From a bacterium (GTDB lineage Bacteria > RUG730), in assembly GCA_031551405.1 (NCBI GenBank), contig JAVBNQ010000006.1, positions 1-64,000 on the forward strand: a DNA stretch of 64,000 bases, given 5' to 3'. Shown one piece after another: positions 1 to 64,000 of the stretch. The notes beneath the pieces are model-generated. The model made no database searches and was not told the DNA's origin. It worked only from the letters and a program-made list of their open reading frames with translations. How positions within the stretch are numbered: position 1 is the stretch's first letter; the number at the start of each line of letters is the position of its first letter. The translations under genes and the position numbers were made by a program.

Positions 1-63
1 TTGGATAGCAAAGCTTCAAAAGATCTAATTACAGATTACAAAAACATGGCGTCAGCAGCCTAA
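1..63 (+). CDS. 3' end of an unidentified CDS running in from the left edge
   Basis: Frame 1 open from base 1 (LDSKASKDLITDYKNMASAA) to TAA at 61-63, followed by a strong terminator. Confidence 0.5.
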   Translation: MDSKASKDLITDYKNMASAA

Positions 64-93
64 GGATAGACAAAGATTATTTCGTGAGTTTAG

Positions 94-133
94 ATCGCCT
101 ACCGGTTGTAAAAGGCCGGTGGGCGATTTTTTT
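94..133 (+). terminator. Rho-independent terminator
   Basis: Stem ATCGCCTACCGG (94-105) / CCGGTGGGCGAT (116-127) followed by T-tract. Confidence 0.85.
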
Positions 134-336
134 ATGTAAATTTTTTGTGTTTTACTTAATGATGGTGATTTTTAAAAAAAATGCGAGTAATTTTTTGAGC
201 TAAAACCAAAAAAAAAAACAATAAAAATTTACAAAAAGTAGAATAAAAACTAAAAAAATTTGCGAGAATGAGAAAGTTTAAACAGGGTTTTAAAATTTAT
301 TATATGGAGACTCTTAAAAGTATACGAAAAATCTTT

Positions 337-555
337 AGGAAGGTGCGAAGTTTGCGGCGGGGGGGTTAAATGACATGCGATCTATGCTCGCAACTGTATG
401 AGCGAAACGGAGTGAAGCGAGTTTTGGACCTGCGGTCGGCATGCTTAACAGACTCAAGAAGTTTTTTGAAAACTCTGTTGGCGGAGCCTCTTTATATTGC
501 CCATCGTGCAACGACCCGCGCATGTGGAAAATGAAAATCTCATCGTGAGGGCTGA
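337..555. ncRNA. Putative structured non-coding RNA / cis-regulatory element (identity and strand uncertain)
   Basis: About 51% GC over 341-530 (hand count) between very AT-rich flanks, several complementary segments, no convincing ORF; see findings. Confidence 0.45.
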
Positions 556-736
556 AAAATAAAAAAGTTTTATAAACGCAAAAAACGAGAAATTTTGTTT
601 TTTTTGAGTTAAATTTTGAAAAATATTTTTTGAGAAATGAAACAATAAACTTTTCACCTTTATTTTTTTTCCGTTAACGACAGCGGTAAAGAGAGTTACT
701 TGTTTACATTTTTTATTTTGGCTAGCGCTGCTTTTA

Positions 737-764
737 TTGACAAAATCGCGAAAAAATATAAAAT
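737..764 (+). promoter_or_regulatory. Sigma70-type promoter for queH-hisS
   Basis: TTGACA (737-742), 16 bp, TAAAAT (759-764), just upstream of ATG 775. Confidence 0.6.
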
Positions 765-774
765 ATCGTTTTAT

Positions 775-1344
775 ATGGGAAAAATTTTAATACACGTTTG
801 TTGCGCGCCGTGTCTTGCTTATTTGCACTCGTATTTCCATGAAAAGTATGAAATTGTTTGTTATTTTTACAACCCGAACATCTCGCCATTTCAAGAATTC
901 CAAAAACGTAAAGACGCTTTAAAAATATTCTGCGAAAAAAATCATATAAATATAATTTTTGAAGAAAATTACGATTTTGAAAATTGGCTTGATTTTTTGT
1001 CAGAAATAAAAAGTTTTCCCGAATTGAAACAAGATAAAAAAAATCGTTGCGAAAAATGCTACGAAATTCGGCTTTTAAAAACGATTGAAAAAGCTAAGCA
1101 ATTGAATATAAAAATTTTTACAACTTCGCTTTTGTACAGTATTTACCAAGATAATGAGGGAATAAAAAAACTTGGAGAAAAGTTGGCTGAGAACAGTACA
1201 CTCGATTTTTACTACAAAGATTTTCGTGAAAATTGGAAAGAAGGTTGTGAAATTTATAAAAATACCGGACTTTACAGGCAAAATTATTGCGGCTGCATTT
1301 TTAGTGAACACGAGCGTTTTGGCAAAAAATTAATCCGGAAATGA
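775..1344 (+). CDS. queH: Epoxyqueuosine reductase QueH (DUF208, cobalamin-independent)
   Basis: HVCCAPC, FYNPNI, RCEKCYEIRL, YRQNYCGCIFS motifs; start moved to ATG 775 because the upstream TTG extension overlaps the promoter. Confidence 0.9.
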   Translation: MGKILIHVCCAPCLAYLHSYFHEKYEIVCYFYNPNISPFQEFQKRKDALKIFCEKNHINIIFEENYDFENWLDFLSEIKSFPELKQDKKNRCEKCYEIRLLKTIEKAKQLNIKIFTTSLLYSIYQDNEGIKKLGEKLAENSTLDFYYKDFRENWKEGCEIYKNTGLYRQNYCGCIFSEHERFGKKLIRK

Positions 1345-1356
1345 GAGGGAAACTTA

Positions 1357-2607
1357 ATGATAAAATATAAAGCTGTGCGTGGAACTCGCGATATTTTTGG
1401 CGAGCTTGCGAATAAGTTTGAATTTTTGGAGAAGGCAGCAAAACAAGTATTCAAAAGTTTTGGATTTGAGGAGATGAGGACGCCGATTTTTGAAACCGGC
1501 GAAATTTTCACTCGAAGTCTCGGTGAAAACAGCGATATTGTTTCCAAGGAAATGTATTTGTTCAAGGATAAGGGAGACAGACTTTTGTCTCTTCGGCCTG
1601 AGGGAACTGCGCCTGTGGTTCGGGCTTGCGTTGAGAATAATCTCTTGCAAAGCGGCATTGATAAAAAGTTTTTTTATATCGGGCAAATGTTTAGGTATGA
1701 TCGCCCTCAAGCTGGAAGATACAGGCAATTTCATCAAATTGGCGCTGAATTTTTTGGCGCAAAAAATCCGTTTATCGACTCAGAAATTATTTCTGTTGCA
1801 ATGAAAATCATTGAAAAAATAAACGTTAAAGAAACTAAACTTTTCATTAATTCCGTCGGATGCAATAATTGCCGAACAAAATATTCGGAGATTTTGAGTG
1901 AATATTTGCATAAAAATTCAGATATTTTGTGCGAAACTTGCGTCGAGAGAAAAAATAAAAATATTTTACGTATCTTTGACTGTAAAATCGAAAATTGTAA
2001 AAATTTACTAAAAAATGCGCCAAAAATTTTGGATTTTGTTTGTGACGATTGTAAAAAAGATTTTGAGCTTTTACAAAAATATTTGACTGTTCAAAAAATA
2101 GAGTTTGAAGTCGATAAATCGCTCGTTCGAGGTTTGGATTATTACACTGGTATGGTTTTCGAAATCAAGACGACAAAGCTCGGTTCTCAAGACGCGATAG
2201 CAGCCGGTGGGAGATATGACAATTTAGTCAGAGAATTTAGCGGCGAGGACATTCCTGCCGTCGGTTTTGCGATTGGAGAGGATAGAATTGCAGAACTTCT
2301 CGAGGAAAGAAATTTTTGCGATAAGAAAAGCGTATTTTTTGTGACGACAGATGCAAATAAAAACGCTGAACAAATTTTGGCGAATTATGACATTATCCAA
2401 ATGCTTCGAGAGAAAAATTTTAGCGTTTTTTATAATGGCGAGTCAAAAAGCATAAAATCGCAAATGCGGACTGCGAACCATTTGCAAGCGGAACTGGTTA
2501 TTTTTATCGAGGAAAACGGCAGTTTTAGTATAAAAAATATGACGTCCGGCGAGCAGAAAATTGTGACAAAAGAAGAGTTTTTGAAGGAATTTTTTGTTGA
2601 GTCATGA
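1357..2607 (+). CDS. hisS: Histidine--tRNA ligase
   Basis: RGTRD, LRPEGTA, FRYDRPQAGRYRQFHQ, RGLDYY, GGRYD motifs. Confidence 0.97.
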   Translation: MIKYKAVRGTRDIFGELANKFEFLEKAAKQVFKSFGFEEMRTPIFETGEIFTRSLGENSDIVSKEMYLFKDKGDRLLSLRPEGTAPVVRACVENNLLQSGIDKKFFYIGQMFRYDRPQAGRYRQFHQIGAEFFGAKNPFIDSEIISVAMKIIEKINVKETKLFINSVGCNNCRTKYSEILSEYLHKNSDILCETCVERKNKNILRIFDCKIENCKNLLKNAPKILDFVCDDCKKDFELLQKYLTVQKIEFEVDKSLVRGLDYYTGMVFEIKTTKLGSQDAIAAGGRYDNLVREFSGEDIPAVGFAIGEDRIAELLEERNFCDKKSVFFVTTDANKNAEQILANYDIIQMLREKNFSVFYNGESKSIKSQMRTANHLQAELVIFIEENGSFSIKNMTSGEQKIVTKEEFLKEFFVES

Positions 2608-2666
2608 ACAAGATATAAACAATTTGACAAGACGAAAAAAATTAAGTATATAATACAAATATTTTT

Positions 2667-2750
2667 GGATAGGTGGCCGAGTGGCTAAAGGCAACAGACT
2701 GTAAATCTGTCGAACTATGTTCTACGAAGGTTCGAATCCTTCCCTATCCA
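2667..2750 (+). tRNA. tRNA-Tyr (GTA)
   Basis: Acceptor GGATAGG/CCTATCC, anticodon arm ACAGA-CTGTAAA-TCTGT, long variable arm, GGTTCGAATCC; CCA not encoded. Confidence 0.96.
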
Positions 2751-2761
2751 GATTTTTAATT

Positions 2762-2790
2762 TTGACAATTTTTGTTTTTTTTAATAAAAT
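2762..2790 (+). promoter_or_regulatory. Sigma70-type promoter for tRNA-Gly
   Basis: TTGACA-17 bp-TAAAAT. Confidence 0.65.
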
Positions 2791-2806
2791 CGTTTTCAAA
2801 TTTTTT

Positions 2807-2877
2807 GCGGGTGTAGCTTAGTGGTAAAGTCCTAGCCTTCCAAGCTAGTTAGGCGGGTTCGATTCCCGCCACCCGCT
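2807..2877 (+). tRNA. tRNA-Gly (TCC)
   Basis: Acceptor GCGGGTG/CACCCGC, anticodon arm CTAGC-CTTCCAA-GCTAG, GGTTCGATTCC. Confidence 0.95.
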
Positions 2878-2910
2878 ATTTTTTTATAATTTTTGTCTCG
2901 ATGAAAGTTC

Positions 2911-2946
2911 AAAGCTCGTCGGTTAATTCCGTCGGGCTTTTTTTAT
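2911..2946 (+). terminator. Rho-independent terminator after tRNA-Tyr/Gly
   Basis: AAAGCTCGTCGG-TTAATT-CCGTCGGGCTTT then T-tract. Confidence 0.75.
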
Positions 2947-3089
2947 TTTTAGTTTGCTATAATGTCCTGAAAATCTAGACAAAAATGTTGTAAAAATAGC
3001 GAAAAATAAATGAATTATTTAATGTAAAAAACATGTAAAATTTTGTATAATTGTTAAGTTTTTTTTATTTTCGATAAGGAGTTTTTCGA

Positions 3090-4370
3090 ATGAAACAAAC
3101 CGTAGCAATGCTTCTCGCAGGCGGACAAGGAAGTAGGCTTAATATTTTGGCAAGTCATCGAGCAAAACCCGCAGTTCCGTTCGCCGGAATTTATAGGATT
3201 ATCGACATAACTCTTAGTAATATCATGAACAGCTACATTGATAACGTCGGAATTCTTACGCAATACAAACCTTCGTCACTGATAGACCATATCCAGACCG
3301 GCGAGAGTTGGGGTTTGTACGGAAAAAATCGTAGCGCAATAATTTTGCCGCCGTATACAGGAGATTCGGATTCGTCGTGGTATGCCGGAACTGCTGACGC
3401 AATTTATCAGAATTTGAGTTTTATAAACAAGTTTGAAAATATGACGAGAGTCTTAATCTTGTCGGGTGATCATATTTATAAAATGGATTATTCGAAACTC
3501 ATTGAATTTCACAAATCCAAAGATGCCGACGTCACAGTAGTTTCTATGGAAGTTCCTATCGAGGAGGCGTCTAGATTCGGAACGATTATAGTCGATAAAT
3601 CCGATAGAATCATAGAGTTTGAAGAAAAACCAAAAAATCCAAGAAGTAATCTTGTTTCCCTCGGAATTTACGTTTTTAATAAGGAAGTTTTGATAAAAGA
3701 ATTGAAAAAAGATTCTGTCAAAGAAAACTCTCATCATGATTTTGGGAAAGATATTTTGCCAGGAAATCTCGATAAAAAAATGTATATCTATAGATTTGAC
3801 GATTACTGGAAAGACGTCGGAACTATCGACGCGTACTGGGAAACTAGTATGGATTTACTTTCGGAAAATAACAAGATGCATTTGGACGATTGGAAAATCA
3901 CGACGAATTTTAACTGTTTAATCGTTGCAGACAGAAATCCGGCTTATGTTTCTAGCGAAGGAAATGTTAAAAATTCGTTGATCTCGGAAGGCTGCAAAAT
4001 AGATGGAGAAATTGAAAATTCAATACTTTCACCGGGCGTGCGAGTCAAAAAAGGCGCAAAAATAAAAGATTCGATTGTTTTTCATGATACGACTATAGAT
4101 GAGGGCGCAAAAATAGATCGATGTATAATTGATAAAAACGTTCATGTCGGAAAGAGTTGCGTAATTGGCTGCGGCGATTTTCCGGGTGTAAAAAACGAAG
4201 TTTATCCGACGCATCTTTTTAGTGGGATCACAGTCATTGGGAAATCTGCTGAAATTCCTGACGGAATTAGTATCGGAAGAAATTGCATAATTGCTTCTGA
4301 AGTAAAAAAACATACTTTTGCTTCAAAAGGTTATCCCGATGGAAAATTCATAGCAAAAAATTTAGGTTAG
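3090..4370 (+). CDS. glgC: Glucose-1-phosphate adenylyltransferase
   Basis: LAGGQGSRL, RAKPAVPF, WYAGTADA, LSGDHIY, YWKDVGT and C-terminal hexapeptide repeats. Confidence 0.93.
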   Translation: MKQTVAMLLAGGQGSRLNILASHRAKPAVPFAGIYRIIDITLSNIMNSYIDNVGILTQYKPSSLIDHIQTGESWGLYGKNRSAIILPPYTGDSDSSWYAGTADAIYQNLSFINKFENMTRVLILSGDHIYKMDYSKLIEFHKSKDADVTVVSMEVPIEEASRFGTIIVDKSDRIIEFEEKPKNPRSNLVSLGIYVFNKEVLIKELKKDSVKENSHHDFGKDILPGNLDKKMYIYRFDDYWKDVGTIDAYWETSMDLLSENNKMHLDDWKITTNFNCLIVADRNPAYVSSEGNVKNSLISEGCKIDGEIENSILSPGVRVKKGAKIKDSIVFHDTTIDEGAKIDRCIIDKNVHVGKSCVIGCGDFPGVKNEVYPTHLFSGITVIGKSAEIPDGISIGRNCIIASEVKKHTFASKGYPDGKFIAKNLG

Positions 4371-4385
4371 ATTTTTTAACAAAAT

Positions 4386-5822
4386 ATGAGTATTGAAAAG
4401 ATTACCGAGAAATTAGAGAATATTTTGGTCCAAAATTTTGGATTTTGTATCAGGGAAAAAGGGGCTTTAACCAAAATTTTAGTAGCAGTCTCCGGTGGTT
4501 CTGACTCTATATTTTTGCTTTTTATGCTCTACTTTTTAAAACAAAAGTTTAATTTTGAAATTTTTGCGGTTCATATAAATCATAATTTGCGAGGGAAAGA
4601 ATCAGAAGCAGACGAAGCTTTTGTGAAAAATTTTTGCAAAAATCTAAAAATAAAATGTTTTGTCGAGGAAACGTATTTTGAATCTAAAACCGGAATTGAG
4701 GAAAAAGCTAGAAATTTTCGATATAAAATTTTCGAAAAAATTTGCGTTGAAAATAAGATAGAATTTTGTTTTTTGGCGCATAACGCTGACGACGATGTGG
4801 AAACCGTTTTGATGAACATCCTTCGAGGAACCGGGCTGAGCGGACTTTCGGGCATACCGGAATCGCGTTTTTTGGACGCACGCAAAAGGGTGCAGATTGT
4901 TCGACCACTTTTGACGTTTTTTAAGTCAGATATCGAGAGATTTTTGGTGCAAAATAAGATCAAATTTCGGCTGGACTCATCAAATTTGTCGAAAAAATTC
5001 ACGAGGAATAAATTTAGACTTGACTTGATTCCTAGCCTCGAAAAATATAACAAAAATTTCAAACAAAATATTTTAAATTTAAAAAATATTGCTTTGTCAT
5101 CGGATTTTTTTATTAATTTTAGTATTGCAAAAAATTTTTCAAAATGTTTTATTTTATCAAAAAATACTGAAATCGCGCTAAATCTAGATGAATATTTTAA
5201 GTATGAAAGGCTAGTTAGGTTAAATATTTTAGCATTTTTTGCTAGGGGAAAAGCGGATTTTAAACATTTATCGAAACTTTTTGAACTAATCGAAGGCAGA
5301 AAAAATTTTAAATTTCATTTGAAATCAAATCATTTTGTGACGAGACAAAATAAAGTTTTAAAGCTTGAAAAAAAAGGAAATGTTGAGGATAAAGAGCAGA
5401 TAAATTTAAAAAAATTTAATGAACTTTTGAAAAACAAAAAATCAGGAAAAATTGACGATTTTTTTCTCGAGATAGAAATTTTTGATGTGAGTCTGCTCAA
5501 AAAAAACGAAATTTGTACGAATAAAAACTGTATTTTTTTGGATTTTGAATTGGTAAAATCTGAAAATTTAAATTTTCGTTTTCGTAAAGCCGGTGACAAA
5601 TTCAAGCCGCTCGGAATGCAAAACTACAAAAAATTAAATCGATTTTTTATTGACGAGAAAATAGATGTGGCAAAGAGAAACGATTTTCTTTTGCTGTCTA
5701 CAGAAAAAGAAATCGTATGGGTTGTCGGAGTGAGAACCAGCGAAACTTTCAAGGTTTCCGATACAACGCGAAAAGTGATGAAAATTTGCGTTGAGATAAA
5801 AAACAAAATTTTTGTATGTTAA
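4386..5822 (+). CDS. tilS: tRNA(Ile)-lysidine synthetase
   Basis: AVSGGSDS PP-loop, HINHNLR, ARNFRY, AHNADD, RNKFR, C-terminal TilS_C domain. Confidence 0.93.
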   Translation: MSIEKITEKLENILVQNFGFCIREKGALTKILVAVSGGSDSIFLLFMLYFLKQKFNFEIFAVHINHNLRGKESEADEAFVKNFCKNLKIKCFVEETYFESKTGIEEKARNFRYKIFEKICVENKIEFCFLAHNADDDVETVLMNILRGTGLSGLSGIPESRFLDARKRVQIVRPLLTFFKSDIERFLVQNKIKFRLDSSNLSKKFTRNKFRLDLIPSLEKYNKNFKQNILNLKNIALSSDFFINFSIAKNFSKCFILSKNTEIALNLDEYFKYERLVRLNILAFFARGKADFKHLSKLFELIEGRKNFKFHLKSNHFVTRQNKVLKLEKKGNVEDKEQINLKKFNELLKNKKSGKIDDFFLEIEIFDVSLLKKNEICTNKNCIFLDFELVKSENLNFRFRKAGDKFKPLGMQNYKKLNRFFIDEKIDVAKRNDFLLLSTEKEIVWVVGVRTSETFKVSDTTRKVMKICVEIKNKIFVC

Positions 5823-5869
5823 CTTTTCATTCGCGTCACTTTTTCCCAAAAAATTTTCAGGATTAACAA

Positions 5870-8800
5870 ATGCAAGCTCAAATCCAAAATATTTTCGACC
5901 CGTTTTTTAAAGAATACTCGAGTCAAAGCCACAGAATTTCCGGCCTCAGCAACACTTCGATAAGTCTTCTGGCAGCTTCAGCATTAAAAAATACGCAAAA
6001 ATCAATTCTATATATTTTAGATGACACGATAAATTCGCGTTTTGTCGAGTACGAAATCGCGTTTTTCTTGAGTTTTTTAAATTTTCGGGAAAAGGTTGAA
6101 GTTTTAAAATTACCGTCTAAAAACTCATTTGAAAGACCAAAATTTTTCGAAAATTTATTGTTCAATAAAAACCAAAAAATTATACTCATAAACAACTCGA
6201 GTCTCCTTGAAAATACGATTTCAAAGTTAAAAATTAACAAAGAAGTTTTTGAGTTAAAAACCGGCGAGATTTTTAAGAGGCAGGAATTGACGCAAAAACT
6301 TGTCAGCTTTGGTTTTTCGAATCAAGACGAGGTATACGAAAAAACTGATTTTAGCGTGAGAGGAGAAATTTTGGATTTATGGCCTGCAGATTTGGAAACG
6401 CCTGTTCGAATTATTTTTGACGATAACGAGATAGAGGCAATTTACGAGTTTGATATCTTGACGCAGCGTAGAAGTAAAAAAATTGAGAGCCTTATTATTC
6501 GGAATTTTTCTGACGACAGCGACACAAAAATTATTGATTATTTTTCTCGGGAAGATTTTTTGCTGATTTATAATCAGAATTATACGAATAACACGAAGCA
6601 TTTGTTGCAGGATTTTGAATCGATTCAGCTCGAGTCTTTTGTATACGAAAAAGACAGAATTTTTAACATGCAAATTCAGCCAACCTACAACTTGAAAGGA
6701 ATGCAAAACCTCCTCTACAAACAGCTTGAAGAACTCAAAAACGAAAATTTTCAAATCAACATAGTTTTGTACAAAAATCACGAGATAGACTCTCTAAGAA
6801 ATCTTATTTCTGAAAAATTGAAAAATTTGAAAATCGATTTTTATTCCGGAATTTTGCGCGAGGGATTTATATCGAGAAAAAATAAAGTCGCGATTTTGAC
6901 TGAACGAGATATTTTTGACAGAGATTATTTAGAAGCTGAATCCGACCAAAAAATTGAAAATTTTGACGTTTTTAAAGACAATTTTTTCGACTACAAAATT
7001 GGCGATTACGTGGTTCACAATAATTTTGGAATTGGCAAATTTTTGGGATTCAACAAAGTTCAAACTCTCGATAGAACTTCTGAGTACATCACTCTCGAAT
7101 ATCAGAATAACGATAAATTATACGTACCGATTTATGATTTCAATCTCGTGCACAAATACTCGAACGAAGAAGCAGAATACAAGCCAATTCTTGACACATT
7201 GGATAGCGTGACTTGGGAAAAAACGCGTCGCAAAATTGAGGAAAAGATTTTTGAGCTTGCGAACGAAATCATAGCAATTCAAGCCAAACGAAAGACGATA
7301 AAAGGTATCAACTTCGAGGCAAATCCGGCGTATGAGGAAGAATTTAGAGCGACATTTCCGTTTGATGAGACGATTGATCAGAAAAATGCGATTATAGACG
7401 TTTTAGAAGATATGGAGGGAGAGACGCCGATGGAACGCTTGGTTTGTGGTGACGTTGGCTATGGTAAAACCGAAGTTGCCATTCGAGCAGCTTTCAGAGC
7501 TTGCGTTAACTCAAAACAAGTGGCGTTGGTAGCTCCGACGACAATTCTTGCGAGACAGCATTTTAGTAGCTTCACGAAAAGATTCGCGAATTCCCCGATA
7601 AAAATAGTGATGCTTTCGCGGTTTTGTTCTGGCAAAGAATTGAAAGAAAACAAAAAATTGATTCAAGATGGCAAAGCGGATATTGTGATATCGACGCACT
7701 CGGTTTTGCGAAGTAACATAAAATTTAAAAATTTGGGTCTTGTGATAATTGACGAGGAACACAGATTCGGAGTAAAAGATAAGGAAAAATTAAAACGTCT
7801 CGAGGAAAATATCGATCTTTTGTTTTTGAGCGCAACTCCAATTCCTCGAACTTTGTCGATGGCTTTAAATGGTGTCAAGGATATCTCGCTAATCGAAACG
7901 CCGCCTCCGAATAGAAAGGAAATTTCGACACAAATCGCGCAATACGACAAAATTATCGTGAAAGAAGCAATAAATTTTGAGCTTGCTCGCGGTGGACAGG
8001 TTTTTTATATCTACAATCGAATCGAAGATATCGAACAGAAAAAAATAGAAATACAAAAACTAGCGCCGAATGCAAAAATTGCGGTGGCTCATGCGAATCT
8101 CAGCAATAGCGATCTCGATGAGATAATGACGAATTTTGTAAACAGAGATTACGATATTTTACTGGCAACGACGATTGTTGAGTCCGGCTTGGATATTCCG
8201 TCCGTAAATATGATGATTATTGATGGAGCCGAGAGAATGGGCTTGGCTCAGCTTTATCAATTGCGAGGTAGAGTTGGTCGTGGCTACGAGAAGGCGTTTT
8301 GCTACATGCTTTACCCGAATGACATCAATCTCAATTCTAATGCTGTAAAACGTCTAGAAGCAATTCAGAATTTCCAAGGTTTTGGAGCAGGATTCAAACT
8401 CGCGATGAGGGATCTCGAGATACGCGGTGCCGGCAATATACTCGGGAAAAAGCAACACGGCTATATCAAAGAGGTGGGTTTCGAACTTTACATGGATATG
8501 CTGAATCGGGCTTTGAATAAAGCAAATTCTGGAAGTCATGACGATATCAACGCTGAAATTAATTTGAACATCAACGCTTATATTCCGGATCAATATATTT
8601 CGAATCCGGCGATAAGACTCTATTTTTACAAAAAGCTGTTAAATATTACGGATTATTCGGAAATTGAGGAAATCGAAAATGAGTTTCTTGATAGATTTGG
8701 GAAATTGCCTCCGGTCTTAAAAAATTTTATAGAGCTTTCGGAAATCAGGATTTTTGCGAAAAAGCTAAATATTTTGGCAATTAATGAGATTAAAAATAAA

Positions 8801-8986
8801 ATAAAAATCGATTTTGCGAATAACCAAAATATCGACGTGAATAAAATTTTAGACTTGGCGCAAACTTACAAAAATTTTATAAGATTTAGCTCAAATAATT
8901 TTAATACGATAGATCTTTGTAATTTGCCAGATAATAAATCAGAGAAAATTAATTTGTTAAAAAAAATCTTGCAAGGATTTTTTTAA
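5870..8986 (+). CDS. mfd: Transcription-repair coupling factor
   Basis: FSVRGEILD, CarD-like GDYVVH, GDVGYGKT, DEEHRFG, SATPIPRT, QLRGRVGR, RDLEIRGAG, TRCF domain. Confidence 0.95.
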   Translation: MQAQIQNIFDPFFKEYSSQSHRISGLSNTSISLLAASALKNTQKSILYILDDTINSRFVEYEIAFFLSFLNFREKVEVLKLPSKNSFERPKFFENLLFNKNQKIILINNSSLLENTISKLKINKEVFELKTGEIFKRQELTQKLVSFGFSNQDEVYEKTDFSVRGEILDLWPADLETPVRIIFDDNEIEAIYEFDILTQRRSKKIESLIIRNFSDDSDTKIIDYFSREDFLLIYNQNYTNNTKHLLQDFESIQLESFVYEKDRIFNMQIQPTYNLKGMQNLLYKQLEELKNENFQINIVLYKNHEIDSLRNLISEKLKNLKIDFYSGILREGFISRKNKVAILTERDIFDRDYLEAESDQKIENFDVFKDNFFDYKIGDYVVHNNFGIGKFLGFNKVQTLDRTSEYITLEYQNNDKLYVPIYDFNLVHKYSNEEAEYKPILDTLDSVTWEKTRRKIEEKIFELANEIIAIQAKRKTIKGINFEANPAYEEEFRATFPFDETIDQKNAIIDVLEDMEGETPMERLVCGDVGYGKTEVAIRAAFRACVNSKQVALVAPTTILARQHFSSFTKRFANSPIKIVMLSRFCSGKELKENKKLIQDGKADIVISTHSVLRSNIKFKNLGLVIIDEEHRFGVKDKEKLKRLEENIDLLFLSATPIPRTLSMALNGVKDISLIETPPPNRKEISTQIAQYDKIIVKEAINFELARGGQVFYIYNRIEDIEQKKIEIQKLAPNAKIAVAHANLSNSDLDEIMTNFVNRDYDILLATTIVESGLDIPSVNMMIIDGAERMGLAQLYQLRGRVGRGYEKAFCYMLYPNDINLNSNAVKRLEAIQNFQGFGAGFKLAMRDLEIRGAGNILGKKQHGYIKEVGFELYMDMLNRALNKANSGSHDDINAEINLNINAYIPDQYISNPAIRLYFYKKLLNITDYSEIEEIENEFLDRFGKLPPVLKNFIELSEIRIFAKKLNILAINEIKNKIKIDFANNQNIDVNKILDLAQTYKNFIRFSSNNFNTIDLCNLPDNKSEKINLLKKILQGFF

Positions 8987-8997
8987 TTAGTTATAAT
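8969..8997 (+). promoter_or_regulatory. Sigma70-type promoter for the two PPIase genes
   Basis: TTGCAA-17 bp-TATAAT. Confidence 0.6.
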
Positions 8998-9113
8998 CCT
9001 CCTCAAATAAAGTTTTTTGGCGTTTTTTATCTTACTTACGCTGTGTGCTTTCTGTTGCTACACAGTAGTTTAAATGTATAAGTTTTGAATTTTTTTAAAA
9101 AAGGAGTTGATCA

Positions 9114-9962
9114 ATGAAAAATTTGAGAGTTTCTAGTTATCTAATTATTGCCACATTACTGTTTTCCGTTGGTTGTAAAAAACAAAAAGATGTAGTTATT
9201 TCCGCGGGAAATGAAACTGTTTCAAAACAAGATTTCCAAAATCGTCTTACAGAAGCTGCAAATTATTACGACAGAAGTTTTGTTGAGACTGAGCAGGGGA
9301 AAAATCAAATTGCAGACGGAATGATGAAAGAAGCCGTAATGCTCGAGATAGCAAAAAAACGAGGGTATGATAAAAAAGAAGATTATGTTGCAAAATTAAA
9401 AAATTTTGAAAGACAGACCTTAATTGCTGATTTGATAAAAGATTTAAGAGAAAATGGCGATCTTAAAATGACTGAAGAAGACGTGAGAAAAATGTATGAT
9501 ACAGACAAAGCATACTACGATAGCCCAAAAGAAGTGAAAGTAGCGCATATTTTGGTTTCTGATAAGGCTGTTGCCGATAATCTTTTGCAACAATTAAAGG
9601 CTGGGGCTGATTTCGCAGTTTTAGCGAGTAGTAATTCTTTAGATAGATCTTCTGCAGCAAATGGCGGAGAATTGAACTGGTTCGCAAAAGGAGATATGGT
9701 GCCTGTCTTCGAACACGCAGCTTTTGAATTGAAAGAATTAGGCGCAACTTCTGACGTAATAAAATCTGATTTTGGTTATCATATCATAAAAAAATTGGGT
9801 GAGAGAGTTGGCTCTCCAATTACATTTGACGCAGTAAAAGCAAAACTCGCAAGAATATTGGAAAAAGAAAAATTTGACACTTGGTTTGAGTCAGAAAAAA
9901 ATAAAATTAACGTAAAAATTAACAAACCAATGATCGATTCAGTAAAAATAGAAAATAAATAA
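9114..9962 (+). CDS. Parvulin-type peptidyl-prolyl isomerase lipoprotein (PrsA/PpiC-like)
   Basis: Lipobox FSVGC, AHILV, SLD..SAANGGEL, MVPVFEHAAF, FGYHII; SD AAGGAG. Confidence 0.88.
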   Translation: MKNLRVSSYLIIATLLFSVGCKKQKDVVISAGNETVSKQDFQNRLTEAANYYDRSFVETEQGKNQIADGMMKEAVMLEIAKKRGYDKKEDYVAKLKNFERQTLIADLIKDLRENGDLKMTEEDVRKMYDTDKAYYDSPKEVKVAHILVSDKAVADNLLQQLKAGADFAVLASSNSLDRSSAANGGELNWFAKGDMVPVFEHAAFELKELGATSDVIKSDFGYHIIKKLGERVGSPITFDAVKAKLARILEKEKFDTWFESEKNKINVKINKPMIDSVKIENK

Positions 9963-9973
9963 GGAAGGAAAAT

Positions 9974-10933
9974 ATGAAAAAAGGAGGAATATTTCTTCTT
10001 CTAAGTTTTTTTGTTTTTTCATTCATTTATGCTGCGGATCCTGCGAATAAAGTAATAGCCAAAGTTGGAAATGAGCCTATTCTTATATCTGATTTAGATG
10101 AAATTACTAAGCCGCTCATCGAACAATACAAAAAAGTAAATCCTGATTTTTTAAAGAATGATGGAGAAAAAACTTTAAAACAGAATGTTTTAAATCAAAT
10201 GATCGATGAAAAAATTGCGCTTCAAGAGGCAAAAAAACAGAAATTGACGGTCTCAAAACGAAAAGAAGAAAGCGCTTATTCTGAAATAAAAAGCAGATTT
10301 AAAGATGAGGCTGAATTTAAAAAGGAATTAGCAAACCTCAATATTTCTGAGGCAAAATTTAAAGAAAAAATAAATAATCAATTGTTAGTAATGGAGCTTA
10401 TTGATAAGGAAGTAAAAAATAAACAAGTTGAGCCAGCCGAAGAAGAACTAAGAAAATATTATACCGAGCACGAAAAAGAAATGGTGGAGCCAGAAGCTGT
10501 AAAAATTAGACATATTTTAATAAAAGTTGAATCAGAAAAAGATGATAAAGACGGGCTTAAGAAAATTAAAGATATAAAAGTGAAACTTGATAAAGGCGGA
10601 GATTTCGCAGCTTTAGCCGCAAAATACTCAGATGACAAAGTAAGTTCTGAACGAGGTGGAGATATCGGCCTATTTATGAAAGGGCAAATGGTTAAGGAGT
10701 TTGAAGATGCGGCTTTCAAATTGAACGTAGGACAAATAAGCGACGTTATAAAAACAAAATATGGATATCACATTTTGAGATGCGACGAGAAAAGATTGGA
10801 GCAGAAAAAAACGTTTGATGAAGTTAAAAATTATCTAAAGCAATATTTATATCAGACAAAATTAGAGCAGGATTTGAAGGATTATATCGCGAAACTAAAA
10901 ACAAAAACTAATATTGTTATCAACGAACTTTAA
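9974..10933 (+). CDS. SurA/PrsA-like chaperone with parvulin domain
   Basis: Signal peptide, SurA_N-like VIAKVGNEPI, RHILI, GGDIG, MVKEFEDAAF, YGYHIL. Confidence 0.88.
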   Translation: MKKGGIFLLLSFFVFSFIYAADPANKVIAKVGNEPILISDLDEITKPLIEQYKKVNPDFLKNDGEKTLKQNVLNQMIDEKIALQEAKKQKLTVSKRKEESAYSEIKSRFKDEAEFKKELANLNISEAKFKEKINNQLLVMELIDKEVKNKQVEPAEEELRKYYTEHEKEMVEPEAVKIRHILIKVESEKDDKDGLKKIKDIKVKLDKGGDFAALAAKYSDDKVSSERGGDIGLFMKGQMVKEFEDAAFKLNVGQISDVIKTKYGYHILRCDEKRLEQKKTFDEVKNYLKQYLYQTKLEQDLKDYIAKLKTKTNIVINEL

Positions 10934-10963
10934 TTTGTAAAGGTAAAAAATTCGATATCATCT

Positions 10964-10998
10964 AAAATAAGTCAAGCAACAATGCTTGACTTATTTTT
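10964..10998 (+). terminator. Rho-independent terminator
   Basis: Perfect 15-bp inverted repeat AAAATAAGTCAAGCA / TGCTTGACTTATTTT. Confidence 0.85.
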
Positions 10999-11076
10999 AT
11001 TTACGAAAAGTAGTTTCTTTTAAAAAATTTCTTCCAGCTAGAACCCATTCAAAATTCTACAAAAAATCTATCAAAA

Positions 11077-11775
11077 ATGATCCAAAAACTTGAAATAACT
11101 TTGTCGAAAAAAGTCGGAGAAGCATTACATAAATATAAAATGCTAGACGGAAATAATACAATCGTAGTCGCGATGTCTGGCGGCAAAGATAGCTTTGCAC
11201 TTTTGGATCTTCTCTATAAAAAACGAAAATATTTGAAAATAAAATATGATTTAGTTGCTGTTCACATAGATTTCGGAATCGACGAAATTGAAGTGAAAAA
11301 TATTTTGGATTTCTGCGAGAGACGAAGTGTTCAGTGTATAATTCATAAAGAAAATTTAAAAATTGAAGAAAATAGAATGATCAATTGTTTTTATTGTTCA
11401 TGGATTCGTCGGACAGCTCTTTTTAAATTTATGAAAGAATTCGGATTTAAAAAATTGGCTCTCGGGCATCATATGAATGACGCAGTTGAAACGCTTTTCT
11501 TGAATCTTTTTTACCAAAGCAAATTCGAGTCATTTATCCCCAATACTAAATTTTTTAATGGAGAATTTAATTTGATTAGGCCTTTAATTTTGTGCAAGAA
11601 TTCGGATATAAAAAAGTATGCTATTTTAAACAATTTCCCGATACAAAATCATAAATGTCCTTATGGAATTATAAGTCAGCGAAATAAGATCAGGAAAGTT
11701 CTGGAAAAAATTGACAAAAAAAATGATAAAATTTTGACGAATATTTTTGCAAGTTTAGAGAAGAATATTGATTGA
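11077..11775 (+). CDS. ttcA: tRNA 2-thiocytidine biosynthesis protein TtcA family
   Basis: SGGKDS PP-loop, CFYCSWIRR, LALGHHMND, IRPL, CPY. Confidence 0.82.
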   Translation: MIQKLEITLSKKVGEALHKYKMLDGNNTIVVAMSGGKDSFALLDLLYKKRKYLKIKYDLVAVHIDFGIDEIEVKNILDFCERRSVQCIIHKENLKIEENRMINCFYCSWIRRTALFKFMKEFGFKKLALGHHMNDAVETLFLNLFYQSKFESFIPNTKFFNGEFNLIRPLILCKNSDIKKYAILNNFPIQNHKCPYGIISQRNKIRKVLEKIDKKNDKILTNIFASLEKNID

Positions 11776-11817
11776 CAAAATTAAAAAACTTATGTAAAAA
11801 GTCCTCGGAGAAAACAA

Positions 11818-12600
11818 ATGAATAAAAAATATTCGAAGGAAACTTCAAAAGTTTTAAATAAAATTTATGAGTTCCAAAAAAGAGAAAAAACAATTTATAA
11901 CGAACTTTTTCTCCCGGCTTTGAAGTTGGAAGAGCTAGGCTTGAAAGATACAATTGTATTTTTTGGTTCATCGATGATTATTAATACTGACGTATTGACT
12001 TGCGCATTGCTCAAACCTCAAAGTGAAAGAACTGAAAAAGAACAGAATTTGATAAAACTGAACCAGTATTACATTGACGCTGAGATTTTGGCTGAAAAAT
12101 TGACGAACTGGCTGTTAGAAAAATTCAATGGAAATAATCATTGCGTGATTTGTTCCGGAGGCGGACCTGGACTAATGGAAGCCGCAAATAAAGGCGCGAA
12201 AAAAGCTGGCGGAAAAAGCATTGGTTTTAATATAAAAATTCCTTTCGAACAAACATCAAATATTTATCAATCAGAAGAAATGAAGTTTATGTTCCATTAC
12301 TTTTTTATGAGGAAATACTGGTTTTCATATTTGGCGCGAGCGGTTGTGGTTTTTCCGGGAGGATTTGGGACGCTTGATGAATTATTCGAATTTTACACAT
12401 TAATGGTTACAAAAAAAGCTAAACGAAAAATACCAATTATTCTCTTCGGCAAAGAGTTTTGGAATAGTGTAATTAATTTTGAAACATTGTTAAAATGGGG
12501 AACAATTCCGGAAAGGTTTCGTAAAATAATAAATATCCAAGATGATGTTGACGAGGTTTTTGAATTTTTGAAAGAAAATACTGTTTTTTCAGAGGAATAA
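11818..12600 (+). CDS. LOG family protein (nucleotide phosphoribohydrolase; often mis-annotated lysine decarboxylase)
   Basis: FFGSS, SGGGPGLMEAANKGA, FHYFFMRK, PGGFGTLDE. Confidence 0.88.
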   Translation: MNKKYSKETSKVLNKIYEFQKREKTIYNELFLPALKLEELGLKDTIVFFGSSMIINTDVLTCALLKPQSERTEKEQNLIKLNQYYIDAEILAEKLTNWLLEKFNGNNHCVICSGGGPGLMEAANKGAKKAGGKSIGFNIKIPFEQTSNIYQSEEMKFMFHYFFMRKYWFSYLARAVVVFPGGFGTLDELFEFYTLMVTKKAKRKIPIILFGKEFWNSVINFETLLKWGTIPERFRKIINIQDDVDEVFEFLKENTVFSEE

Positions 12601-13677
12601 ATGTATAAAATTTTATATTTGACAACTGAAAAGCTAGAGGGTATTGATCTTTTGAAAGAAGATTTTGGAAAATTAGATTTTGAACTCGAGATACAAACAG
12701 TTTTAGATAAAAAAATTTGTCAAAAATCAAGAAATTTTGATTTTGTTTTGATTGATTTTGAGGTTGAAAATTTTGATGTTTTGAAATGCTTTATTGAAAG
12801 TGGTTTTATTGTAATGCTTTTGCAGGGATGTGAATGTAAAAATTATAATCAAGCTCAGCTTGACGACAAAAAAATAAAATATATTCCGTCAGATTTTTTT
12901 TGGAATTGCTTGAATTACAATCTAAATTTACTCAAAATTGAGCTTGAAAATTTTAAAAAAATTAAAGATTTAGAGCTAAAAAATTTTGATATGGAAAATT
13001 TCATTTATTCGGCGTTTCATGACTTGAAGACTCCTCTTTTTACTTTGCAAGGTTTTTTGGCGAATTTTAAAGAAAAATACTATGAAAAACTCGACGAGCA
13101 AGGCGTAAAATATTTAATGTCGATTTCGAATAGCGCTAAACGTCTTGCGAAAATGATCAACGACGTGTTTGAATTTTTTAGATTCGAGAAAGTCGATTAC
13201 AAATTTGAAAAAGTGAATGTTTTGTATAATTTACGAGTTGCGCTCGACGAAATTCAAGTGCTTTTAGAAGATGACGACATAGTCATAAATTTGGTTGGTT
13301 TTGAAAATAAAGACGTTTTTGTCAAGGCGCACAATTTGTTTTTGACAAAAGTTTGGGTTAATCTATTGACGAACGCGATTAAATATCGGAAAGATAATGA
13401 GAAACTCGTTATCAATATAGGTGTTAATGACGTGAAGCCAAATTTTTACGAGTTTTTTGTCGAGGACAATGGAATCGGGATTGATTCGAAATTACATAAT
13501 TTCATCTTCGAACTTTTCACGAGAATAAAAGAAAAAGATGAGGAAGGCACCGGAGTCGGGCTTTCTATCGTCAAGAAAATCATAACTAAACATAATGGAA
13601 AAATTTGGCTTGAATCACAAAAAAATATCGGAACAAAATTTTATTTTACTTTGCCGAAATACGAAATAGAAAATTGA
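12601..13677 (+). CDS. Cytoplasmic histidine kinase with degenerate N-terminal receiver-like region
   Basis: H-box AFHDLKTPL, N-box NLLTNAIKY, DNGIGI, GTGVGL, GTKFYF; no TM segment. Confidence 0.88.
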   Translation: MYKILYLTTEKLEGIDLLKEDFGKLDFELEIQTVLDKKICQKSRNFDFVLIDFEVENFDVLKCFIESGFIVMLLQGCECKNYNQAQLDDKKIKYIPSDFFWNCLNYNLNLLKIELENFKKIKDLELKNFDMENFIYSAFHDLKTPLFTLQGFLANFKEKYYEKLDEQGVKYLMSISNSAKRLAKMINDVFEFFRFEKVDYKFEKVNVLYNLRVALDEIQVLLEDDDIVINLVGFENKDVFVKAHNLFLTKVWVNLLTNAIKYRKDNEKLVINIGVNDVKPNFYEFFVEDNGIGIDSKLHNFIFELFTRIKEKDEEGTGVGLSIVKKIITKHNGKIWLESQKNIGTKFYFTLPKYEIEN

Positions 13678-13699
13678 TTCGAAAAATTACGAGGGAAAA

Positions 13700-14455
13700 A
13701 TGGAATTTGGAAAAATTTTAAAAGAGAAAAGAGAAACACAGAATTTAGACATAAAACAAATTTCAAGAGAGCTAAAAATAAAGGCTGAGTATTTGCAGGC
13801 TTTTGAAAATGAAGATTTTGAAGCTATGCCAAATGAGCCTTACTGCTTAGGATTTTTAAAAAATTACGCTAATTTTTTAAATTTAGAAGCCAATAAAGTT
13901 TTGGAGCTTTATAACGAGAGTAGAAAAGTTTTCTATTCTGAAGATATCGACGAGGATGCAGATGTTTGCGACCAAAATAGCGAGAACAAATTTGGTGAAA
14001 GTTCTAAGCAAATTTTTAGAAAAATTGCGACAAATCGTCTACTATTTTTTTATATTTTATCCGGGCTTTTGAGCGTTTTCATAGTTTTGTATTCTTGGAT
14101 TTTTTGTGCAAAAATAAAAAATTTTTGCGAAAATTTTGCGCACAATGAAATACAAAAAACAAATTTTATTGAGCTACAAAATAATTTAGAACCAGCTTAT
14201 ATTCTCGAAATCAACCTTAAAAAAGCTTGCTGGCTTAAAATTGAAATCGACGGTAAAATAGTGTTGCAGGAAACCGTCAAAGATCAAAATGTTTTGAAAT
14301 TTCTTGTAAATCGAGATTTGAAAGTTGTGGTTGGGGATTTTAATAACGTGACAGCAAAATTTAACAATAAGCCTTTGAAAATTTTTCAGGTTTCTACTGC
14401 GAAAAACGTTGGTTATGTCGCTGTAAATTCAGAAAAAATAAAGGATTTTCAATAA
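13700..14455 (+). CDS. rodZ: RodZ-like helix-turn-helix membrane protein
   Basis: FGKILKEKRE..L..ISRELKI, GFLKNYA HTH; single TM; C-terminal DUF4115-like CWLKIEIDGK. Confidence 0.78.
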   Translation: MEFGKILKEKRETQNLDIKQISRELKIKAEYLQAFENEDFEAMPNEPYCLGFLKNYANFLNLEANKVLELYNESRKVFYSEDIDEDADVCDQNSENKFGESSKQIFRKIATNRLLFFYILSGLLSVFIVLYSWIFCAKIKNFCENFAHNEIQKTNFIELQNNLEPAYILEINLKKACWLKIEIDGKIVLQETVKDQNVLKFLVNRDLKVVVGDFNNVTAKFNNKPLKIFQVSTAKNVGYVAVNSEKIKDFQ

Positions 14456-14460
14456 GCATA

Positions 14461-15189
14461 ATGAAAAAATTAGTTTTTTTATTTTTATTTTTTAGTCTTA
14501 CCATTTTTTCTGCAGCCAGTTCGCTAAATAAACCAGATGGATATATTCTTGATGACGCAGGAATTTTGAGTCAAGACGTGAAAAATTACCTCAACAAAGT
14601 CGCTTACAATTTGGAGTCAAAAACTAGCGCTGAAATAGCGGTTGCAACGATAAAATCTCTCGATGGAAAAAGTATTGAGGAATGTGCCGTAAAACTTTTT
14701 GAAGATTGGAAAATCGGAAAAAAAGGCAAAGATAATGGCGTTTTATTGCTAATCTCGAAAAATGATCGAGCGCTCAGAATAGAAGTAGGATACGGTCTTG
14801 AGGGTTCGCTTACCGACGCTAAGTGTAGTGAAATCATTCGAAATAAAATTGTGCCACATTTTAGGCGTAATGATTTCAACGGTGGAATTGACGAGGGATT
14901 TATAAATATCGTTCGAATCATTGCCAAAGAGTATAATCTCGACGAAAAAGAATTGTCCGAGGATTTTAGCGAGAAATACAGTGATGATGAAGTTTTGGCT
15001 AATAAAATTGCTGCTGTCGTAGGAATTTTAATAATTTTAATAATAATGTTTTTTAGAATATTTACTAACGCTTTTTCTGTCGGTGGCGGTTTTCGAGGTG
15101 GAGGTCGAGGCGGTTTTGGCGGAGGAAATTTTGGCGGTGGGTTTGGTGGCGGAAGAAGTGGCGGCGGCGGATCCAGCGGAAGTTGGTAA
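14461..15189 (+). CDS. TPM domain protein (YgcG-like)
   Basis: DDAGILS, EIAVATI, WKIGKKGKDNGVLL, RIEVGYGLEG, TM and Gly-rich tail ending GGSSGSW. Confidence 0.9.
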   Translation: MKKLVFLFLFFSLTIFSAASSLNKPDGYILDDAGILSQDVKNYLNKVAYNLESKTSAEIAVATIKSLDGKSIEECAVKLFEDWKIGKKGKDNGVLLLISKNDRALRIEVGYGLEGSLTDAKCSEIIRNKIVPHFRRNDFNGGIDEGFINIVRIIAKEYNLDEKELSEDFSEKYSDDEVLANKIAAVVGILIILIIMFFRIFTNAFSVGGGFRGGGRGGFGGGNFGGGFGGGRSGGGGSSGSW

Positions 15190-15197
15190 AAAAAAGA

Positions 15198-15240
15198 GCT
15201 TAAGCCAGAATTTACGTTTTATTGTAAATCTGACTTAAGC
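15198..15240. terminator. Hairpin between convergent TPM gene and groEL, probable terminator
   Basis: GCTTAAGCCAGAATTTAC / GTAAATCTGACTTAAGC imperfect inverted repeat, A-run on left (U-tract for the minus strand). Confidence 0.65.
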
Positions 15241-15284
15241 CCAGAATTTATACGTCATAAAAAGTACGTTTTCAGATTCGGAAA

Positions 15285-16922
<1,638 letters not shown>

Positions 16923-16951
16923 TTAAGCCTCCAAATTTAATTTTTACAAAT

Positions 16952-17236
16952 TTATTTTACAAACAAAATATTGTCTTCTGAAATAATCGTATATTTTTCA
17001 TCGTCAATTTTTACTTCTCTGCCAGAATACTTTTCAAACAAAACGATTTCTCCGACTTTCACATTCATCGGAATAATTTCGCCTTTTTTATTTTTTTTGC
17101 CGGGCCCAACGAGAATTACTGTTCCTTCTTGCGGTTTTTCTTTGGCTGTGTCTGGAATAATGATTCCTCCGACTTTTACTTCTTTTGGCTCGTCAATTTT
17201 CACCAAAACATTGTCGTTTAATAATCTGCCTTTCAT
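16952..17236 (-). CDS. groS: Co-chaperonin GroES
   Basis: GGIIIPDTAKEKPQEG, VGPGK; SD GGAGG. Confidence 0.97.
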   Translation of the reverse strand: MKGRLLNDNVLVKIDEPKEVKVGGIIIPDTAKEKPQEGTVILVGPGKKNKKGEIIPMNVKVGEIVLFEKYSGREVKIDDEKYTIISEDNILFVK

Positions 17237-17293
17237 TTGTTTCCTCCTTTTTTGGCAATATTTAACGCTAAAATATTAAAAATCTTATGAATT

Positions 17294-17320
17294 TTAGCGG
17301 TCTTTGCTTTTGAGCGCTAA
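17294..17320 (-). promoter_or_regulatory. CIRCE-like HrcA operator
   Basis: Minus strand TTAGCGCTC-N9-GACCGCTAA versus consensus TTAGCACTC-N9-GAGTGCTAA, immediately downstream of the groES -10. Confidence 0.8.
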
Positions 17321-17348
17321 GTATACATTCAAACTTTTTTTTTGTCAA
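17320..17348 (-). promoter_or_regulatory. Sigma70-type promoter of groES-groEL
   Basis: Minus strand TTGACA (17348-17343), 17 bp, TATACT (17325-17320). Confidence 0.75.
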
Positions 17349-17482
17349 ATTTTTTTATTTTACTGTCACGGAAAAGTAAAAATGCTTATTTTTCAGAGTA
17401 AAATTTAGAATTTCAAACTAAATTTACCTTACACAATTTTTAATTTTTATGTGAATTTTGAGAATAATTTGCTGCAAAGGAG

Positions 17483-19336
17483 CTAGAAATTATTTAACAT
17501 TTCTTTGAATTTTTGCGTCTCGGATTCTAAGTTTTTATATAATTCGTCGAGAGTTTTATAGTTTTCGTCGATAATTTTTTTTAGAATTCCGATTTTTTGC
17601 GAATTATTTTTTATAATTTCAATATTTTTTGCTTCTGACGCAGTGATTAAATCATGATTTAAATTTTCTAATTCTTTGTCTTGAGATTCCAAAGTTTTCT
17701 CAATTTCAGCAATTTTTTCATTGATTGGAACTAAAATTTTTGATTTTGCGTTAATAATCTCTGCCTTTTTTTTCTTCAAATCTTTTTTATAGACGTTTTT
17801 GTCCAGATTTTTTTGTTTATTCGATTTTAATTGGAGTTCTTCTCGCTCGCTCTGCCAACCAATTTTTTCCAAAAATTCTTGATAAGTCCCATAAAAAATT
17901 TTGATTTCGTCATCATCAAAAATGACGAGAGTATTGGCAAAATTATTCAAATACATTTCGTTGTGAGTGACCATTACGACAGCTCCTGGAAAATCGAGTA
18001 TCGCTTCCAAAAGTGCATCAGTTGAATCCAGGTCCAAATGGTTGGTCGGTTCATCCAAAAACAAAAGGTTGCTTGGAGTCAAGAGTATTTTCCCGAGCAT
18101 TACGCGATTTTTTTCGCCACCGGACAAAATTTTAATTTTCTTAAGCGCTGCGTCGCCTGAAAACATCATTTGGCCGGCGACATTTCTTGCTTTCTGAATT
18201 GAATTGTCCGGGTCAGATGCCAAAAGTTCATCTAAAATAGTTTTCTCTTGGACGAGATTTTCGAGGTTTGTTTGCCCGAAATATGCGGATTTAACGTTAT
18301 TGTGCCTAGCAATTTTTCCGGAATCCGGAGTCAAAATCCCGGTCAAAAGTTTGAGAAGAGTAGATTTCCCGCGTCCATTTTTACCTATGATTGCGATTCT
18401 CTGATTTTTGTCGATCGTCAGACTAAATTTCTGTATAATTTTTGGATTGTCGTCTTTTTTATACGAAAACGAAATATCATTTGCTTCGAGCAGCTGCTGA
18501 GCATTGAATCCGGAATAATTGAACGAAAAATCCAAGCTTTCGATTTTTTCAAGTTGATCTTTCACATCAGTTTTTTCGAGGCTCTTGATTCTCGATTGTA
18601 CCATTCCGGCCAGGCGCGCTTTTGCTCTGAATTTCGAGATAAAAATTTCGGTTTGTTTGCGTTTTTTTTCTTCGTTTTGCCTCGTCTTCTCATAAATTTC
18701 TTCTTCTTGCTCAACCTGCTCGTAAAGTTTTTCGGTTGTTCCTTCGATTTTTTTAGCTTTTTGCCTATGAATAAAAACAGTGTGTGAGATGATTCCGTCC
18801 ATGAAATTTCTATCGTGAGTAATCAGCATGATTTCATTTTTCCACGAACGCAAGAAATTTGACAGCCACCTTATCGCGACGATGTCTAAGTAATTGTTCG
18901 GCTCGTCGAGAAGCAAAAGATTTGGTTCGCTGAGAAGAACTTTTGCGAGATTGAGACGGATTTGAAAGCCACCTGAAAAAATGTTTGGATTTTTGTAGAA
19001 ATCCTCGCTCGAAAAGCCTAATCCGGACAAAATCCTTTTTGCTTTCCAGTCGTTATTTTGCTCGTCTGTCGGCAAGCCCAAAGTCGCTTCTTCCAAAATA
19101 GTATTTTGCGAGAACGAAATATGTTGCTGCAAATATCCGATTTTGTAATTTTTTGGAACAACAATATTGCCTGATTCGGGTTCGATCTCTCCTGTAATCA
19201 TTTTGAATAGAGTCGTTTTTCCGTGACCGTTTCTACCGATTAAGCCAATTTTTTCGCCTTTATTTACCCCAAACGAAAAATCTTTGAAAATTGTTTGTCC
19301 GCCGAAATTTTTGTTAATATTTTCAATTTTTATCAT
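17483..19336 (-). CDS. ABC-F family ATP-binding protein
   Basis: Two NBDs (GRNGHGKTT/FSGG/LDEPNN; GKNGRGKST/LSGGE/LDEPTNHLD), no TM, C-terminal coiled coil. Confidence 0.92.
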   Translation of the reverse strand: MIKIENINKNFGGQTIFKDFSFGVNKGEKIGLIGRNGHGKTTLFKMITGEIEPESGNIVVPKNYKIGYLQQHISFSQNTILEEATLGLPTDEQNNDWKAKRILSGLGFSSEDFYKNPNIFSGGFQIRLNLAKVLLSEPNLLLLDEPNNYLDIVAIRWLSNFLRSWKNEIMLITHDRNFMDGIISHTVFIHRQKAKKIEGTTEKLYEQVEQEEEIYEKTRQNEEKKRKQTEIFISKFRAKARLAGMVQSRIKSLEKTDVKDQLEKIESLDFSFNYSGFNAQQLLEANDISFSYKKDDNPKIIQKFSLTIDKNQRIAIIGKNGRGKSTLLKLLTGILTPDSGKIARHNNVKSAYFGQTNLENLVQEKTILDELLASDPDNSIQKARNVAGQMMFSGDAALKKIKILSGGEKNRVMLGKILLTPSNLLFLDEPTNHLDLDSTDALLEAILDFPGAVVMVTHNEMYLNNFANTLVIFDDDEIKIFYGTYQEFLEKIGWQSEREELQLKSNKQKNLDKNVYKKDLKKKKAEIINAKSKILVPINEKIAEIEKTLESQDKELENLNHDLITASEAKNIEIIKNNSQKIGILKKIIDENYKTLDELYKNLESETQKFKEMLNNF

Positions 19337-19366
19337 AATTTTTGCCTTAATTTTTTGATTTTATCT

Positions 19367-20614
19367 TTAAATGTTCAAAGCCTCGACTATTTTTTTAGCA
19401 TTTCCTCTGCTATTTTTCAGAGTTTGTAAGGCTTTATGAATTATGTGGCATCTCTCGTCTTTGAATTTTAAATATCTCGTCATTTGCGCTGTCAATTCCG
19501 TCTCATTTTTGAGTTGGATCGCGCCTTTTGCGTCGATGATTTTTCTTGCGATTTCTTTAAAATTGTTCATGTGCGGCCCAAAAATTACGAGCTTTCCGAG
19601 GCTGAGCGGTTCGATTATATTTTGTCCGCCTTTATCGACTAGACTGCCACCGACAAACACAACGTCAGAGTTTTTATACATTTCGATGAGCGCGCCCATT
19701 GTATCTACCAGCAAAACGTCTGATTCAATAAATTTGATGTTTTTATTTTTTCTCACATCGGATAATTTTAAGTAAGACAAGCTTTTTGAAACCAGCAATT
19801 TTTCAAGCTTTGGAACATTCTCGATATGCCTAGGAGCTAAAATTAGCAGAATATCTGTAATTTCTATTTTCGTTTCAATAAAACTTTGAACAATAAAATT
19901 TTCCTCTCCGCTACGAATGCTTCCGGCTGAAAAAACAGAACGCTTCGCAAAAAGCTTATCTTTCTCGTGATTTATGTCGTTTACGATCTCTAATAAATCA
20001 TATTTTATGTTATCAAAAACTAGAATTTTGTCTTGTTTTACGCCGAGGTTTGCAAATTTTTTTTTGTCTTCTTTCGACTGCGCAAAAATCAAATTAAAAT
20101 TATTAATTAGACTAGAAAAAAAAGTTTTGTACTTCAAATATTTCGGATAGCTTTTGTCGGACAGTCGCGCGTTCAAAAGGTAAACCGGAATGTTCTCGAA
20201 TCTAGCGCCGACTAAATACGATGGCCAAATCTCCGTTTCAATTATCAAAAATTTTGTGATTCGAAATTTATTCAAAAAAAACAAAACCGTCGGAAGAAAG
20301 TCGAACGGTGCATATTTTACGTAAATATTAAACCCGAATTTGTTTATTGCCAGCTCATAGCTCGTTTTTGTGACGAGAGTCAAAAGTATTGGCTGCATAG
20401 TTTTTTTACGAATTTCCTCGATCAGTTTTTCCGCGATTTTTAATTCTCCGACGGAGGCTGCGTGAATCCAAATCGGCTCAGCATTTTCGAGTTGGTAAAG
20501 CCCAAGCCGTTGCTTTAAAACTTCGGTTTCGCGTCTCACAAAAAAATAAATCGCAAAAAAAATTAAAGCAAGAAACCAAAAAAAATTATAAACAAAAAAC
20601 AAAATATAGAACAT
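19367..20614 (-). CDS. waaA: 3-deoxy-D-manno-octulosonic acid (Kdo) transferase
   Basis: WIHAASVGE, ETEIWP, NARLSDKS, APRH, FVGGSL..GGQNIIEP. Confidence 0.92.
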   Translation of the reverse strand: MFYILFFVYNFFWFLALIFFAIYFFVRRETEVLKQRLGLYQLENAEPIWIHAASVGELKIAEKLIEEIRKKTMQPILLTLVTKTSYELAINKFGFNIYVKYAPFDFLPTVLFFLNKFRITKFLIIETEIWPSYLVGARFENIPVYLLNARLSDKSYPKYLKYKTFFSSLINNFNLIFAQSKEDKKKFANLGVKQDKILVFDNIKYDLLEIVNDINHEKDKLFAKRSVFSAGSIRSGEENFIVQSFIETKIEITDILLILAPRHIENVPKLEKLLVSKSLSYLKLSDVRKNKNIKFIESDVLLVDTMGALIEMYKNSDVVFVGGSLVDKGGQNIIEPLSLGKLVIFGPHMNNFKEIARKIIDAKGAIQLKNETELTAQMTRYLKFKDERCHIIHKALQTLKNSRGNAKKIVEALNI

Positions 20615-20615
20615 T

Positions 20616-21677
20616 TTACCCTTCTTTTAACATTTCAAAAATTTTCGTAAAGACGTCTTTCTCGTCGATTAAATCCATGCACAAAAAATATTCGCAATTT
20701 CTTTCGCATTTTTTGCAATCGTGTTTTGAAATTTTTGGTGAAAATACGAAATTATTGCTGGGATTTTTTGAGAAAGGCTGCCACCTTCGAGGGCTGCAGG
20801 CTTTGATTGGCGGGAAAAAACTAACCGTCTTGATGCCGAGCGCTGATGCCAAATGCAACGGTCCGGTCGAGTTGCTGATAAATAAATTTGCGCGGCTTAT
20901 CAAACCCAAAAATTTTCGTAAATCTAATTCTTCATCGAGAAGAAATTTCGAATCTATACCTTTGTTTTTTAAAATTTTTTTGTATTTTGCGAGCTCTGTT
21001 CTATTTCCCGTTGTCAAAATTTTGAGATCCGTTTTTGTTAAAAGTTTGATAAGCTCGAGGAATTTTGAAATCGGCCAATCTTTGCTCGAGCCGCCGCTGC
21101 CGGGATGAATCAGGATGAGTTTGTCAGTTTCAAAAATATTTTTGCTTTTCAGAAAGTTTTTTGTCTCTAAAATTTCATTTTCCGTTATAAAAATTTTTGA
21201 AAAAAATCCATTAAAATTCTGAATGCCGACGGAAGCTAAAAGTTCTAAGTTATATTCAGCCTCGCTTTTCAAACATTTTGAACGATTTTGAATAATTCGA
21301 GTATTGAGGAATAGACTCCAAATTTTTGAAAATGGACCAACCCTCATAGGAATTTTTGCCAGGAACGGATACAAACTTGAGGTCTTATCTACAAAAAGAG
21401 AAATACTCACGTCAAATTTGTTTCTGATTTTTTTTACAAAATCGTGGCTGGAAGTTTTATCGATTAAAATTAATTCGTCGACGAATGGATTGTTTTCAAA
21501 AAGCGGCGCAACAAAACTTTTTATGACAAAAGTGATTTTTGAGTTTTTGTAGGTTTTTTTTATGGCTTCTGCGACGGGGAGAGACAAAACAGTGTCTCCA
21601 ATTTTGTCAGTTCTGAAGATTAAAAATGAAATCTTTTTCTCTTTATTGTCAAAATTGTCAAAAAATTTATGTTCCAT
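20616..21677 (-). CDS. GT9 family LPS heptosyltransferase
   Basis: RTDKIGDTVL, HPGSGG..KDWP, NSTGPLHLASA; start set at ATG 21677 directly after pyrC stop. Confidence 0.87.
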   Translation of the reverse strand: MEHKFFDNFDNKEKKISFLIFRTDKIGDTVLSLPVAEAIKKTYKNSKITFVIKSFVAPLFENNPFVDELILIDKTSSHDFVKKIRNKFDVSISLFVDKTSSLYPFLAKIPMRVGPFSKIWSLFLNTRIIQNRSKCLKSEAEYNLELLASVGIQNFNGFFSKIFITENEILETKNFLKSKNIFETDKLILIHPGSGGSSKDWPISKFLELIKLLTKTDLKILTTGNRTELAKYKKILKNKGIDSKFLLDEELDLRKFLGLISRANLFISNSTGPLHLASALGIKTVSFFPPIKACSPRRWQPFSKNPSNNFVFSPKISKHDCKKCERNCEYFLCMDLIDEKDVFTKIFEMLKEG

Positions 21678-21678
21678 T

Positions 21679-22980
21679 TTACACGAACTTTCCGTCGTCC
21701 CAAACAATTTTGCCATTGACAAAAGTCGAATCAACAACGCCTTTTAGTTCATAATTTAAAAATGGCGTGTTTGAGCTCTTCGAGGCAATGTAATCGCTTA
21801 CTTTAAATTTTTTGTTCGGATCAAAAATTATTAAATCTGCAGTATTTCCAATTTTTAGACTTCCTTTACCGTCTAACCGTATAATTTTTGCAGGATTTGT
21901 TGTGAATTTTTCAATTAGATTTTCGATCGGCATTTTCTTTTTTAAAACTAGTTCCTGGTAAGCAAGAGCAAGCTCAGTCTCAAGCCCGATTATCCCAAAA
22001 GGTGCTAAATCAAATTCCTTGTTTTTTTCCTCTTTTGTATGAGGAGCATGATCTGAAGCGATGCAATCGATTGTTCCATCAATCAAAGCTTCTTTAATAG
22101 CGTCGACGTCTGCTTGTGTTCTGAGCGGTGGATTCATCTTCGCGTTAGTGTTGTATCCCAAAACCTCGTTCTCCGTCAGAGTAAAATAATGTGGCGTTGT
22201 CTCGCAAGTCACTTTTACGCCTCGTTTTTTCGCAGATTTTATGAGATTCACCGAGCCTTTTGAACTGATGTGAGCGATATGTAAATGTCCGCCCGTCATT
22301 TCAGCCAAAATAATATCTCGAGCGATCATCACTTCTTCGGCTGCATTCGGTATGCCGCGAAGTCCGAGTTGAGTCGAGATTTTGCCTTCGTTCATCACTC
22401 CGTTCGTCGATAAACTCAGATCTTCACAATGGGATATGACCGGAATATTGAAAATTTTGCAATATTCGAGCGCTTTCGTCATAATAAACGAATCCATCAG
22501 AGGTTTCCCATCGTCAGAAATCGCGACTACTCCGGCTTCGATCAATGTGCCTATTTCGCAAAGCTCTTTTCCATCTTGATTTTTTGTGATACAGCCAATC
22601 GGCAAAACATTCACGATCGCCTCTTTTTCAGATTTCAAAATTATGTACTCGACAGCCGGTAAATTATCCAGAACAGGATTCGTGTTTGGCATACAACAAA
22701 CTGTCGTGAAACCGCCTTTTGCGGCAGCTCTAGAACCGGTTTCGATTGTTTCTTTGCTTTCAAAACCAGGTTCTCTGAGGTGAGTATGAATATCGATTAA
22801 ACCCGGAAATACAAATTTTTTTGTTGCATCAATTACTTGTAAATTTTTATCTTTTTTTACATCGATTTTTATGTTTTTTTTGATTTTTTCGATTTTTCCA
22901 TCTTTAATCAAAATGTCACAGATTTCGTTAATTTTTTGCGATGGGTCTACTAATTTTCCATTTTTAATTAATATTTTCAT
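21679..22980 (-). CDS. pyrC: Dihydroorotase
   Basis: PGLIDIHTHLREPG, GGFTTVCCMPNT, KMNPPLR, SDHAPH. Confidence 0.95.
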   Translation of the reverse strand: MKILIKNGKLVDPSQKINEICDILIKDGKIEKIKKNIKIDVKKDKNLQVIDATKKFVFPGLIDIHTHLREPGFESKETIETGSRAAAKGGFTTVCCMPNTNPVLDNLPAVEYIILKSEKEAIVNVLPIGCITKNQDGKELCEIGTLIEAGVVAISDDGKPLMDSFIMTKALEYCKIFNIPVISHCEDLSLSTNGVMNEGKISTQLGLRGIPNAAEEVMIARDIILAEMTGGHLHIAHISSKGSVNLIKSAKKRGVKVTCETTPHYFTLTENEVLGYNTNAKMNPPLRTQADVDAIKEALIDGTIDCIASDHAPHTKEEKNKEFDLAPFGIIGLETELALAYQELVLKKKMPIENLIEKFTTNPAKIIRLDGKGSLKIGNTADLIIFDPNKKFKVSDYIASKSSNTPFLNYELKGVVDSTFVNGKIVWDDGKFV

Positions 22981-23905
22981 TGATTTGATTCCTCGCTAAT
23001 GAGAGTAAATATAAGACCGCCATTCTGATGGCAATTCCGTTCGTGACTTGTTCGTTTATGACAGAATTTTTCATGTCAGCAACCTCGGACGAAATTTCTA
23101 CTCCTCGATTCATTGGGCCTGGATGCATCACGATTACGCCAGGTTTCGCCTTTTTTAGGGATTCTTTGGTCAGTTTGTAAAGGTTGGCGTATTCGCGAAC
23201 AGATGGGAATAAATTTTGGCTCTGACGTTCGAGCTGAATTCTCAAAACATTCACTACATCTGCGTCTTCTAGCGCTTTTTTTAAATCGTATTCGATTGTT
23301 ATTCCCAGCTCTTCCATTGTTCGAGGGATTAAAGTTGGTGGTCCGACGACAGTTATTTTTGCACCGAATTTCTTTAGTGCCCAAATGTTTGATTTTGCGA
23401 CCCTGCTGTGCCCTATGTCTCCGACTAAAACAACTTTCAAATTTCGAATTTTTCCAAGTTTTTCTTTTATCGTGTAAAGATCGAGTAATCCTTGAGTTGG
23501 ATGCTCGTGAAATCCATCGCCGGCGTTTATGACTGAGGCATTAATATTTTCCGCGAGTAGTTTCGGAGTCCCCGAGATGCTATGACGGACAATTACAAAA
23601 TCTGCGTTCATTGCTTCGAGGGTTTTTCCAGTATCGATCAAGCTCTCGCCTTTGACAACACTACTCATTTGCGTCGTGATGTTAATGACGTCGGCGCTTA
23701 GCCGTTTTGCAGCGAGTTCAAAAGAATTTCTTGTCCTCGTACTAGGTTCGTAAAAAAGGTTGACTACTGTTTTTCCTCGCAAAGCTGGAACTTTTTTTAC
23801 TGAACGAGTAAAAATTTCCTTGAACGAGACGGCGTTTTCGAGAATATGTTCGATCTCATCTTTAGTCAAAGTTTCTAAATCTAATAAGTCTTTTTTTGGT
23901 AACAT
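22964..23905 (-). CDS. pyrB: Aspartate carbamoyltransferase catalytic subunit
   Basis: FYEPSTRTRNSF, NAGDGFHEHPTQGLLD, HPGPMNRGVEI. Confidence 0.96.
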   Translation of the reverse strand: MLPKKDLLDLETLTKDEIEHILENAVSFKEIFTRSVKKVPALRGKTVVNLFYEPSTRTRNSFELAAKRLSADVINITTQMSSVVKGESLIDTGKTLEAMNADFVIVRHSISGTPKLLAENINASVINAGDGFHEHPTQGLLDLYTIKEKLGKIRNLKVVLVGDIGHSRVAKSNIWALKKFGAKITVVGPPTLIPRTMEELGITIEYDLKKALEDADVVNVLRIQLERQSQNLFPSVREYANLYKLTKESLKKAKPGVIVMHPGPMNRGVEISSEVADMKNSVINEQVTNGIAIRMAVLYLLSLARNQINENIN

Positions 23906-23935
23906 TTTCCCTCTTTAAAATTACAAAATTTAGAT

Positions 23936-24478
23936 TTAATTTAACAAAAAAACAGAGTCAAATCCGTCGATCTCAGTCAATTTTACAGAAATCAGTTCTT
24001 CGTCTTGCATGGTGATACATTTTCTTCCGACGATATCTGCCTGTATTGGAAGCTCTCTGTGTCCTCTGTCAATCAAAACCGCAAGTCTAATGCTCTTTGG
24101 TCGCCCGAAATCCATGATGCATTCCATTGCAGCTCGGACGCTTCGTCCGGTGTATAGAACGTCATCGATTAGTACGATTTCCTTGTCGTCTGGGCTTACC
24201 GGAAAATCCGTTTCTTTCAATGTCATTTCACCTGAATTTTTAGGAAAGTCATCTCGGTAAAGCGAAATATCCAAAACTCCAAACGGAATCTCGATATCCT
24301 CGAGATTTTTGATTTTTTCAACTATTCGTTTTGCAATAAAAACTCCTCTCGATTGCAGCCCAATTATTACGAGATTATCCAAATTATCGTGAATTTCTAA
24401 AATTTCGTCGACCATTCGATTAATCGTTTTTTTTAGTTTGTCCGCGTCCAAAATGATTTTTTTTGCATCTAGTTTCAT
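23936..24478 (-). CDS. pyrR: Bifunctional pyrimidine regulatory protein / uracil phosphoribosyltransferase
   Basis: LDISLYRDD, LIDDVLYTGRSVRAA, DRGHRELPI. Confidence 0.94.
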   Translation of the reverse strand: MKLDAKKIILDADKLKKTINRMVDEILEIHDNLDNLVIIGLQSRGVFIAKRIVEKIKNLEDIEIPFGVLDISLYRDDFPKNSGEMTLKETDFPVSPDDKEIVLIDDVLYTGRSVRAAMECIMDFGRPKSIRLAVLIDRGHRELPIQADIVGRKCITMQDEELISVKLTEIDGFDSVFLLN

Positions 24479-24495
24479 TAGAATTATCCTCGACG

Positions 24496-25644
24496 TTATT
24501 TTTTTAAATATTTTTCAATTGTTTTTACAAAAAAATCTTGCTCTCCGAACCCGCCGGGTTTTAGTGCAAAATAAAAGTCGCGAAATTTGTCTTTGCATAA
24601 AATTATTCCGATGGCAATTTTTTCCAAAATTTCAATATTTTTTATATCGAGAAACTCTAGAAATTTATGAGCCGTGTCTCCACCGCTTAAAATTGTCAAA
24701 ATTTTTTGTTTTTTTGAGGTTCCATTTTCTAAAATTTGACGGCTTTTCGTGAGGAGCTTTTGTATTTTGTAATTTTCATTAAAAAATTTATTAGACTCGG
24801 CGATTACGATTTTTTGTTCTTTTGAGATCAAAAAGTCGTTATTGCTTTCAATCGTTTCAAAATCAATTTGCTGTTTCAATAAATTTAACTGCGTCAATGT
24901 AGCAGTATTTAAACTTCCGGAAATTATAAAGACCTCGTCAAAAAGGTTGGGAAAAGTTTTTTTCGCTTGTTTTGTAACTTTGTTGTGGTTTTGTTTTTTA
25001 TCTTGCAAAACTTTTTGTAGAATTTCATTATAAAATTTCGAACTGCCGACAAAGACCGCGTAATTATAACAAATTTTTGGGAGAATTTCATCAAAATCGT
25101 TTTGCGAAATCACGTCGAAAATTTTATAATTCTGTGGGAACTTACTTTTATTGTCGAGTAAAGTTGGGATGTGAGAAGTTGTGATTAGATTTCCTGAATT
25201 TTTTGCGAACTCAGATTCGTGTAAAAGTTTACTGTCAACATAGTGAAAACTATTTTTTGTGGTTCTTTTGTATTCTGGAAAAGCGGGAATTAGCGGAATT
25301 TTTTTAAGCTTGAAATTTTCTATAAGAACGTCGGATTCTTCAATCCAATTCCCTCGTAAAGTTGAGTCTATTTTTTTGAAAATCAGAAAATTGTCGAGAG
25401 AAAATGTTTTTTGTATCATGAGCCAGTTTACGATTAAACGAATTTTTTTCTGGCTCGTTTTTTTGTCGTCTAATCTTGATTCTGTGTCAATTATTAGCAC
25501 GTCAAGATTTTTTTCAGAAGAGAGATCGTAATTTTTCAAATCTTGAATGAATAAAATTTTTTGGTTTAAGTTAAAATTTATTCCCCAGTAAGCTATATCC
25601 CCACATCCGGTCAAATCGTCGGCAACAATTATGAATTTAGGCAT
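24496..25644 (-). CDS. Four-carbon acid sugar kinase family protein (DUF1537)
   Basis: VADDLTG, DTESR, KKIDSTLRGN, PAFP..RTT, SGGDTA, KPGGFG. Confidence 0.85.
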   Translation of the reverse strand: MPKFIIVADDLTGCGDIAYWGINFNLNQKILFIQDLKNYDLSSEKNLDVLIIDTESRLDDKKTSQKKIRLIVNWLMIQKTFSLDNFLIFKKIDSTLRGNWIEESDVLIENFKLKKIPLIPAFPEYKRTTKNSFHYVDSKLLHESEFAKNSGNLITTSHIPTLLDNKSKFPQNYKIFDVISQNDFDEILPKICYNYAVFVGSSKFYNEILQKVLQDKKQNHNKVTKQAKKTFPNLFDEVFIISGSLNTATLTQLNLLKQQIDFETIESNNDFLISKEQKIVIAESNKFFNENYKIQKLLTKSRQILENGTSKKQKILTILSGGDTAHKFLEFLDIKNIEILEKIAIGIILCKDKFRDFYFALKPGGFGEQDFFVKTIEKYLKK

Positions 25645-26214
25645 TTAGTCGAATTTTACTACGGGAACTGCTTTCGCGCTTTCTTCAACTTCAAAATAAG
25701 GGAAGCCTTTTTTTAGCCCTTTTCGCCTCGCAAAAAAACTACCGATGACTTCTTTCGAATAAGTGTTGAAAATTTGTACAGCCTCGTTATAACGCATTCT
25801 AGAGACTGCGATTCTATTTTCAGTTCCTTCGAGTTGAGACATTAAAGACTGAAAATTTACGTCAGCTTTCAAATTTGGATAATTTTCCACTACGACCAAA
25901 AGACGAGATAGAGCGGATCTCATTTCATTGTTTGCAGCGATTGTGTCTTCTTTCGTGGTTGCGCCACCTAATTTTGCTCTCGCAGCTGCGATATTTTCAA
26001 AAATTTCCTTCTCGTGAGTGGCGTAGCCTTTGACTGTGTTGACGAGGTTTGGAATAAGATCCGAGCGTCTTTGAAGTTGATTGTTTATCTCCGCCCATGC
26101 TTGATTTACCGTTTCGCTTAATCTAACGATTCGATTGAGTCCGTTTATGTACCAACTAATGAAAAAAATTGCCGCTAAAATTATAGCGCCTAAAATAATC
26201 AGAAATTTTTTCAT
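25645..26214 (-). CDS. lemA: LemA family protein
   Basis: QLQRRSDLIPNLV..VKGYA.HE, ENYPNLKA, LEGTENRIAVSRMRYN; start at ATG 26214 with GGAG SD. Confidence 0.92.
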   Translation of the reverse strand: MKKFLIILGAIILAAIFFISWYINGLNRIVRLSETVNQAWAEINNQLQRRSDLIPNLVNTVKGYATHEKEIFENIAAARAKLGGATTKEDTIAANNEMRSALSRLLVVVENYPNLKADVNFQSLMSQLEGTENRIAVSRMRYNEAVQIFNTYSKEVIGSFFARRKGLKKGFPYFEVEESAKAVPVVKFD

Positions 26215-26243
26215 GATTTTCTCCAATATTACCTAAAATTTAT

Positions 26244-26276
26244 AAAAAAAATGAGCGCATTCAAAAAATGCGCTCA
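26244..26276 (-). terminator. Rho-independent terminator downstream of the small NrdD-domain gene
   Basis: TGAGCGCATT / AATGCGCTCA perfect 10-bp stem with 8-nt A-run on the left (U-tract on minus strand). Confidence 0.75.
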
Positions 26277-26302
26277 CTTCTAACATTTTCCGGTAGATTT
26301 TA

Positions 26303-26611
26303 TTAACAATCGCAGTCGATTTTGTAATTTCCTTTTCGTCTATCTTTTAGTTCTCCGATTTTTGATTTGTTCCAGTTTGAAATTTTACTAAAATATCCAA
26401 CGATCCTTGTAATCCCGTCTAAAATTATAGGCTCTCTTCCGGCTAAAACGCTGCTTACATTTTCCCAATCAGTTGAGTTCACAGATTCTTTTTTTACTTC
26501 GTATTTTCTATTATTATTTTTGTTGAGTATGAAAAAGCTTTTTTCCGACTCGTTAAAAACTTCCAAAAAACCTGATTGATTTACCTTTGTTAAAAAATCC
26601 TGACTTGACAT
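26303..26611 (-). CDS. Small protein carrying the C-terminal glycyl-radical segment of anaerobic ribonucleotide reductase NrdD
   Basis: ITRIVGYFSKISNWNKSKIGELKDR matches the NrdD C-terminal RxxGY...WNxxKxxExxxR pattern; start ATG 26611 with GGAGG SD (102 aa). Confidence 0.75.
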   Translation of the reverse strand: MSSQDFLTKVNQSGFLEVFNESEKSFFILNKNNNRKYEVKKESVNSTDWENVSSVLAGREPIILDGITRIVGYFSKISNWNKSKIGELKDRRKGNYKIDCDC

Positions 26612-26782
26612 CTTTGATGCCTCCTTTTTCCATTTCTTTTGGGACTTATTATAAATTATTTTTTTCATTTTTTTAAGTTTTTTTATTTATTTTTTTAAGA
26701 ATAGTTTTAATCATCGAGAAACATCAAAAAAATATAAAAATATTGATTTTTTAGAGATTTTAGCTATAATCTGGATTTGTCA

Positions 26783-26856
26783 CGGGGTGTGGCACAGTTG
26801 GCTAGCGCGCCTGATTTGGGATCAGGAGGTCCTCGGTTCAAGTCCGAGCACCCCGA
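26783..26856 (+). tRNA. tRNA-Pro (TGG)
   Basis: Acceptor CGGGGTG/CACCCCG, anticodon arm CCTGA-TTTGGGA-TCAGG, GGTTCAAGTCC; TATAAT at 26765-26770. Confidence 0.95.
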
Positions 26857-26899
26857 TTTTTTTTAAAGTCTTAAAGAGATAGCGTGTATTTTTATTTTT

Positions 26900-26973
<74 letters not shown>

Positions 26974-27011
26974 AAATTTTAAATTTTTTTGTCTGTTATC
27001 AAAACACAATC

Positions 27012-27046
27012 AAAGCTCGTCGGTTAAAACTGACGGGCTTTTTTAT
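27012..27046 (+). terminator. Rho-independent terminator after tRNA-Pro/Arg
   Basis: AAAGCTCGTCGG-TTAAAA-CTGACGGGCTTT then T-tract. Confidence 0.8.
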
Positions 27047-27188
27047 TTTACGGATGATAGATTAGCGGTTTATAGAGACAAAATTAGAGAAAAGATTGTA
27101 AATCTATGCATAAATTATTATAATACACAAATTTTATTTATCGCAAAATAAAAATACGTAGATATTTCTAGAATTTTACGAGGTAGAA

Positions 27189-29201
27189 ATGGCGATTACT
27201 CCAGTTCAAAAGATCAGTATTTTTTTTCATAAAGACGAGATAGAAAATTTAATGACTTTTTTGCAAGATGAAGAAATTCTTGAGATAAAAAAAGAAAGTT
27301 TGGATTTTTATAGAGAATTTTACGACGATATACAATTGAACTATTTACAAAAAAATAAATTTTCAGATCAGAGCTCTTACCTGTCAAAACTTGAAAAAAT
27401 AATAGGTGTTTTGGGAAAATACGAGACTAAAAAGAATTATCTTGAAAAATTTAATGACAAAATTTTCGTTGACAAAACGAGATTTTACGATACAAAAACT
27501 GGAGATAAAATTCGAAATCTTTGCGATAAAATTGAGCTCGAAATAAAAGAACTCGAGATTGTGCGAAGTAAAATTCACGATATTTCTGAGCAGATCAAAG
27601 AGATTTCTCCGTGGCAAAATCTGAAAGTTGGGCTAGATGAATTGATTGGTACAACCTGGTCGAGAACACTCGCGGGTTTGATGCCAAAAGATTCGTTTTT
27701 TGAATTTAACAGTTTGCTATCAGAAAAAGCTGTTTTCATAGCAAAAATAAGTGAAACTGAAAAAGACGTTTATTTTTTAACTATTTCAACATTTGATTCG
27801 GTAAATGAAATAAAAAATTCTATCACAAAATTTGGCAAGCTAGTCCATTGGGAAGCGTTGGAGTTTACTCCGGAACAAATTTTTAAAGATTTGCAGAGAT
27901 ACTCGCATATACTCGCAAAACGTGACAAAAAATATTTAAACAATATAAAAAAAAACGTAAGCTATTTGCCAGAGTTGAAAATCGAGTATGACAAAATTTA
28001 TAACGACTGGCTAAAAACAAAACTAAATGATGACATTTTTTTTGCGAGCGAAGTAGGTGTAATTTCCGGCTGGATTCGAGAGATTGATTTAGCCAAGTTC
28101 GAAGAGATACTTGAGGCAAATTTCCATGATACGTGCTGCGTAAAACAATTGCCGACGGAAGTAGATCAGGTTCCAGTTGCTTTCGATAATTCGAAAATTG
28201 TTGAGCCGTTCGAGATAATTACTGATCTTTATGGTCGTCCTCAATATTCCGGCATTGATCCAACGCCAAATTTTTCGTTTTTTTTCTTTTTATTTTTTGG
28301 AATTTGTTTTGGCGACGCGGGTTATGGTCTAATTCTGATAGTTATTTCAATCCTAGGTAAATTTTATTTGAAATCTAAAAAAACGCTAAAAAAAGCGACG
28401 GATTTGCTGGGATTTATGGGTTTGTCGACTTTTATAATCGGAATAATTACAGGTTCATTTTTTGGGAATCTCGTAGATTTTTTACCCCAAAGCCTTATTT
28501 TTATAAAAGATTTTTTTGCAAAATTTGTTCTTTTAAATCCTGCTGACGAGAAAGGGTCTTTAATATTTTTGATGATTTCTCTTGCGCTTGGATACGTTCA
28601 AATTTGCTACGGAATTTTGCTTAAAATATATTTGTTTCTTCGAGACAAAAAATATAAAGCCTTAATTTTTGATGGTCTCCCGTCGATTGGAATGCAACTT
28701 TCCCTTTTACCTATCACATTGAATTATGTTTTGGGCATAAAATTTTTACCGATTTTTTTATCAAATTTTTTTGTATTTTTTTTATTAATTAGCATAATTA
28801 TCGTGATTTATCGAGAGTGGAAAAATAACGAAGGCGTTGCGATAAAATTGTTTTGGTGCCTTTACGCAAATTATTCTATGATTACGGGAACATTTTTGTC
28901 CGACGTATTATCGTACGCGAGGTTATTCGCTCTCGGACTTTCCGGTGGACTCATGGGGCTTGCAATAAATGAAATTTCTAATATTTTCGGAGGAATTCCT
29001 GTCGTCGGAGGATTTTTTGTATTTATTGTGCTGATTGGCGGACATTTATTTAATTTCGCGATAAATATAATGGGGGCATTCGTTCACTCGTGCAGATTGC
29101 AGTATCTGGAGTTTTTTACAAAATTTTTTGAAAGCGGCGGCAGACCGATGCAATTTTTTGGAAAAAGTTTGAAATATACGACGCTAAAACAAGAAAAATA
29201 A
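27189..29201 (+). CDS. V/A-type ATP synthase subunit I (a)
   Basis: Soluble N-terminal half, YGRPQYSGIDPT, FGDAGYG, SDVLSYARLFAL, HSCRLQYLEFFTKFF. Confidence 0.92.
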   Translation: MAITPVQKISIFFHKDEIENLMTFLQDEEILEIKKESLDFYREFYDDIQLNYLQKNKFSDQSSYLSKLEKIIGVLGKYETKKNYLEKFNDKIFVDKTRFYDTKTGDKIRNLCDKIELEIKELEIVRSKIHDISEQIKEISPWQNLKVGLDELIGTTWSRTLAGLMPKDSFFEFNSLLSEKAVFIAKISETEKDVYFLTISTFDSVNEIKNSITKFGKLVHWEALEFTPEQIFKDLQRYSHILAKRDKKYLNNIKKNVSYLPELKIEYDKIYNDWLKTKLNDDIFFASEVGVISGWIREIDLAKFEEILEANFHDTCCVKQLPTEVDQVPVAFDNSKIVEPFEIITDLYGRPQYSGIDPTPNFSFFFFLFFGICFGDAGYGLILIVISILGKFYLKSKKTLKKATDLLGFMGLSTFIIGIITGSFFGNLVDFLPQSLIFIKDFFAKFVLLNPADEKGSLIFLMISLALGYVQICYGILLKIYLFLRDKKYKALIFDGLPSIGMQLSLLPITLNYVLGIKFLPIFLSNFFVFFLLISIIIVIYREWKNNEGVAIKLFWCLYANYSMITGTFLSDVLSYARLFALGLSGGLMGLAINEISNIFGGIPVVGGFFVFIVLIGGHLFNFAINIMGAFVHSCRLQYLEFFTKFFESGGRPMQFFGKSLKYTTLKQEK

Positions 29202-29231
29202 ATTTTAAAAATCAAGAGAAATTGAAAAAAT

Positions 29232-30488
29232 ATGCTAAAAAAAATTTTTTTTATATCAATAATTTTTTTTATATTTCAAAGTTTTTTATTTTGTAAAATC
29301 GACATTGGCGAGGAAGTTTTAGTTAAAACGTTTTTTAATGTAAATTATTCAAATTTCGGGGATAGTTCGCTCGATACAGCGTCAAATACAATGCAACGAG
29401 TTCGCATTTATTTGGCAGGAAACGTCCAGGATAATATTGAGGCAAAAGTCAAATTTCAATCAATCGGAATTTGGGGCGCGTCGACTGATACGGTCAAAAT
29501 CAATAATTATTTTTACGATAATTTTACGCCATTTATTGAGGAAGCATACATAAAAACTCACGATATTTTCAAACTAAGCAAAACGTTTGATTTTGATTTT
29601 GATTTTGTCCTCGGGAAACAAAAGATTTTTTATGGTGATGGATACATTCTTAGCGATAATGATCGAGGACTTTTTGCTTATAAACTCGAGGGCAGAGGCA
29701 AAAAAAGTTCTTTTGATCTCTTGGCGATAAAAGCTGCTGAAAAAAATTTTGCTTTTGAGCAAAAGGCTGAAAATTTAGACGTGTATGCCGCTATTTTCAG
29801 CAAAAAATTTCAAGATCGCCAAAAAAATCAAATTATCACAGACTTTTATATCGTTTCAGAACTGGGAGAATTTTTGCCAAATCTCAGCAGTAAAAAGATT
29901 TTTGCCGGAATGCGCCTCGATATGAAAACCGGTGAATCTGTATTTACAAAAATAGAAGCAGCCCAACAATTCGGCGATATAAAATTTTCTACGAATACAG
30001 TCACATACGATGGATTATTTTATGACTTCGATTTGAAAGTGAAGCTAAAGAAAAGTTTTTTGAGAAATTCGGTTTTTAAAATAAATTACATGGAGTCTCC
30101 TGGTACGCAAAACTCATTGACAAAAGAAAAAGACACAAATTTTGAGCCGTATTTGACGAACAATTCTAAGGATTTTAGTTCATCGCAGTATTGTGAAATT
30201 TTATCTAGAATTTTTTCCGGTCTTTCGAATCGAAGAATTTTGAATTTTGGGATTAACTCGATTATTTTTGAGAAGTATAATTTTTGGCTCGATTATTATC
30301 GTTTTTGGAGAAATGATCCGGATATTTTGGCTGGAACAGAATTTGATTTGCGAATTGAAAGGAACATAAACGAGTTTATTAAATTTCGTTTGATTTTTGC
30401 GTTTTTTAACAAAAATGACGTCGATTACTTGAAGTTTTTAAAAAATAATATTCAACATTATGGCGTCGAGTTTTCTTATAATTTTTGA
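29232..30488 (+). CDS. Putative outer-membrane beta-barrel protein
   Basis: Signal peptide, aromatic-rich amphipathic strands, LGKQKIFYGDG (alginate-export/porin-like), C-terminal YGVEFSYNF. Confidence 0.6.
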   Translation: MLKKIFFISIIFFIFQSFLFCKIDIGEEVLVKTFFNVNYSNFGDSSLDTASNTMQRVRIYLAGNVQDNIEAKVKFQSIGIWGASTDTVKINNYFYDNFTPFIEEAYIKTHDIFKLSKTFDFDFDFVLGKQKIFYGDGYILSDNDRGLFAYKLEGRGKKSSFDLLAIKAAEKNFAFEQKAENLDVYAAIFSKKFQDRQKNQIITDFYIVSELGEFLPNLSSKKIFAGMRLDMKTGESVFTKIEAAQQFGDIKFSTNTVTYDGLFYDFDLKVKLKKSFLRNSVFKINYMESPGTQNSLTKEKDTNFEPYLTNNSKDFSSSQYCEILSRIFSGLSNRRILNFGINSIIFEKYNFWLDYYRFWRNDPDILAGTEFDLRIERNINEFIKFRLIFAFFNKNDVDYLKFLKNNIQHYGVEFSYNF

Positions 30489-30575
30489 AATTTGAGAAAA
30501 AAGTAGAAATTTTTTAATAATTAAAAATTTTAAATTTAGCAAAATTGCCTGGAAAGTCTAATTTAGGATGAAAAT

Positions 30576-33008
30576 ATGAAATTTAGGGAATATCTGGAAA
30601 AAGCGAGATTTGTGCTGTTTGACGGCGCTTTTGGGACTGAAATTTTGAAAGCCGGAATTGATATCTCGAATTTCGCACCGGAGTATTTAAATCTGAAAAA
30701 TCCGGAAATTGTTAAAAAAATTCACAAAAGTTATCTAGAAGCTGGTAGCGATGTGATTACGACGAATACTTTTGGCGCGAATCGTCTTAAGTTGCAAAAT
30801 TATCAGCTAGAGGACAAAATAGATGAAATCATACTGGCCGGAGTTGAAATCGCAAAATCTGCAATTGACGACTTTCCTGACAGAAATGCGTTTGTAGCTG
30901 CGAGTGTTGGTCCGGTCGGGAAACTTTTGGAACCACTCGGAGACTTGAAATTTGACGAGCTTGAAAAAGTTTATGATGAAGTTTTTACCTCGATCTCAAA
31001 AACAAGCGTTGACTTAATTATTCTCGAGACTATGCTCGATATAAACGAAGCCAAACTTGCCTTGATTTCTGCGAAAAAAAATACGAATCTTCCTGCCATT
31101 GTGAGTCTAACTTTTGAAAACGGCGAAAGACTTACGACTGGAACTCCGCCTGAGGCTTGCGCGATTTTATTTTCAGAGATGGGAGCTGACGCAGTTGGCG
31201 CTAATTGCAGTACCGGTCCTCGTGAGCTGCAGAACGTTTTGAGTCGAATGCAAAACGTTACATCTGCTTTTCCTCTTATAATCCAGGCAAATGCAGGTTT
31301 GCCGATTTCCGAGAATGGAAAAACTATTTTTCCTCTGAAAGCGCAGGATTTTGCGAATGAAATGTGTCAGATTGCGAAGAACCGTGCGAAGATTTTGGGA
31401 GGATGTTGCGGAACTTCACCTGAGCATATTGGAGAGCTAAAAAAAGCATTGCAGAATCTAGATATTTCAAGTCAAAAATTCGAAACCGAAAAATCAAAAC
31501 GCGATTTATCGAAAATTTCTTTTTTCACGTCTAGAACAAAAGTTTTAGAATTACAAAAGTATCCAATTATACTCGGAGAAAGAATTAATACAAACGCTCA
31601 GAAAAAAATTGCCGAAAGTATAAAGACCCAAAATTTTTCTGCAATAATGAGTGAGGCGATTAGTCAAGTCGAGAAAGGCGCGGAGCTTTTGGATGTGAAC
31701 ATTTGTGTTCCAAACATCGACGAGCCCAAAATTATGAGCAACGTTATAAAAGATATTTCCGGCGTAGTGAATGTTCCGATTTGTATCGATTCGCCGGATT
31801 TTCGAGCGATTGAGACCGGACTCAAGTATTTTCCGGGAAAAGCACTGGTTAATTCTGTTGATGGCGAGGAAGAAAAGCTAAATAAAATTTTACCAATTGT
31901 GAAAAAGTATGGAGCTTCGATTGTCGCTCTAACGATGGATGAAGACGGAATACCTTTGACGGTAGAAAAGAGATTTGAAATTGCAAAAAAAATTGTGAAT
32001 GAATGCGAAAAGCATGGGATCGAGCGTAAAAATATTTTTATCGATGCTTTGGTTCTGTCTATTTCCACAAATCCGGAAGGCGCGAAAACGACTTTGGAAA
32101 CGATTAGACGAATCAAAAACGATCTCGGAACTCGTACGATTTTGGGGCTTAGCAATATTTCGTTCGGTCTACCCGGGCGGAGCGTGGTAAACGCCAGCTT
32201 CTTGGCTATGGCGATTGAAGCTGGTCTTGACATTGCGATTACAAATCCGATGAATGAGAGTTTGCGAAATACTTTTTACGCTGCTTGCTTGTTATCCGGG
32301 CAAGATTTTGGAGCGGAAAAATATATAAATTCTTTTTACGAGGAAGAAATCAAGTCCGAGCGAAAAAAGGAATCCGAAATTTATTCTTTGGGAGAGGCGA
32401 TAATTCGAGGATTGAAAGATAAGGCTGTGGAGCTTGTAAAGCGCGAGTTAGATTCAAAAACTGAGCTTGAAATTATCAACGAATTGATTATTCCAAGTCT
32501 TGACATCGTTGGAGAGAAATACGAAAAAGGTATTTATTTTTTGCCGCAACTTTTGCTCGCCGCCGAAACTGCTGAGAGCGTTTCGAGAGTTTTGCAGGAA
32601 AATATCAGGAAAAAAGGAGAAGTTATATCGGAAAATGACAAAAAAATTGTTTTTGCTACAGTTAAAGGCGATCTCCACGATATTGGGAAAAATATTGTTA
32701 TTTCCGTTCTGAAAAATTATAATTACGACGTAATTGACTTAGGGAAAAGCGTTGATGTTGAGACGATAATAAAAACTGCGATAGATTCAAATGCAAAAGC
32801 GATTTGTTTGTCGGCATTAATGACAACGACAATGCCTGAAATGCAAAAAATCGTCGATGAATTAACTAAACGAAATTTGCGGGACAGATTCAAAGTGATC
32901 GTTGGAGGCGCAGTTGTGAACGAGGATTTTGCGATTTCGATCAAAGCCGACGCTTATTCGAAAGATGCGACGAGTTTGGTTGCTCTTTTACGAAAATTTG
33001 GAATTTAA
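30576..33008 (+). CDS. metH: Cobalamin-dependent methionine synthase lacking the C-terminal reactivation domain
   Basis: FDGAFGT, TNTFGAN, GANCS, GGCCGT (Hcy domain); GERIN pterin domain; DLHDIGKNIV, SALMTTT, VGGA (B12 domain). Confidence 0.88.
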   Translation: MKFREYLEKARFVLFDGAFGTEILKAGIDISNFAPEYLNLKNPEIVKKIHKSYLEAGSDVITTNTFGANRLKLQNYQLEDKIDEIILAGVEIAKSAIDDFPDRNAFVAASVGPVGKLLEPLGDLKFDELEKVYDEVFTSISKTSVDLIILETMLDINEAKLALISAKKNTNLPAIVSLTFENGERLTTGTPPEACAILFSEMGADAVGANCSTGPRELQNVLSRMQNVTSAFPLIIQANAGLPISENGKTIFPLKAQDFANEMCQIAKNRAKILGGCCGTSPEHIGELKKALQNLDISSQKFETEKSKRDLSKISFFTSRTKVLELQKYPIILGERINTNAQKKIAESIKTQNFSAIMSEAISQVEKGAELLDVNICVPNIDEPKIMSNVIKDISGVVNVPICIDSPDFRAIETGLKYFPGKALVNSVDGEEEKLNKILPIVKKYGASIVALTMDEDGIPLTVEKRFEIAKKIVNECEKHGIERKNIFIDALVLSISTNPEGAKTTLETIRRIKNDLGTRTILGLSNISFGLPGRSVVNASFLAMAIEAGLDIAITNPMNESLRNTFYAACLLSGQDFGAEKYINSFYEEEIKSERKKESEIYSLGEAIIRGLKDKAVELVKRELDSKTELEIINELIIPSLDIVGEKYEKGIYFLPQLLLAAETAESVSRVLQENIRKKGEVISENDKKIVFATVKGDLHDIGKNIVISVLKNYNYDVIDLGKSVDVETIIKTAIDSNAKAICLSALMTTTMPEMQKIVDELTKRNLRDRFKVIVGGAVVNEDFAISIKADAYSKDATSLVALLRKFGI

Positions 33009-33021
33009 AGTCGAGTAGAAA

Positions 33022-34383
33022 ATGAAGCAAAAATTGAAATTGAGTTTAATTACCTTGGGTTGCAATAAAAATCAAACTGACTCAGAATTTTTGATAAAAG
33101 GTTTGTCAAAACATTTCGAGATTACTCACGATTTATCTCTTGCTGAGATCATAATTCTAAGTCCGTGTTCGTTTTTGAAGAGCGCTCGAGCTGAAGCAAA
33201 AATTTATATTAACAAGCTCAAGAAATTTAAGACTAAAAACTGTAGATGCTTAGTTGTGACCGGATGTTATGCCGAGCTTTTGAAAGATGAAATTTTTGAA
33301 AAAAATCAAGATGTTGATTTGGTCCTTGGATTTCTTGACGTTGAGAAATTTGTGAAAGCTATTAAAAAATTTTTCGAAAAAAATAAATTAAGTGAGAAGA
33401 GAAAGTATGTTTTTGGCAAAGACGTTTTTGGGCTTTTTGGTGAAAAAAATGTCGAACGGATTCATTCGCATCCGAATTTTGCTTACGTGAAAATTTCCGA
33501 GGGTTGCGATAATAAATGTTCTTATTGTCTTATTCCAACTATTCGAGGAGATTACAGAAGCAGGAATGAAGGCGTTATTTTGAAAGAATGTGAGCAGCTT
33601 CTTGGCTCCGGCGTTAAGGAATTAAATATAGTTTCGCAGGACATTGGAGCATACGGCGTGGATTTCGGCGAGAAAAAACAAATGTCGAGTTTGTTACAAA
33701 AAATCGAAAGATTTGACTCTCATTTTTGGATTAGGCTTCTTTATATGCATCCGAAGCATATTGATAAAAATTTGGCGAATTTGATACGAAATTCCGAAAA
33801 AATTTGTAAATACATTGACATACCGATTCAACACATTAATAACGAAATCTTGGAAAAAATGAATCGAAAAATCACAAAAAATGAAATTATAGACAAAATT
33901 TTGCTTTTGAAAGAAACTGTAAAAAATATTGTGATTCGGACGACTTTTATTGTCGGATTTCCAGGCGAGAGTGACGATTCTTGTGCGGAATTGGCAGATT
34001 TTATAAAGCTTGGCTACTTCGATAAAGTCGGATTTTTCAAATATTCCAGAGAAAAGTTGACTCCGTCGTATCAAATGAAAAATCACGTACCGGAAAAAAT
34101 TAAAGATGCGCGAGTTGAGAAATTATATAAAATTCAAGAAAAAATTTCATTCGAGAAAAATAAAAAATTTATCAATCAAAAGCTTGATTTCCTTCCTGAG
34201 GAAATTATCTCAGACCAACTCGTAAGAGGTCGAGTTTTTTCTATGGCTCCTGAGGTTGATGGCGATGTTTATTTGCGAGCTGCTAAAAAATTTGATGCTA
34301 GAGTAAATTTCAACGATTTTATAAAAATACAAATTAACGCAGCAAAAAATTACGATTTGTATGCGAAAGAGGTGAAAAAATGA
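33022..34383 (+). CDS. rimO: Ribosomal protein S12 methylthiotransferase
   Basis: LGCNKNQTDSE, KISEGCDNKCSYC, WIRLLYMHP, APEVDG; upstream of pgsA. Confidence 0.9.
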   Translation: MKQKLKLSLITLGCNKNQTDSEFLIKGLSKHFEITHDLSLAEIIILSPCSFLKSARAEAKIYINKLKKFKTKNCRCLVVTGCYAELLKDEIFEKNQDVDLVLGFLDVEKFVKAIKKFFEKNKLSEKRKYVFGKDVFGLFGEKNVERIHSHPNFAYVKISEGCDNKCSYCLIPTIRGDYRSRNEGVILKECEQLLGSGVKELNIVSQDIGAYGVDFGEKKQMSSLLQKIERFDSHFWIRLLYMHPKHIDKNLANLIRNSEKICKYIDIPIQHINNEILEKMNRKITKNEIIDKILLLKETVKNIVIRTTFIVGFPGESDDSCAELADFIKLGYFDKVGFFKYSREKLTPSYQMKNHVPEKIKDARVEKLYKIQEKISFEKNKKFINQKLDFLPEEIISDQLVRGRVFSMAPEVDGDVYLRAAKKFDARVNFNDFIKIQINAAKNYDLYAKEVKK

Positions 34384-34964
34384 ATTTACCAAACCAACTT
34401 ACGATGAGCAGAATCGCGATAATGCCAATTTTTATTTTTGCTCTTTACGAGGGAGGCCTTTTCTGGCACATAATTGCTTTTTTGTGTTTTTTGTATGCTT
34501 CGTTTTCAGATTTTTTAGACGGAGTAATTGCTAGAAGAAATCAATGCGTTACGGATTTTGGAAAATTTATGGATCCGCTCGCTGATAAAATTTTTATTTC
34601 AGCAGCATTTATAACGTTTGTTGATTTTAAAGTACTCAATATTCCAGCTTGGATGGTAACGATTATTTTGAGTCGAGAATTTATGATTACGGGTTTGCGA
34701 ACTTTGGCAATTTCGAAAGGTGTTGTAATTGCTGCCCAAAAATCTGGAAAATTTAAAACAAGTGCTCAGCTTTTAGCTATTTTTGTGATACTTCTAATTT
34801 GCATTTATTACGATTTGGAGCAAAATGGAATTTATACGCTTTCACAAAATTTGCGACATTACGTTGAGATTGTGCCCAATTTTTTAATGTTAATAATTAC
34901 GGTTTTGACATTTTTTTCCGGTTTGACTTATATGTATTCAAATAGAAGTTTATTGAAAAGTTAA
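34380..34964 (+). CDS. pgsA: CDP-diacylglycerol--glycerol-3-phosphate 3-phosphatidyltransferase
   Basis: MNLPNQLT, DFLDGVIARR..VTDFGKFMDPLADK, REFMITGLR, GKFKT. Confidence 0.95.
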   Translation: MNLPNQLTMSRIAIMPIFIFALYEGGLFWHIIAFLCFLYASFSDFLDGVIARRNQCVTDFGKFMDPLADKIFISAAFITFVDFKVLNIPAWMVTIILSREFMITGLRTLAISKGVVIAAQKSGKFKTSAQLLAIFVILLICIYYDLEQNGIYTLSQNLRHYVEIVPNFLMLIITVLTFFSGLTYMYSNRSLLKS

Positions 34965-34967
34965 AAA

Positions 34968-35420
34968 ATGAAGAAGTTAGTTAGTTTTTTTGGGACGCTA
35001 TTTTATATCGGATACATTCCAGTTATGCCCGGAACGTTTGGCACATTGTTTGCATTTGTTTTTTGTTGGTTTGTGTTAAAAAATGATTACTTAACAGTTT
35101 CTCTTTTTTTGATTTTTAGTTTGTTGAGTATTTTCATTTGTAATCTAAGCGAGAAAGAGTTTGGGAAAAAAGACGATTCAAGAATAGTTTTAGATGAGTT
35201 TGTTGGAAGCTTTTTTAGTCTAATTTTCTTGCCAAAAAATTTATTAATTTATATTTTGGCCTTTGTTCTTTTTCGAGTTTTTGATATTACTAAGCCTTTA
35301 TTTATAAAAAAATCGCAAAATTTGAGAGGCGGAGTTGGAATTGTTGTTGATGACGTTTTGGCAGGAGTTGCTGCAAATGTGATTTTGCAGGTTTTTAACT
35401 TTATAATTCGGAAGGGTTAG
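34968..35420 (+). CDS. pgpA: Phosphatidylglycerophosphatase A
   Basis: PGTFGT, IVLDEFVG, FRVFDITKP, GGVGIVVDDVLAG. Confidence 0.93.
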   Translation: MKKLVSFFGTLFYIGYIPVMPGTFGTLFAFVFCWFVLKNDYLTVSLFLIFSLLSIFICNLSEKEFGKKDDSRIVLDEFVGSFFSLIFLPKNLLIYILAFVLFRVFDITKPLFIKKSQNLRGGVGIVVDDVLAGVAANVILQVFNFIIRKG

Positions 35421-35431
35421 CTTGATACAGC

Positions 35432-35472
35432 ATAAAAAAAGGAAGAGATAAATAAATCCCTTCCTTTTTTAT
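35432..35472. terminator. Bidirectional terminator between convergent pgpA and small lipoprotein
   Basis: AAAAAAAGGAAGAGAT / ATCCCTTCCTTTTTT stem with A- and T-runs on both sides. Confidence 0.78.
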
Positions 35473-35498
35473 TGAAAACACTTAAAAGTTTTAATAAC

Positions 35499-35705
35499 TT
35501 AGATTATGTTTTGTGCAGTCGTAGTCGAAGTAGCAGCTTCTGTGCTTGCTGGAACCTCTAGTGTTCCTTCGTCAGTAAGTCCTAGATCTGAAGTTTCTTC
35601 ATATTGAGCTTCTTCTACGATAGGAGCTTCACTTTTTTTACAGCCCATTACAACTAGAACTAATCCGAATAACAATAACAAAGAAATGGTAGCTACATTT
35701 TTCAT
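35499..35705 (-). CDS. Small putative lipoprotein
   Basis: AAGGAG SD, hydrophobic signal ending VMGC, acidic Thr/Ala-rich tail, own terminator. Confidence 0.78.
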   Translation of the reverse strand: MKNVATISLLLLFGLVLVVMGCKKSEAPIVEEAQYEETSDLGLTDEGTLEVPASTEAATSTTTAQNII

Positions 35706-35975
35706 TTTTTTCTCCTTATTTTTTCGAAAAATATTTTATTCTGAGATATATTTTCGAAATTATAAAAAAAATATTTTTAAAAATCAAGAAAAAAAATGTT
35801 TTTTACTGCAGCATTTGTGTTTTTTATATCGAATCTTAATTTTGTCGTAAAAAAGTTATTCCATTTTATTCTTTTTTTTTGTATATTTTAAAGATAAGGG
35901 TTAAGCTAAATTTAGTATTAAATTTGTAAAAAATAAGCCAAAATGCAATATTTTTGAGCATTAGTGAGGGGAAAA

Positions 35976-38600
35976 ATGTTTAGTTATTTTATGAAAAAAA
36001 TATTTGGTACGAGAAATGAGAGAATTGTCAAAAATTTATGGCCTTTCGTTGATACAATAAATTCTTTTGAACAGGCCTTCGAGAAATTGACCGATGAAGA
36101 GCTAAAAAACAAGACGTTAGAATTTAAATCTCGTCTACAGAATGGCGCGACTTTGGATGATATTTTATGCGAGGCATTTGCTGTTGTAAGAGAAGCTAGC
36201 AAAAGAACGATTGGACTTAGGCATTTCGATGTTCAATTACTCGGAGGAATTATTTTACATAAAGGGAAAATAGCTGAGATGAAAACTGGTGAGGGAAAAA
36301 CTTTAGTGGGAACATTGCCTGTCTATTTGAATGCTTTGACAGAGAAAGGCGTTCACATCGTGACAGTTAACGATTATTTGGCTAAACGCGACAGTGAATG
36401 GATGGGGCCGATTTTTCAGTTTTTAGGTATGACAGTCGGATTGGTTCAGCATGGATTTAAATCTATAAATAAAAAAGAGGCTTATGCTTGCGATATTACG
36501 TATATTACAAATAATGAGTTGGGATTCGACTATTTGCGAGATAATATGGTGATGAGAGTCGAAGATAGGGTTTTGCGCGAGCTTAATTATGCAATTGTCG
36601 ACGAGGTAGACAGTATTTTGGTTGATGAAGCGAGAACGCCTTTGATTATTTCCGGAGCAAGTGAGGAATCTACGGATAAATATTACGTTATCAATAAAAT
36701 CATTCCGTCGCTTAATGGAAGACTTATAACGGAAGATCAACAGATTAAGGCAAAATATAAAAACGAAGATTTGAACACTGGCTACGATTTTTTACTCGAA
36801 GAAAAGAATCAGACTGTTGCCTTGACTGCAGAGGGAATTGCAAAATGTGAAAGAATTTTAGGCGTCGAGAATTTGTACAACGACCTTGAATCTGAGTGGG
36901 TTCACCACATTGTTCAAGCCATAAAAGCTCATAATTTCTTCAAAAAAGATGTTGATTACATCTTAAAAAACGGCGAGATAATTATAGTAGACGAATTTAC
37001 GGGAAGATTGATGCCAGGAAGACGATGGAGCGACGGGCTTCATCAAGCGATTGAAGCAAAAGAAAATGTGAAAATTGCTGAGGAAAATCAGACTCTGGCG
37101 ACGATTACTTTCCAGAATTTTTTTAGAATGTATAAAAAATTATCCGGAATGACTGGAACGGCTATCACTGAGGCTGATGAGTTTTTCGAGATTTACAAGC
37201 TTGATGTAGTTGAAATTCCGACTAATAAATCTATTTTGCGGCAAGATTTAACCGACGTTATCTATAAGACGGAAAAAGAAAAATACAACGCGATTTTAAA
37301 TGAAATTGTTGACTGCAGAAAACTAGGACAGCCTGTTTTGGTTGGTACCAAATCTATAGAGAAAAGTGAAAAAATATCGGCTCTTTTAAAACAAAGCGGA
37401 GTGCCGCATCAGGTTTTGAATGCAAAATACCATGAGATGGAAGCCAATATTATTGCCCAAGCCGGAGCTAAATCAGCTGTCACGATTGCAACGAATATGG
37501 CCGGTAGAGGAACTGACATTGTTTTGGGAGGGAATCCTTCGATGGAAGAAGAATCGGAATTCGTAAAATCAGCTGGAGGCCTTCATATTATCGGAACTGA
37601 GAGGCATGACTCTAGACGTATCGATAATCAGCTCAGAGGACGTTCCGGTCGTCAAGGAGATCCTGGTTCATCGAAATTTTTTATTTCACTTGAAGATGAT
37701 CTGATGAGACTTTTTGGATCTGAAAAATTGACTTTTATGATGGATAAAATTGGTCTCGAGCAAAACCAAGAAATCCAGCACCCGCTCATAGCGCGAGCTA
37801 TCGAGTCAGCTCAAAAGCGTGTAGAAGCAATGAATTTTGACATTAGAAAGCAGCTCATAGATTTCGACGATGTAATGAATAAACAACGAGGAGTCGTTTA
37901 TAAGCAACGAGATAATATTTTGTTTTCTGATGACTTAACAGAAAATATTAATCACATTTTTGAAGATGTCGTAGAATTTCAGATCGAAAAATTTGCTCCT
38001 ACAAAAAGTCATCAGGATGAGTGGGACATAAAAGGTTTGCAAGATTGGATTGAGTTTATTTCAGAGCAAAAAGTTGAAGATTTAGAAAAATGTCGTGAAT
38101 ATCCGAGAAATGGAATAAAAAATTATGTCACGGAGCTTTTGAAAAATTTATACTCACAAAAAATAAAAGATATTCCCGCAGAAATAGTTTTACAGGTTCA
38201 AAAAATAATTTCTCTTCAGGTTTTGGACAGTGCTTGGAAGGATCATTTGTATAATTTGGATCAATTAAAGCGAGGAATTGGATTTAGAGCGTATGGACAG
38301 AAAGATCCGGTTTTAGAGTATAAACACGAGGCCTTTAACGTTTTTATGAATATGATGGATCGAGTTTTGTCTCAAACTTTCGAGTATTTGTTCAAGGCGA
38401 ACATGACGCAAAAAATAGTTGTTCACGAAGAAAGTCTGGATGATTTGGAATATGATGATTCGTTGAGTTTTGAGGATTTGCAGACTCAAAAACCTTCGAG
38501 GGTTTCTTCATCAAATGAACATCATAGTCCAAAGATTGGGAGAAATGATTTATGTAGCTGTGGAAGTGGAAAAAAATATAAGAAATGCTGCGGAAAATAA
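35976..38600 (+). CDS. secA: Preprotein translocase ATPase SecA
   Basis: EMKTGEGKT, TVNDYLA, DEVDSILVDEARTPLIIS, TNMAGRGTDI, QLRGRSGRQGDPG, SEC-C tail CSCGSGKKYKKCC. Confidence 0.98.
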   Translation: MFSYFMKKIFGTRNERIVKNLWPFVDTINSFEQAFEKLTDEELKNKTLEFKSRLQNGATLDDILCEAFAVVREASKRTIGLRHFDVQLLGGIILHKGKIAEMKTGEGKTLVGTLPVYLNALTEKGVHIVTVNDYLAKRDSEWMGPIFQFLGMTVGLVQHGFKSINKKEAYACDITYITNNELGFDYLRDNMVMRVEDRVLRELNYAIVDEVDSILVDEARTPLIISGASEESTDKYYVINKIIPSLNGRLITEDQQIKAKYKNEDLNTGYDFLLEEKNQTVALTAEGIAKCERILGVENLYNDLESEWVHHIVQAIKAHNFFKKDVDYILKNGEIIIVDEFTGRLMPGRRWSDGLHQAIEAKENVKIAEENQTLATITFQNFFRMYKKLSGMTGTAITEADEFFEIYKLDVVEIPTNKSILRQDLTDVIYKTEKEKYNAILNEIVDCRKLGQPVLVGTKSIEKSEKISALLKQSGVPHQVLNAKYHEMEANIIAQAGAKSAVTIATNMAGRGTDIVLGGNPSMEEESEFVKSAGGLHIIGTERHDSRRIDNQLRGRSGRQGDPGSSKFFISLEDDLMRLFGSEKLTFMMDKIGLEQNQEIQHPLIARAIESAQKRVEAMNFDIRKQLIDFDDVMNKQRGVVYKQRDNILFSDDLTENINHIFEDVVEFQIEKFAPTKSHQDEWDIKGLQDWIEFISEQKVEDLEKCREYPRNGIKNYVTELLKNLYSQKIKDIPAEIVLQVQKIISLQVLDSAWKDHLYNLDQLKRGIGFRAYGQKDPVLEYKHEAFNVFMNMMDRVLSQTFEYLFKANMTQKIVVHEESLDDLEYDDSLSFEDLQTQKPSRVSSSNEHHSPKIGRNDLCSCGSGKKYKKCCGK

Positions 38601-40114
38601 ATTTTGTATCGTTTTTTTGTATAATTTTATCGTCTGTTTTTCTTTTTCTTGCTTTTCCAAAAGCCAATCTTTTTTACTTTGCTTTTTTTGCATTTGTTCC
38701 ATCTTTGCTTGACGTTTCGAGCAGCCAAAATTTTAAAACTGCTTTCATGAAATCTGTAATTTTTTCCATTGTAACGAATTTTGCGTTGATTTATTGGATA
38801 ATTCCGACTTTTCACGCGACTTCAATTTCTAATTTTATCTCAGTTTTTACTTGTTTATTGTTTGCAATTTATTTATCGATTTACTGGATAATTTTTTTTG
38901 CAGTATTTTATTTTTTCAGAAAAGATTCAAGCTTCACTAACATGTGTTTTTTGAGTTCAGTTTGGGTTTTGTTAGAATTTGCCAAGACCTACGTGTTTAC
39001 CGGTTTTCCTTGGAGTTTAGTAGGTTATACGCAAAGCAGTAATTTGTATTTCATACAAATCGCAGATATTACAGGTATTTATGGGATTTCATTTTTAATA
39101 ATTTTAGCCAACCTTTATTTTTTCTCGTTATTAAAATATTTTTTTTATAACTTGCAATCCAAACAAAATAATAGTATAATTATACCAGATATTAAACGCA
39201 AAACTTTGTTTGTTCTTTTAATTTTTATTTTTGTTTTTGGATATAGTTTTTATATTTTGCGGTTTTGCAATTTTGATAAATTTAAGAAGTCAGAGATATC
39301 TTTTGCGATTTTGCAGGGGAATATCGAGCAATATAAAAAATTTGACAACGATTATATGCGTCAAATTCGGGATCTTTACGTAGATTTGGCTAATACTTGT
39401 AAGGCTACAGACATAGTCGTTTGGCCGGAAACAGCATATCCACATTTATTTCCAGAGTATAAAGATTTTTTCTTTGAAAATTTACGCATTAAAAGTAGAC
39501 ATATAATTGGAACGTTTATTGAGAAAAATTCAAATTTTTATAATTCTGCTCTCTTTTTGAATCAAGATTTAACAGCGAAAGACTTCTATTCAAAAGTGCA
39601 TTTGGTACCATTTGGTGAGTTTTTTCCATACAAAAAATATTTAGAAAAGCTGATTCCATCGCTGAAAAGAGTGGGAAATGTTTCTCCTGGCGAAAAGTTT
39701 ACTTTGTTTGAGTATAAAGACACTTTGCTTGGCACGATGATTTGTTATGAATCATTATTCCCAGATTTGGCTCGTAGATTTACAAAAAGAGGCGCGAATA
39801 TTCTTGTTAATATAAGCAATGACGCATGGTATTTGGATACTTGTGCACCGTACCAACATTTTAGTTTTAATATTTTTCGGGCTATTGAAAATAGGCGTGT
39901 TTTAATTAGAACTGCTAATACTGGGATTTCTGGTATTATAGATCAGTTTGGAAAGGTTTTGATAAAATCAGATTTGAATTCTCGGATTTGTCTCAAAGTG
40001 AAAACAGCTGGTTTGAAAAAGTTAACTTTTTATACAAAGTTTGGAAATGTCTTTGTATTGCTAGCGTTTTTATTTGTCGTCGGGTTTTTTTTAAAAAGAA
40101 GTTGTTATTTTTAG
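38585..40114 (+). CDS. lnt: Apolipoprotein N-acyltransferase
   Basis: TGFPW, QGNI, WPETA, KVHLVPFGE, ICYE, NDAWY, RAIEN, NTGIS. Confidence 0.94.
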   Translation: MLRKINFVSFFCIILSSVFLFLAFPKANLFYFAFFAFVPSLLDVSSSQNFKTAFMKSVIFSIVTNFALIYWIIPTFHATSISNFISVFTCLLFAIYLSIYWIIFFAVFYFFRKDSSFTNMCFLSSVWVLLEFAKTYVFTGFPWSLVGYTQSSNLYFIQIADITGIYGISFLIILANLYFFSLLKYFFYNLQSKQNNSIIIPDIKRKTLFVLLIFIFVFGYSFYILRFCNFDKFKKSEISFAILQGNIEQYKKFDNDYMRQIRDLYVDLANTCKATDIVVWPETAYPHLFPEYKDFFFENLRIKSRHIIGTFIEKNSNFYNSALFLNQDLTAKDFYSKVHLVPFGEFFPYKKYLEKLIPSLKRVGNVSPGEKFTLFEYKDTLLGTMICYESLFPDLARRFTKRGANILVNISNDAWYLDTCAPYQHFSFNIFRAIENRRVLIRTANTGISGIIDQFGKVLIKSDLNSRICLKVKTAGLKKLTFYTKFGNVFVLLAFLFVVGFFLKRSCYF

Positions 40115-40117
40115 ATT

Positions 40118-40485
40118 TATAAGTTATTATAGTACTTTCCATATACCATAATACGTGGATTTTAAGAAAGGAGAGAGGGTAGTCTATTTAAATGTTTGAA
40201 TAAATAAATAGACGTACTTTAGAGGGTCCCTCTCTCCTTTTTTTAAGTCTATAATTTTTGTGTTTTTAAAATAGTAATCTTTTGGCATTTAAAGGCATCT
40301 GACTTAATTTTAACTAAATTCGTATTCATCTTTTACATGAATTTGGTTTAGGAGTCTTTCTTTGGTCTTTTAAAAGCAGATGGATTTAGGCAGGAACGAG
40401 TTTTAGCTCGCTCCTGCTTTTTTTTTTAGGTTTATATGGTAATGGAAGTAGCACTTTTTAACAGTTTGCTTTTGGTAGGCTTATA
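40118..40485. other. Highly structured intergenic element (candidate ncRNA or MITE-like element)
   Basis: Terminal imperfect inverted repeats enclosing three long hairpins; see findings. Confidence 0.45.
40390..40427 (+). terminator. Rho-independent terminator
   Basis: GCAGGAACGAG / CTCGCTCCTGC stem followed by T10. Confidence 0.75.
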
Positions 40486-41259
40486 TTATTTTTTTTCTTG
40501 TTCACCTGATTGTTTTATTTTTTCCATTGTTACGCTTTCTTTTGGAAGAACTTTTGCTTCTTTTTCAATATTTTTTGCAATTAATACTATGGCAATACGT
40601 CTATTTTTTGCTCGATTCTCTGATGAATTGTTAGGGACAACAGGTTTTGTATCTCCATATGCTCTGATTGAGATGTTGTTTTTGTTTACCCCTGTTTTTT
40701 CAATGAAAAATCTAGTGATATTAGTCGCTCTGGCAGCAGATAGCTCCCAGTTTGTTGGAAATTGTTTTGCTAGTTTACCTGATATAGCGCTATTATCAGT
40801 GTGCCCTTCGACAATTATTTGTTTGTCAGTAATTGTTTTTAAGGTTTTTCCGATTTTTATTAATACATCTTTTCCTTCGTTTTTTACAAAAGATTGCCCA
40901 GGATTAAAAATGATTTGATCTCCAATGTCAACTGTTACATGGTCATCAGTTTGCGAAATACTAATTTGCCCTTTTTGAACTTCAGCTTGAAGTTCTTTCA
41001 GAAAATCTGTTTGCATTTTTTGAGATATTTGAATAAATTCTTCTTCATTTCTGCCTTTCTCTTCTTCAGCTTTTATGAGTTCCTCCTCAAGGAGTTCGAT
41101 TTGTCTGAGCGCTTCGTTGTAGTCGTCGACTATTGCGTTGTAGTCGTGTTGAGCAGTACGGCATTTTGAAATGGCTAGCTCGTATTTCCCTCTTGAGACG
41201 CAGCCGCTTACAAGAAAAAGAACAATAAGAGACGACAGGAGTAAAGAAAAAATTTTCAT
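40486..41259 (-). CDS. OmpA/MotB-family peptidoglycan-binding lipoprotein
   Basis: GGAGG SD, lipobox LVSGC, coiled coil, VEGHTDN, NWELSAARA, NRRIAI. Confidence 0.87.
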   Translation of the reverse strand: MKIFSLLLSSLIVLFLVSGCVSRGKYELAISKCRTAQHDYNAIVDDYNEALRQIELLEEELIKAEEEKGRNEEEFIQISQKMQTDFLKELQAEVQKGQISISQTDDHVTVDIGDQIIFNPGQSFVKNEGKDVLIKIGKTLKTITDKQIIVEGHTDNSAISGKLAKQFPTNWELSAARATNITRFFIEKTGVNKNNISIRAYGDTKPVVPNNSSENRAKNRRIAIVLIAKNIEKEAKVLPKESVTMEKIKQSGEQEKK

Positions 41260-41455
41260 ATAACAGCCTCCTTAGAGAATATTTTTTTCAATTTATACTA
41301 TTTTTTCAAAAAAATCAATATAAACATTAAAAAATTAGATTGCCAATATTATCAAGATCTTGTTTATAATTTAGCATTAAAGAAATTTGTATATAAAATA
41401 ATTTCGATTTATGTTATAATCAAAACTAAAATTTTTTTGAAAGAGGGAATCTAGA

Positions 41456-42547
41456 GTGAAAATAGGGATAGCAGTGAGTGGTACAGGTGGGCACATTTAT
41501 CCTGGAATTTCAATAGCGCAACTGCTGGATTCACATGGACACAAGATTATTTTTTTTGGAAATACCAGTCTTTTGACACATAATATAATTGATAATTATG
41601 GCTATAATCTCGTGCAAGTAAATATTTCTGGCTGGAAAAATCGAAGTCTTTTGAGTTTTTTAAAATTTTGTTTCTTTTTTTTGTTCGCTTTTTTAAAATC
41701 GATTTTTTATATTTTACGATATAAAATTAATATTATAATTGGGATGGGTGGATATCTTGAAATTCCAATTGTCTTGGCTGCGAAAATTTTGGGCAAAAAA
41801 ACGATTATTCACGAGCAGAATTTTTTTCCAGGACTTGCGAATAAATGTTTGAATTTGATCAGTGACAAAACCGCGCTTGGATTTGACGAGAGCAGGAAAT
41901 ATTTCCATCGAAAAGTTAGAGCAGTTTTTACCGGAAATCCAATAAGGAAAGAGTTTTATAATTTACAGCAAATCGACAAAAAAACTGCAAAACAAAACTT
42001 GAATATTTCCAAAAATTTGAAAGTAATTTTGATTTTCGGTGGTAGTCAAGGGGCGTCTTTTTTGAATACTACTATTCTCGACGCGATAAAATTTCTTGAT
42101 AGAAGGGACGAATTGTTTTTTATCCACATTACCGGCGAAAAAGATCTTGCAAGTGTAAAAAAATTTTATAATGAAAACAAACTTAAAAGCCAGGTATCGT
42201 CTTATTATTACGATATTTTTAACTTGTATTTCGCAGCGGATTTGGTGATTTCAAGGGCGGGCGCTTCGACAATCACAGAACTACTAGTTACAAAAACCCC
42301 AAACATTTTGATTCCATATCCTTTTGCGACTGAAGATCATCAAACTAAAAATGCAGAATTTTTAAAACAATTCGGTTTCTCCGAAATCTATCAAGAAAAA
42401 AATTTCGATAAAGATAAATTTTGCGATTCGGTTTTGAAATTTTTATCACCAACTTTTTCAATAAAAAACAATGTGAATTTTGAAAAGTATCGAAATTTAA
42501 AATTTGACGAAAACTTATACAATCTTATCAAAGATTTGAAAAAATGA
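41456..42547 (+). CDS. murG: UDP-GlcNAc:lipid I N-acetylglucosaminyltransferase
   Basis: GTGGHIYPG, GMGGY, HEQN..PGLAN, TGNPIR, GGSQGA, SRAGASTITE, HQTKNA. Confidence 0.95.
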   Translation: MKIGIAVSGTGGHIYPGISIAQLLDSHGHKIIFFGNTSLLTHNIIDNYGYNLVQVNISGWKNRSLLSFLKFCFFFLFAFLKSIFYILRYKINIIIGMGGYLEIPIVLAAKILGKKTIIHEQNFFPGLANKCLNLISDKTALGFDESRKYFHRKVRAVFTGNPIRKEFYNLQQIDKKTAKQNLNISKNLKVILIFGGSQGASFLNTTILDAIKFLDRRDELFFIHITGEKDLASVKKFYNENKLKSQVSSYYYDIFNLYFAADLVISRAGASTITELLVTKTPNILIPYPFATEDHQTKNAEFLKQFGFSEIYQEKNFDKDKFCDSVLKFLSPTFSIKNNVNFEKYRNLKFDENLYNLIKDLKK

Positions 42548-43542
42548 ATATTTTAATAATTAGGTTCAGTTCGTTTGGAGATGTTGTTTTGTCGACTGCA
42601 TTTGTGCGGGCTGTTAGAAAAAAATATCCTGAAGCAAATTTGTACTTTTTGACCAAGAATAGTTTTGCTGAAGTTTTTGAGAATAATCCAAATCTTACGA
42701 AAATTTATACATTTAGCGATGGTAAAAATTTTGTAAATTTGCTAAAAAATCTCAAAAAACAAAATAAGTTCGATATAGTTTATGATCTGAGCGTTAATTT
42801 GAAAAGTTTAATTGCAAGTTTTTTGCTTGGGGAAAAAACGTTTAGAGTGCCAAAAAATGTTTTACAGAGGCGCTGGATTGTCGCTACAAAAAATGTAAAA
42901 AATCCTTATAAAACAATTAAACAAAACTATAGCTATTTTTTGGGATTTGAAAATATTTTTGAGACGGAAGTTTTTTTGACAGACTTGGAAAAACTTAAGG
43001 CGCGAGAAATCCTAACTTACGATGATAAGAAAATTTACGTTGGGATAAATACCGGTGCGAAATGGGAAACGAAACGTTGGATTTTGCAAAATTACGTTGA
43101 CGTGATCGCAAAACTTAATGAGACAAATTGTTGCGTCGTGCTCTTTGGTGACAAAAATGAGACTGAATTTAACCGCGAAATCGCAAAAAATTTTGAAAAC
43201 TCTCGAGATGTTTTCGATTTAACAAATAAGCTCACAAAGCGCGAGTTTTTTGCCACGGCTAGCTTGATGAATTGTTTTTTAACGACGGATTCAGCGGGTC
43301 TTCATATTGCGCAAACATTTTCGATCCCAACGGTTGCGATTTTTGGTCCAACAGTGAAAAATTTTGGATTTTGGCATGCTAAACAATGTGATGTTTTAGT
43401 TGAGTCTGACATGAAATGTAGGCCCTGTTCGCTACACGGGAATGACTTTTGCCGAGAAAAACATTTTATGTGTATGAAAAATATTTCTGCGAAGCAAGTT
43501 TTAGAAGCAATTTTTAGGATAATAAAACAGGAAAAATTATGA
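42544..43542 (+). CDS. GT9 family LPS heptosyltransferase (WaaF-like)
   Basis: IRFSSFGDVVL, GAKWETKRW, DSAGLHIA, FGPT, CRPCSLHG. Confidence 0.87.
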   Translation: MNILIIRFSSFGDVVLSTAFVRAVRKKYPEANLYFLTKNSFAEVFENNPNLTKIYTFSDGKNFVNLLKNLKKQNKFDIVYDLSVNLKSLIASFLLGEKTFRVPKNVLQRRWIVATKNVKNPYKTIKQNYSYFLGFENIFETEVFLTDLEKLKAREILTYDDKKIYVGINTGAKWETKRWILQNYVDVIAKLNETNCCVVLFGDKNETEFNREIAKNFENSRDVFDLTNKLTKREFFATASLMNCFLTTDSAGLHIAQTFSIPTVAIFGPTVKNFGFWHAKQCDVLVESDMKCRPCSLHGNDFCREKHFMCMKNISAKQVLEAIFRIIKQEKL

Positions 43543-44051
43543 AAAAAAATATTTTTTTTGGTTTAATTTTTTTGATATTTTTAGGTTGTGCGATGAATCC
43601 GGCTCTCATCGGACCACCAAAAAAAGTTTATTTAAAGCCATTCGATAATTTGACGGTACACTATTCATTGCACGGAATTTTGACGGATTACACAAAGGAT
43701 GAGTTTTTGCGAGATTCGTACCTCACAGTTGTAAGTGAAAATGATGCAGAATATATCGTATCCGGAGAAATTTTCACTTATGAGCTGCGGCCTATTTCGT
43801 ATAGCCTTGACAATCGAGTTGAAAGCTATGAGCTTTTTATCGAGACGAAGATTCGCGTTTTTGATAAAATCAATAATGTTCAGATTTTAGAGGAAACTAT
43901 TCTTGGGAATGATATTTATTTCACAAAAGATGGAAATTCCCTTGAAACGCGAAGTAATACAGAGCTAGAAAAAGAAACACAAGACAGAATTTTGGAATAT
44001 ATGTCGCGAGATATAACGAGAAAAGTTGTTTATGCAAAACGCGAAGTTTAA
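43539..44051 (+). CDS. lptE: LptE-family LPS assembly lipoprotein
   Basis: Lipobox FLGC, VYLKPFDNLT, position immediately upstream of holA (conserved lptE-holA order). Confidence 0.7.
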   Translation: MKKNIFFGLIFLIFLGCAMNPALIGPPKKVYLKPFDNLTVHYSLHGILTDYTKDEFLRDSYLTVVSENDAEYIVSGEIFTYELRPISYSLDNRVESYELFIETKIRVFDKINNVQILEETILGNDIYFTKDGNSLETRSNTELEKETQDRILEYMSRDITRKVVYAKREV

Positions 44052-45012
44052 GCTGATTTATCTTTTACTTGGACAAAACGAACACGCAAAATCTCTTGAA
44101 ATCGAAAAAATCAAAGGCTCTGTCTTGGGAAAAAATGTTACTGAGTTCAATTACGACCTTTTGTACGCCGACGAGAATGAACCAAAAAACGTGATAAATT
44201 TGTGTAATACTTTGGCTTTTTGTAGCGACGTAAGGCTGGTAATTTTGAAGCGTTTTGAGTCGTATTCCGCCAAAGAAAAAAGCGTTTTAGCAGAATATTC
44301 CAAAGATGCATCTCCTCAAACGTGTCTTGTGATTTCCGGAGGAGAAAAACCTGCGAAAAATGAGGCTTGGTATAAAACTTTCGATGTGAATCAAGCTTCA
44401 ACTCATATCAGCGTTTTTTGGCCGTACAATTACAAGATGCTGACTCAGATAATTTTGTCTAGTTTCGAAAAATTGGGTAAAAATATTGATTACAATGCAG
44501 CGAGCGTTCTTGCGGAATTGATAGAAAACAACCCAAATTCTATAGATGAAGAAATAAAAAAAATTATAAATTATGTTGATGAAAAAAATAACGTAACTTT
44601 AGATGACATAAAAGAAAATGTCCTGAAAAGCCAAAATCACGATATTTACGAATGGGCGATAAAAATTACTGATGGAAAAACCGTAGAAGCATTAAAATTT
44701 TTGAACAATTTTTCTCCTACCGAATTGAAAGCCCCGCAATTACTTTTGTTTGTTTTGACTGAAAGATTCACTAAAATTTTTAAATATTTGACTCTTTTGA
44801 GTGAAGGTGTACAATCGCAAACTGCGCAAAAATCTCTTGGGGTTATGTTGTTTTTGGATCCAAAATTTGCAGCTCAGGCAACGAGATATGATTTTAAAAA
44901 ATTGGCTAAAATATTCGATTTGCTAATAAATGTCGACGCTAACATAAAAGTTGGAAAAGGAGAACCAAAATTTTTGCTAGAGGAACTTATCGTGGATATT
45001 TCGCGGCTCTGA
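44032..45012 (+). CDS. holA: DNA polymerase III delta subunit
   Basis: YLLLG, FNYDLLY, RLVIL, EIKKI, D..IK.G C-terminal pattern; size 326 aa. Confidence 0.82.
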   Translation: MQNAKFKLIYLLLGQNEHAKSLEIEKIKGSVLGKNVTEFNYDLLYADENEPKNVINLCNTLAFCSDVRLVILKRFESYSAKEKSVLAEYSKDASPQTCLVISGGEKPAKNEAWYKTFDVNQASTHISVFWPYNYKMLTQIILSSFEKLGKNIDYNAASVLAELIENNPNSIDEEIKKIINYVDEKNNVTLDDIKENVLKSQNHDIYEWAIKITDGKTVEALKFLNNFSPTELKAPQLLLFVLTERFTKIFKYLTLLSEGVQSQTAQKSLGVMLFLDPKFAAQATRYDFKKLAKIFDLLINVDANIKVGKGEPKFLLEELIVDISRL

Positions 45013-45047
45013 GATAAAAAATAAATGAAAATTAACAGGAAGTTTAG

Positions 45048-45395
45048 ATGAGAACAAATAGGAAAGAAAGGCTCTCTGGGCTTATTAAAGAAAAAATCAG
45101 CGAAATTATGATGCATGTTTTAGATGAGTTTTCGGGATTTTTGATAAGTTTTACAGATGTGAAAGTTGCAAAAGATTTTATGAATGTGACGATTTTTTAC
45201 AGTATTTTTGGAAATGAGGACGATAGAAAAAGACTGGAAAAGTTGTTTATGAAATACAAATCAAGGATCAGGTTTGAGCTCGGGAATAGGATAAATTTTA
45301 GGATGGTTCCGAATTTTCATTTTAAGTACGACGAGACCATGGAAAAGGCATCAAGAATAGAAAATCTTTTGCAAGGGATGAAATTAGATGAGTAG
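45048..45395 (+). CDS. rbfA: 30S ribosome-binding factor A
   Basis: RKERLSGLIKEKIS, TDVKVAKD, VPNFHFKYDET. Confidence 0.88.
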   Translation: MRTNRKERLSGLIKEKISEIMMHVLDEFSGFLISFTDVKVAKDFMNVTIFYSIFGNEDDRKRLEKLFMKYKSRIRFELGNRINFRMVPNFHFKYDETMEKASRIENLLQGMKLDE

Positions 45396-46407
45396 AGAAA
45401 AATTAGCTGACACGTTCGAGGAAATCAAGGGCGTAGTTTTGGATCCTGACAACAAAAATTTTTTGTTGCTTTTTCATTCAAATCCAGATGGAGATGCGAT
45501 CGGTTCAGCTCTTGGCGCAAAATTTTTGCTGGAAAAAATGTGGAAACAAAAATACGGAACTGCAATGCTCGGAAAACGAGTTTTTGTTTATTCGAGCGAT
45601 GAATTACCAAAAAAATTTGCTTTTTTGCCGGGCTTTGACGGGATAGTAGTTTCAAAAAATTTGCCGAATGTAGACGTGACGATTGTTATGGAATCTTCCA
45701 GCCTAAATAGAGCAGGTTTTCCATTGCTCAGCTCGAAAACTGTGATAAATATTGATCATCACGTTATAAATGATAATTATGGCGACATAAATTGGGTCGA
45801 TTCGAATAAAGCTGCAGCTTGTCAGATGATTTATGATATTTTGATTTATTTTGGCGTCGAGCTTGATTTCGATATTGCAGTCTGTTTGTACGTTGGAATT
45901 TTGACTGACACCGGTAGATTTCAATACTCCAATACCACGATTGAGATTTACGATATCATAAGAAATTTAGTTGAACAGGGAATAAATGTCAACGAAATTT
46001 TTACGCGAATTTATGGAAGTAAGACTTTAACTCAAGTGAAATTTATGCAAATTGTCTTGCGAAATATAGAATTTTTTTGCGACAATAAAATAATAATTTC
46101 CCACATTGACGAGTCGGATATAGAAGCTTTCGATATAAAATCTGACGACATGGATGGAGCTGTCGAGTATCTTCGAGATATTGAGAATGTCGAAGTTTCT
46201 ATGTTCATAAAACCGCAAATAGACACGTATAAAATTAGTTTTAGGTCAAAAGGAAAGGTGAGATTGAGCGAGCTCGTAAAACTTTATGACGGCGGTGGAC
46301 ACGTTTTTGCTGCCGGCTGCGAGATCAAAAAACAAGATTTAGACGAAGCAAAAAATCGTATTTTGGAAAATTTAAAATCTCAGATTTCAAAAAAATTTCC
46401 GATATAA
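45388..46407 (+). CDS. nrnA: DHH-family bifunctional oligoribonuclease/PAP phosphatase
   Basis: HSNPDGDAIGS, IDHH, TDTGRF, SFRS, GGGHVFAAG; follows rbfA. Confidence 0.88.
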   Translation: MSREKLADTFEEIKGVVLDPDNKNFLLLFHSNPDGDAIGSALGAKFLLEKMWKQKYGTAMLGKRVFVYSSDELPKKFAFLPGFDGIVVSKNLPNVDVTIVMESSSLNRAGFPLLSSKTVINIDHHVINDNYGDINWVDSNKAAACQMIYDILIYFGVELDFDIAVCLYVGILTDTGRFQYSNTTIEIYDIIRNLVEQGINVNEIFTRIYGSKTLTQVKFMQIVLRNIEFFCDNKIIISHIDESDIEAFDIKSDDMDGAVEYLRDIENVEVSMFIKPQIDTYKISFRSKGKVRLSELVKLYDGGGHVFAAGCEIKKQDLDEAKNRILENLKSQISKKFPI

Positions 46408-46431
46408 AAATAATCAAGCGAGGAATGGTTT

Positions 46432-47616
46432 ATGGCAGATTTGTTAGAAAAATGCAGAAAATTCGAGGCAGCAAAACAAGTTTTAGCATCTGGCTGTTAT
46501 CCGTATTTTCATCGAGTGGAATCCGGTCAGGATCCAGAGGTTATCATCGAGGGTAAAAAAATGATAATGGTCGGATCAAACAATTATTTGGGTCTTACGT
46601 CGCATCCAAAAGTCAAAGATGCTGCAAAAAAAGCGATAGAAAAATATGGAGTTGGCTGTGTTGGATCGAGATTTTTAAACGGAACATTGGATTTACATGA
46701 GGAGCTAGAGTTAAAACTTGCGGAATTTTTAAAGCGTGATGTAGCGTTGACTTTTTCGACTGGAATGCAAGCAAACCTCGGAGTGATTTCAGCTCTCGTC
46801 GGGAAGGGTGATGTGGTAATTACGGATAAATACGATCATGCCAGCATTATAGATGGTTGCAAATTGTCTTTTGGCGAGATGAAACGTTTCAAACATAACG
46901 ACATGGAAGACTTGGAAAAAACGCTCAAAGCGATTTCCGGTGATTTCGGGAAATTAATTTTAGTCGACGGCGTTTTTAGCATGGAAGGCGATATAGCGAA
47001 CTTGCCTGAGATTGTCAAACTTGCGAAAAAATATGGAACCAGAGTAATGGTAGATGACGCGCACGGAGTCGGTGTTTTGGGGAAACATGGCCGAGGAACT
47101 GCCGAGTATTTTGGGCTTGAAAAAGAAGTGGATATTTTGGTTGGAACTTTTAGCAAATCGTTTGCCGCAGTCGGAGGATTTGTGGCTGGCGACGAAGATT
47201 TGATTCATTATTTGAAGCATAATTCAAGGGCATTGATTTTTAGCGCTAGTTTGCCGCCGAGCAATGTCGCGTCGGTGATTGCAGCTCTTGAGATAATAAA
47301 ATCAGAACCGGAAAGAATGACGCGTCTTCTCGAGATTGCAGACAAAATGAGATGCGAATTTGTGAAACGAGGTTTTGACGTTGGGACGAGCGAGACACCG
47401 ATTGTGCCGATTTTGATTGGCGACAATATGAAGGCCTTCAAAATGTGGCGTTTGCTCTTCGACAAGGGTATTTTCACTACTCCGGTTGTTAGTCCTGCTG
47501 TTCCAAATAATCGAGCAATGATTCGTACGAGTTATATCGCTACGCAAAAAGACGAGCAATTGGATAAAGTTTTGAATGCTTTCGAGGAAGCTGGGAAAGA
47601 GCTTGGAGTAATCTAG
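46432..47616 (+). CDS. Alpha-oxoamine synthase, probable serine palmitoyltransferase
   Basis: YPYF..VESGQD, GSNNYLGLT, GSRFLNGT, DHASIIDG, FSMEGD, DDAHG, GTFSKS (PLP lysine). Confidence 0.8.
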   Translation: MADLLEKCRKFEAAKQVLASGCYPYFHRVESGQDPEVIIEGKKMIMVGSNNYLGLTSHPKVKDAAKKAIEKYGVGCVGSRFLNGTLDLHEELELKLAEFLKRDVALTFSTGMQANLGVISALVGKGDVVITDKYDHASIIDGCKLSFGEMKRFKHNDMEDLEKTLKAISGDFGKLILVDGVFSMEGDIANLPEIVKLAKKYGTRVMVDDAHGVGVLGKHGRGTAEYFGLEKEVDILVGTFSKSFAAVGGFVAGDEDLIHYLKHNSRALIFSASLPPSNVASVIAALEIIKSEPERMTRLLEIADKMRCEFVKRGFDVGTSETPIVPILIGDNMKAFKMWRLLFDKGIFTTPVVSPAVPNNRAMIRTSYIATQKDEQLDKVLNAFEEAGKELGVI

Positions 47617-47620
47617 CAAG

Positions 47621-48736
47621 ATGTCAAATCTCAAAATAATCGAAGTAAAATCGAATAAAGATTTGGATCTCTTCGTGAGTTTCCCTTGGCAAATCTATAA
47701 AAACTTTGAAAATTGGGTTCCGCCTTTAAAAAGCGAGATTAAAAACATTTTCGCTGATAAAAATCCGTTTTGGCGGCATTCCGAAAAAAAACTTTTTTTG
47801 CTTTTTGACAACGGAAAAATCGTTGGGAGAATAGCCGGGATTATTGATTACAATTATATAAAATTTCAGGATGAAAACGCTGGTTTTTTTGGATTTTTCG
47901 AATGCGAAAATAATTTGGAATACGCGAGCCATTTGGTTAGAGCAGTTCAAGATTGGCTTAGTGCGAATAAAATTCGAATTATTTACGGACCGATGAATCC
48001 TTCGACAAACGACGAGATGGGATTTTTGTTCGAAGGTGAAGGCGATCCTTTCATCATGATGCCGTATAATCCGAGTTACTACCTCGAGCTTTTTGAGAAT
48101 CTCGGCTTCGAGAAAGCGAGAGATTTGTATGCTTATAATTTGGATTACAAGAACACGCCATTCAAACGGTTAAATTTTTTGCGAGACAAATTACTCGAAA
48201 AATTTAAATATAAAAACGTCAAAGTTCGCTCGATAAATTTGAAAAATTTAGATCATGAGATCGAGTTTGCGCTTGATGTCTACAACGATGCTTGGGAGAA
48301 AAATTGGGGATTTGTGCCGTGGAACAGTGAGGAATTTTATAGCGTCGCGAAAATGCTGAAAAATTTAGCTGATCCAAGGATGATTTTGTTTCTTGAGATA
48401 GATTCTAAGCCAGCCGGAATGCTGATCGTGATCCCCGACTACAATCAAGTCATGAAAAAATTAAACGGCAAGCTAAATATCCTGAAGTTTTTGTGGTATA
48501 AACGCAAAATCACTAGGGCGCGGCTTTTGATACTGGGCGTGAAGAAAGAATTTAGGAAGCAAGGTTTTGAAAGTCTCCTCTATCTGACTGCAGCTGAGAA
48601 TGTTAGAGAAACAGGAATACGAAATTTTGAGTTTTCTTGGATTTTGGAAGATAATGTTTTGACGTGCAGGGCAGCTGAGATGATGGGTGGTGAACTTTAC
48701 AGGAAGTATAGAGTTTTTCGGAAGGATAATTTTTAG
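47621..48736 (+). CDS. GNAT-fold acyltransferase, YghO/bacterial ceramide synthase-like
   Basis: FPWQIY..WVPPL, VGRIAG, GFFGFFE, GPMNPSTNDEMG, MPYNP.YY, WEKNWGFVP, PDYNQ, FSWILEDN. Confidence 0.72.
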   Translation: MSNLKIIEVKSNKDLDLFVSFPWQIYKNFENWVPPLKSEIKNIFADKNPFWRHSEKKLFLLFDNGKIVGRIAGIIDYNYIKFQDENAGFFGFFECENNLEYASHLVRAVQDWLSANKIRIIYGPMNPSTNDEMGFLFEGEGDPFIMMPYNPSYYLELFENLGFEKARDLYAYNLDYKNTPFKRLNFLRDKLLEKFKYKNVKVRSINLKNLDHEIEFALDVYNDAWEKNWGFVPWNSEEFYSVAKMLKNLADPRMILFLEIDSKPAGMLIVIPDYNQVMKKLNGKLNILKFLWYKRKITRARLLILGVKKEFRKQGFESLLYLTAAENVRETGIRNFEFSWILEDNVLTCRAAEMMGGELYRKYRVFRKDNF

Positions 48737-48849
48737 AGCCTTTTTTGCAACTCAAAAAGGATAAATTGCGCTTTAAAAGGACATGTTTTTAAAAGTTTTC
48801 AAATAGCGGTCGAAGTGAAAAAAGTTTTGTTTAAGATTGGAGAAAAATT

Positions 48850-50382
48850 ATGATTTTGATTTTAGATTTTGGGTCGCAGTACACACAGCTTATTGCGAGG
48901 AGAGTGAGAGAATTATCGGTTTATTGTGAAATTTTGCCCTACAATACTAATTTTGATGAAATTCGCGCAAAAAATCCGGTTGGAATAATTTTGTCAGGCG
49001 GACCATCAAGCGTTTATGAAAAAAATAGTCCAAGGTGCGACGAGAGAATTTTTGACCTCGAAGTTCCGGTTTTGGGAATTTGTTATGGAAGCCAGCTTTT
49101 GAGTCTGCATTACGGCGGAGAAGTTTTGAAAGCTGAAAAAAGAGAATTTGGTTTTGCTGAGCTCGAGCTGAAGAAAGACGATTTATTTTTAAAAAATTTT
49201 AGTTTGGCAAAAAAAGAAAAAGTTTGGATGAGTCACGGCGACAAGATCACAAATATTTCTGCAAATTTTTTTGTTTTGGCTGAGACGGATAACTCGCCAT
49301 TTGCAATAATAAAACATAACGAAAAAAATCAATACGGCGTTCAATTTCACCCTGAAGTTGCTCACACGGAAAACGGAAAGATTTTTCTAAAGAATTTTGT
49401 TTGCGAAATTTGCAAAGCTGAGCCGAATTGGACGATGAAATCTTTTATTGACGAACAGGTTAAAAATATTCGAGAAATCGTCGGAGACAAAAAAGTGATT
49501 GCCGGGCTTTCAGGAGGAGTTGACTCATCTGTAATGTCTGTTCTGATTCATAGGGCGATAGGCGATAATTTGACTTGTATTTTTGTTGACAACGGGCTTT
49601 TGCGCTATGGTGAACGTGAAAAAATAGAGGAAAGTTTCAGTAAAAAAATGCATCTAAACGTAAAATATATTTCTGCTCAAAAAATATTTTTGGACGCCTT
49701 AAAAGATGTGATTGATCCAGAAAAAAAACGTAAAATTATAGGGCATAAATTTATCGACGTTTTCGACGACGCGAGCAGTAAAATAGAAGGTGTGGAATTT
49801 TTGGCGCAAGGGACGTTGTATCCAGATGTGATTGAGAGCATTTCTGTGAAAGGACCGTCTGCGACGATAAAATCTCATCATAATGTTGGTGGGCTTCCGG
49901 AGAAAATGAAACTAAAGCTTCTCGAGCCGCTCAAATATTTATTTAAAGACGAAGTGCGAAATCTCGGACGAGAGCTAGGAATTCCTGAGGAGCTTGTGAA
50001 CAGGCAGCCTTTTCCTGGACCTGGACTTGCGGTGAGGATTTTGGGAGAAGTTAACGAGGAGCGTACAAATATTTTGCGACAAGCTGATAAAATTGTATTA
50101 GACGAGATCAAGAAATCTGGGCTTTATAACGAGATTTGGCAATCTTTTGCAGTGCTTTTGCCGGTAAAAACTGTTGGAGTGATGGGCGACGAGAGAACGT
50201 ATGAAAACGTGATTGCAGTTCGCGCGGTCAATAGCGTCGACGGAATGACTGCTGATTGGGTGAAATTGCCATACGATCTTTTAGGAAGAATTTCGAATCT
50301 AATCATAAATAACGTCAAAGGCGTGAACAGAGTTTGCTATGATATTTCGTCCAAACCGCCTGCTACAATCGAGTGGGAATAA
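48850..50382 (+). CDS. guaA: GMP synthase (glutamine-hydrolysing)
   Basis: [47 protein letters not shown]. Confidence 0.98.
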
Positions 50383-50420
50383 TTCGTAAATTTTAGATTT
50401 GCTGGAGCCAAAGCTTTTAA

Positions 50421-51101
50421 ATGTTAATTTTAGTTGTGATTTTATTAATTATTTCGTTTTTTTTGAATTTTTTTATTGGTTTAAAAATTTTGCGAAAAAA
50501 TATTTTTATTCTCGATAAAACTGTTTTAATCGATACAAATTTTTTGAAAATTTTAGAAAATCCGATTTTTACAAATCAAAATTTGGAAATTATAATTCCG
50601 AAATTTGTAGTCGAACATTTTGAAGAATTTTTGAAATCAAAAAATATTATCGATTTTGAGATGGGAAATGCGGCACTTGAAAACGTAAATTTTTTAGAGC
50701 AAAACAAGAATTTGGAATTTAAAATTGTAGGCGTGAATCGTGAAAATTTGCTTCCACAAGACGCGCAAATTTTGAGTCTGGCGAAAAAGTATAAAGCGAA
50801 AATACTTACAAATGATTTTGAGCTTTATTTAAAAGCAAAACTTTCTAACGTGAAAATTATAAATTTGGGAAGAATAAAAGAACTGTTTCAGGAAAAAATT
50901 AAACTTGGCGATATTTTGTCAGTATATTTGTTTTCACGAGAAGGAAATTTTGTAATATCATATTTTCACGACGGAACCAAGGTTTTGGTGGAAGATGCGA
51001 AAGACTATTTACATAAAAAAATTTTGTGTAAGATTTATAAAATTTCAAAAAATTTGGACGAAGGAAGAATTTTTGCAAAATTTATGAAAATCGACGATTA
51101 A
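50421..51101 (+). CDS. Divergent PIN/TRAM domain membrane protein (YacL-like)
   Basis: One N-terminal TM, ILDKTVLID, IIPKFVV, ILTNDF, YFHDGTKVLVEDA, RIFAK. Confidence 0.68.
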   Translation: MLILVVILLIISFFLNFFIGLKILRKNIFILDKTVLIDTNFLKILENPIFTNQNLEIIIPKFVVEHFEEFLKSKNIIDFEMGNAALENVNFLEQNKNLEFKIVGVNRENLLPQDAQILSLAKKYKAKILTNDFELYLKAKLSNVKIINLGRIKELFQEKIKLGDILSVYLFSREGNFVISYFHDGTKVLVEDAKDYLHKKILCKIYKISKNLDEGRIFAKFMKIDD

Positions 51102-51178
51102 AAATTTTACAAGCGAATTACGGAATTTATAGATTTTTTGGATTGTGCTAGATTTTTGTATTTTTGGTAGATAGATTT

Positions 51179-53194
51179 ATGAAAAAATTTTTTATTACAT
51201 TTTTTACTGTTTTATTTTTTGCGTCGGCACTTTTTTCGAGTATTCAACGTTTTACTCCCGATGCGAGAAATAGCGTTTTGAAAAATGTTGCTTCGTTCGA
51301 TGATGGATTTTATTCGATATACAACCCTAGTTTTCATTCGAAAAATTATGGATTTAGTGCGTCATATGTTCCAATGGAATATGACGAAAATCTAAGCCAC
51401 CTTTTGTTTAATTTCCCTCTAAAAAATTATTTTTTTCAGGCTGATTATTCGCGTTTCTTGAGTCAAGGAATAGAAATTTGGGACAAAGAAGGCGTGTTTG
51501 TAAAAAATAGTGATTACGACGAGTCGCTAATTTCCCTAAATTTGATAAAACAATTCGTTATTAATAATCGAAATTTTGATCTTGGTTTTAGATATCACTA
51601 TAATGAGGCGAGTTTCCTCGACGATCAAATTTATTCGAAAAATTATTTTGACGTCGGGATAAAAACTATTTTGAAAAACGATTTTGCGTTTGGATTTTCA
51701 CTTCTGGAAATTGGCGATGAAGATGAAAAAATAGCTCTTGGTCTTGCAAAAAATTGGATTTTTGATTGGTACGCGTCGATATTTCAGGCAACAAATAAGA
51801 ATGATTTTCAGTATTCGCTGTCTGGAGAGAAAAAGGTTTCGAAAAATTTTAGCGTTTTATTTGGCATCGACGAAGATTTAATATCTAGCGACTCAGATTT
51901 TATGTCCGGAATAAATCTAGGAGCCAGTTTTAATTTCAAAAATTTTGTAATCGAGTATGCATTTTCAAAACGTGGAGAGCTCGGATTTTTGAATTATTTT
52001 ACGTTTAGATACAATTTTGACAGCTTGAATTCGTCGCAGAAAACAGAAAATAAAATAGAAAATGTAGATATGAAAATTGCTGAAACAACTGATACAGAAG
52101 TGAAAAAATACAAGGTAGGAGTTTCGTTTTCCGACGCAAAAGGCTATGGCTCTGATATCCAAGATTTGATAATAAAAAATTTGAAAACGGAAAAAGCTCT
52201 TGATGTTTTGTCTGCTAAAGAATTCGAAAATCTAATGACTGAAGAGACTAATCCACAAGTAATTGATATTTTGATCTCGTACAATCTTATTTCACAAAAG
52301 GATTTTTACACTCTTGAGATTGAGTATTTTGATACTCAAGTGAAAAAAGTTATTTTTCAAAATACGAGCGAGCTTTACCGATTACGAAATATCGCATCTA
52401 ATGTTCGAAAAATGGTGATTGAGTTTCTGGCTGGAAATCAAGATTTGATACTTGACGGCAGATTGGAAAATAATATTGCGGCGTCTTCCCCACCTGAAAT
52501 AGAAGGAACGAGCGGGCAGTCGAGCGGCCAAACAAATGAGCAAGCGAATGTTCAAATCGAACCTGAGACTGAAGATGACGCTCTAAATTATGTTGCTATC
52601 GAGTCAAAAATCGAAAAACTTGAAAATCCAGAAGTTCTCTTAGACGATAAAAACATGCAGGAAAACTTGCAAAATGTAGAAATTGCAAAACCTGAGCAAA
52701 AAGCGATTGTAGAAAATGTCGACGGGAATTATAAAGCGGATGCCCAACCAGAAATTCTTGCAACGCAGGATTTGGGGATTTTCGAGTCTGAACAAAAAGT
52801 AGTTTCTGATGACAAAGCCGAAAAACTTGAAAATTTACAAGTTCTTTTAGATGATAAAAACATGCAGGAAAACTTGCAAAATGTAGAAATTGTAAAACCT
52901 GAGCAAAAAGCGATTGTAGAAAATGTCGACGAGAATTATAAAGCGGATGCTCAACCTGAAATTCTTGCAACGCAAAAATTTGAAATCTTTGAGCCTGAAC
53001 AAAATGTTGTTTCTGCAGACAAAATAGAAGAAAATGGTAACCTTCAGGTCTTCTCAGATGACAAAAGTATAGAAGAAAAAACAGAAAATATAGAAGTTGT
53101 AAATTTTGAGGAAAAATCGTTTACGGAAAATGTCGACGAGAATTACAAGGATCTTGAAACTTATATTGAAAATTTAAAAAAGACAAAAAAGTAA
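51179..53194 (+). CDS. Exported PorV/PorQ-like beta-barrel protein with acidic C-terminal repeats
   Basis: Signal peptide, DAR..., YSIYNPS, FDVGI, LGASFNF..IEYAF..GELG; C-terminal 69-aa repeats. Confidence 0.55.
   Translation: MKKFFITFFTVLFFASALFSSIQRFTPDARNSVLKNVASFDDGFYSIYNPSFHSKNYGFSASYVPMEYDENLSHLLFNFPLKNYFFQADYSRFLSQGIEIWDKEGVFVKNSDYDESLISLNLIKQFVINNRNFDLGFRYHYNEASFLDDQIYSKNYFDVGIKTILKNDFAFGFSLLEIGDEDEKIALGLAKNWIFDWYASIFQATNKNDFQYSLSGEKKVSKNFSVLFGIDEDLISSDSDFMSGINLGASFNFKNFVIEYAFSKRGELGFLNYFTFRYNFDSLNSSQKTENKIENVDMKIAETTDTEVKKYKVGVSFSDAKGYGSDIQDLIIKNLKTEKALDVLSAKEFENLMTEETNPQVIDILISYNLISQKDFYTLEIEYFDTQVKKVIFQNTSELYRLRNIASNVRKMVIEFLAGNQDLILDGRLENNIAASSPPEIEGTSGQSSGQTNEQANVQIEPETEDDALNYVAIESKIEKLENPEVLLDDKNMQENLQNVEIAKPEQKAIVENVDGNYKADAQPEILATQDLGIFESEQKVVSDDKAEKLENLQVLLDDKNMQENLQNVEIVKPEQKAIVENVDENYKADAQPEILATQKFEIFEPEQNVVSADKIEENGNLQVFSDDKSIEEKTENIEVVNFEEKSFTENVDENYKDLETYIENLKKTKK
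52613..53150 (+). repeat. In-frame tandem repeat, 207-bp unit, about 2.6 copies
   Basis: Copies start at 52613, 52820 and (degenerate) 53027; unit EKLENPEVLLDDKNMQENLQNVEIAKPEQKAIVENVDGNYKADAQPEILATQ... Confidence 0.9.
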
Positions 53195-53212
53195 ATTTTT
53201 CTGGAGGTAATT

Positions 53213-54478
53213 TTGGACAAACTTTTGATTGAAGGCGGGAATAAGTTAGTCGGAGAAGTTGAAATAAGCGGTTCAAAAAACGCGTCTTTGCCAATATTTT
53301 TTGCGACTTTATTGACGGACAAAGTTGTAATTTTAAAAAATGTTCCAAAATTAAAAGACATACAAACGACTGTGAAGTTGCTAGAGTATTTGGGCAAAAA
53401 AATTGAGATTAGTCAGGATTTTGTTAAGATTTCGCAAACAGAAAATATATCTACGGAAGCTCCTTATGAACTTGTGAAGCAGATGCGAGCGTCGGCTCTC
53501 GTGATTGGTCCTATTTTGGCGAGATACTCTCGAGTCAAGGCTTCGTTACCTGGAGGTTGCGCTATAGGTGCGAGACCTATCAACCTGCATCTCGAGGGTT
53601 TTAAGAAAATGGGAGCAAATGTTGCGTTACAGGAAGGATATGTTTTCGTCGAGGCTGAAAAACTTTTCGGCGCAAAAATAGTTTTGGATTATCCGAGTGT
53701 AGGAGCGACGGAAAACATAGGGATGGCTGCTGTTCTAGCGCAGGGGACTACGATTCTCGAGAATATTGCGAGAGAGCCTGAGATTCAAGATCTTTGTGAT
53801 TTTTTGAATAAGTTAGGAGCGTCGATTGACGGTATCGGAACAAATGTTCTGACGATTAAAGGTGTTGAAAAATTAAACGGTTGCGAGCACAGAATTATTC
53901 CGGATAGGATCGAGGCCGGGACTTTTATGTTAGCTGCAGCTGTGACAAAAGGGTCTGTCGTCATAAAAAATGCAAATCACGAGCATCTAGAATTTTTGAT
54001 TGAAAAAATGAAGGAAGCGGGCGTAGAAATCACTGTTGAAAAAACCGGGATTTTTGATGATATTCGAGTGAAAGGAGCTGGCGAAATTAAGCCTGTTAGT
54101 ATCGAGACAATGCCATACCCCGGATTCCCTACGGATATGCAGGCACAATGGGCGTTATTTATGTCGTTGGCGTCGGGGCAAAGCATTATCACAGAAACGG
54201 TTTTTGAGAATCGGTTCATGCATATTCCAGAGCTAGTTCGTATGGGCGCTGAAATAAGTATCCGGGGAAATAGTCTGTTCATTAACGGGAAAGCGAAGCT
54301 GAGCGGCGCGCAAGTTATGGCCACGGATTTACGGGCGTCTGCTTCGCTAGTTTTGGCGGGATTGGCAGCCCAAGGAAAGACGGAGATTTCGAGAATTTAT
54401 CACCTAGATAGAGGTTACGAAAATATCGAGACAAAACTTCAAAAACTCGGCGGAAAAATTACGCGACAAAAAGAATAA
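53213..54478 (+). CDS. murA: UDP-N-acetylglucosamine 1-carboxyvinyltransferase
   Basis: SGSKNASLP, MRAS, LPGGCAIGARP, SVGATEN, PGFPTDMQ, TDLRA, HLDRGYE; TTG start with GGAGGT SD. Confidence 0.97.
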   Translation: MDKLLIEGGNKLVGEVEISGSKNASLPIFFATLLTDKVVILKNVPKLKDIQTTVKLLEYLGKKIEISQDFVKISQTENISTEAPYELVKQMRASALVIGPILARYSRVKASLPGGCAIGARPINLHLEGFKKMGANVALQEGYVFVEAEKLFGAKIVLDYPSVGATENIGMAAVLAQGTTILENIAREPEIQDLCDFLNKLGASIDGIGTNVLTIKGVEKLNGCEHRIIPDRIEAGTFMLAAAVTKGSVVIKNANHEHLEFLIEKMKEAGVEITVEKTGIFDDIRVKGAGEIKPVSIETMPYPGFPTDMQAQWALFMSLASGQSIITETVFENRFMHIPELVRMGAEISIRGNSLFINGKAKLSGAQVMATDLRASASLVLAGLAAQGKTEISRIYHLDRGYENIETKLQKLGGKITRQKE

Positions 54479-54495
54479 CTCATGAGAGGCAAAAA

Positions 54496-54954
54496 ATGAA
54501 AATTTTGGTGATAAACGGACCAAATCTTTCTCTCCTTGGAAAAAGAGAGCCGGAAATTTATGGAAATCTAAGCCTAGATTTAATTTATCAAGATCTTGAA
54601 TGCGAGGCAAAAAAATTAGATAAAAATATTGTGTTTTCATTCTTTCAATCAGACATTGAGGGAGAAATCGTCGCAAAAATTGGAGATGCGTGGACAAACG
54701 AGAAAATTTCAGGTATACTACTAAATCCAGGGGCTTATACTCATACAAGTATTGCTATCCACGACGCCATAAAAGCTTGCGGGCTTCCTGTTGTAGAAAT
54801 TCATTTGTCTCATATTTTTAGACGTGAAGATTTTCGGCATACATCAATAATTTCTAGTGCTTGCGTCGGTCAAATTTCTGGTTTTGGCGGATATAGCTAC
54901 ATTTTGGGATTTTATGCGTTGGTAAATGTTTTGAGTCAGATTAAAAAGGATTAA
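54496..54954 (+). CDS. aroQ: Type II 3-dehydroquinate dehydratase
   Basis: INGPNLSLLGKREPEIYG, NPGAYTHTS, EIHLS, REDFRH. Confidence 0.95.
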   Translation: MKILVINGPNLSLLGKREPEIYGNLSLDLIYQDLECEAKKLDKNIVFSFFQSDIEGEIVAKIGDAWTNEKISGILLNPGAYTHTSIAIHDAIKACGLPVVEIHLSHIFRREDFRHTSIISSACVGQISGFGGYSYILGFYALVNVLSQIKKD

Positions 54955-55046
54955 TTTTTCAAAAAAGTACAAATTGAACTTTAGTAACCAGCGAAAAATT
55001 TAAATTTTAAAATAAATTTTGTATTGTAAATTTCGAGGAGAGTCTA

Positions 55047-57578
55047 ATGATTTGCAAAATTAACATATCAAAGTTTTTGCTTCTTTTTTTTGTTTTGTTT
55101 ATGAATTATTTTTGTTTTGCTGGAGATCTTGAAGAAGAAAAAATTTTGCTTTCACCAAATATCGATTTGAGTTTTGTAAAGACTGAAAATCAAATTACTG
55201 ATGGAACAAAAACTGATAACGATAAAAACACAACGTTTTTTCAGAGCGAAAATGTGCAGCAAGCAAATGGACTTTTTTTTGTTTACGAGTTATTTTTGGA
55301 TAAAAATTCATTTATAAAAAGTGACTCAATTAATGAGATGGCTTTAGAAAAATCGATTTTGAAAAATTACGCATATTTTGAAAAGCTCGAAAAAAATTTA
55401 AAAAACAAACCGATCTTGCTCACTTTTAAGCCTGTTTTTTTTGAATTTTTAAAGGCTTACGACGATTTTTTTGCGAATTTAAGAACAGCTGAAAAATTTT
55501 TTGAACTAAATAACAGAATAATTTCGGAAAAAGCTATCGATCGAAAATTAGAGACAAAAGATAAAATTTTTATTTTGAAAGCTGTAAAAAATTTGCCAGC
55601 TGATTTTGTGAATGAGCAAGTTGAATGCAAAAAATTAGTCGATAAAATCAACTATGAAATATTAAATTCAACTAATTCTACTCTGATTTCACAAAATTTA
55701 TCGAGTTTTAATAACGATTTTTTTATAAAAGTTTTGGTTTTTTATCATATTTTTTGGTTAGACGAGACGAGTCAAGAAAACTATTTGATAAAAACTATTT
55801 TAGAAAATTCTTCGAATTTAACGAAGAAAGATTTGCAAACTATACTCGATTATAAGCGAGAAATTATTGTAAAAACTGCAAAATTTTTCAGAAATTTGCC
55901 TAAAGATTGGAATTTTTTGATTTGTCCGTATTTTGAGCCGAGACTTGATATTTTATCTTCGAGCAATTTGACTTCGCATTTTAGTAACGGAGTAAACGTG
56001 AATTTGTCTTTGGACGCTTCGTGGCAAATAGCGCGTTCGTTTAAAGCGCATTCTGTGATTTTTTCGATGAAAAATCCGGCAGGAATCTTTGGAGAAATCA
56101 ATTTTGTCGACCAAAATATTATGAAAATTTTGAGTGCTAGAAATTACGAAATTGTCGTCAATAAAGTGGATTCAAAAAATAATGCGCCTGTTTTTTTGCA
56201 GACTGAATCCAAAAATCTTTACATGTTTTTTGCAAATATTTTTTTTAATTTTGATCAAAATGATTTTTTTGTTTTCCAAAATAAATATTCAGAGTTCCAA
56301 AAAAATAATGTCAATTCGATCTTGATTTTTGATTTGGAAAAATCAAACTTAAAAGTTGATGTTTTTAATGAGTTTGTCAGTCAAATTTCGAAAAATTGTC
56401 AGTTTTTAGATTTACTGGAATTTAGAAAAATTATTTTTAAAGATTTCCTTAAAACGCAAAATCCGCAAAATAAAGCTGCGATTCTTGAGCTTCCAGAAAA
56501 TGAGATTAAAAAAAATCACGATAAAATTACTGAAAATGCTATTGTAAATATTCTGAATATAAACGATCAAGATTTTTTGATTAATTTAGAATTTTTGCAG
56601 AAATTTTTCGATAGTGACGAGAAGAGAAATTATTGGATTTGGCTGAAAAGCGTACGTGCAAAGCTTGATGAAAAACGAAATAAAAACGAAATTGACGTAA
56701 AAATTTATACAGAAATTTTGAATGAAATTTATATTTTGGAGAGCAAAGTTTTTATCGAAAATCTGAATGATTTTGCGAGCTTGCTAAATCGAGAATTTCA
56801 GTATTTATCGCAAAAAATAAATGCAATTTTGAAACTTCAAAATTTGATGGAATTTTCGATGACTTCGAGGAAAAATAATTTGTTTTTCTTAGAGGATGAC
56901 AAGGGATTTTATTTGGAAGATTTTTTAAACGATGATTATGGCGACGGAAAATATGAATATCCTGATTCGCAAATATTAGTAAAAGGAATGCTCGATATAA
57001 AAAGCGCAAAAGTTTTCTACTCCGGAGACAATATAGTTTTCAAGTTTTCTATGGGGAAATTGAATAATTTCACAAATTCAAAATATGGTTTCTCTGGTAT
57101 TCAGCTCGATATTTATATCGATATGAACGGAAGAAAAGGTTTGGGAAATATTGCGCTTGCCGATAGTAGAAAAGCAGTTATGAAGCCAGAAAATGCTTGG
57201 GAGTATTTTATCTCGATCAATGGTTTACAGGGCGCAAAAATTTATCAATCGACGCAAGATCAGAAAATGAATGAAATAGCAAAATTGAGCATGAAAATTG
57301 AAAAAGACGAGGACGCGATTCTTGTCGTTGTGCCAAAAAAAATACTTGATGGAGATATTTTTGTGTGGAATTACGTTTTTTTATCTCTAGGTTTTGATGA
57401 TTCAAAAAGCGAAATTATAAAAGTGGAAAATTTGGTTTCTAAGACTTCGTTTGGTGGCAGACGCGACGAATATCAGACAAATATTATCGATATTATTTTG
57501 TCGCCGAATGTGAGGCAAGAAGAACTTTTTGCACCTAGAAAATCTGCTGCTGAAATTCCCGCTGTAAAAATAAATTAG
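55047..57578 (+). CDS. Exported protein with degenerate GH57-like region and C-terminal glucodextranase DOMON-like domain
   Basis: Signal peptide; C-terminal D..NDDYGDGKYEYP, LDI, GFSGIQLDIYID, AWEY, IIDI as in amylopullulanase C-terminal modules; remnant PYFEPRL..DA..QI. Confidence 0.6.
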   Translation: MICKINISKFLLLFFVLFMNYFCFAGDLEEEKILLSPNIDLSFVKTENQITDGTKTDNDKNTTFFQSENVQQANGLFFVYELFLDKNSFIKSDSINEMALEKSILKNYAYFEKLEKNLKNKPILLTFKPVFFEFLKAYDDFFANLRTAEKFFELNNRIISEKAIDRKLETKDKIFILKAVKNLPADFVNEQVECKKLVDKINYEILNSTNSTLISQNLSSFNNDFFIKVLVFYHIFWLDETSQENYLIKTILENSSNLTKKDLQTILDYKREIIVKTAKFFRNLPKDWNFLICPYFEPRLDILSSSNLTSHFSNGVNVNLSLDASWQIARSFKAHSVIFSMKNPAGIFGEINFVDQNIMKILSARNYEIVVNKVDSKNNAPVFLQTESKNLYMFFANIFFNFDQNDFFVFQNKYSEFQKNNVNSILIFDLEKSNLKVDVFNEFVSQISKNCQFLDLLEFRKIIFKDFLKTQNPQNKAAILELPENEIKKNHDKITENAIVNILNINDQDFLINLEFLQKFFDSDEKRNYWIWLKSVRAKLDEKRNKNEIDVKIYTEILNEIYILESKVFIENLNDFASLLNREFQYLSQKINAILKLQNLMEFSMTSRKNNLFFLEDDKGFYLEDFLNDDYGDGKYEYPDSQILVKGMLDIKSAKVFYSGDNIVFKFSMGKLNNFTNSKYGFSGIQLDIYIDMNGRKGLGNIALADSRKAVMKPENAWEYFISINGLQGAKIYQSTQDQKMNEIAKLSMKIEKDEDAILVVVPKKILDGDIFVWNYVFLSLGFDDSKSEIIKVENLVSKTSFGGRRDEYQTNIIDIILSPNVRQEELFAPRKSAAEIPAVKIN

Positions 57579-57625
57579 AGTTGTGAAAAAATTTAATTGA
57601 TAAGCAAAAATTTTTGCCAAAAAAT

Positions 57626-58546
57626 ATGCACAGAAATAAAAGTTATACCAAATATTCGCAATATCTAAAGTCGAAGTTTGGAGAAAGAGTTCAAAGAATT
57701 AGTGTTGACGCGGGTTTTTCCTGCCCTAATCAGTCTGACGGGAAATTAGGTTGCATTTATTGTAATAATGAGTCGTTTAATTTTGTAAAAAACAGAAATA
57801 TTCATTCTGACCTAAAAACTCAAATCGAAGCTGCCATAAAATATTCGAAAATTCGTTTCAAATCTGAAAAATTTATTCTCTATTTTCAATCAAATACAAA
57901 CACTTTTTCTGATATAAAAACGTTAAAAAAAACTTATGACATTATTAAAGAATTCGATGAATTTGTAGGTCTCAGCATTGCGACTAGACCGGATTGCATT
58001 GACGATGAGATTTTGGAGCTCATTGCTAGTTATCAGCGCGATTACGACGTGTGGCTAGAGTACGGTCTGCAATCTATTCATGACGAGACATTGACTTTAA
58101 TAAATCGTGGGCATAATTACGAGACATTTTTGAAGGCTTATGAGACGACGAAAAAGAAAAGTTTGAAAGTCTGTGCACATATCATTCTCGGATTGCCGAA
58201 TGAAACCGAGGAAAAGATACTCGAAACAGCAAACGAAATGACAAGACTCCAAATCGACGGACTAAAATTGCATCCAATGCATATCGTAAAAAATACTTCA
58301 CTCGAAAAAATTTATGGAAATTTTGAGTTTCATTTTTTTGAAGAAAGTAAATATATTGAAATTTTAGCGAATTTTTTGGGAAAATTAGATGAGGAAATCA
58401 TAATTCACGGAGTAATAGGCGCTTGTCCTCGTGAGCTCTTGCTGAAACCGACTTGGCTCAACAATAAAGATTTAATGCTTCAAAAAATTGAAGAATATAT
58501 GTATAATCATAAAATTTGGCAAGGGTCAAAAAAAGACGTTTTATGA
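57626..58546 (+). CDS. TIGR01212/YhcC-family radical SAM protein
   Basis: VDAGFSCPN..G..GCIYC, YFQSNTNT, TRPDC, EYGLQS, INRGH, HIILGLP, KLHPMH. Confidence 0.88.
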   Translation: MHRNKSYTKYSQYLKSKFGERVQRISVDAGFSCPNQSDGKLGCIYCNNESFNFVKNRNIHSDLKTQIEAAIKYSKIRFKSEKFILYFQSNTNTFSDIKTLKKTYDIIKEFDEFVGLSIATRPDCIDDEILELIASYQRDYDVWLEYGLQSIHDETLTLINRGHNYETFLKAYETTKKKSLKVCAHIILGLPNETEEKILETANEMTRLQIDGLKLHPMHIVKNTSLEKIYGNFEFHFFEESKYIEILANFLGKLDEEIIIHGVIGACPRELLLKPTWLNNKDLMLQKIEEYMYNHKIWQGSKKDVL

Positions 58547-59241
58547 AAACAAGTTTGAAAATTCCAAAACATATTGCGATAATTATGGATGGAAACGCGA
58601 GGTGGGCAGAGAAGAATAATCTGCCACTATTCAGAGGACACCAGCGAGGCGCGGAAATAATTAACGATATCGTCGCGCATTCAAAAAATATTGGCGTAAA
58701 ATTTTTGACGCTTTACGCTTTTTCGACAGAAAATTGGAGCAGGCCAAAAGAAGAAGTGGATTCTTTGATGGAACTGCTTTACACGTATTTGACCGGGAAA
58801 TTCGTAGCAAAGCTTATAAAAAATAATGTAAAACTTAACTTCTTGGGTGACATCACAAGATTGCCAAAAAAAGTTCAAGAAGAAATCAAAAATGTAGTCG
58901 AAAAGACGAAAAAATACGGTGATTTTGAGCTGAACATTGCAGTAAATTATGGAGCTCGCGATGAAATAGTTCGCGCTGTAAACAAGATTTTAACGTTAGG
59001 AATTTCTCGAATCGAAGCAGAAGATTTCGAGAATTATTTGGATACGAAGAATATTCCGGATCCGGAGCTTTTGATTCGGACTGCCGGGGAATTTCGGGTC
59101 AGCAATTTTTTGCTTTGGCAGATCGCGTACTCAGAAATTTTTGTTTCGAATATTTTTTGGCCGGATTTTAATGCTATTGAGTTAGATAAAGCGATCGAGT
59201 CATATAATTCTAGGAGTCGAAAGTTTGGAGGCAGAGTTTAA
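58543..59241 (+). CDS. uppS: Undecaprenyl diphosphate synthase
   Basis: PKHIAIIMDGNARWA, YAFSTENWSRP, NYGARDE, IRTAGE.RVSNFLLWQ. Confidence 0.96.
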   Translation: MKTSLKIPKHIAIIMDGNARWAEKNNLPLFRGHQRGAEIINDIVAHSKNIGVKFLTLYAFSTENWSRPKEEVDSLMELLYTYLTGKFVAKLIKNNVKLNFLGDITRLPKKVQEEIKNVVEKTKKYGDFELNIAVNYGARDEIVRAVNKILTLGISRIEAEDFENYLDTKNIPDPELLIRTAGEFRVSNFLLWQIAYSEIFVSNIFWPDFNAIELDKAIESYNSRSRKFGGRV

Positions 59242-60074
59242 TGAATTTTATTTTTAGGCTATTGACTGGAATTGTCGGCGGATTTTTGCTTTTATTTTTT
59301 GTTTATTTGGGATTTTTGCCATTCGCATTTTTTGTTGCATTTATTTCAATTTTGGCTTTATTGGAATACTATAGAATGTGTGAGCAAATTGATTTGAAAT
59401 GCTACAAAATAGTAGGAATTTTAAGTTCGCTTTGTATCTCGTTGATTTTTTTCCTAACAAAAGGTGATTTTGATGCTTCGTTTTTGAGTTTTGGATATTT
59501 TCAAATTTTGCTTGTAATTGTTTTAGTGACAGTTGGAACAATTGCAGTAATTTTTGTAAAAGACCGAGATTTAAAAGAAATATTTTTGAGTCTGGTTTCG
59601 ACGATTTTTGGTATTTTTTACGTTTCTTTTTTGTTTAATCATCTGATTTTGATTCGCGAAATACCGTTTTATGGTAAAAACTATGTTTTTATTCTGTTTT
59701 TTTGTGTTTGGGCACTTGATGTTTTCGCGTATATTTTCGGATTATTTTTTGGAAAAAGAAAATTGTCTAGCAGAATTAGCCCAAAAAAATCTATCGAGGG
59801 AAGTTTAGCCGGATTTTTTGCTGCAATAGTTTTTTGCCTTGTTTTTAATAAAATTTTTAACACAAATTTTGGTTTTAAACATAGCGTTATTATTGGAGCG
59901 ATTATTGGGATTTTTGGGCAAATTGGAGATTTATTCGAGTCGCTTATAAAAAGAAGCGCTAATCAAAAAGATTCAGGGAAAATTTTGCCTGGGCATGGCG
60001 GAATTTTGGATAGGTTTGATAGCATAATTTTTACTGCACCTTTGTTTTTTTATTACGTAAAATTTTTTGTTTAA
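59241..60074 (+). CDS. cdsA: Phosphatidate cytidylyltransferase
   Basis: ISPKKSIEG, GDLFESLIKR..KDSGKILPGHGGILDRFDS. Confidence 0.95.
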   Translation: MNFIFRLLTGIVGGFLLLFFVYLGFLPFAFFVAFISILALLEYYRMCEQIDLKCYKIVGILSSLCISLIFFLTKGDFDASFLSFGYFQILLVIVLVTVGTIAVIFVKDRDLKEIFLSLVSTIFGIFYVSFLFNHLILIREIPFYGKNYVFILFFCVWALDVFAYIFGLFFGKRKLSSRISPKKSIEGSLAGFFAAIVFCLVFNKIFNTNFGFKHSVIIGAIIGIFGQIGDLFESLIKRSANQKDSGKILPGHGGILDRFDSIIFTAPLFFYYVKFFV

Positions 60075-60116
60075 AGCGAGCGAAGAAAAAATCAAATATA
60101 AATTATAGACGACAAA

Positions 60117-61922
60117 ATGGCAAAACTAACACATATACGAAATTTTTCAATAATTGCGCATATTGATCACGGTAAATCCACGATTGCAGATCGCATACTC
60201 GAGATAACAGACACTGTGCCAAAACGCAAAATGAAGGAACAGCTTTTGGATGCGATGGAGCTCGAGCGCGAACGAGGCATCACAATCAAAGCAAAATCCG
60301 TTAAAATAAAATACAAACACAAAGATGGAAACGAGTATATTCTGAATCTGATCGATACGCCGGGGCATGTTGATTTTACTTATGAAGTCTCGAAATCATT
60401 GCAGGCATGCGAAGGCGTTTTGCTTGTTGTTGACGCGAGTCAAGGGATAGAGGCTCAAACTTTTGCGAATATGCACTTGGCAGAAGAAAATAATCTCGTC
60501 GTCATTCCGGTATTAAACAAAATCGATCTCCCTAGTGCTGATATTGAAGGTACGATCAAACAAATTGATGAGAATTTTTTGCTTGGCATAGAGCCGATTT
60601 TGGTCAGTGGGAAAACAGGGAAAGGGATTCCAGACGTTTTGGATTCGATTATCGAGAATATTCCAGCACCAGAAGGAAGCGAGGGCGAGCCGTTATCAGC
60701 TCTTTTGATAGATTCGGTTTACGATTCTTATCGAGGAGTTGTCGTATACGTCAGGATGATAAACGGAATTTTAAAGGCCGGAATGAAAATCAAGATGATG
60801 TCAAACTCCGACGAATACGAGGTTTTGGAAGTCGGATATTTGGGAATTGAGCTTGAGAAATTTGACGCAATTTTAGCAGGAGAAGTCGGCTACGTAATAG
60901 CAAATATCAAAAACGTTCACTCGATCAAAATTGGCGATACAATTACTGATTCGCTCAGGCCAACCGAAAAACCGCTTCCTGGTTATAAAGTCATCCAGCC
61001 GTTTGTTTTCGTCGGGCTTTACCCGATAAATACTACGGACTATGATCCGCTCCGTCAGGCTTTGGAAAAATTACGATTAAACGACTCGTCGTTTTTTTAT
61101 CAGCCGGAAACCTCAAAAGCTCTCGGTTTTGGTTTTAGATGCGGATTTTTAGGGCTCTTGCACATGGATATCATCAAGGAACGTCTGCAGCGAGAATATA
61201 ATCTTGAGCTTTTGATCACTGCGCCAAACGTGATTTATAAAGTCAAAGCTTTAGACGGGACAATTTATGAAATCGATAGTCCGTCGAAACTGCCAAGTGT
61301 TCGCGAGTATTCGGAAGTGCAAGAACCATTTATTAAAGCGACTATTATCGCGCCGTCGGAGATGGTTGGCAGCATTATTCAGCTTTGTCAGGAAAAACGT
61401 GGAATTTCGATTGACATAAAATTTTTAAGCGAAACAAAAACGATCATTACATACGAACTACCGCTTGCTGAGATTTTGTACGATTTTTACGATAAACTTA
61501 AGTCGATTTCAAAAGGGCATGCGTCTTTTGACTACGAATATATTGGCTCTCGATCATCGGATCTTGTTAGGCTTGAGATTTTGATAAATAGCGAAGAAGT
61601 CGACGCGCTAGCTTTTATGTGTCATAAGGATAACGCTTATTATCAAGGACGCGCATTGATCGAGAAATTGCGGCATATAATTCCTCGGCAGATGTTCGAG
61701 GTCCCGCTGCAGGCTAGAGTCAACGGAAAATTCATTGTTCGCGAAAATATTAAAGCTGTCAGAAAAGATGTTTTGGCAAAATGCTATGGCGGCGATATCT
61801 CTCGAAAACGAAAATTGCTGGAAAAACAAAAAGAAGGCAAAAAAAAGATGAAGCAGCTCGGAAGAATTTCAATTCCGCAAGAAGCGTTCAGCGCAGTTTT
61901 GTCATTAGAAGGAGAAAAATAA
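60117..61922 (+). CDS. lepA: Elongation factor 4
   Basis: RNFSIIAHIDHGKST, DTPGHVDF, GFRCGFLGLLH, KCYGGDISRKRKLLEKQKEGK. Confidence 0.98.
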   Translation: MAKLTHIRNFSIIAHIDHGKSTIADRILEITDTVPKRKMKEQLLDAMELERERGITIKAKSVKIKYKHKDGNEYILNLIDTPGHVDFTYEVSKSLQACEGVLLVVDASQGIEAQTFANMHLAEENNLVVIPVLNKIDLPSADIEGTIKQIDENFLLGIEPILVSGKTGKGIPDVLDSIIENIPAPEGSEGEPLSALLIDSVYDSYRGVVVYVRMINGILKAGMKIKMMSNSDEYEVLEVGYLGIELEKFDAILAGEVGYVIANIKNVHSIKIGDTITDSLRPTEKPLPGYKVIQPFVFVGLYPINTTDYDPLRQALEKLRLNDSSFFYQPETSKALGFGFRCGFLGLLHMDIIKERLQREYNLELLITAPNVIYKVKALDGTIYEIDSPSKLPSVREYSEVQEPFIKATIIAPSEMVGSIIQLCQEKRGISIDIKFLSETKTIITYELPLAEILYDFYDKLKSISKGHASFDYEYIGSRSSDLVRLEILINSEEVDALAFMCHKDNAYYQGRALIEKLRHIIPRQMFEVPLQARVNGKFIVRENIKAVRKDVLAKCYGGDISRKRKLLEKQKEGKKKMKQLGRISIPQEAFSAVLSLEGEK

Positions 61923-62687
61923 ATGAGTTTTGCAGAAATTAGCATGGAACAAAAGGTTTTAGCTATCGGGCTTATTTTGATAGCTGCGAGGTTTAGCTTA
62001 AAACTTATTTTGAAAAAAACGTATAAAGAGTCCATAAAAAAGTTTTTTGTTGAAATTTTAGATTGGGTTAATACGGCTCTCGGCGCTCTGATGATCGCGT
62101 TTTTGGTGATGTATTTTGTGTTTCAAGCATTCAAAATTCCGTCTGAGTCGATGCTAAACACAATGCGGATTGGCGATCATTTGTTCGTGAATAAATTTGT
62201 TTTTGGAACGAGGCTCCCTGTTCTCTCGACGAATCAGACCGGAAGCGGAGTGAAAATCGGAAATAAATATTTTAATGTGAAAATGAAACGGTTCTTCGTG
62301 AAAAAAGAGCCGAAACGAGGAGAGATGATCGTTTTTGCGTTTCCTGAAGACACGTCGAAAGATTTTATAAAAAGATGTATTGGGCTTTCGGGTGATAAAA
62401 TTGAGATTGTCGATAAAGTTTTATATGTTAACGACGTGAAACAAGACGAGCCTTATGTAATTCACACTGACGATAGGATTTTTAAGAAAGAGGCTTTTGT
62501 TCCGTCTAATTTTATCAAACGTGATAATTTCGGGCCGGTGATTGTGCCAAAGGATACGTATTTTGTTATGGGTGATAACAGAGACAATAGTTATGATTCG
62601 AGATTTTGGGGTTTTCTCGATAAAAATTATTTGAAAGGAAAACCTGCGATGGTTTTTTGGCCGCTCAAGCGAATTAGATTTGTGTGA
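61923..62687 (+). CDS. lepB: Signal peptidase I
   Basis: IPSESM (Ser), DFIKRCIG (Lys), MGDNRDNSYDSRFWG. Confidence 0.95.
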   Translation: MSFAEISMEQKVLAIGLILIAARFSLKLILKKTYKESIKKFFVEILDWVNTALGALMIAFLVMYFVFQAFKIPSESMLNTMRIGDHLFVNKFVFGTRLPVLSTNQTGSGVKIGNKYFNVKMKRFFVKKEPKRGEMIVFAFPEDTSKDFIKRCIGLSGDKIEIVDKVLYVNDVKQDEPYVIHTDDRIFKKEAFVPSNFIKRDNFGPVIVPKDTYFVMGDNRDNSYDSRFWGFLDKNYLKGKPAMVFWPLKRIRFV

Positions 62688-62767
62688 AAGTCATTCAGAC
62701 CGGGAATGAAGTTCCGATTCAAAGTTGTTAAGCAAAATTATACGTCGCAAAATGCTTGAGGCTCCGA

Positions 62768-63913
62768 ATGAAAGCTTTTAAAGGACTTTATATTCACATT
62801 CCTTTTTGTAAAAGCAAATGTATTTATTGTGATTTTTTATCGTTTTCCAGTGATGAAAAAGTTGACGAATATTTGAAAAGTTTAGTGTTTGAAGCTAGGT
62901 TTTATGAAGGCGAGAAAATTTTCACGCTTTTTATTGGCGGCGGAACTCCGTCTCTTTTGAATGTTAAACAACTGCGGTTTTTAATCTCAGGAATTTCAAA
63001 AATTTTTGACTTTTCTGAGCTTGAGGAATTCACGATCGAGGCAAATCCCGAGAGCTTGGACGCGCAAAAGATTGAGTTTTTGACTGATAACGAATTTTTG
63101 AAAGTAACGCGTTTTAGCCTCGGACTTCAGGCTTTTGACGATGAGATTTTGCAAAAAATCGGTAGGCTTTACACTTACAAATTTTTTACGCAAAAATTGA
63201 AAGAATTGCGCGATTTTGGCGCGAAAAACATAAATGTGGACTTGATTGCGGGCTGGAATTTTGGCGGCTACAATAAAGCTTTTTTGAAGAAATTTGACGA
63301 ATTTCTTGGGAAATTTTATCCGGAACATCTTTCGCTTTATTTGCTGACGATAGCAGAAAATACGAAATTGCAAGACATGATTTGTTCTGAAAAATATATG
63401 GAGCTTGATCCGGATTCAATGATTGATTTGTTCCACGCGTCGCTAGATTTACTAAAAAGCAAAAATTATTCACACTACGAAATTTCGAATTTTGCGAGAA
63501 ATGGAAATTTTTGTAAGCATAACTTGGGATATTGGAAGCGACGAGACTACATTGGGCTTGGGCTTGGAAGTTCTGGATTTTTGCAAGGCGTTCGTTATAA
63601 GAATCCGAATTTTTTCCCTGATTATTTTGAGATGGTTCGTTCGAAAAATTTTGAAAAATATCGAGAGATCGAAGTTTTAAGTGAAAAAGAAAATTTTGAG
63701 GAATATGTAATGCTAGGACTCAGGTTGCTTTATGTCGGAATAGATTTGGATTTTATTCGAGAAAATTTTACGATTAACTTTGAAAAATTCTACGAAAAAA
63801 TTCGTTTTTTTGAAAACGAAAAATATTTGATTAGGCAGAAAAATAAAATCTTGATGACCGAAAAAGGAATCTGTTTGCAAAATTCTTTGTTGACTGAAAT
63901 TTTAGAAATTTAA
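62768..63913 (+). CDS. hemW: Radical SAM heme chaperone HemW (HemN-like)
   Basis: YIHIPFCKSKCIYCDF, GGGTPS, EANP, HYEISNF, HNLGYW. Confidence 0.88.
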   Translation: MKAFKGLYIHIPFCKSKCIYCDFLSFSSDEKVDEYLKSLVFEARFYEGEKIFTLFIGGGTPSLLNVKQLRFLISGISKIFDFSELEEFTIEANPESLDAQKIEFLTDNEFLKVTRFSLGLQAFDDEILQKIGRLYTYKFFTQKLKELRDFGAKNINVDLIAGWNFGGYNKAFLKKFDEFLGKFYPEHLSLYLLTIAENTKLQDMICSEKYMELDPDSMIDLFHASLDLLKSKNYSHYEISNFARNGNFCKHNLGYWKRRDYIGLGLGSSGFLQGVRYKNPNFFPDYFEMVRSKNFEKYREIEVLSEKENFEEYVMLGLRLLYVGIDLDFIRENFTINFEKFYEKIRFFENEKYLIRQKNKILMTEKGICLQNSLLTEILEI

Positions 63914-63955
63914 GCTTTGTAATTATACGAGGCAATTTATTAAAAGGATAAAAAG

Positions 63956-64000
63956 ATGATAGTAAAAGAAGGTTTGTTAATAATCAAGTTTTTTGTATTT
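63956..64000 (+). CDS. 5' end of a CDS cut by the window edge, possibly phosphatidylserine decarboxylase family
   Basis: AAGGA SD then MIVKEGLLIIKFFVF; MIxKEG followed by a hydrophobic stretch resembles Psd-family N-termini, only 15 aa visible. Confidence 0.35.
   Translation, partial: MIVKEGLLIIKFFVF

Follow-up and report, generated by a model that had tools for sequence, protein, structure and literature searches.

Does a small-genome bacterial lineage that encodes lipopolysaccharide (LPS) also make ceramides? The question is raised by two adjacent genes in a 64,000-nucleotide stretch of contig JAVBNQ010000006.1 (assembly GCA_031551405.1, positions 1 to 64,000; hereafter, the window), one encoding a relative of serine palmitoyltransferase (SPT) and the other an acyltransferase of the GNAT type. 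Bacterial sphingolipids were long believed to be limited to a few groups. The source genome is Elusimicrobiota-like, 1.2 Mb in size and scored as 100% complete, and its GTDB phylum comprises only 7 species genomes in the genome set used. Our comparisons suggest, with a probability of about 0.8, that these genes encode the enzymes for the first two steps in bacterial ceramide synthesis, with serine as the putative substrate and a ceramide as the predicted product.

The gene pair and its setting

The first-pass annotation had placed two open reading frames on the forward strand, 4 bp apart, and both lie exactly where it put them. The first (46432..47616) encodes P0001, a 394-aa SPT-like, PLP-dependent alpha-oxoamine synthase (Pfam Aminotran_1_2, E 2e-62), and the motifs reported for it (YPYF...ESGQD, GSNNYLGLT, GSRFLNGT and GTFSKS) are all present in the translation. 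The second (47621..48736, forward strand) encodes P0002, a 371-aa tandem-GNAT N-acyltransferase with an Acetyltransf_1 match and a candidate bacterial ceramide synthase of the bCerS/YghO family; it likewise contains every motif listed earlier (WVPPL, GFFGFFE, GPMNPST, MPYNP, NWGFVP and SWILEDN). At the junction (47604..47623, forward strand), the stop codon of the synthase gene is followed by a four-base spacer (47617-47620) and the ATG of the GNAT gene. A GGAG sequence lies within the end of the first gene, 13 nt 5' of the second start, and nothing resembling a terminator was found between the two genes.

The pair had also been described as part of an envelope operon. Genes for murG (41456-42547; PF03033), a GT9 glycosyltransferase and lptE do lie upstream, but holA, a 115-aa open reading frame and a DHH/DHHA1 phosphoesterase gene intervene, and guaA is the downstream neighbor. 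The setting is therefore a long string of housekeeping genes that share one direction, which does not amount to a dedicated envelope operon; the envelope genes stand, but the operon framing was loose. Within this string, the two genes are probably carried on one transcript. As noted previously, no bio or tdh genes occur near the pair; BioF in this genome is another paralogue, encoded beside bioB on contig C2.

Affiliation and active site of the synthase

In a phmmer search of the PDB, the best match to P0001 was the SPT of Sphingobacterium multivorum (SmSPT; 3A2B, 8GUH) at 434 bits. Lower scores were obtained for a BioF/Kbl-type enzyme (324 bits), Sphingomonas SPT (295-304 bits; 42% identity), Kbl (277 bits), two solved cysteate acyltransferases (258 and 242 bits), BioF (206 bits) and ALAS (184 bits). 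Among NCBIfam models, P0001 best matched the Bacteroidota-type SPT model NF047600, which at 551.1 bits was under its equivalog cut-off of 640 but led the runner-up, TIGR01825 (435 bits), by 116 bits; the alphaproteobacterial SPT model NF047603 reached only 349 bits. Assignment as BioF was rejected: TIGR00858 scored 401 bits, under its cut-off of 426 and trailing the SPT model by 150 bits, and the genome has its own BioF beside bioB. Assignment as Kbl was likewise rejected, with NF005394 at 415 bits (cut-off 460, 136 bits below the SPT model) and no tdh-like neighbor. A quick IQ-TREE search of 66 rows, built without HemA or alphaproteobacterial SPT rows, grouped P0001 with three curated, over-cut-off SPTs and the GNAT-adjacent synthases in a set of 60 rows, united by a branch with an SH-aLRT of only 81, whereas E. 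coli Kbl, E. coli BioF and the genome's own BioF fell apart from it. The earlier view that this PLP enzyme belongs with SPT instead of BioF or Kbl thus holds by PDB score and NCBIfam model. Judged by sequence, P0001 is closer to characterized SPT than to BioF, Kbl, HemA or cysteate acyltransferase.

Scores below the curated cut-off are common among such enzymes. Although 144 of 251 sampled Bacteroidota genomes encode an SPT-like synthase at E<=1e-140, the NF047600 cut-off was passed in only 9 of the 251; a sub-cut-off score alone is therefore no proof of SPT activity.

The alignment of P0001 with SmSPT is gapless over residues 4-386, with about half of the aligned residues differing. Of 14 active-site residues named for SmSPT, P0001 shares 13 (N52, G80, S81, N117, H138, S185, D210, A212, H213, T241, S243, K244 and F272), so that the catalytic and serine-binding residues are the same in the two enzymes save for Met271, a main-chain contact that is Ile in P0001. 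K242, H136, D208 and H211 of P0001 align to K244, H138, D210 and H213 of SmSPT. By this alignment, P0001 is a fold-type I PLP alpha-oxoamine synthase with a predicted Schiff-base lysine and His/Asp/His PLP ligands, and its substrate is most probably L-serine. We know of no residue set that tells serine use from glycine or alanine use.

Alternatively, the same architecture could house a synthase that uses alanine or glycine, yielding 1-deoxy-type or nor-ceramides and not serine-derived ceramides. SPTs are reported to use L-alanine and glycine as well, though less efficiently (PMC10196870), a Black Sea study lists (1-deoxy)ceramide backbones as products of the pathway (PMC11334938), and the position of P0001 under the curated SPT cut-off also fits such a reading. 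However, the residues of the SmSPT serine-hydroxyl network (N52, G80, the S243 main chain and the PLP phosphate ligands) are all identical in P0001, and its score against SmSPT is as high as those of three Bacteroidota synthases encoded beside a GNAT (396-429 bits). We regard alanine or glycine use as unlikely.

A sulfonolipid pair, made up of a cysteate fatty acyltransferase and a GNAT that turns capnine into a sulfobacin-type lipid by N-acylation, appears more improbable still. Cysteate acyltransferases belong to the alpha-oxoamine synthases and are related to SPT (PMC13692747), and Bacteroidota, the phylum with known sulfonolipids, very commonly carry the synthase-GNAT pair. Yet the two solved cysteate acyltransferases score far below SmSPT against P0001, and the same holds in Bacteroidota: SPT is the best match of all three compared synthases, the cysteate enzyme not exceeding 250 bits, and we do not read these as cysteate acyltransferases either. 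Furthermore, P0001 retains the SPT-type Gly-Ser (78-79) and Asn115, whereas the Capnocytophaga cysteate enzyme is described as having Gly81-Ala82 and as being without the Asn117 feature (PMC13692747). The identification of P0001 as a cysteate fatty acyltransferase was rejected on these differences.

The acyltransferase and its linkage to the synthase

The Pfam Acetyltransf_1 match to P0002 covers only the C-terminal half of the protein (residues 226-355, E 7e-8). An AlphaFold2 model (pLDDT 96.2) has a tandem-GNAT fold, and its best Foldseek matches are tandem-GNAT proteins (E about 1e-13, TM about 0.6). A more specific relationship emerges from comparison with sphingolipid-type gene clusters. 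P0002 is 29% identical over residues 3-369 (BLASTP E 1e-56) to the N-acetyltransferase in the cerS position of Sphingomonas parapaucimobilis, where the genes run cerR-ACP-spt...lptF-lptG...N-acetyltransferase and the P0002 homologue follows lptF-lptG. The SPT of that locus corresponds to PDB 2jg2 (907 bits), the crystallized S. paucimobilis enzyme, and the gene order agrees with the Caulobacter cluster CC_1165-CC_1154, where cerS is CC_1154 (PMC11324152). E. coli YghO likewise shares 31% identity with P0002 across 98% of its length, and overall P0002 is a full-length homologue of the cerS-position gene in the sphingolipid-type clusters of Sphingomonas, Roseomonas and E. coli. The earlier proposal of a ceramide-synthase-like GNAT is borne out at the level of the family: membership of P0002 in bCerS/YghO is supported by these putative orthologues, which were recognized by gene position.

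Names in databases are of little help in recognizing this family. No named NCBIfam model matched P0002, PDB sequence and profile searches with the GNAT returned only weak C-terminal GNAT matches, and a homologue, P0043, fell only in generic 'N-acetyltransferase' clusters of the ESM Atlas. A homologue search with a Bacteroidota GNAT as query yielded only the names 'hypothetical' or 'GNAT', and all database names that we encountered for the acyltransferase were generic or wrong.

Across bacteria, the two genes are frequently linked. In a set covering more than 15 phyla, an SPT-like synthase adjoins the related GNAT gene on the same strand in 48 of 80 loci and lies directly upstream, in the order seen here, in 43; when only the 64 loci having room on both sides are considered, the synthase is adjacent in 42. 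An SDR gene is present in 37 of the 80. NF047600 was the best model for 43 of 44 GNAT-adjacent synthases, and 43 of the 44 scored under its 640-bit cut-off and one over it. The pair is retained in two relatives of the same family (G004 and G005), and in Bacteroidota the synthase stands directly beside the GNAT for 19 of the 20 best GNAT matches. Synthase and GNAT also occur as single fused proteins (P0215 and P0227), and in another protein (P0188) the GNAT is fused to a fatty acyl-AMP ligase. For one locus (L032), whose record label, 'Sulfitobacter', may mislead on class, co-occurrence with the alphaproteobacterial SPT model was seen in 0 of 238 genomes of the class assigned to its genome. PilZ domains are fused to some of the GNATs.

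These patterns bear on a simpler reading of the locus, in which the two genes are neighbors by chance. The synthase would then be a spare BioF or a glycine C-acetyltransferase of the Kbl type, and the GNAT an acetyltransferase for small molecules with no relation to it. The pair does stand among unrelated housekeeping genes, and the lack of an NCBIfam name for the GNAT, together with the generic names of its homologues, would suit such a reading. It is nevertheless contradicted by the fused proteins and by the adjacency of the two genes across many phyla, while BioF is already accounted for beside bioB and the Kbl model, like the gene neighborhood, argues against Kbl. A chance association is therefore very hard to credit, and a functional pairing of an SPT-like synthase with a ceramide-synthase-like acyltransferase is the preferred reading.

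Putative pathway and its biological meaning

The ceramide pathway also calls for a reductase, which the first-pass annotation had proposed to seek in the rest of the genome. That search turned up a CerR-like extended-SDR candidate of 329 aa on contig C5 (G000:C5:47860-48837), outside the window, recognized by homology to the Sphingomonas gene in the cerR position, directly upstream of ACP-spt (25% identity over the full length, E 8e-32). The genome has no other close match (117 bits for the candidate, 27 for the runner-up), and the protein shares 31-38% identity with SDRs whose genes adjoin the synthase-GNAT module in other genomes. Its best PDB matches (phmmer, E<=1e-8) are a sterol dehydrogenase and sugar epimerases, with NDUFA9 absent from among them; CerR has been described as NDUFA9-related (PMC11087976). 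A gene for a PAP2_3 membrane protein is found on contig C6, and neither it nor the C5 reductase gene is linked to the synthase-GNAT pair. Contig C11 carries a second, divergent SPT-like paralogue with an unrecognized N-terminal extension of about 100 residues, adjoined by a 7TM sensor-type gene; identification of the extension as a PilZ domain was rejected, with no BLASTP similarity and no Pfam match.

In the proposed pathway, P0001 would join an amino acid, most probably L-serine, to a long-chain acyl thioester with loss of CO2, giving 3-ketodihydrosphingosine. P0002 would then acylate this 3-keto long-chain base in the cytoplasm to an oxo-ceramide, by analogy with the chemistry of the Caulobacter enzyme, and the C5 reductase, judging from its homology, would reduce the 3-keto group to yield dihydroceramide. 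This order (condensation, N-acylation, reduction) is the one reported for the characterized pathway (PMC11087976). The C6 PAP2_3 protein might conceivably add a phospho head group. Since no acyl-CoA/AMP ligase (PF00501) was found in the complete 1.2-Mb genome at E<=1e-10, the donors for both acylations are probably acyl-ACPs from fatty-acid synthesis. A more elaborate scheme, which we offer as speculation and consider rather unlikely, would have both acylations run on housekeeping acyl-ACP, (phospho)ceramide and LPS share the outer membrane, and the C11 paralogue supply another long-chain amino-ketone that acts in regulation or signalling. If true, such a minimal ACP-fed, two-branch sphingoid system would be one not described for bacteria.

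The same three enzyme families are present here as in the Caulobacter crescentus/Sphingomonas ceramide pathway (Spt, bCerS CC_1154, CerR CC_1164, AcpR and AasR; PMC11087976, PMC11324152), but the arrangement differs. In alpha-, beta- and gamma-proteobacterial clusters, cerS is reported to lie always in another operon (PMC11324152), whereas here it is 4 bp from spt. Unlike in Caulobacter and Sphingomonas, the reductase gene is unlinked, no ACP gene stands beside spt, no AasR-type ligase was found and no lptF2/lptG2 paralogues adjoin the pair; the synthase itself is of the Bacteroidota and not the alphaproteobacterial type. The yghO cluster of E. coli (NZ_MG591698.1) follows the proteobacterial layout: the neighbors of yghO encode a fatty acyl-AMP ligase, an epimerase-type SDR, an ACP and an alpha-oxoamine synthase, and include paralogues of lptF/lptG. 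Its dedicated ACP and ligase likewise set it apart from the pair described here. Although E. coli carries the same gene set, sphingolipid production by it has not, to our knowledge, been reported.

A closer parallel may be the 'Spt-like' clade B of Ding et al. 2024, which comprises distant Spt homologues with nearby bCerS and CerR homologues in MAGs of 38 phyla (PMC11334938). Like these, P0001 appears to be an SPT relative that falls outside the curated SPTs and is recognized by its bCerS/CerR-type linkage. A Cloacimonadota acyltransferase without a nearby synthase is another feature shared with that study (PMC11334938), as it occurs in two of our loci (L063 and L078). The main text of Ding et al. 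2024 makes no mention of Elusimicrobia (PMC11334938), and our literature search found no paper tying Elusimicrobia to sphingolipid synthesis.

The pathway as such is not new, and predictions of it span dozens of phyla. Because so few of the Bacteroidota genomes with an SPT-like synthase pass the SPT cut-off (9 versus 144 of 251), most of the synthase-GNAT module appears to have been missed by curated annotation. With the locus described here, the predicted ceramide producers would gain a small-genome, LPS-encoding, Elusimicrobiota-like lineage, and the retention of the pair in a genome of only 1.2 Mb suggests that the lipid is important to the envelope.

The gene pair and its surroundings

The two forward-strand reading frames placed by the first-pass annotation at 46432-47616 and 47621-48736 are both present and contain every motif quoted for them. 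The first encodes a 394-aa alpha-oxoamine synthase (P0001; Pfam Aminotran_1_2, E 2e-62) and the second a 371-aa tandem-GNAT protein (P0002), which matches Acetyltransf_1 over residues 226-355 only (E 7e-8) and no NCBIfam model in a profile search. As claimed, 4 bp separate the P0001 stop from the P0002 ATG, and a GGAG lies ahead of the P0002 start, inside the 3' end of the P0001 gene. A scan of 45000-49000 placed no promoter-like or terminator-like site between the two genes, and such sites were no more frequent across this interval than in shuffled sequence. In the same-family locus L008 (G004:C33), the synthase is 80% identical and ends ~650 bp before the GNAT gene, versus 4 bp here, with something inserted between the genes.

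The pair is part of a co-directional string in the order murG, GT9 glycosyltransferase, lptE, holA, a 115-aa ORF, DHH/DHHA1 phosphoesterase, the pair, guaA, and a PIN-domain gene. The "envelope operon" first proposed for this region is thus partly real: murG, the GT9 gene, and lptE are there, but three unrelated housekeeping genes lie between them and the pair. Further along (51164-53194, forward strand), a 676-aa ORF has a signal-like N-terminus, and its translation has an acidic C-terminal part with near-identical repeats of ~60 residues.

The source genome (G000), of which the window is contig C3, is small (1.21 Mb, 14 contigs, completeness score 100%), and its GTDB phylum comprised only seven species genomes in the set searched, five of which, G000 included, contain P0002 relatives. 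The closest P0002 homologues (46-71% identity) are named Elusimicrobiota or Endomicrobiia.

The synthase and its relatives

Its sequence marks P0001 as a PLP enzyme of fold type I, and the initial suggestion that it is nearer serine palmitoyltransferase (SPT) than BioF or Kbl was borne out. Its best NCBIfam model was NF047600 (Bacteroidota-type SPT; 551 bits, below the 640-bit cut-off), followed by TIGR01825 (435), Kbl (415), and BioF (401). Among all PDB sequences, the best match was Sphingobacterium multivorum SPT (SmSPT; 434 bits), ahead of a BioF/Kbl-type enzyme (324), Sphingomonas SPTs (295-304), Kbl (277), cysteate C-fatty acyltransferase (258), and BioF (206). The alignment with SmSPT has no gaps over residues 4-386. 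The SmSPT active-site residues, as named in PMC10196870 (Asn117 from PMC13692747), correspond to N50, G78, S79, N115, H136, S183, D208, A210, H211, T239, S241, K242, I269, and F270 of P0001; the sole substitution is Met271 to Ile, at a main-chain contact, and all others are identical. Use of alanine or glycine instead of serine, which the sequence does not decide, seems improbable.

P0001 is one of three alpha-oxoamine synthase paralogues in the genome. The copy on contig C2 is BioF, with a bioF-model score of 426 bits and a biotin-synthase-like gene next to it. The copy on contig C11 (L002:1237-2670; ~149.6-151.0 kb, outside the window) has 477 aa, a ~100-residue N-terminal extension without a Pfam match, and ambiguous NCBIfam scores (SPT model 450 versus TIGR01825 445); it is directly followed by ORFs with a HisKA_7TM sensor-type membrane region. 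In a quick maximum-likelihood tree built from 66 synthase rows, none of them HemA or alphaproteobacterial SPTs, P0001 fell within a 60-row group together with three over-cut-off Bacteroidota SPTs and the GNAT-adjacent synthases, on a uniting branch with SH-aLRT of only 81. Outside this group were Kbl and BioF of E. coli, the BioF encoded in this genome, and the C11 paralogue.

Scores below the NF047600 cut-off are usual in a sample of 251 Bacteroidota genomes taken around G009: the model matched 144 at E<=1e-140 but exceeded the cut-off in only 9, so a score of ~500-550 bits is common and by itself no proof of SPT activity. For three sub-cut-off synthases adjacent to GNAT genes in Bacteroidota, SmSPT was the best PDB match in every case (396, 429, and 414 bits), while the cysteate enzyme came up in just one list, at 250 bits, and in neither of the remaining two at E<=1e-70; these synthases are therefore SPT-like rather than sulfonolipid enzymes. 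P0001, at 434 bits to SmSPT, behaves like these three in the same comparison. A sulfonolipid pathway is accordingly an unlikely role for the pair, given the lower score of P0001 to cysteate C-fatty acyltransferase than to SmSPT and the same preference among the Bacteroidota module synthases.

The GNAT profile matched 240 of the 251 Bacteroidota genomes at E<=1e-20, with a synthase directly beside the GNAT gene for 19 of the 20 best matches. All nine genomes with an over-cut-off SPT have a GNAT match at E<=1e-80, and the two genes adjoin in at least four of them (G473, G009, G441, and G429) among the matches listed. Of the remaining five, G353, G309, G477, and G373 have only weaker GNAT matches (E-82 to E-89), and the best in G377 is 8e-141.

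The acyltransferase and its genomic partners

In an exhaustive HMMER search, the P0002 family comprised 7225 cluster representatives at a threshold of E<=1e-3, of which 1127 remained at E<=1e-30. A confident AlphaFold2 model built with 65 homologues (pLDDT 96.2, pTM 0.92) best matched tandem-GNAT proteins in Foldseek (E ~1e-13, TM ~0.6, ~11-14% identity), namely MAB_4324, the clavulanate-pathway tandem GNAT, a clostridial glucosamine N-acetyltransferase, and MshD; these matches to a predicted structure give the fold, not the function.

Synteny was scanned with one genome per species, which yielded more than 600 relatives. The best 80 of these loci span more than 15 named phyla, including Zixibacteria, Acidobacteriota, Planctomycetota, Bdellovibrionota, Gemmatimonadota, Bacteroidota, Elusimicrobiota, Spirochaetota, and Cloacimonadota. 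Among these 80, a P0001-like synthase was found at E<=1e-20 in 54, and in 48 it is no more than 400 bp from the GNAT gene and shares its strand (upstream in 43, downstream in 5); where at least 1.4 kb was available on both sides of the GNAT gene, the synthase was adjacent in 42 of 64. When 44 GNAT-adjacent synthases were scanned (one truncated cluster member excluded), NF047600 was the best model for 43 (465-702 bits), and one had no model at E<=1e-125; only one (L076, Cyclobacteriaceae) exceeded the cut-off. Recurrent neighbours were an epimerase-type extended SDR (28 loci by ORF clustering, 37/80 by tblastn with the genome's own copy) and a PAP2_3 membrane protein (18/80).

Fusions also occur. 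P0215 (780 aa) and P0227 (777 aa) consist of an alpha-oxoamine synthase followed by a P0002-type GNAT, and their synthase halves match the SPT model best (470 and 539 bits). That the synthase and GNAT genes are neighbours by chance is contradicted both by these fusions and by the adjacency in 48 of the best 80 loci. In P0188 (940 aa), a P0002-type GNAT precedes a fatty acyl-AMP ligase, and in P0166 and P0225 a PilZ domain is N-terminal to it, which hints at c-di-GMP control of the acyltransferase in some lineages.

A tblastn comparison of P0002 with a plasmid collection matched 47 annotated records. The match in Sphingomonas parapaucimobilis (NZ_CP155753.1) carries the annotation 'N-acetyltransferase' and stands last in a locus with the order NAD(P)H-binding protein, acyl carrier protein (ACP), class I/II aminotransferase, ATP-binding protein, lptF, lptG, desaturase, N-acetyltransferase. 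With a full-length match of 907 bits to 2jg2, this aminotransferase is the SPT of S. paucimobilis that was crystallised. This layout matches the Caulobacter CC_1165-CC_1154 region as described in PMC11324152, where CC_1164 is cerR, CC_1163 acpR, CC_1162 spt, CC_1156 and CC_1155 lptF2 and lptG2, and CC_1154 the N-acyltransferase cerS. P0002 matched the Sphingomonas N-acetyltransferase at 29% identity over residues 3-369 (E 1e-56), sharing the motifs WVPPLK, NWGF[VI]P, and W[IV]L[ED]DN, and P0001 matched the SPT at 42% identity (E 8e-99).

In Roseomonas (e.g., Roseomonas marmotae NZ_CP061095.1, L108:8986-10137), the P0002-family gene follows two LptF/LptG permease genes, near ACP-synthase and ligase-epimerase gene pairs; its label there, 'dATP pyrophosphohydrolase', seems to be an annotation error passed from record to record, and in other places the gene is called 'hypothetical' or 'GNAT family N-acetyltransferase'. 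A Streptomyces plasmid has the order synthase, GNAT, epimerase. The E. coli homologue is YghO (31% identity). In NZ_MG591698.1 (L107, 2343-10122), yghO is accompanied by a fatty acyl-AMP ligase gene, an epimerase-type SDR gene, ACP and alpha-oxoamine synthase genes, and additional copies of lptF/lptG; the Caulobacter ceramide cluster has this same set. Homology to the genes of these loci places P0002 in the bacterial ceramide synthase/YghO family, and gene position suggests orthology to the tested Caulobacter enzyme.

A putative ceramide pathway

The first-pass annotation had proposed looking for a reductase elsewhere in the genome, and a candidate was found: a 329-aa SDR (G000:C5:47860-48837), the only good genome match to a module-associated SDR query (117 bits; next 27). 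It is up to 38% identical (best E 3e-73) to SDRs beside the module in other phyla and matches the Sphingomonas gene in the cerR position at 25% identity over its full length (E 8e-32). A module-associated PAP2_3 query had one genome match, on contig C6 (L094:1459-2343, outside the window), with 29% identity (E 2e-45) to a module neighbour from Latescibacterota. It has an LpxD-domain gene on one side and a gene for a bacterial sugar transferase on the other, and its product could be either a lipid A phosphatase or an enzyme that transfers a head group to ceramide.

By analogy with characterised systems (PMC11087976), P0001 would act in the cytoplasm to form a 3-keto long-chain base, P0002 would N-acylate it to an oxo-ceramide, and the C5 SDR would then convert this to dihydroceramide; speculatively, the PAP2_3 protein might add a head group. 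What the analysis shows is the synthase fold and catalytic residues, the families of all three proteins, and synthase-acyltransferase linkage and fusion; the reactions themselves are inferred. No AMP-binding enzyme (acyl-CoA/acyl-ACP synthetase) was found at E<=1e-10 in this genome of 100% completeness score, so its lipid acyl donors, including those of the proposed pathway, are probably acyl-ACP only. Two ORFs have PP-binding matches: a strong AcpP-like one on contig C1 and a weak one (21.3 bits) on C11 (L104:1438-1728; ~101.8 kb, outside the window; 96 aa). The latter precedes a 228-aa ORF without a Pfam match and a gene for a FabG-like SDR, and together these may form a dedicated ACP system.

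The ceramide pathway itself is already known, and PMC11334938 predicts it in 38 phyla of Black Sea MAGs. Elusimicrobia are absent from the main text of that study, and a literature search gave no title on sphingolipids in Elusimicrobia among the matches listed. The pair is a further example and is of local interest in that spt and bcerS are tightly coupled, the reductase and PAP2_3 genes are unlinked, no acyl ligase was detected, and the genome is very small yet has a second SPT-like paralogue.
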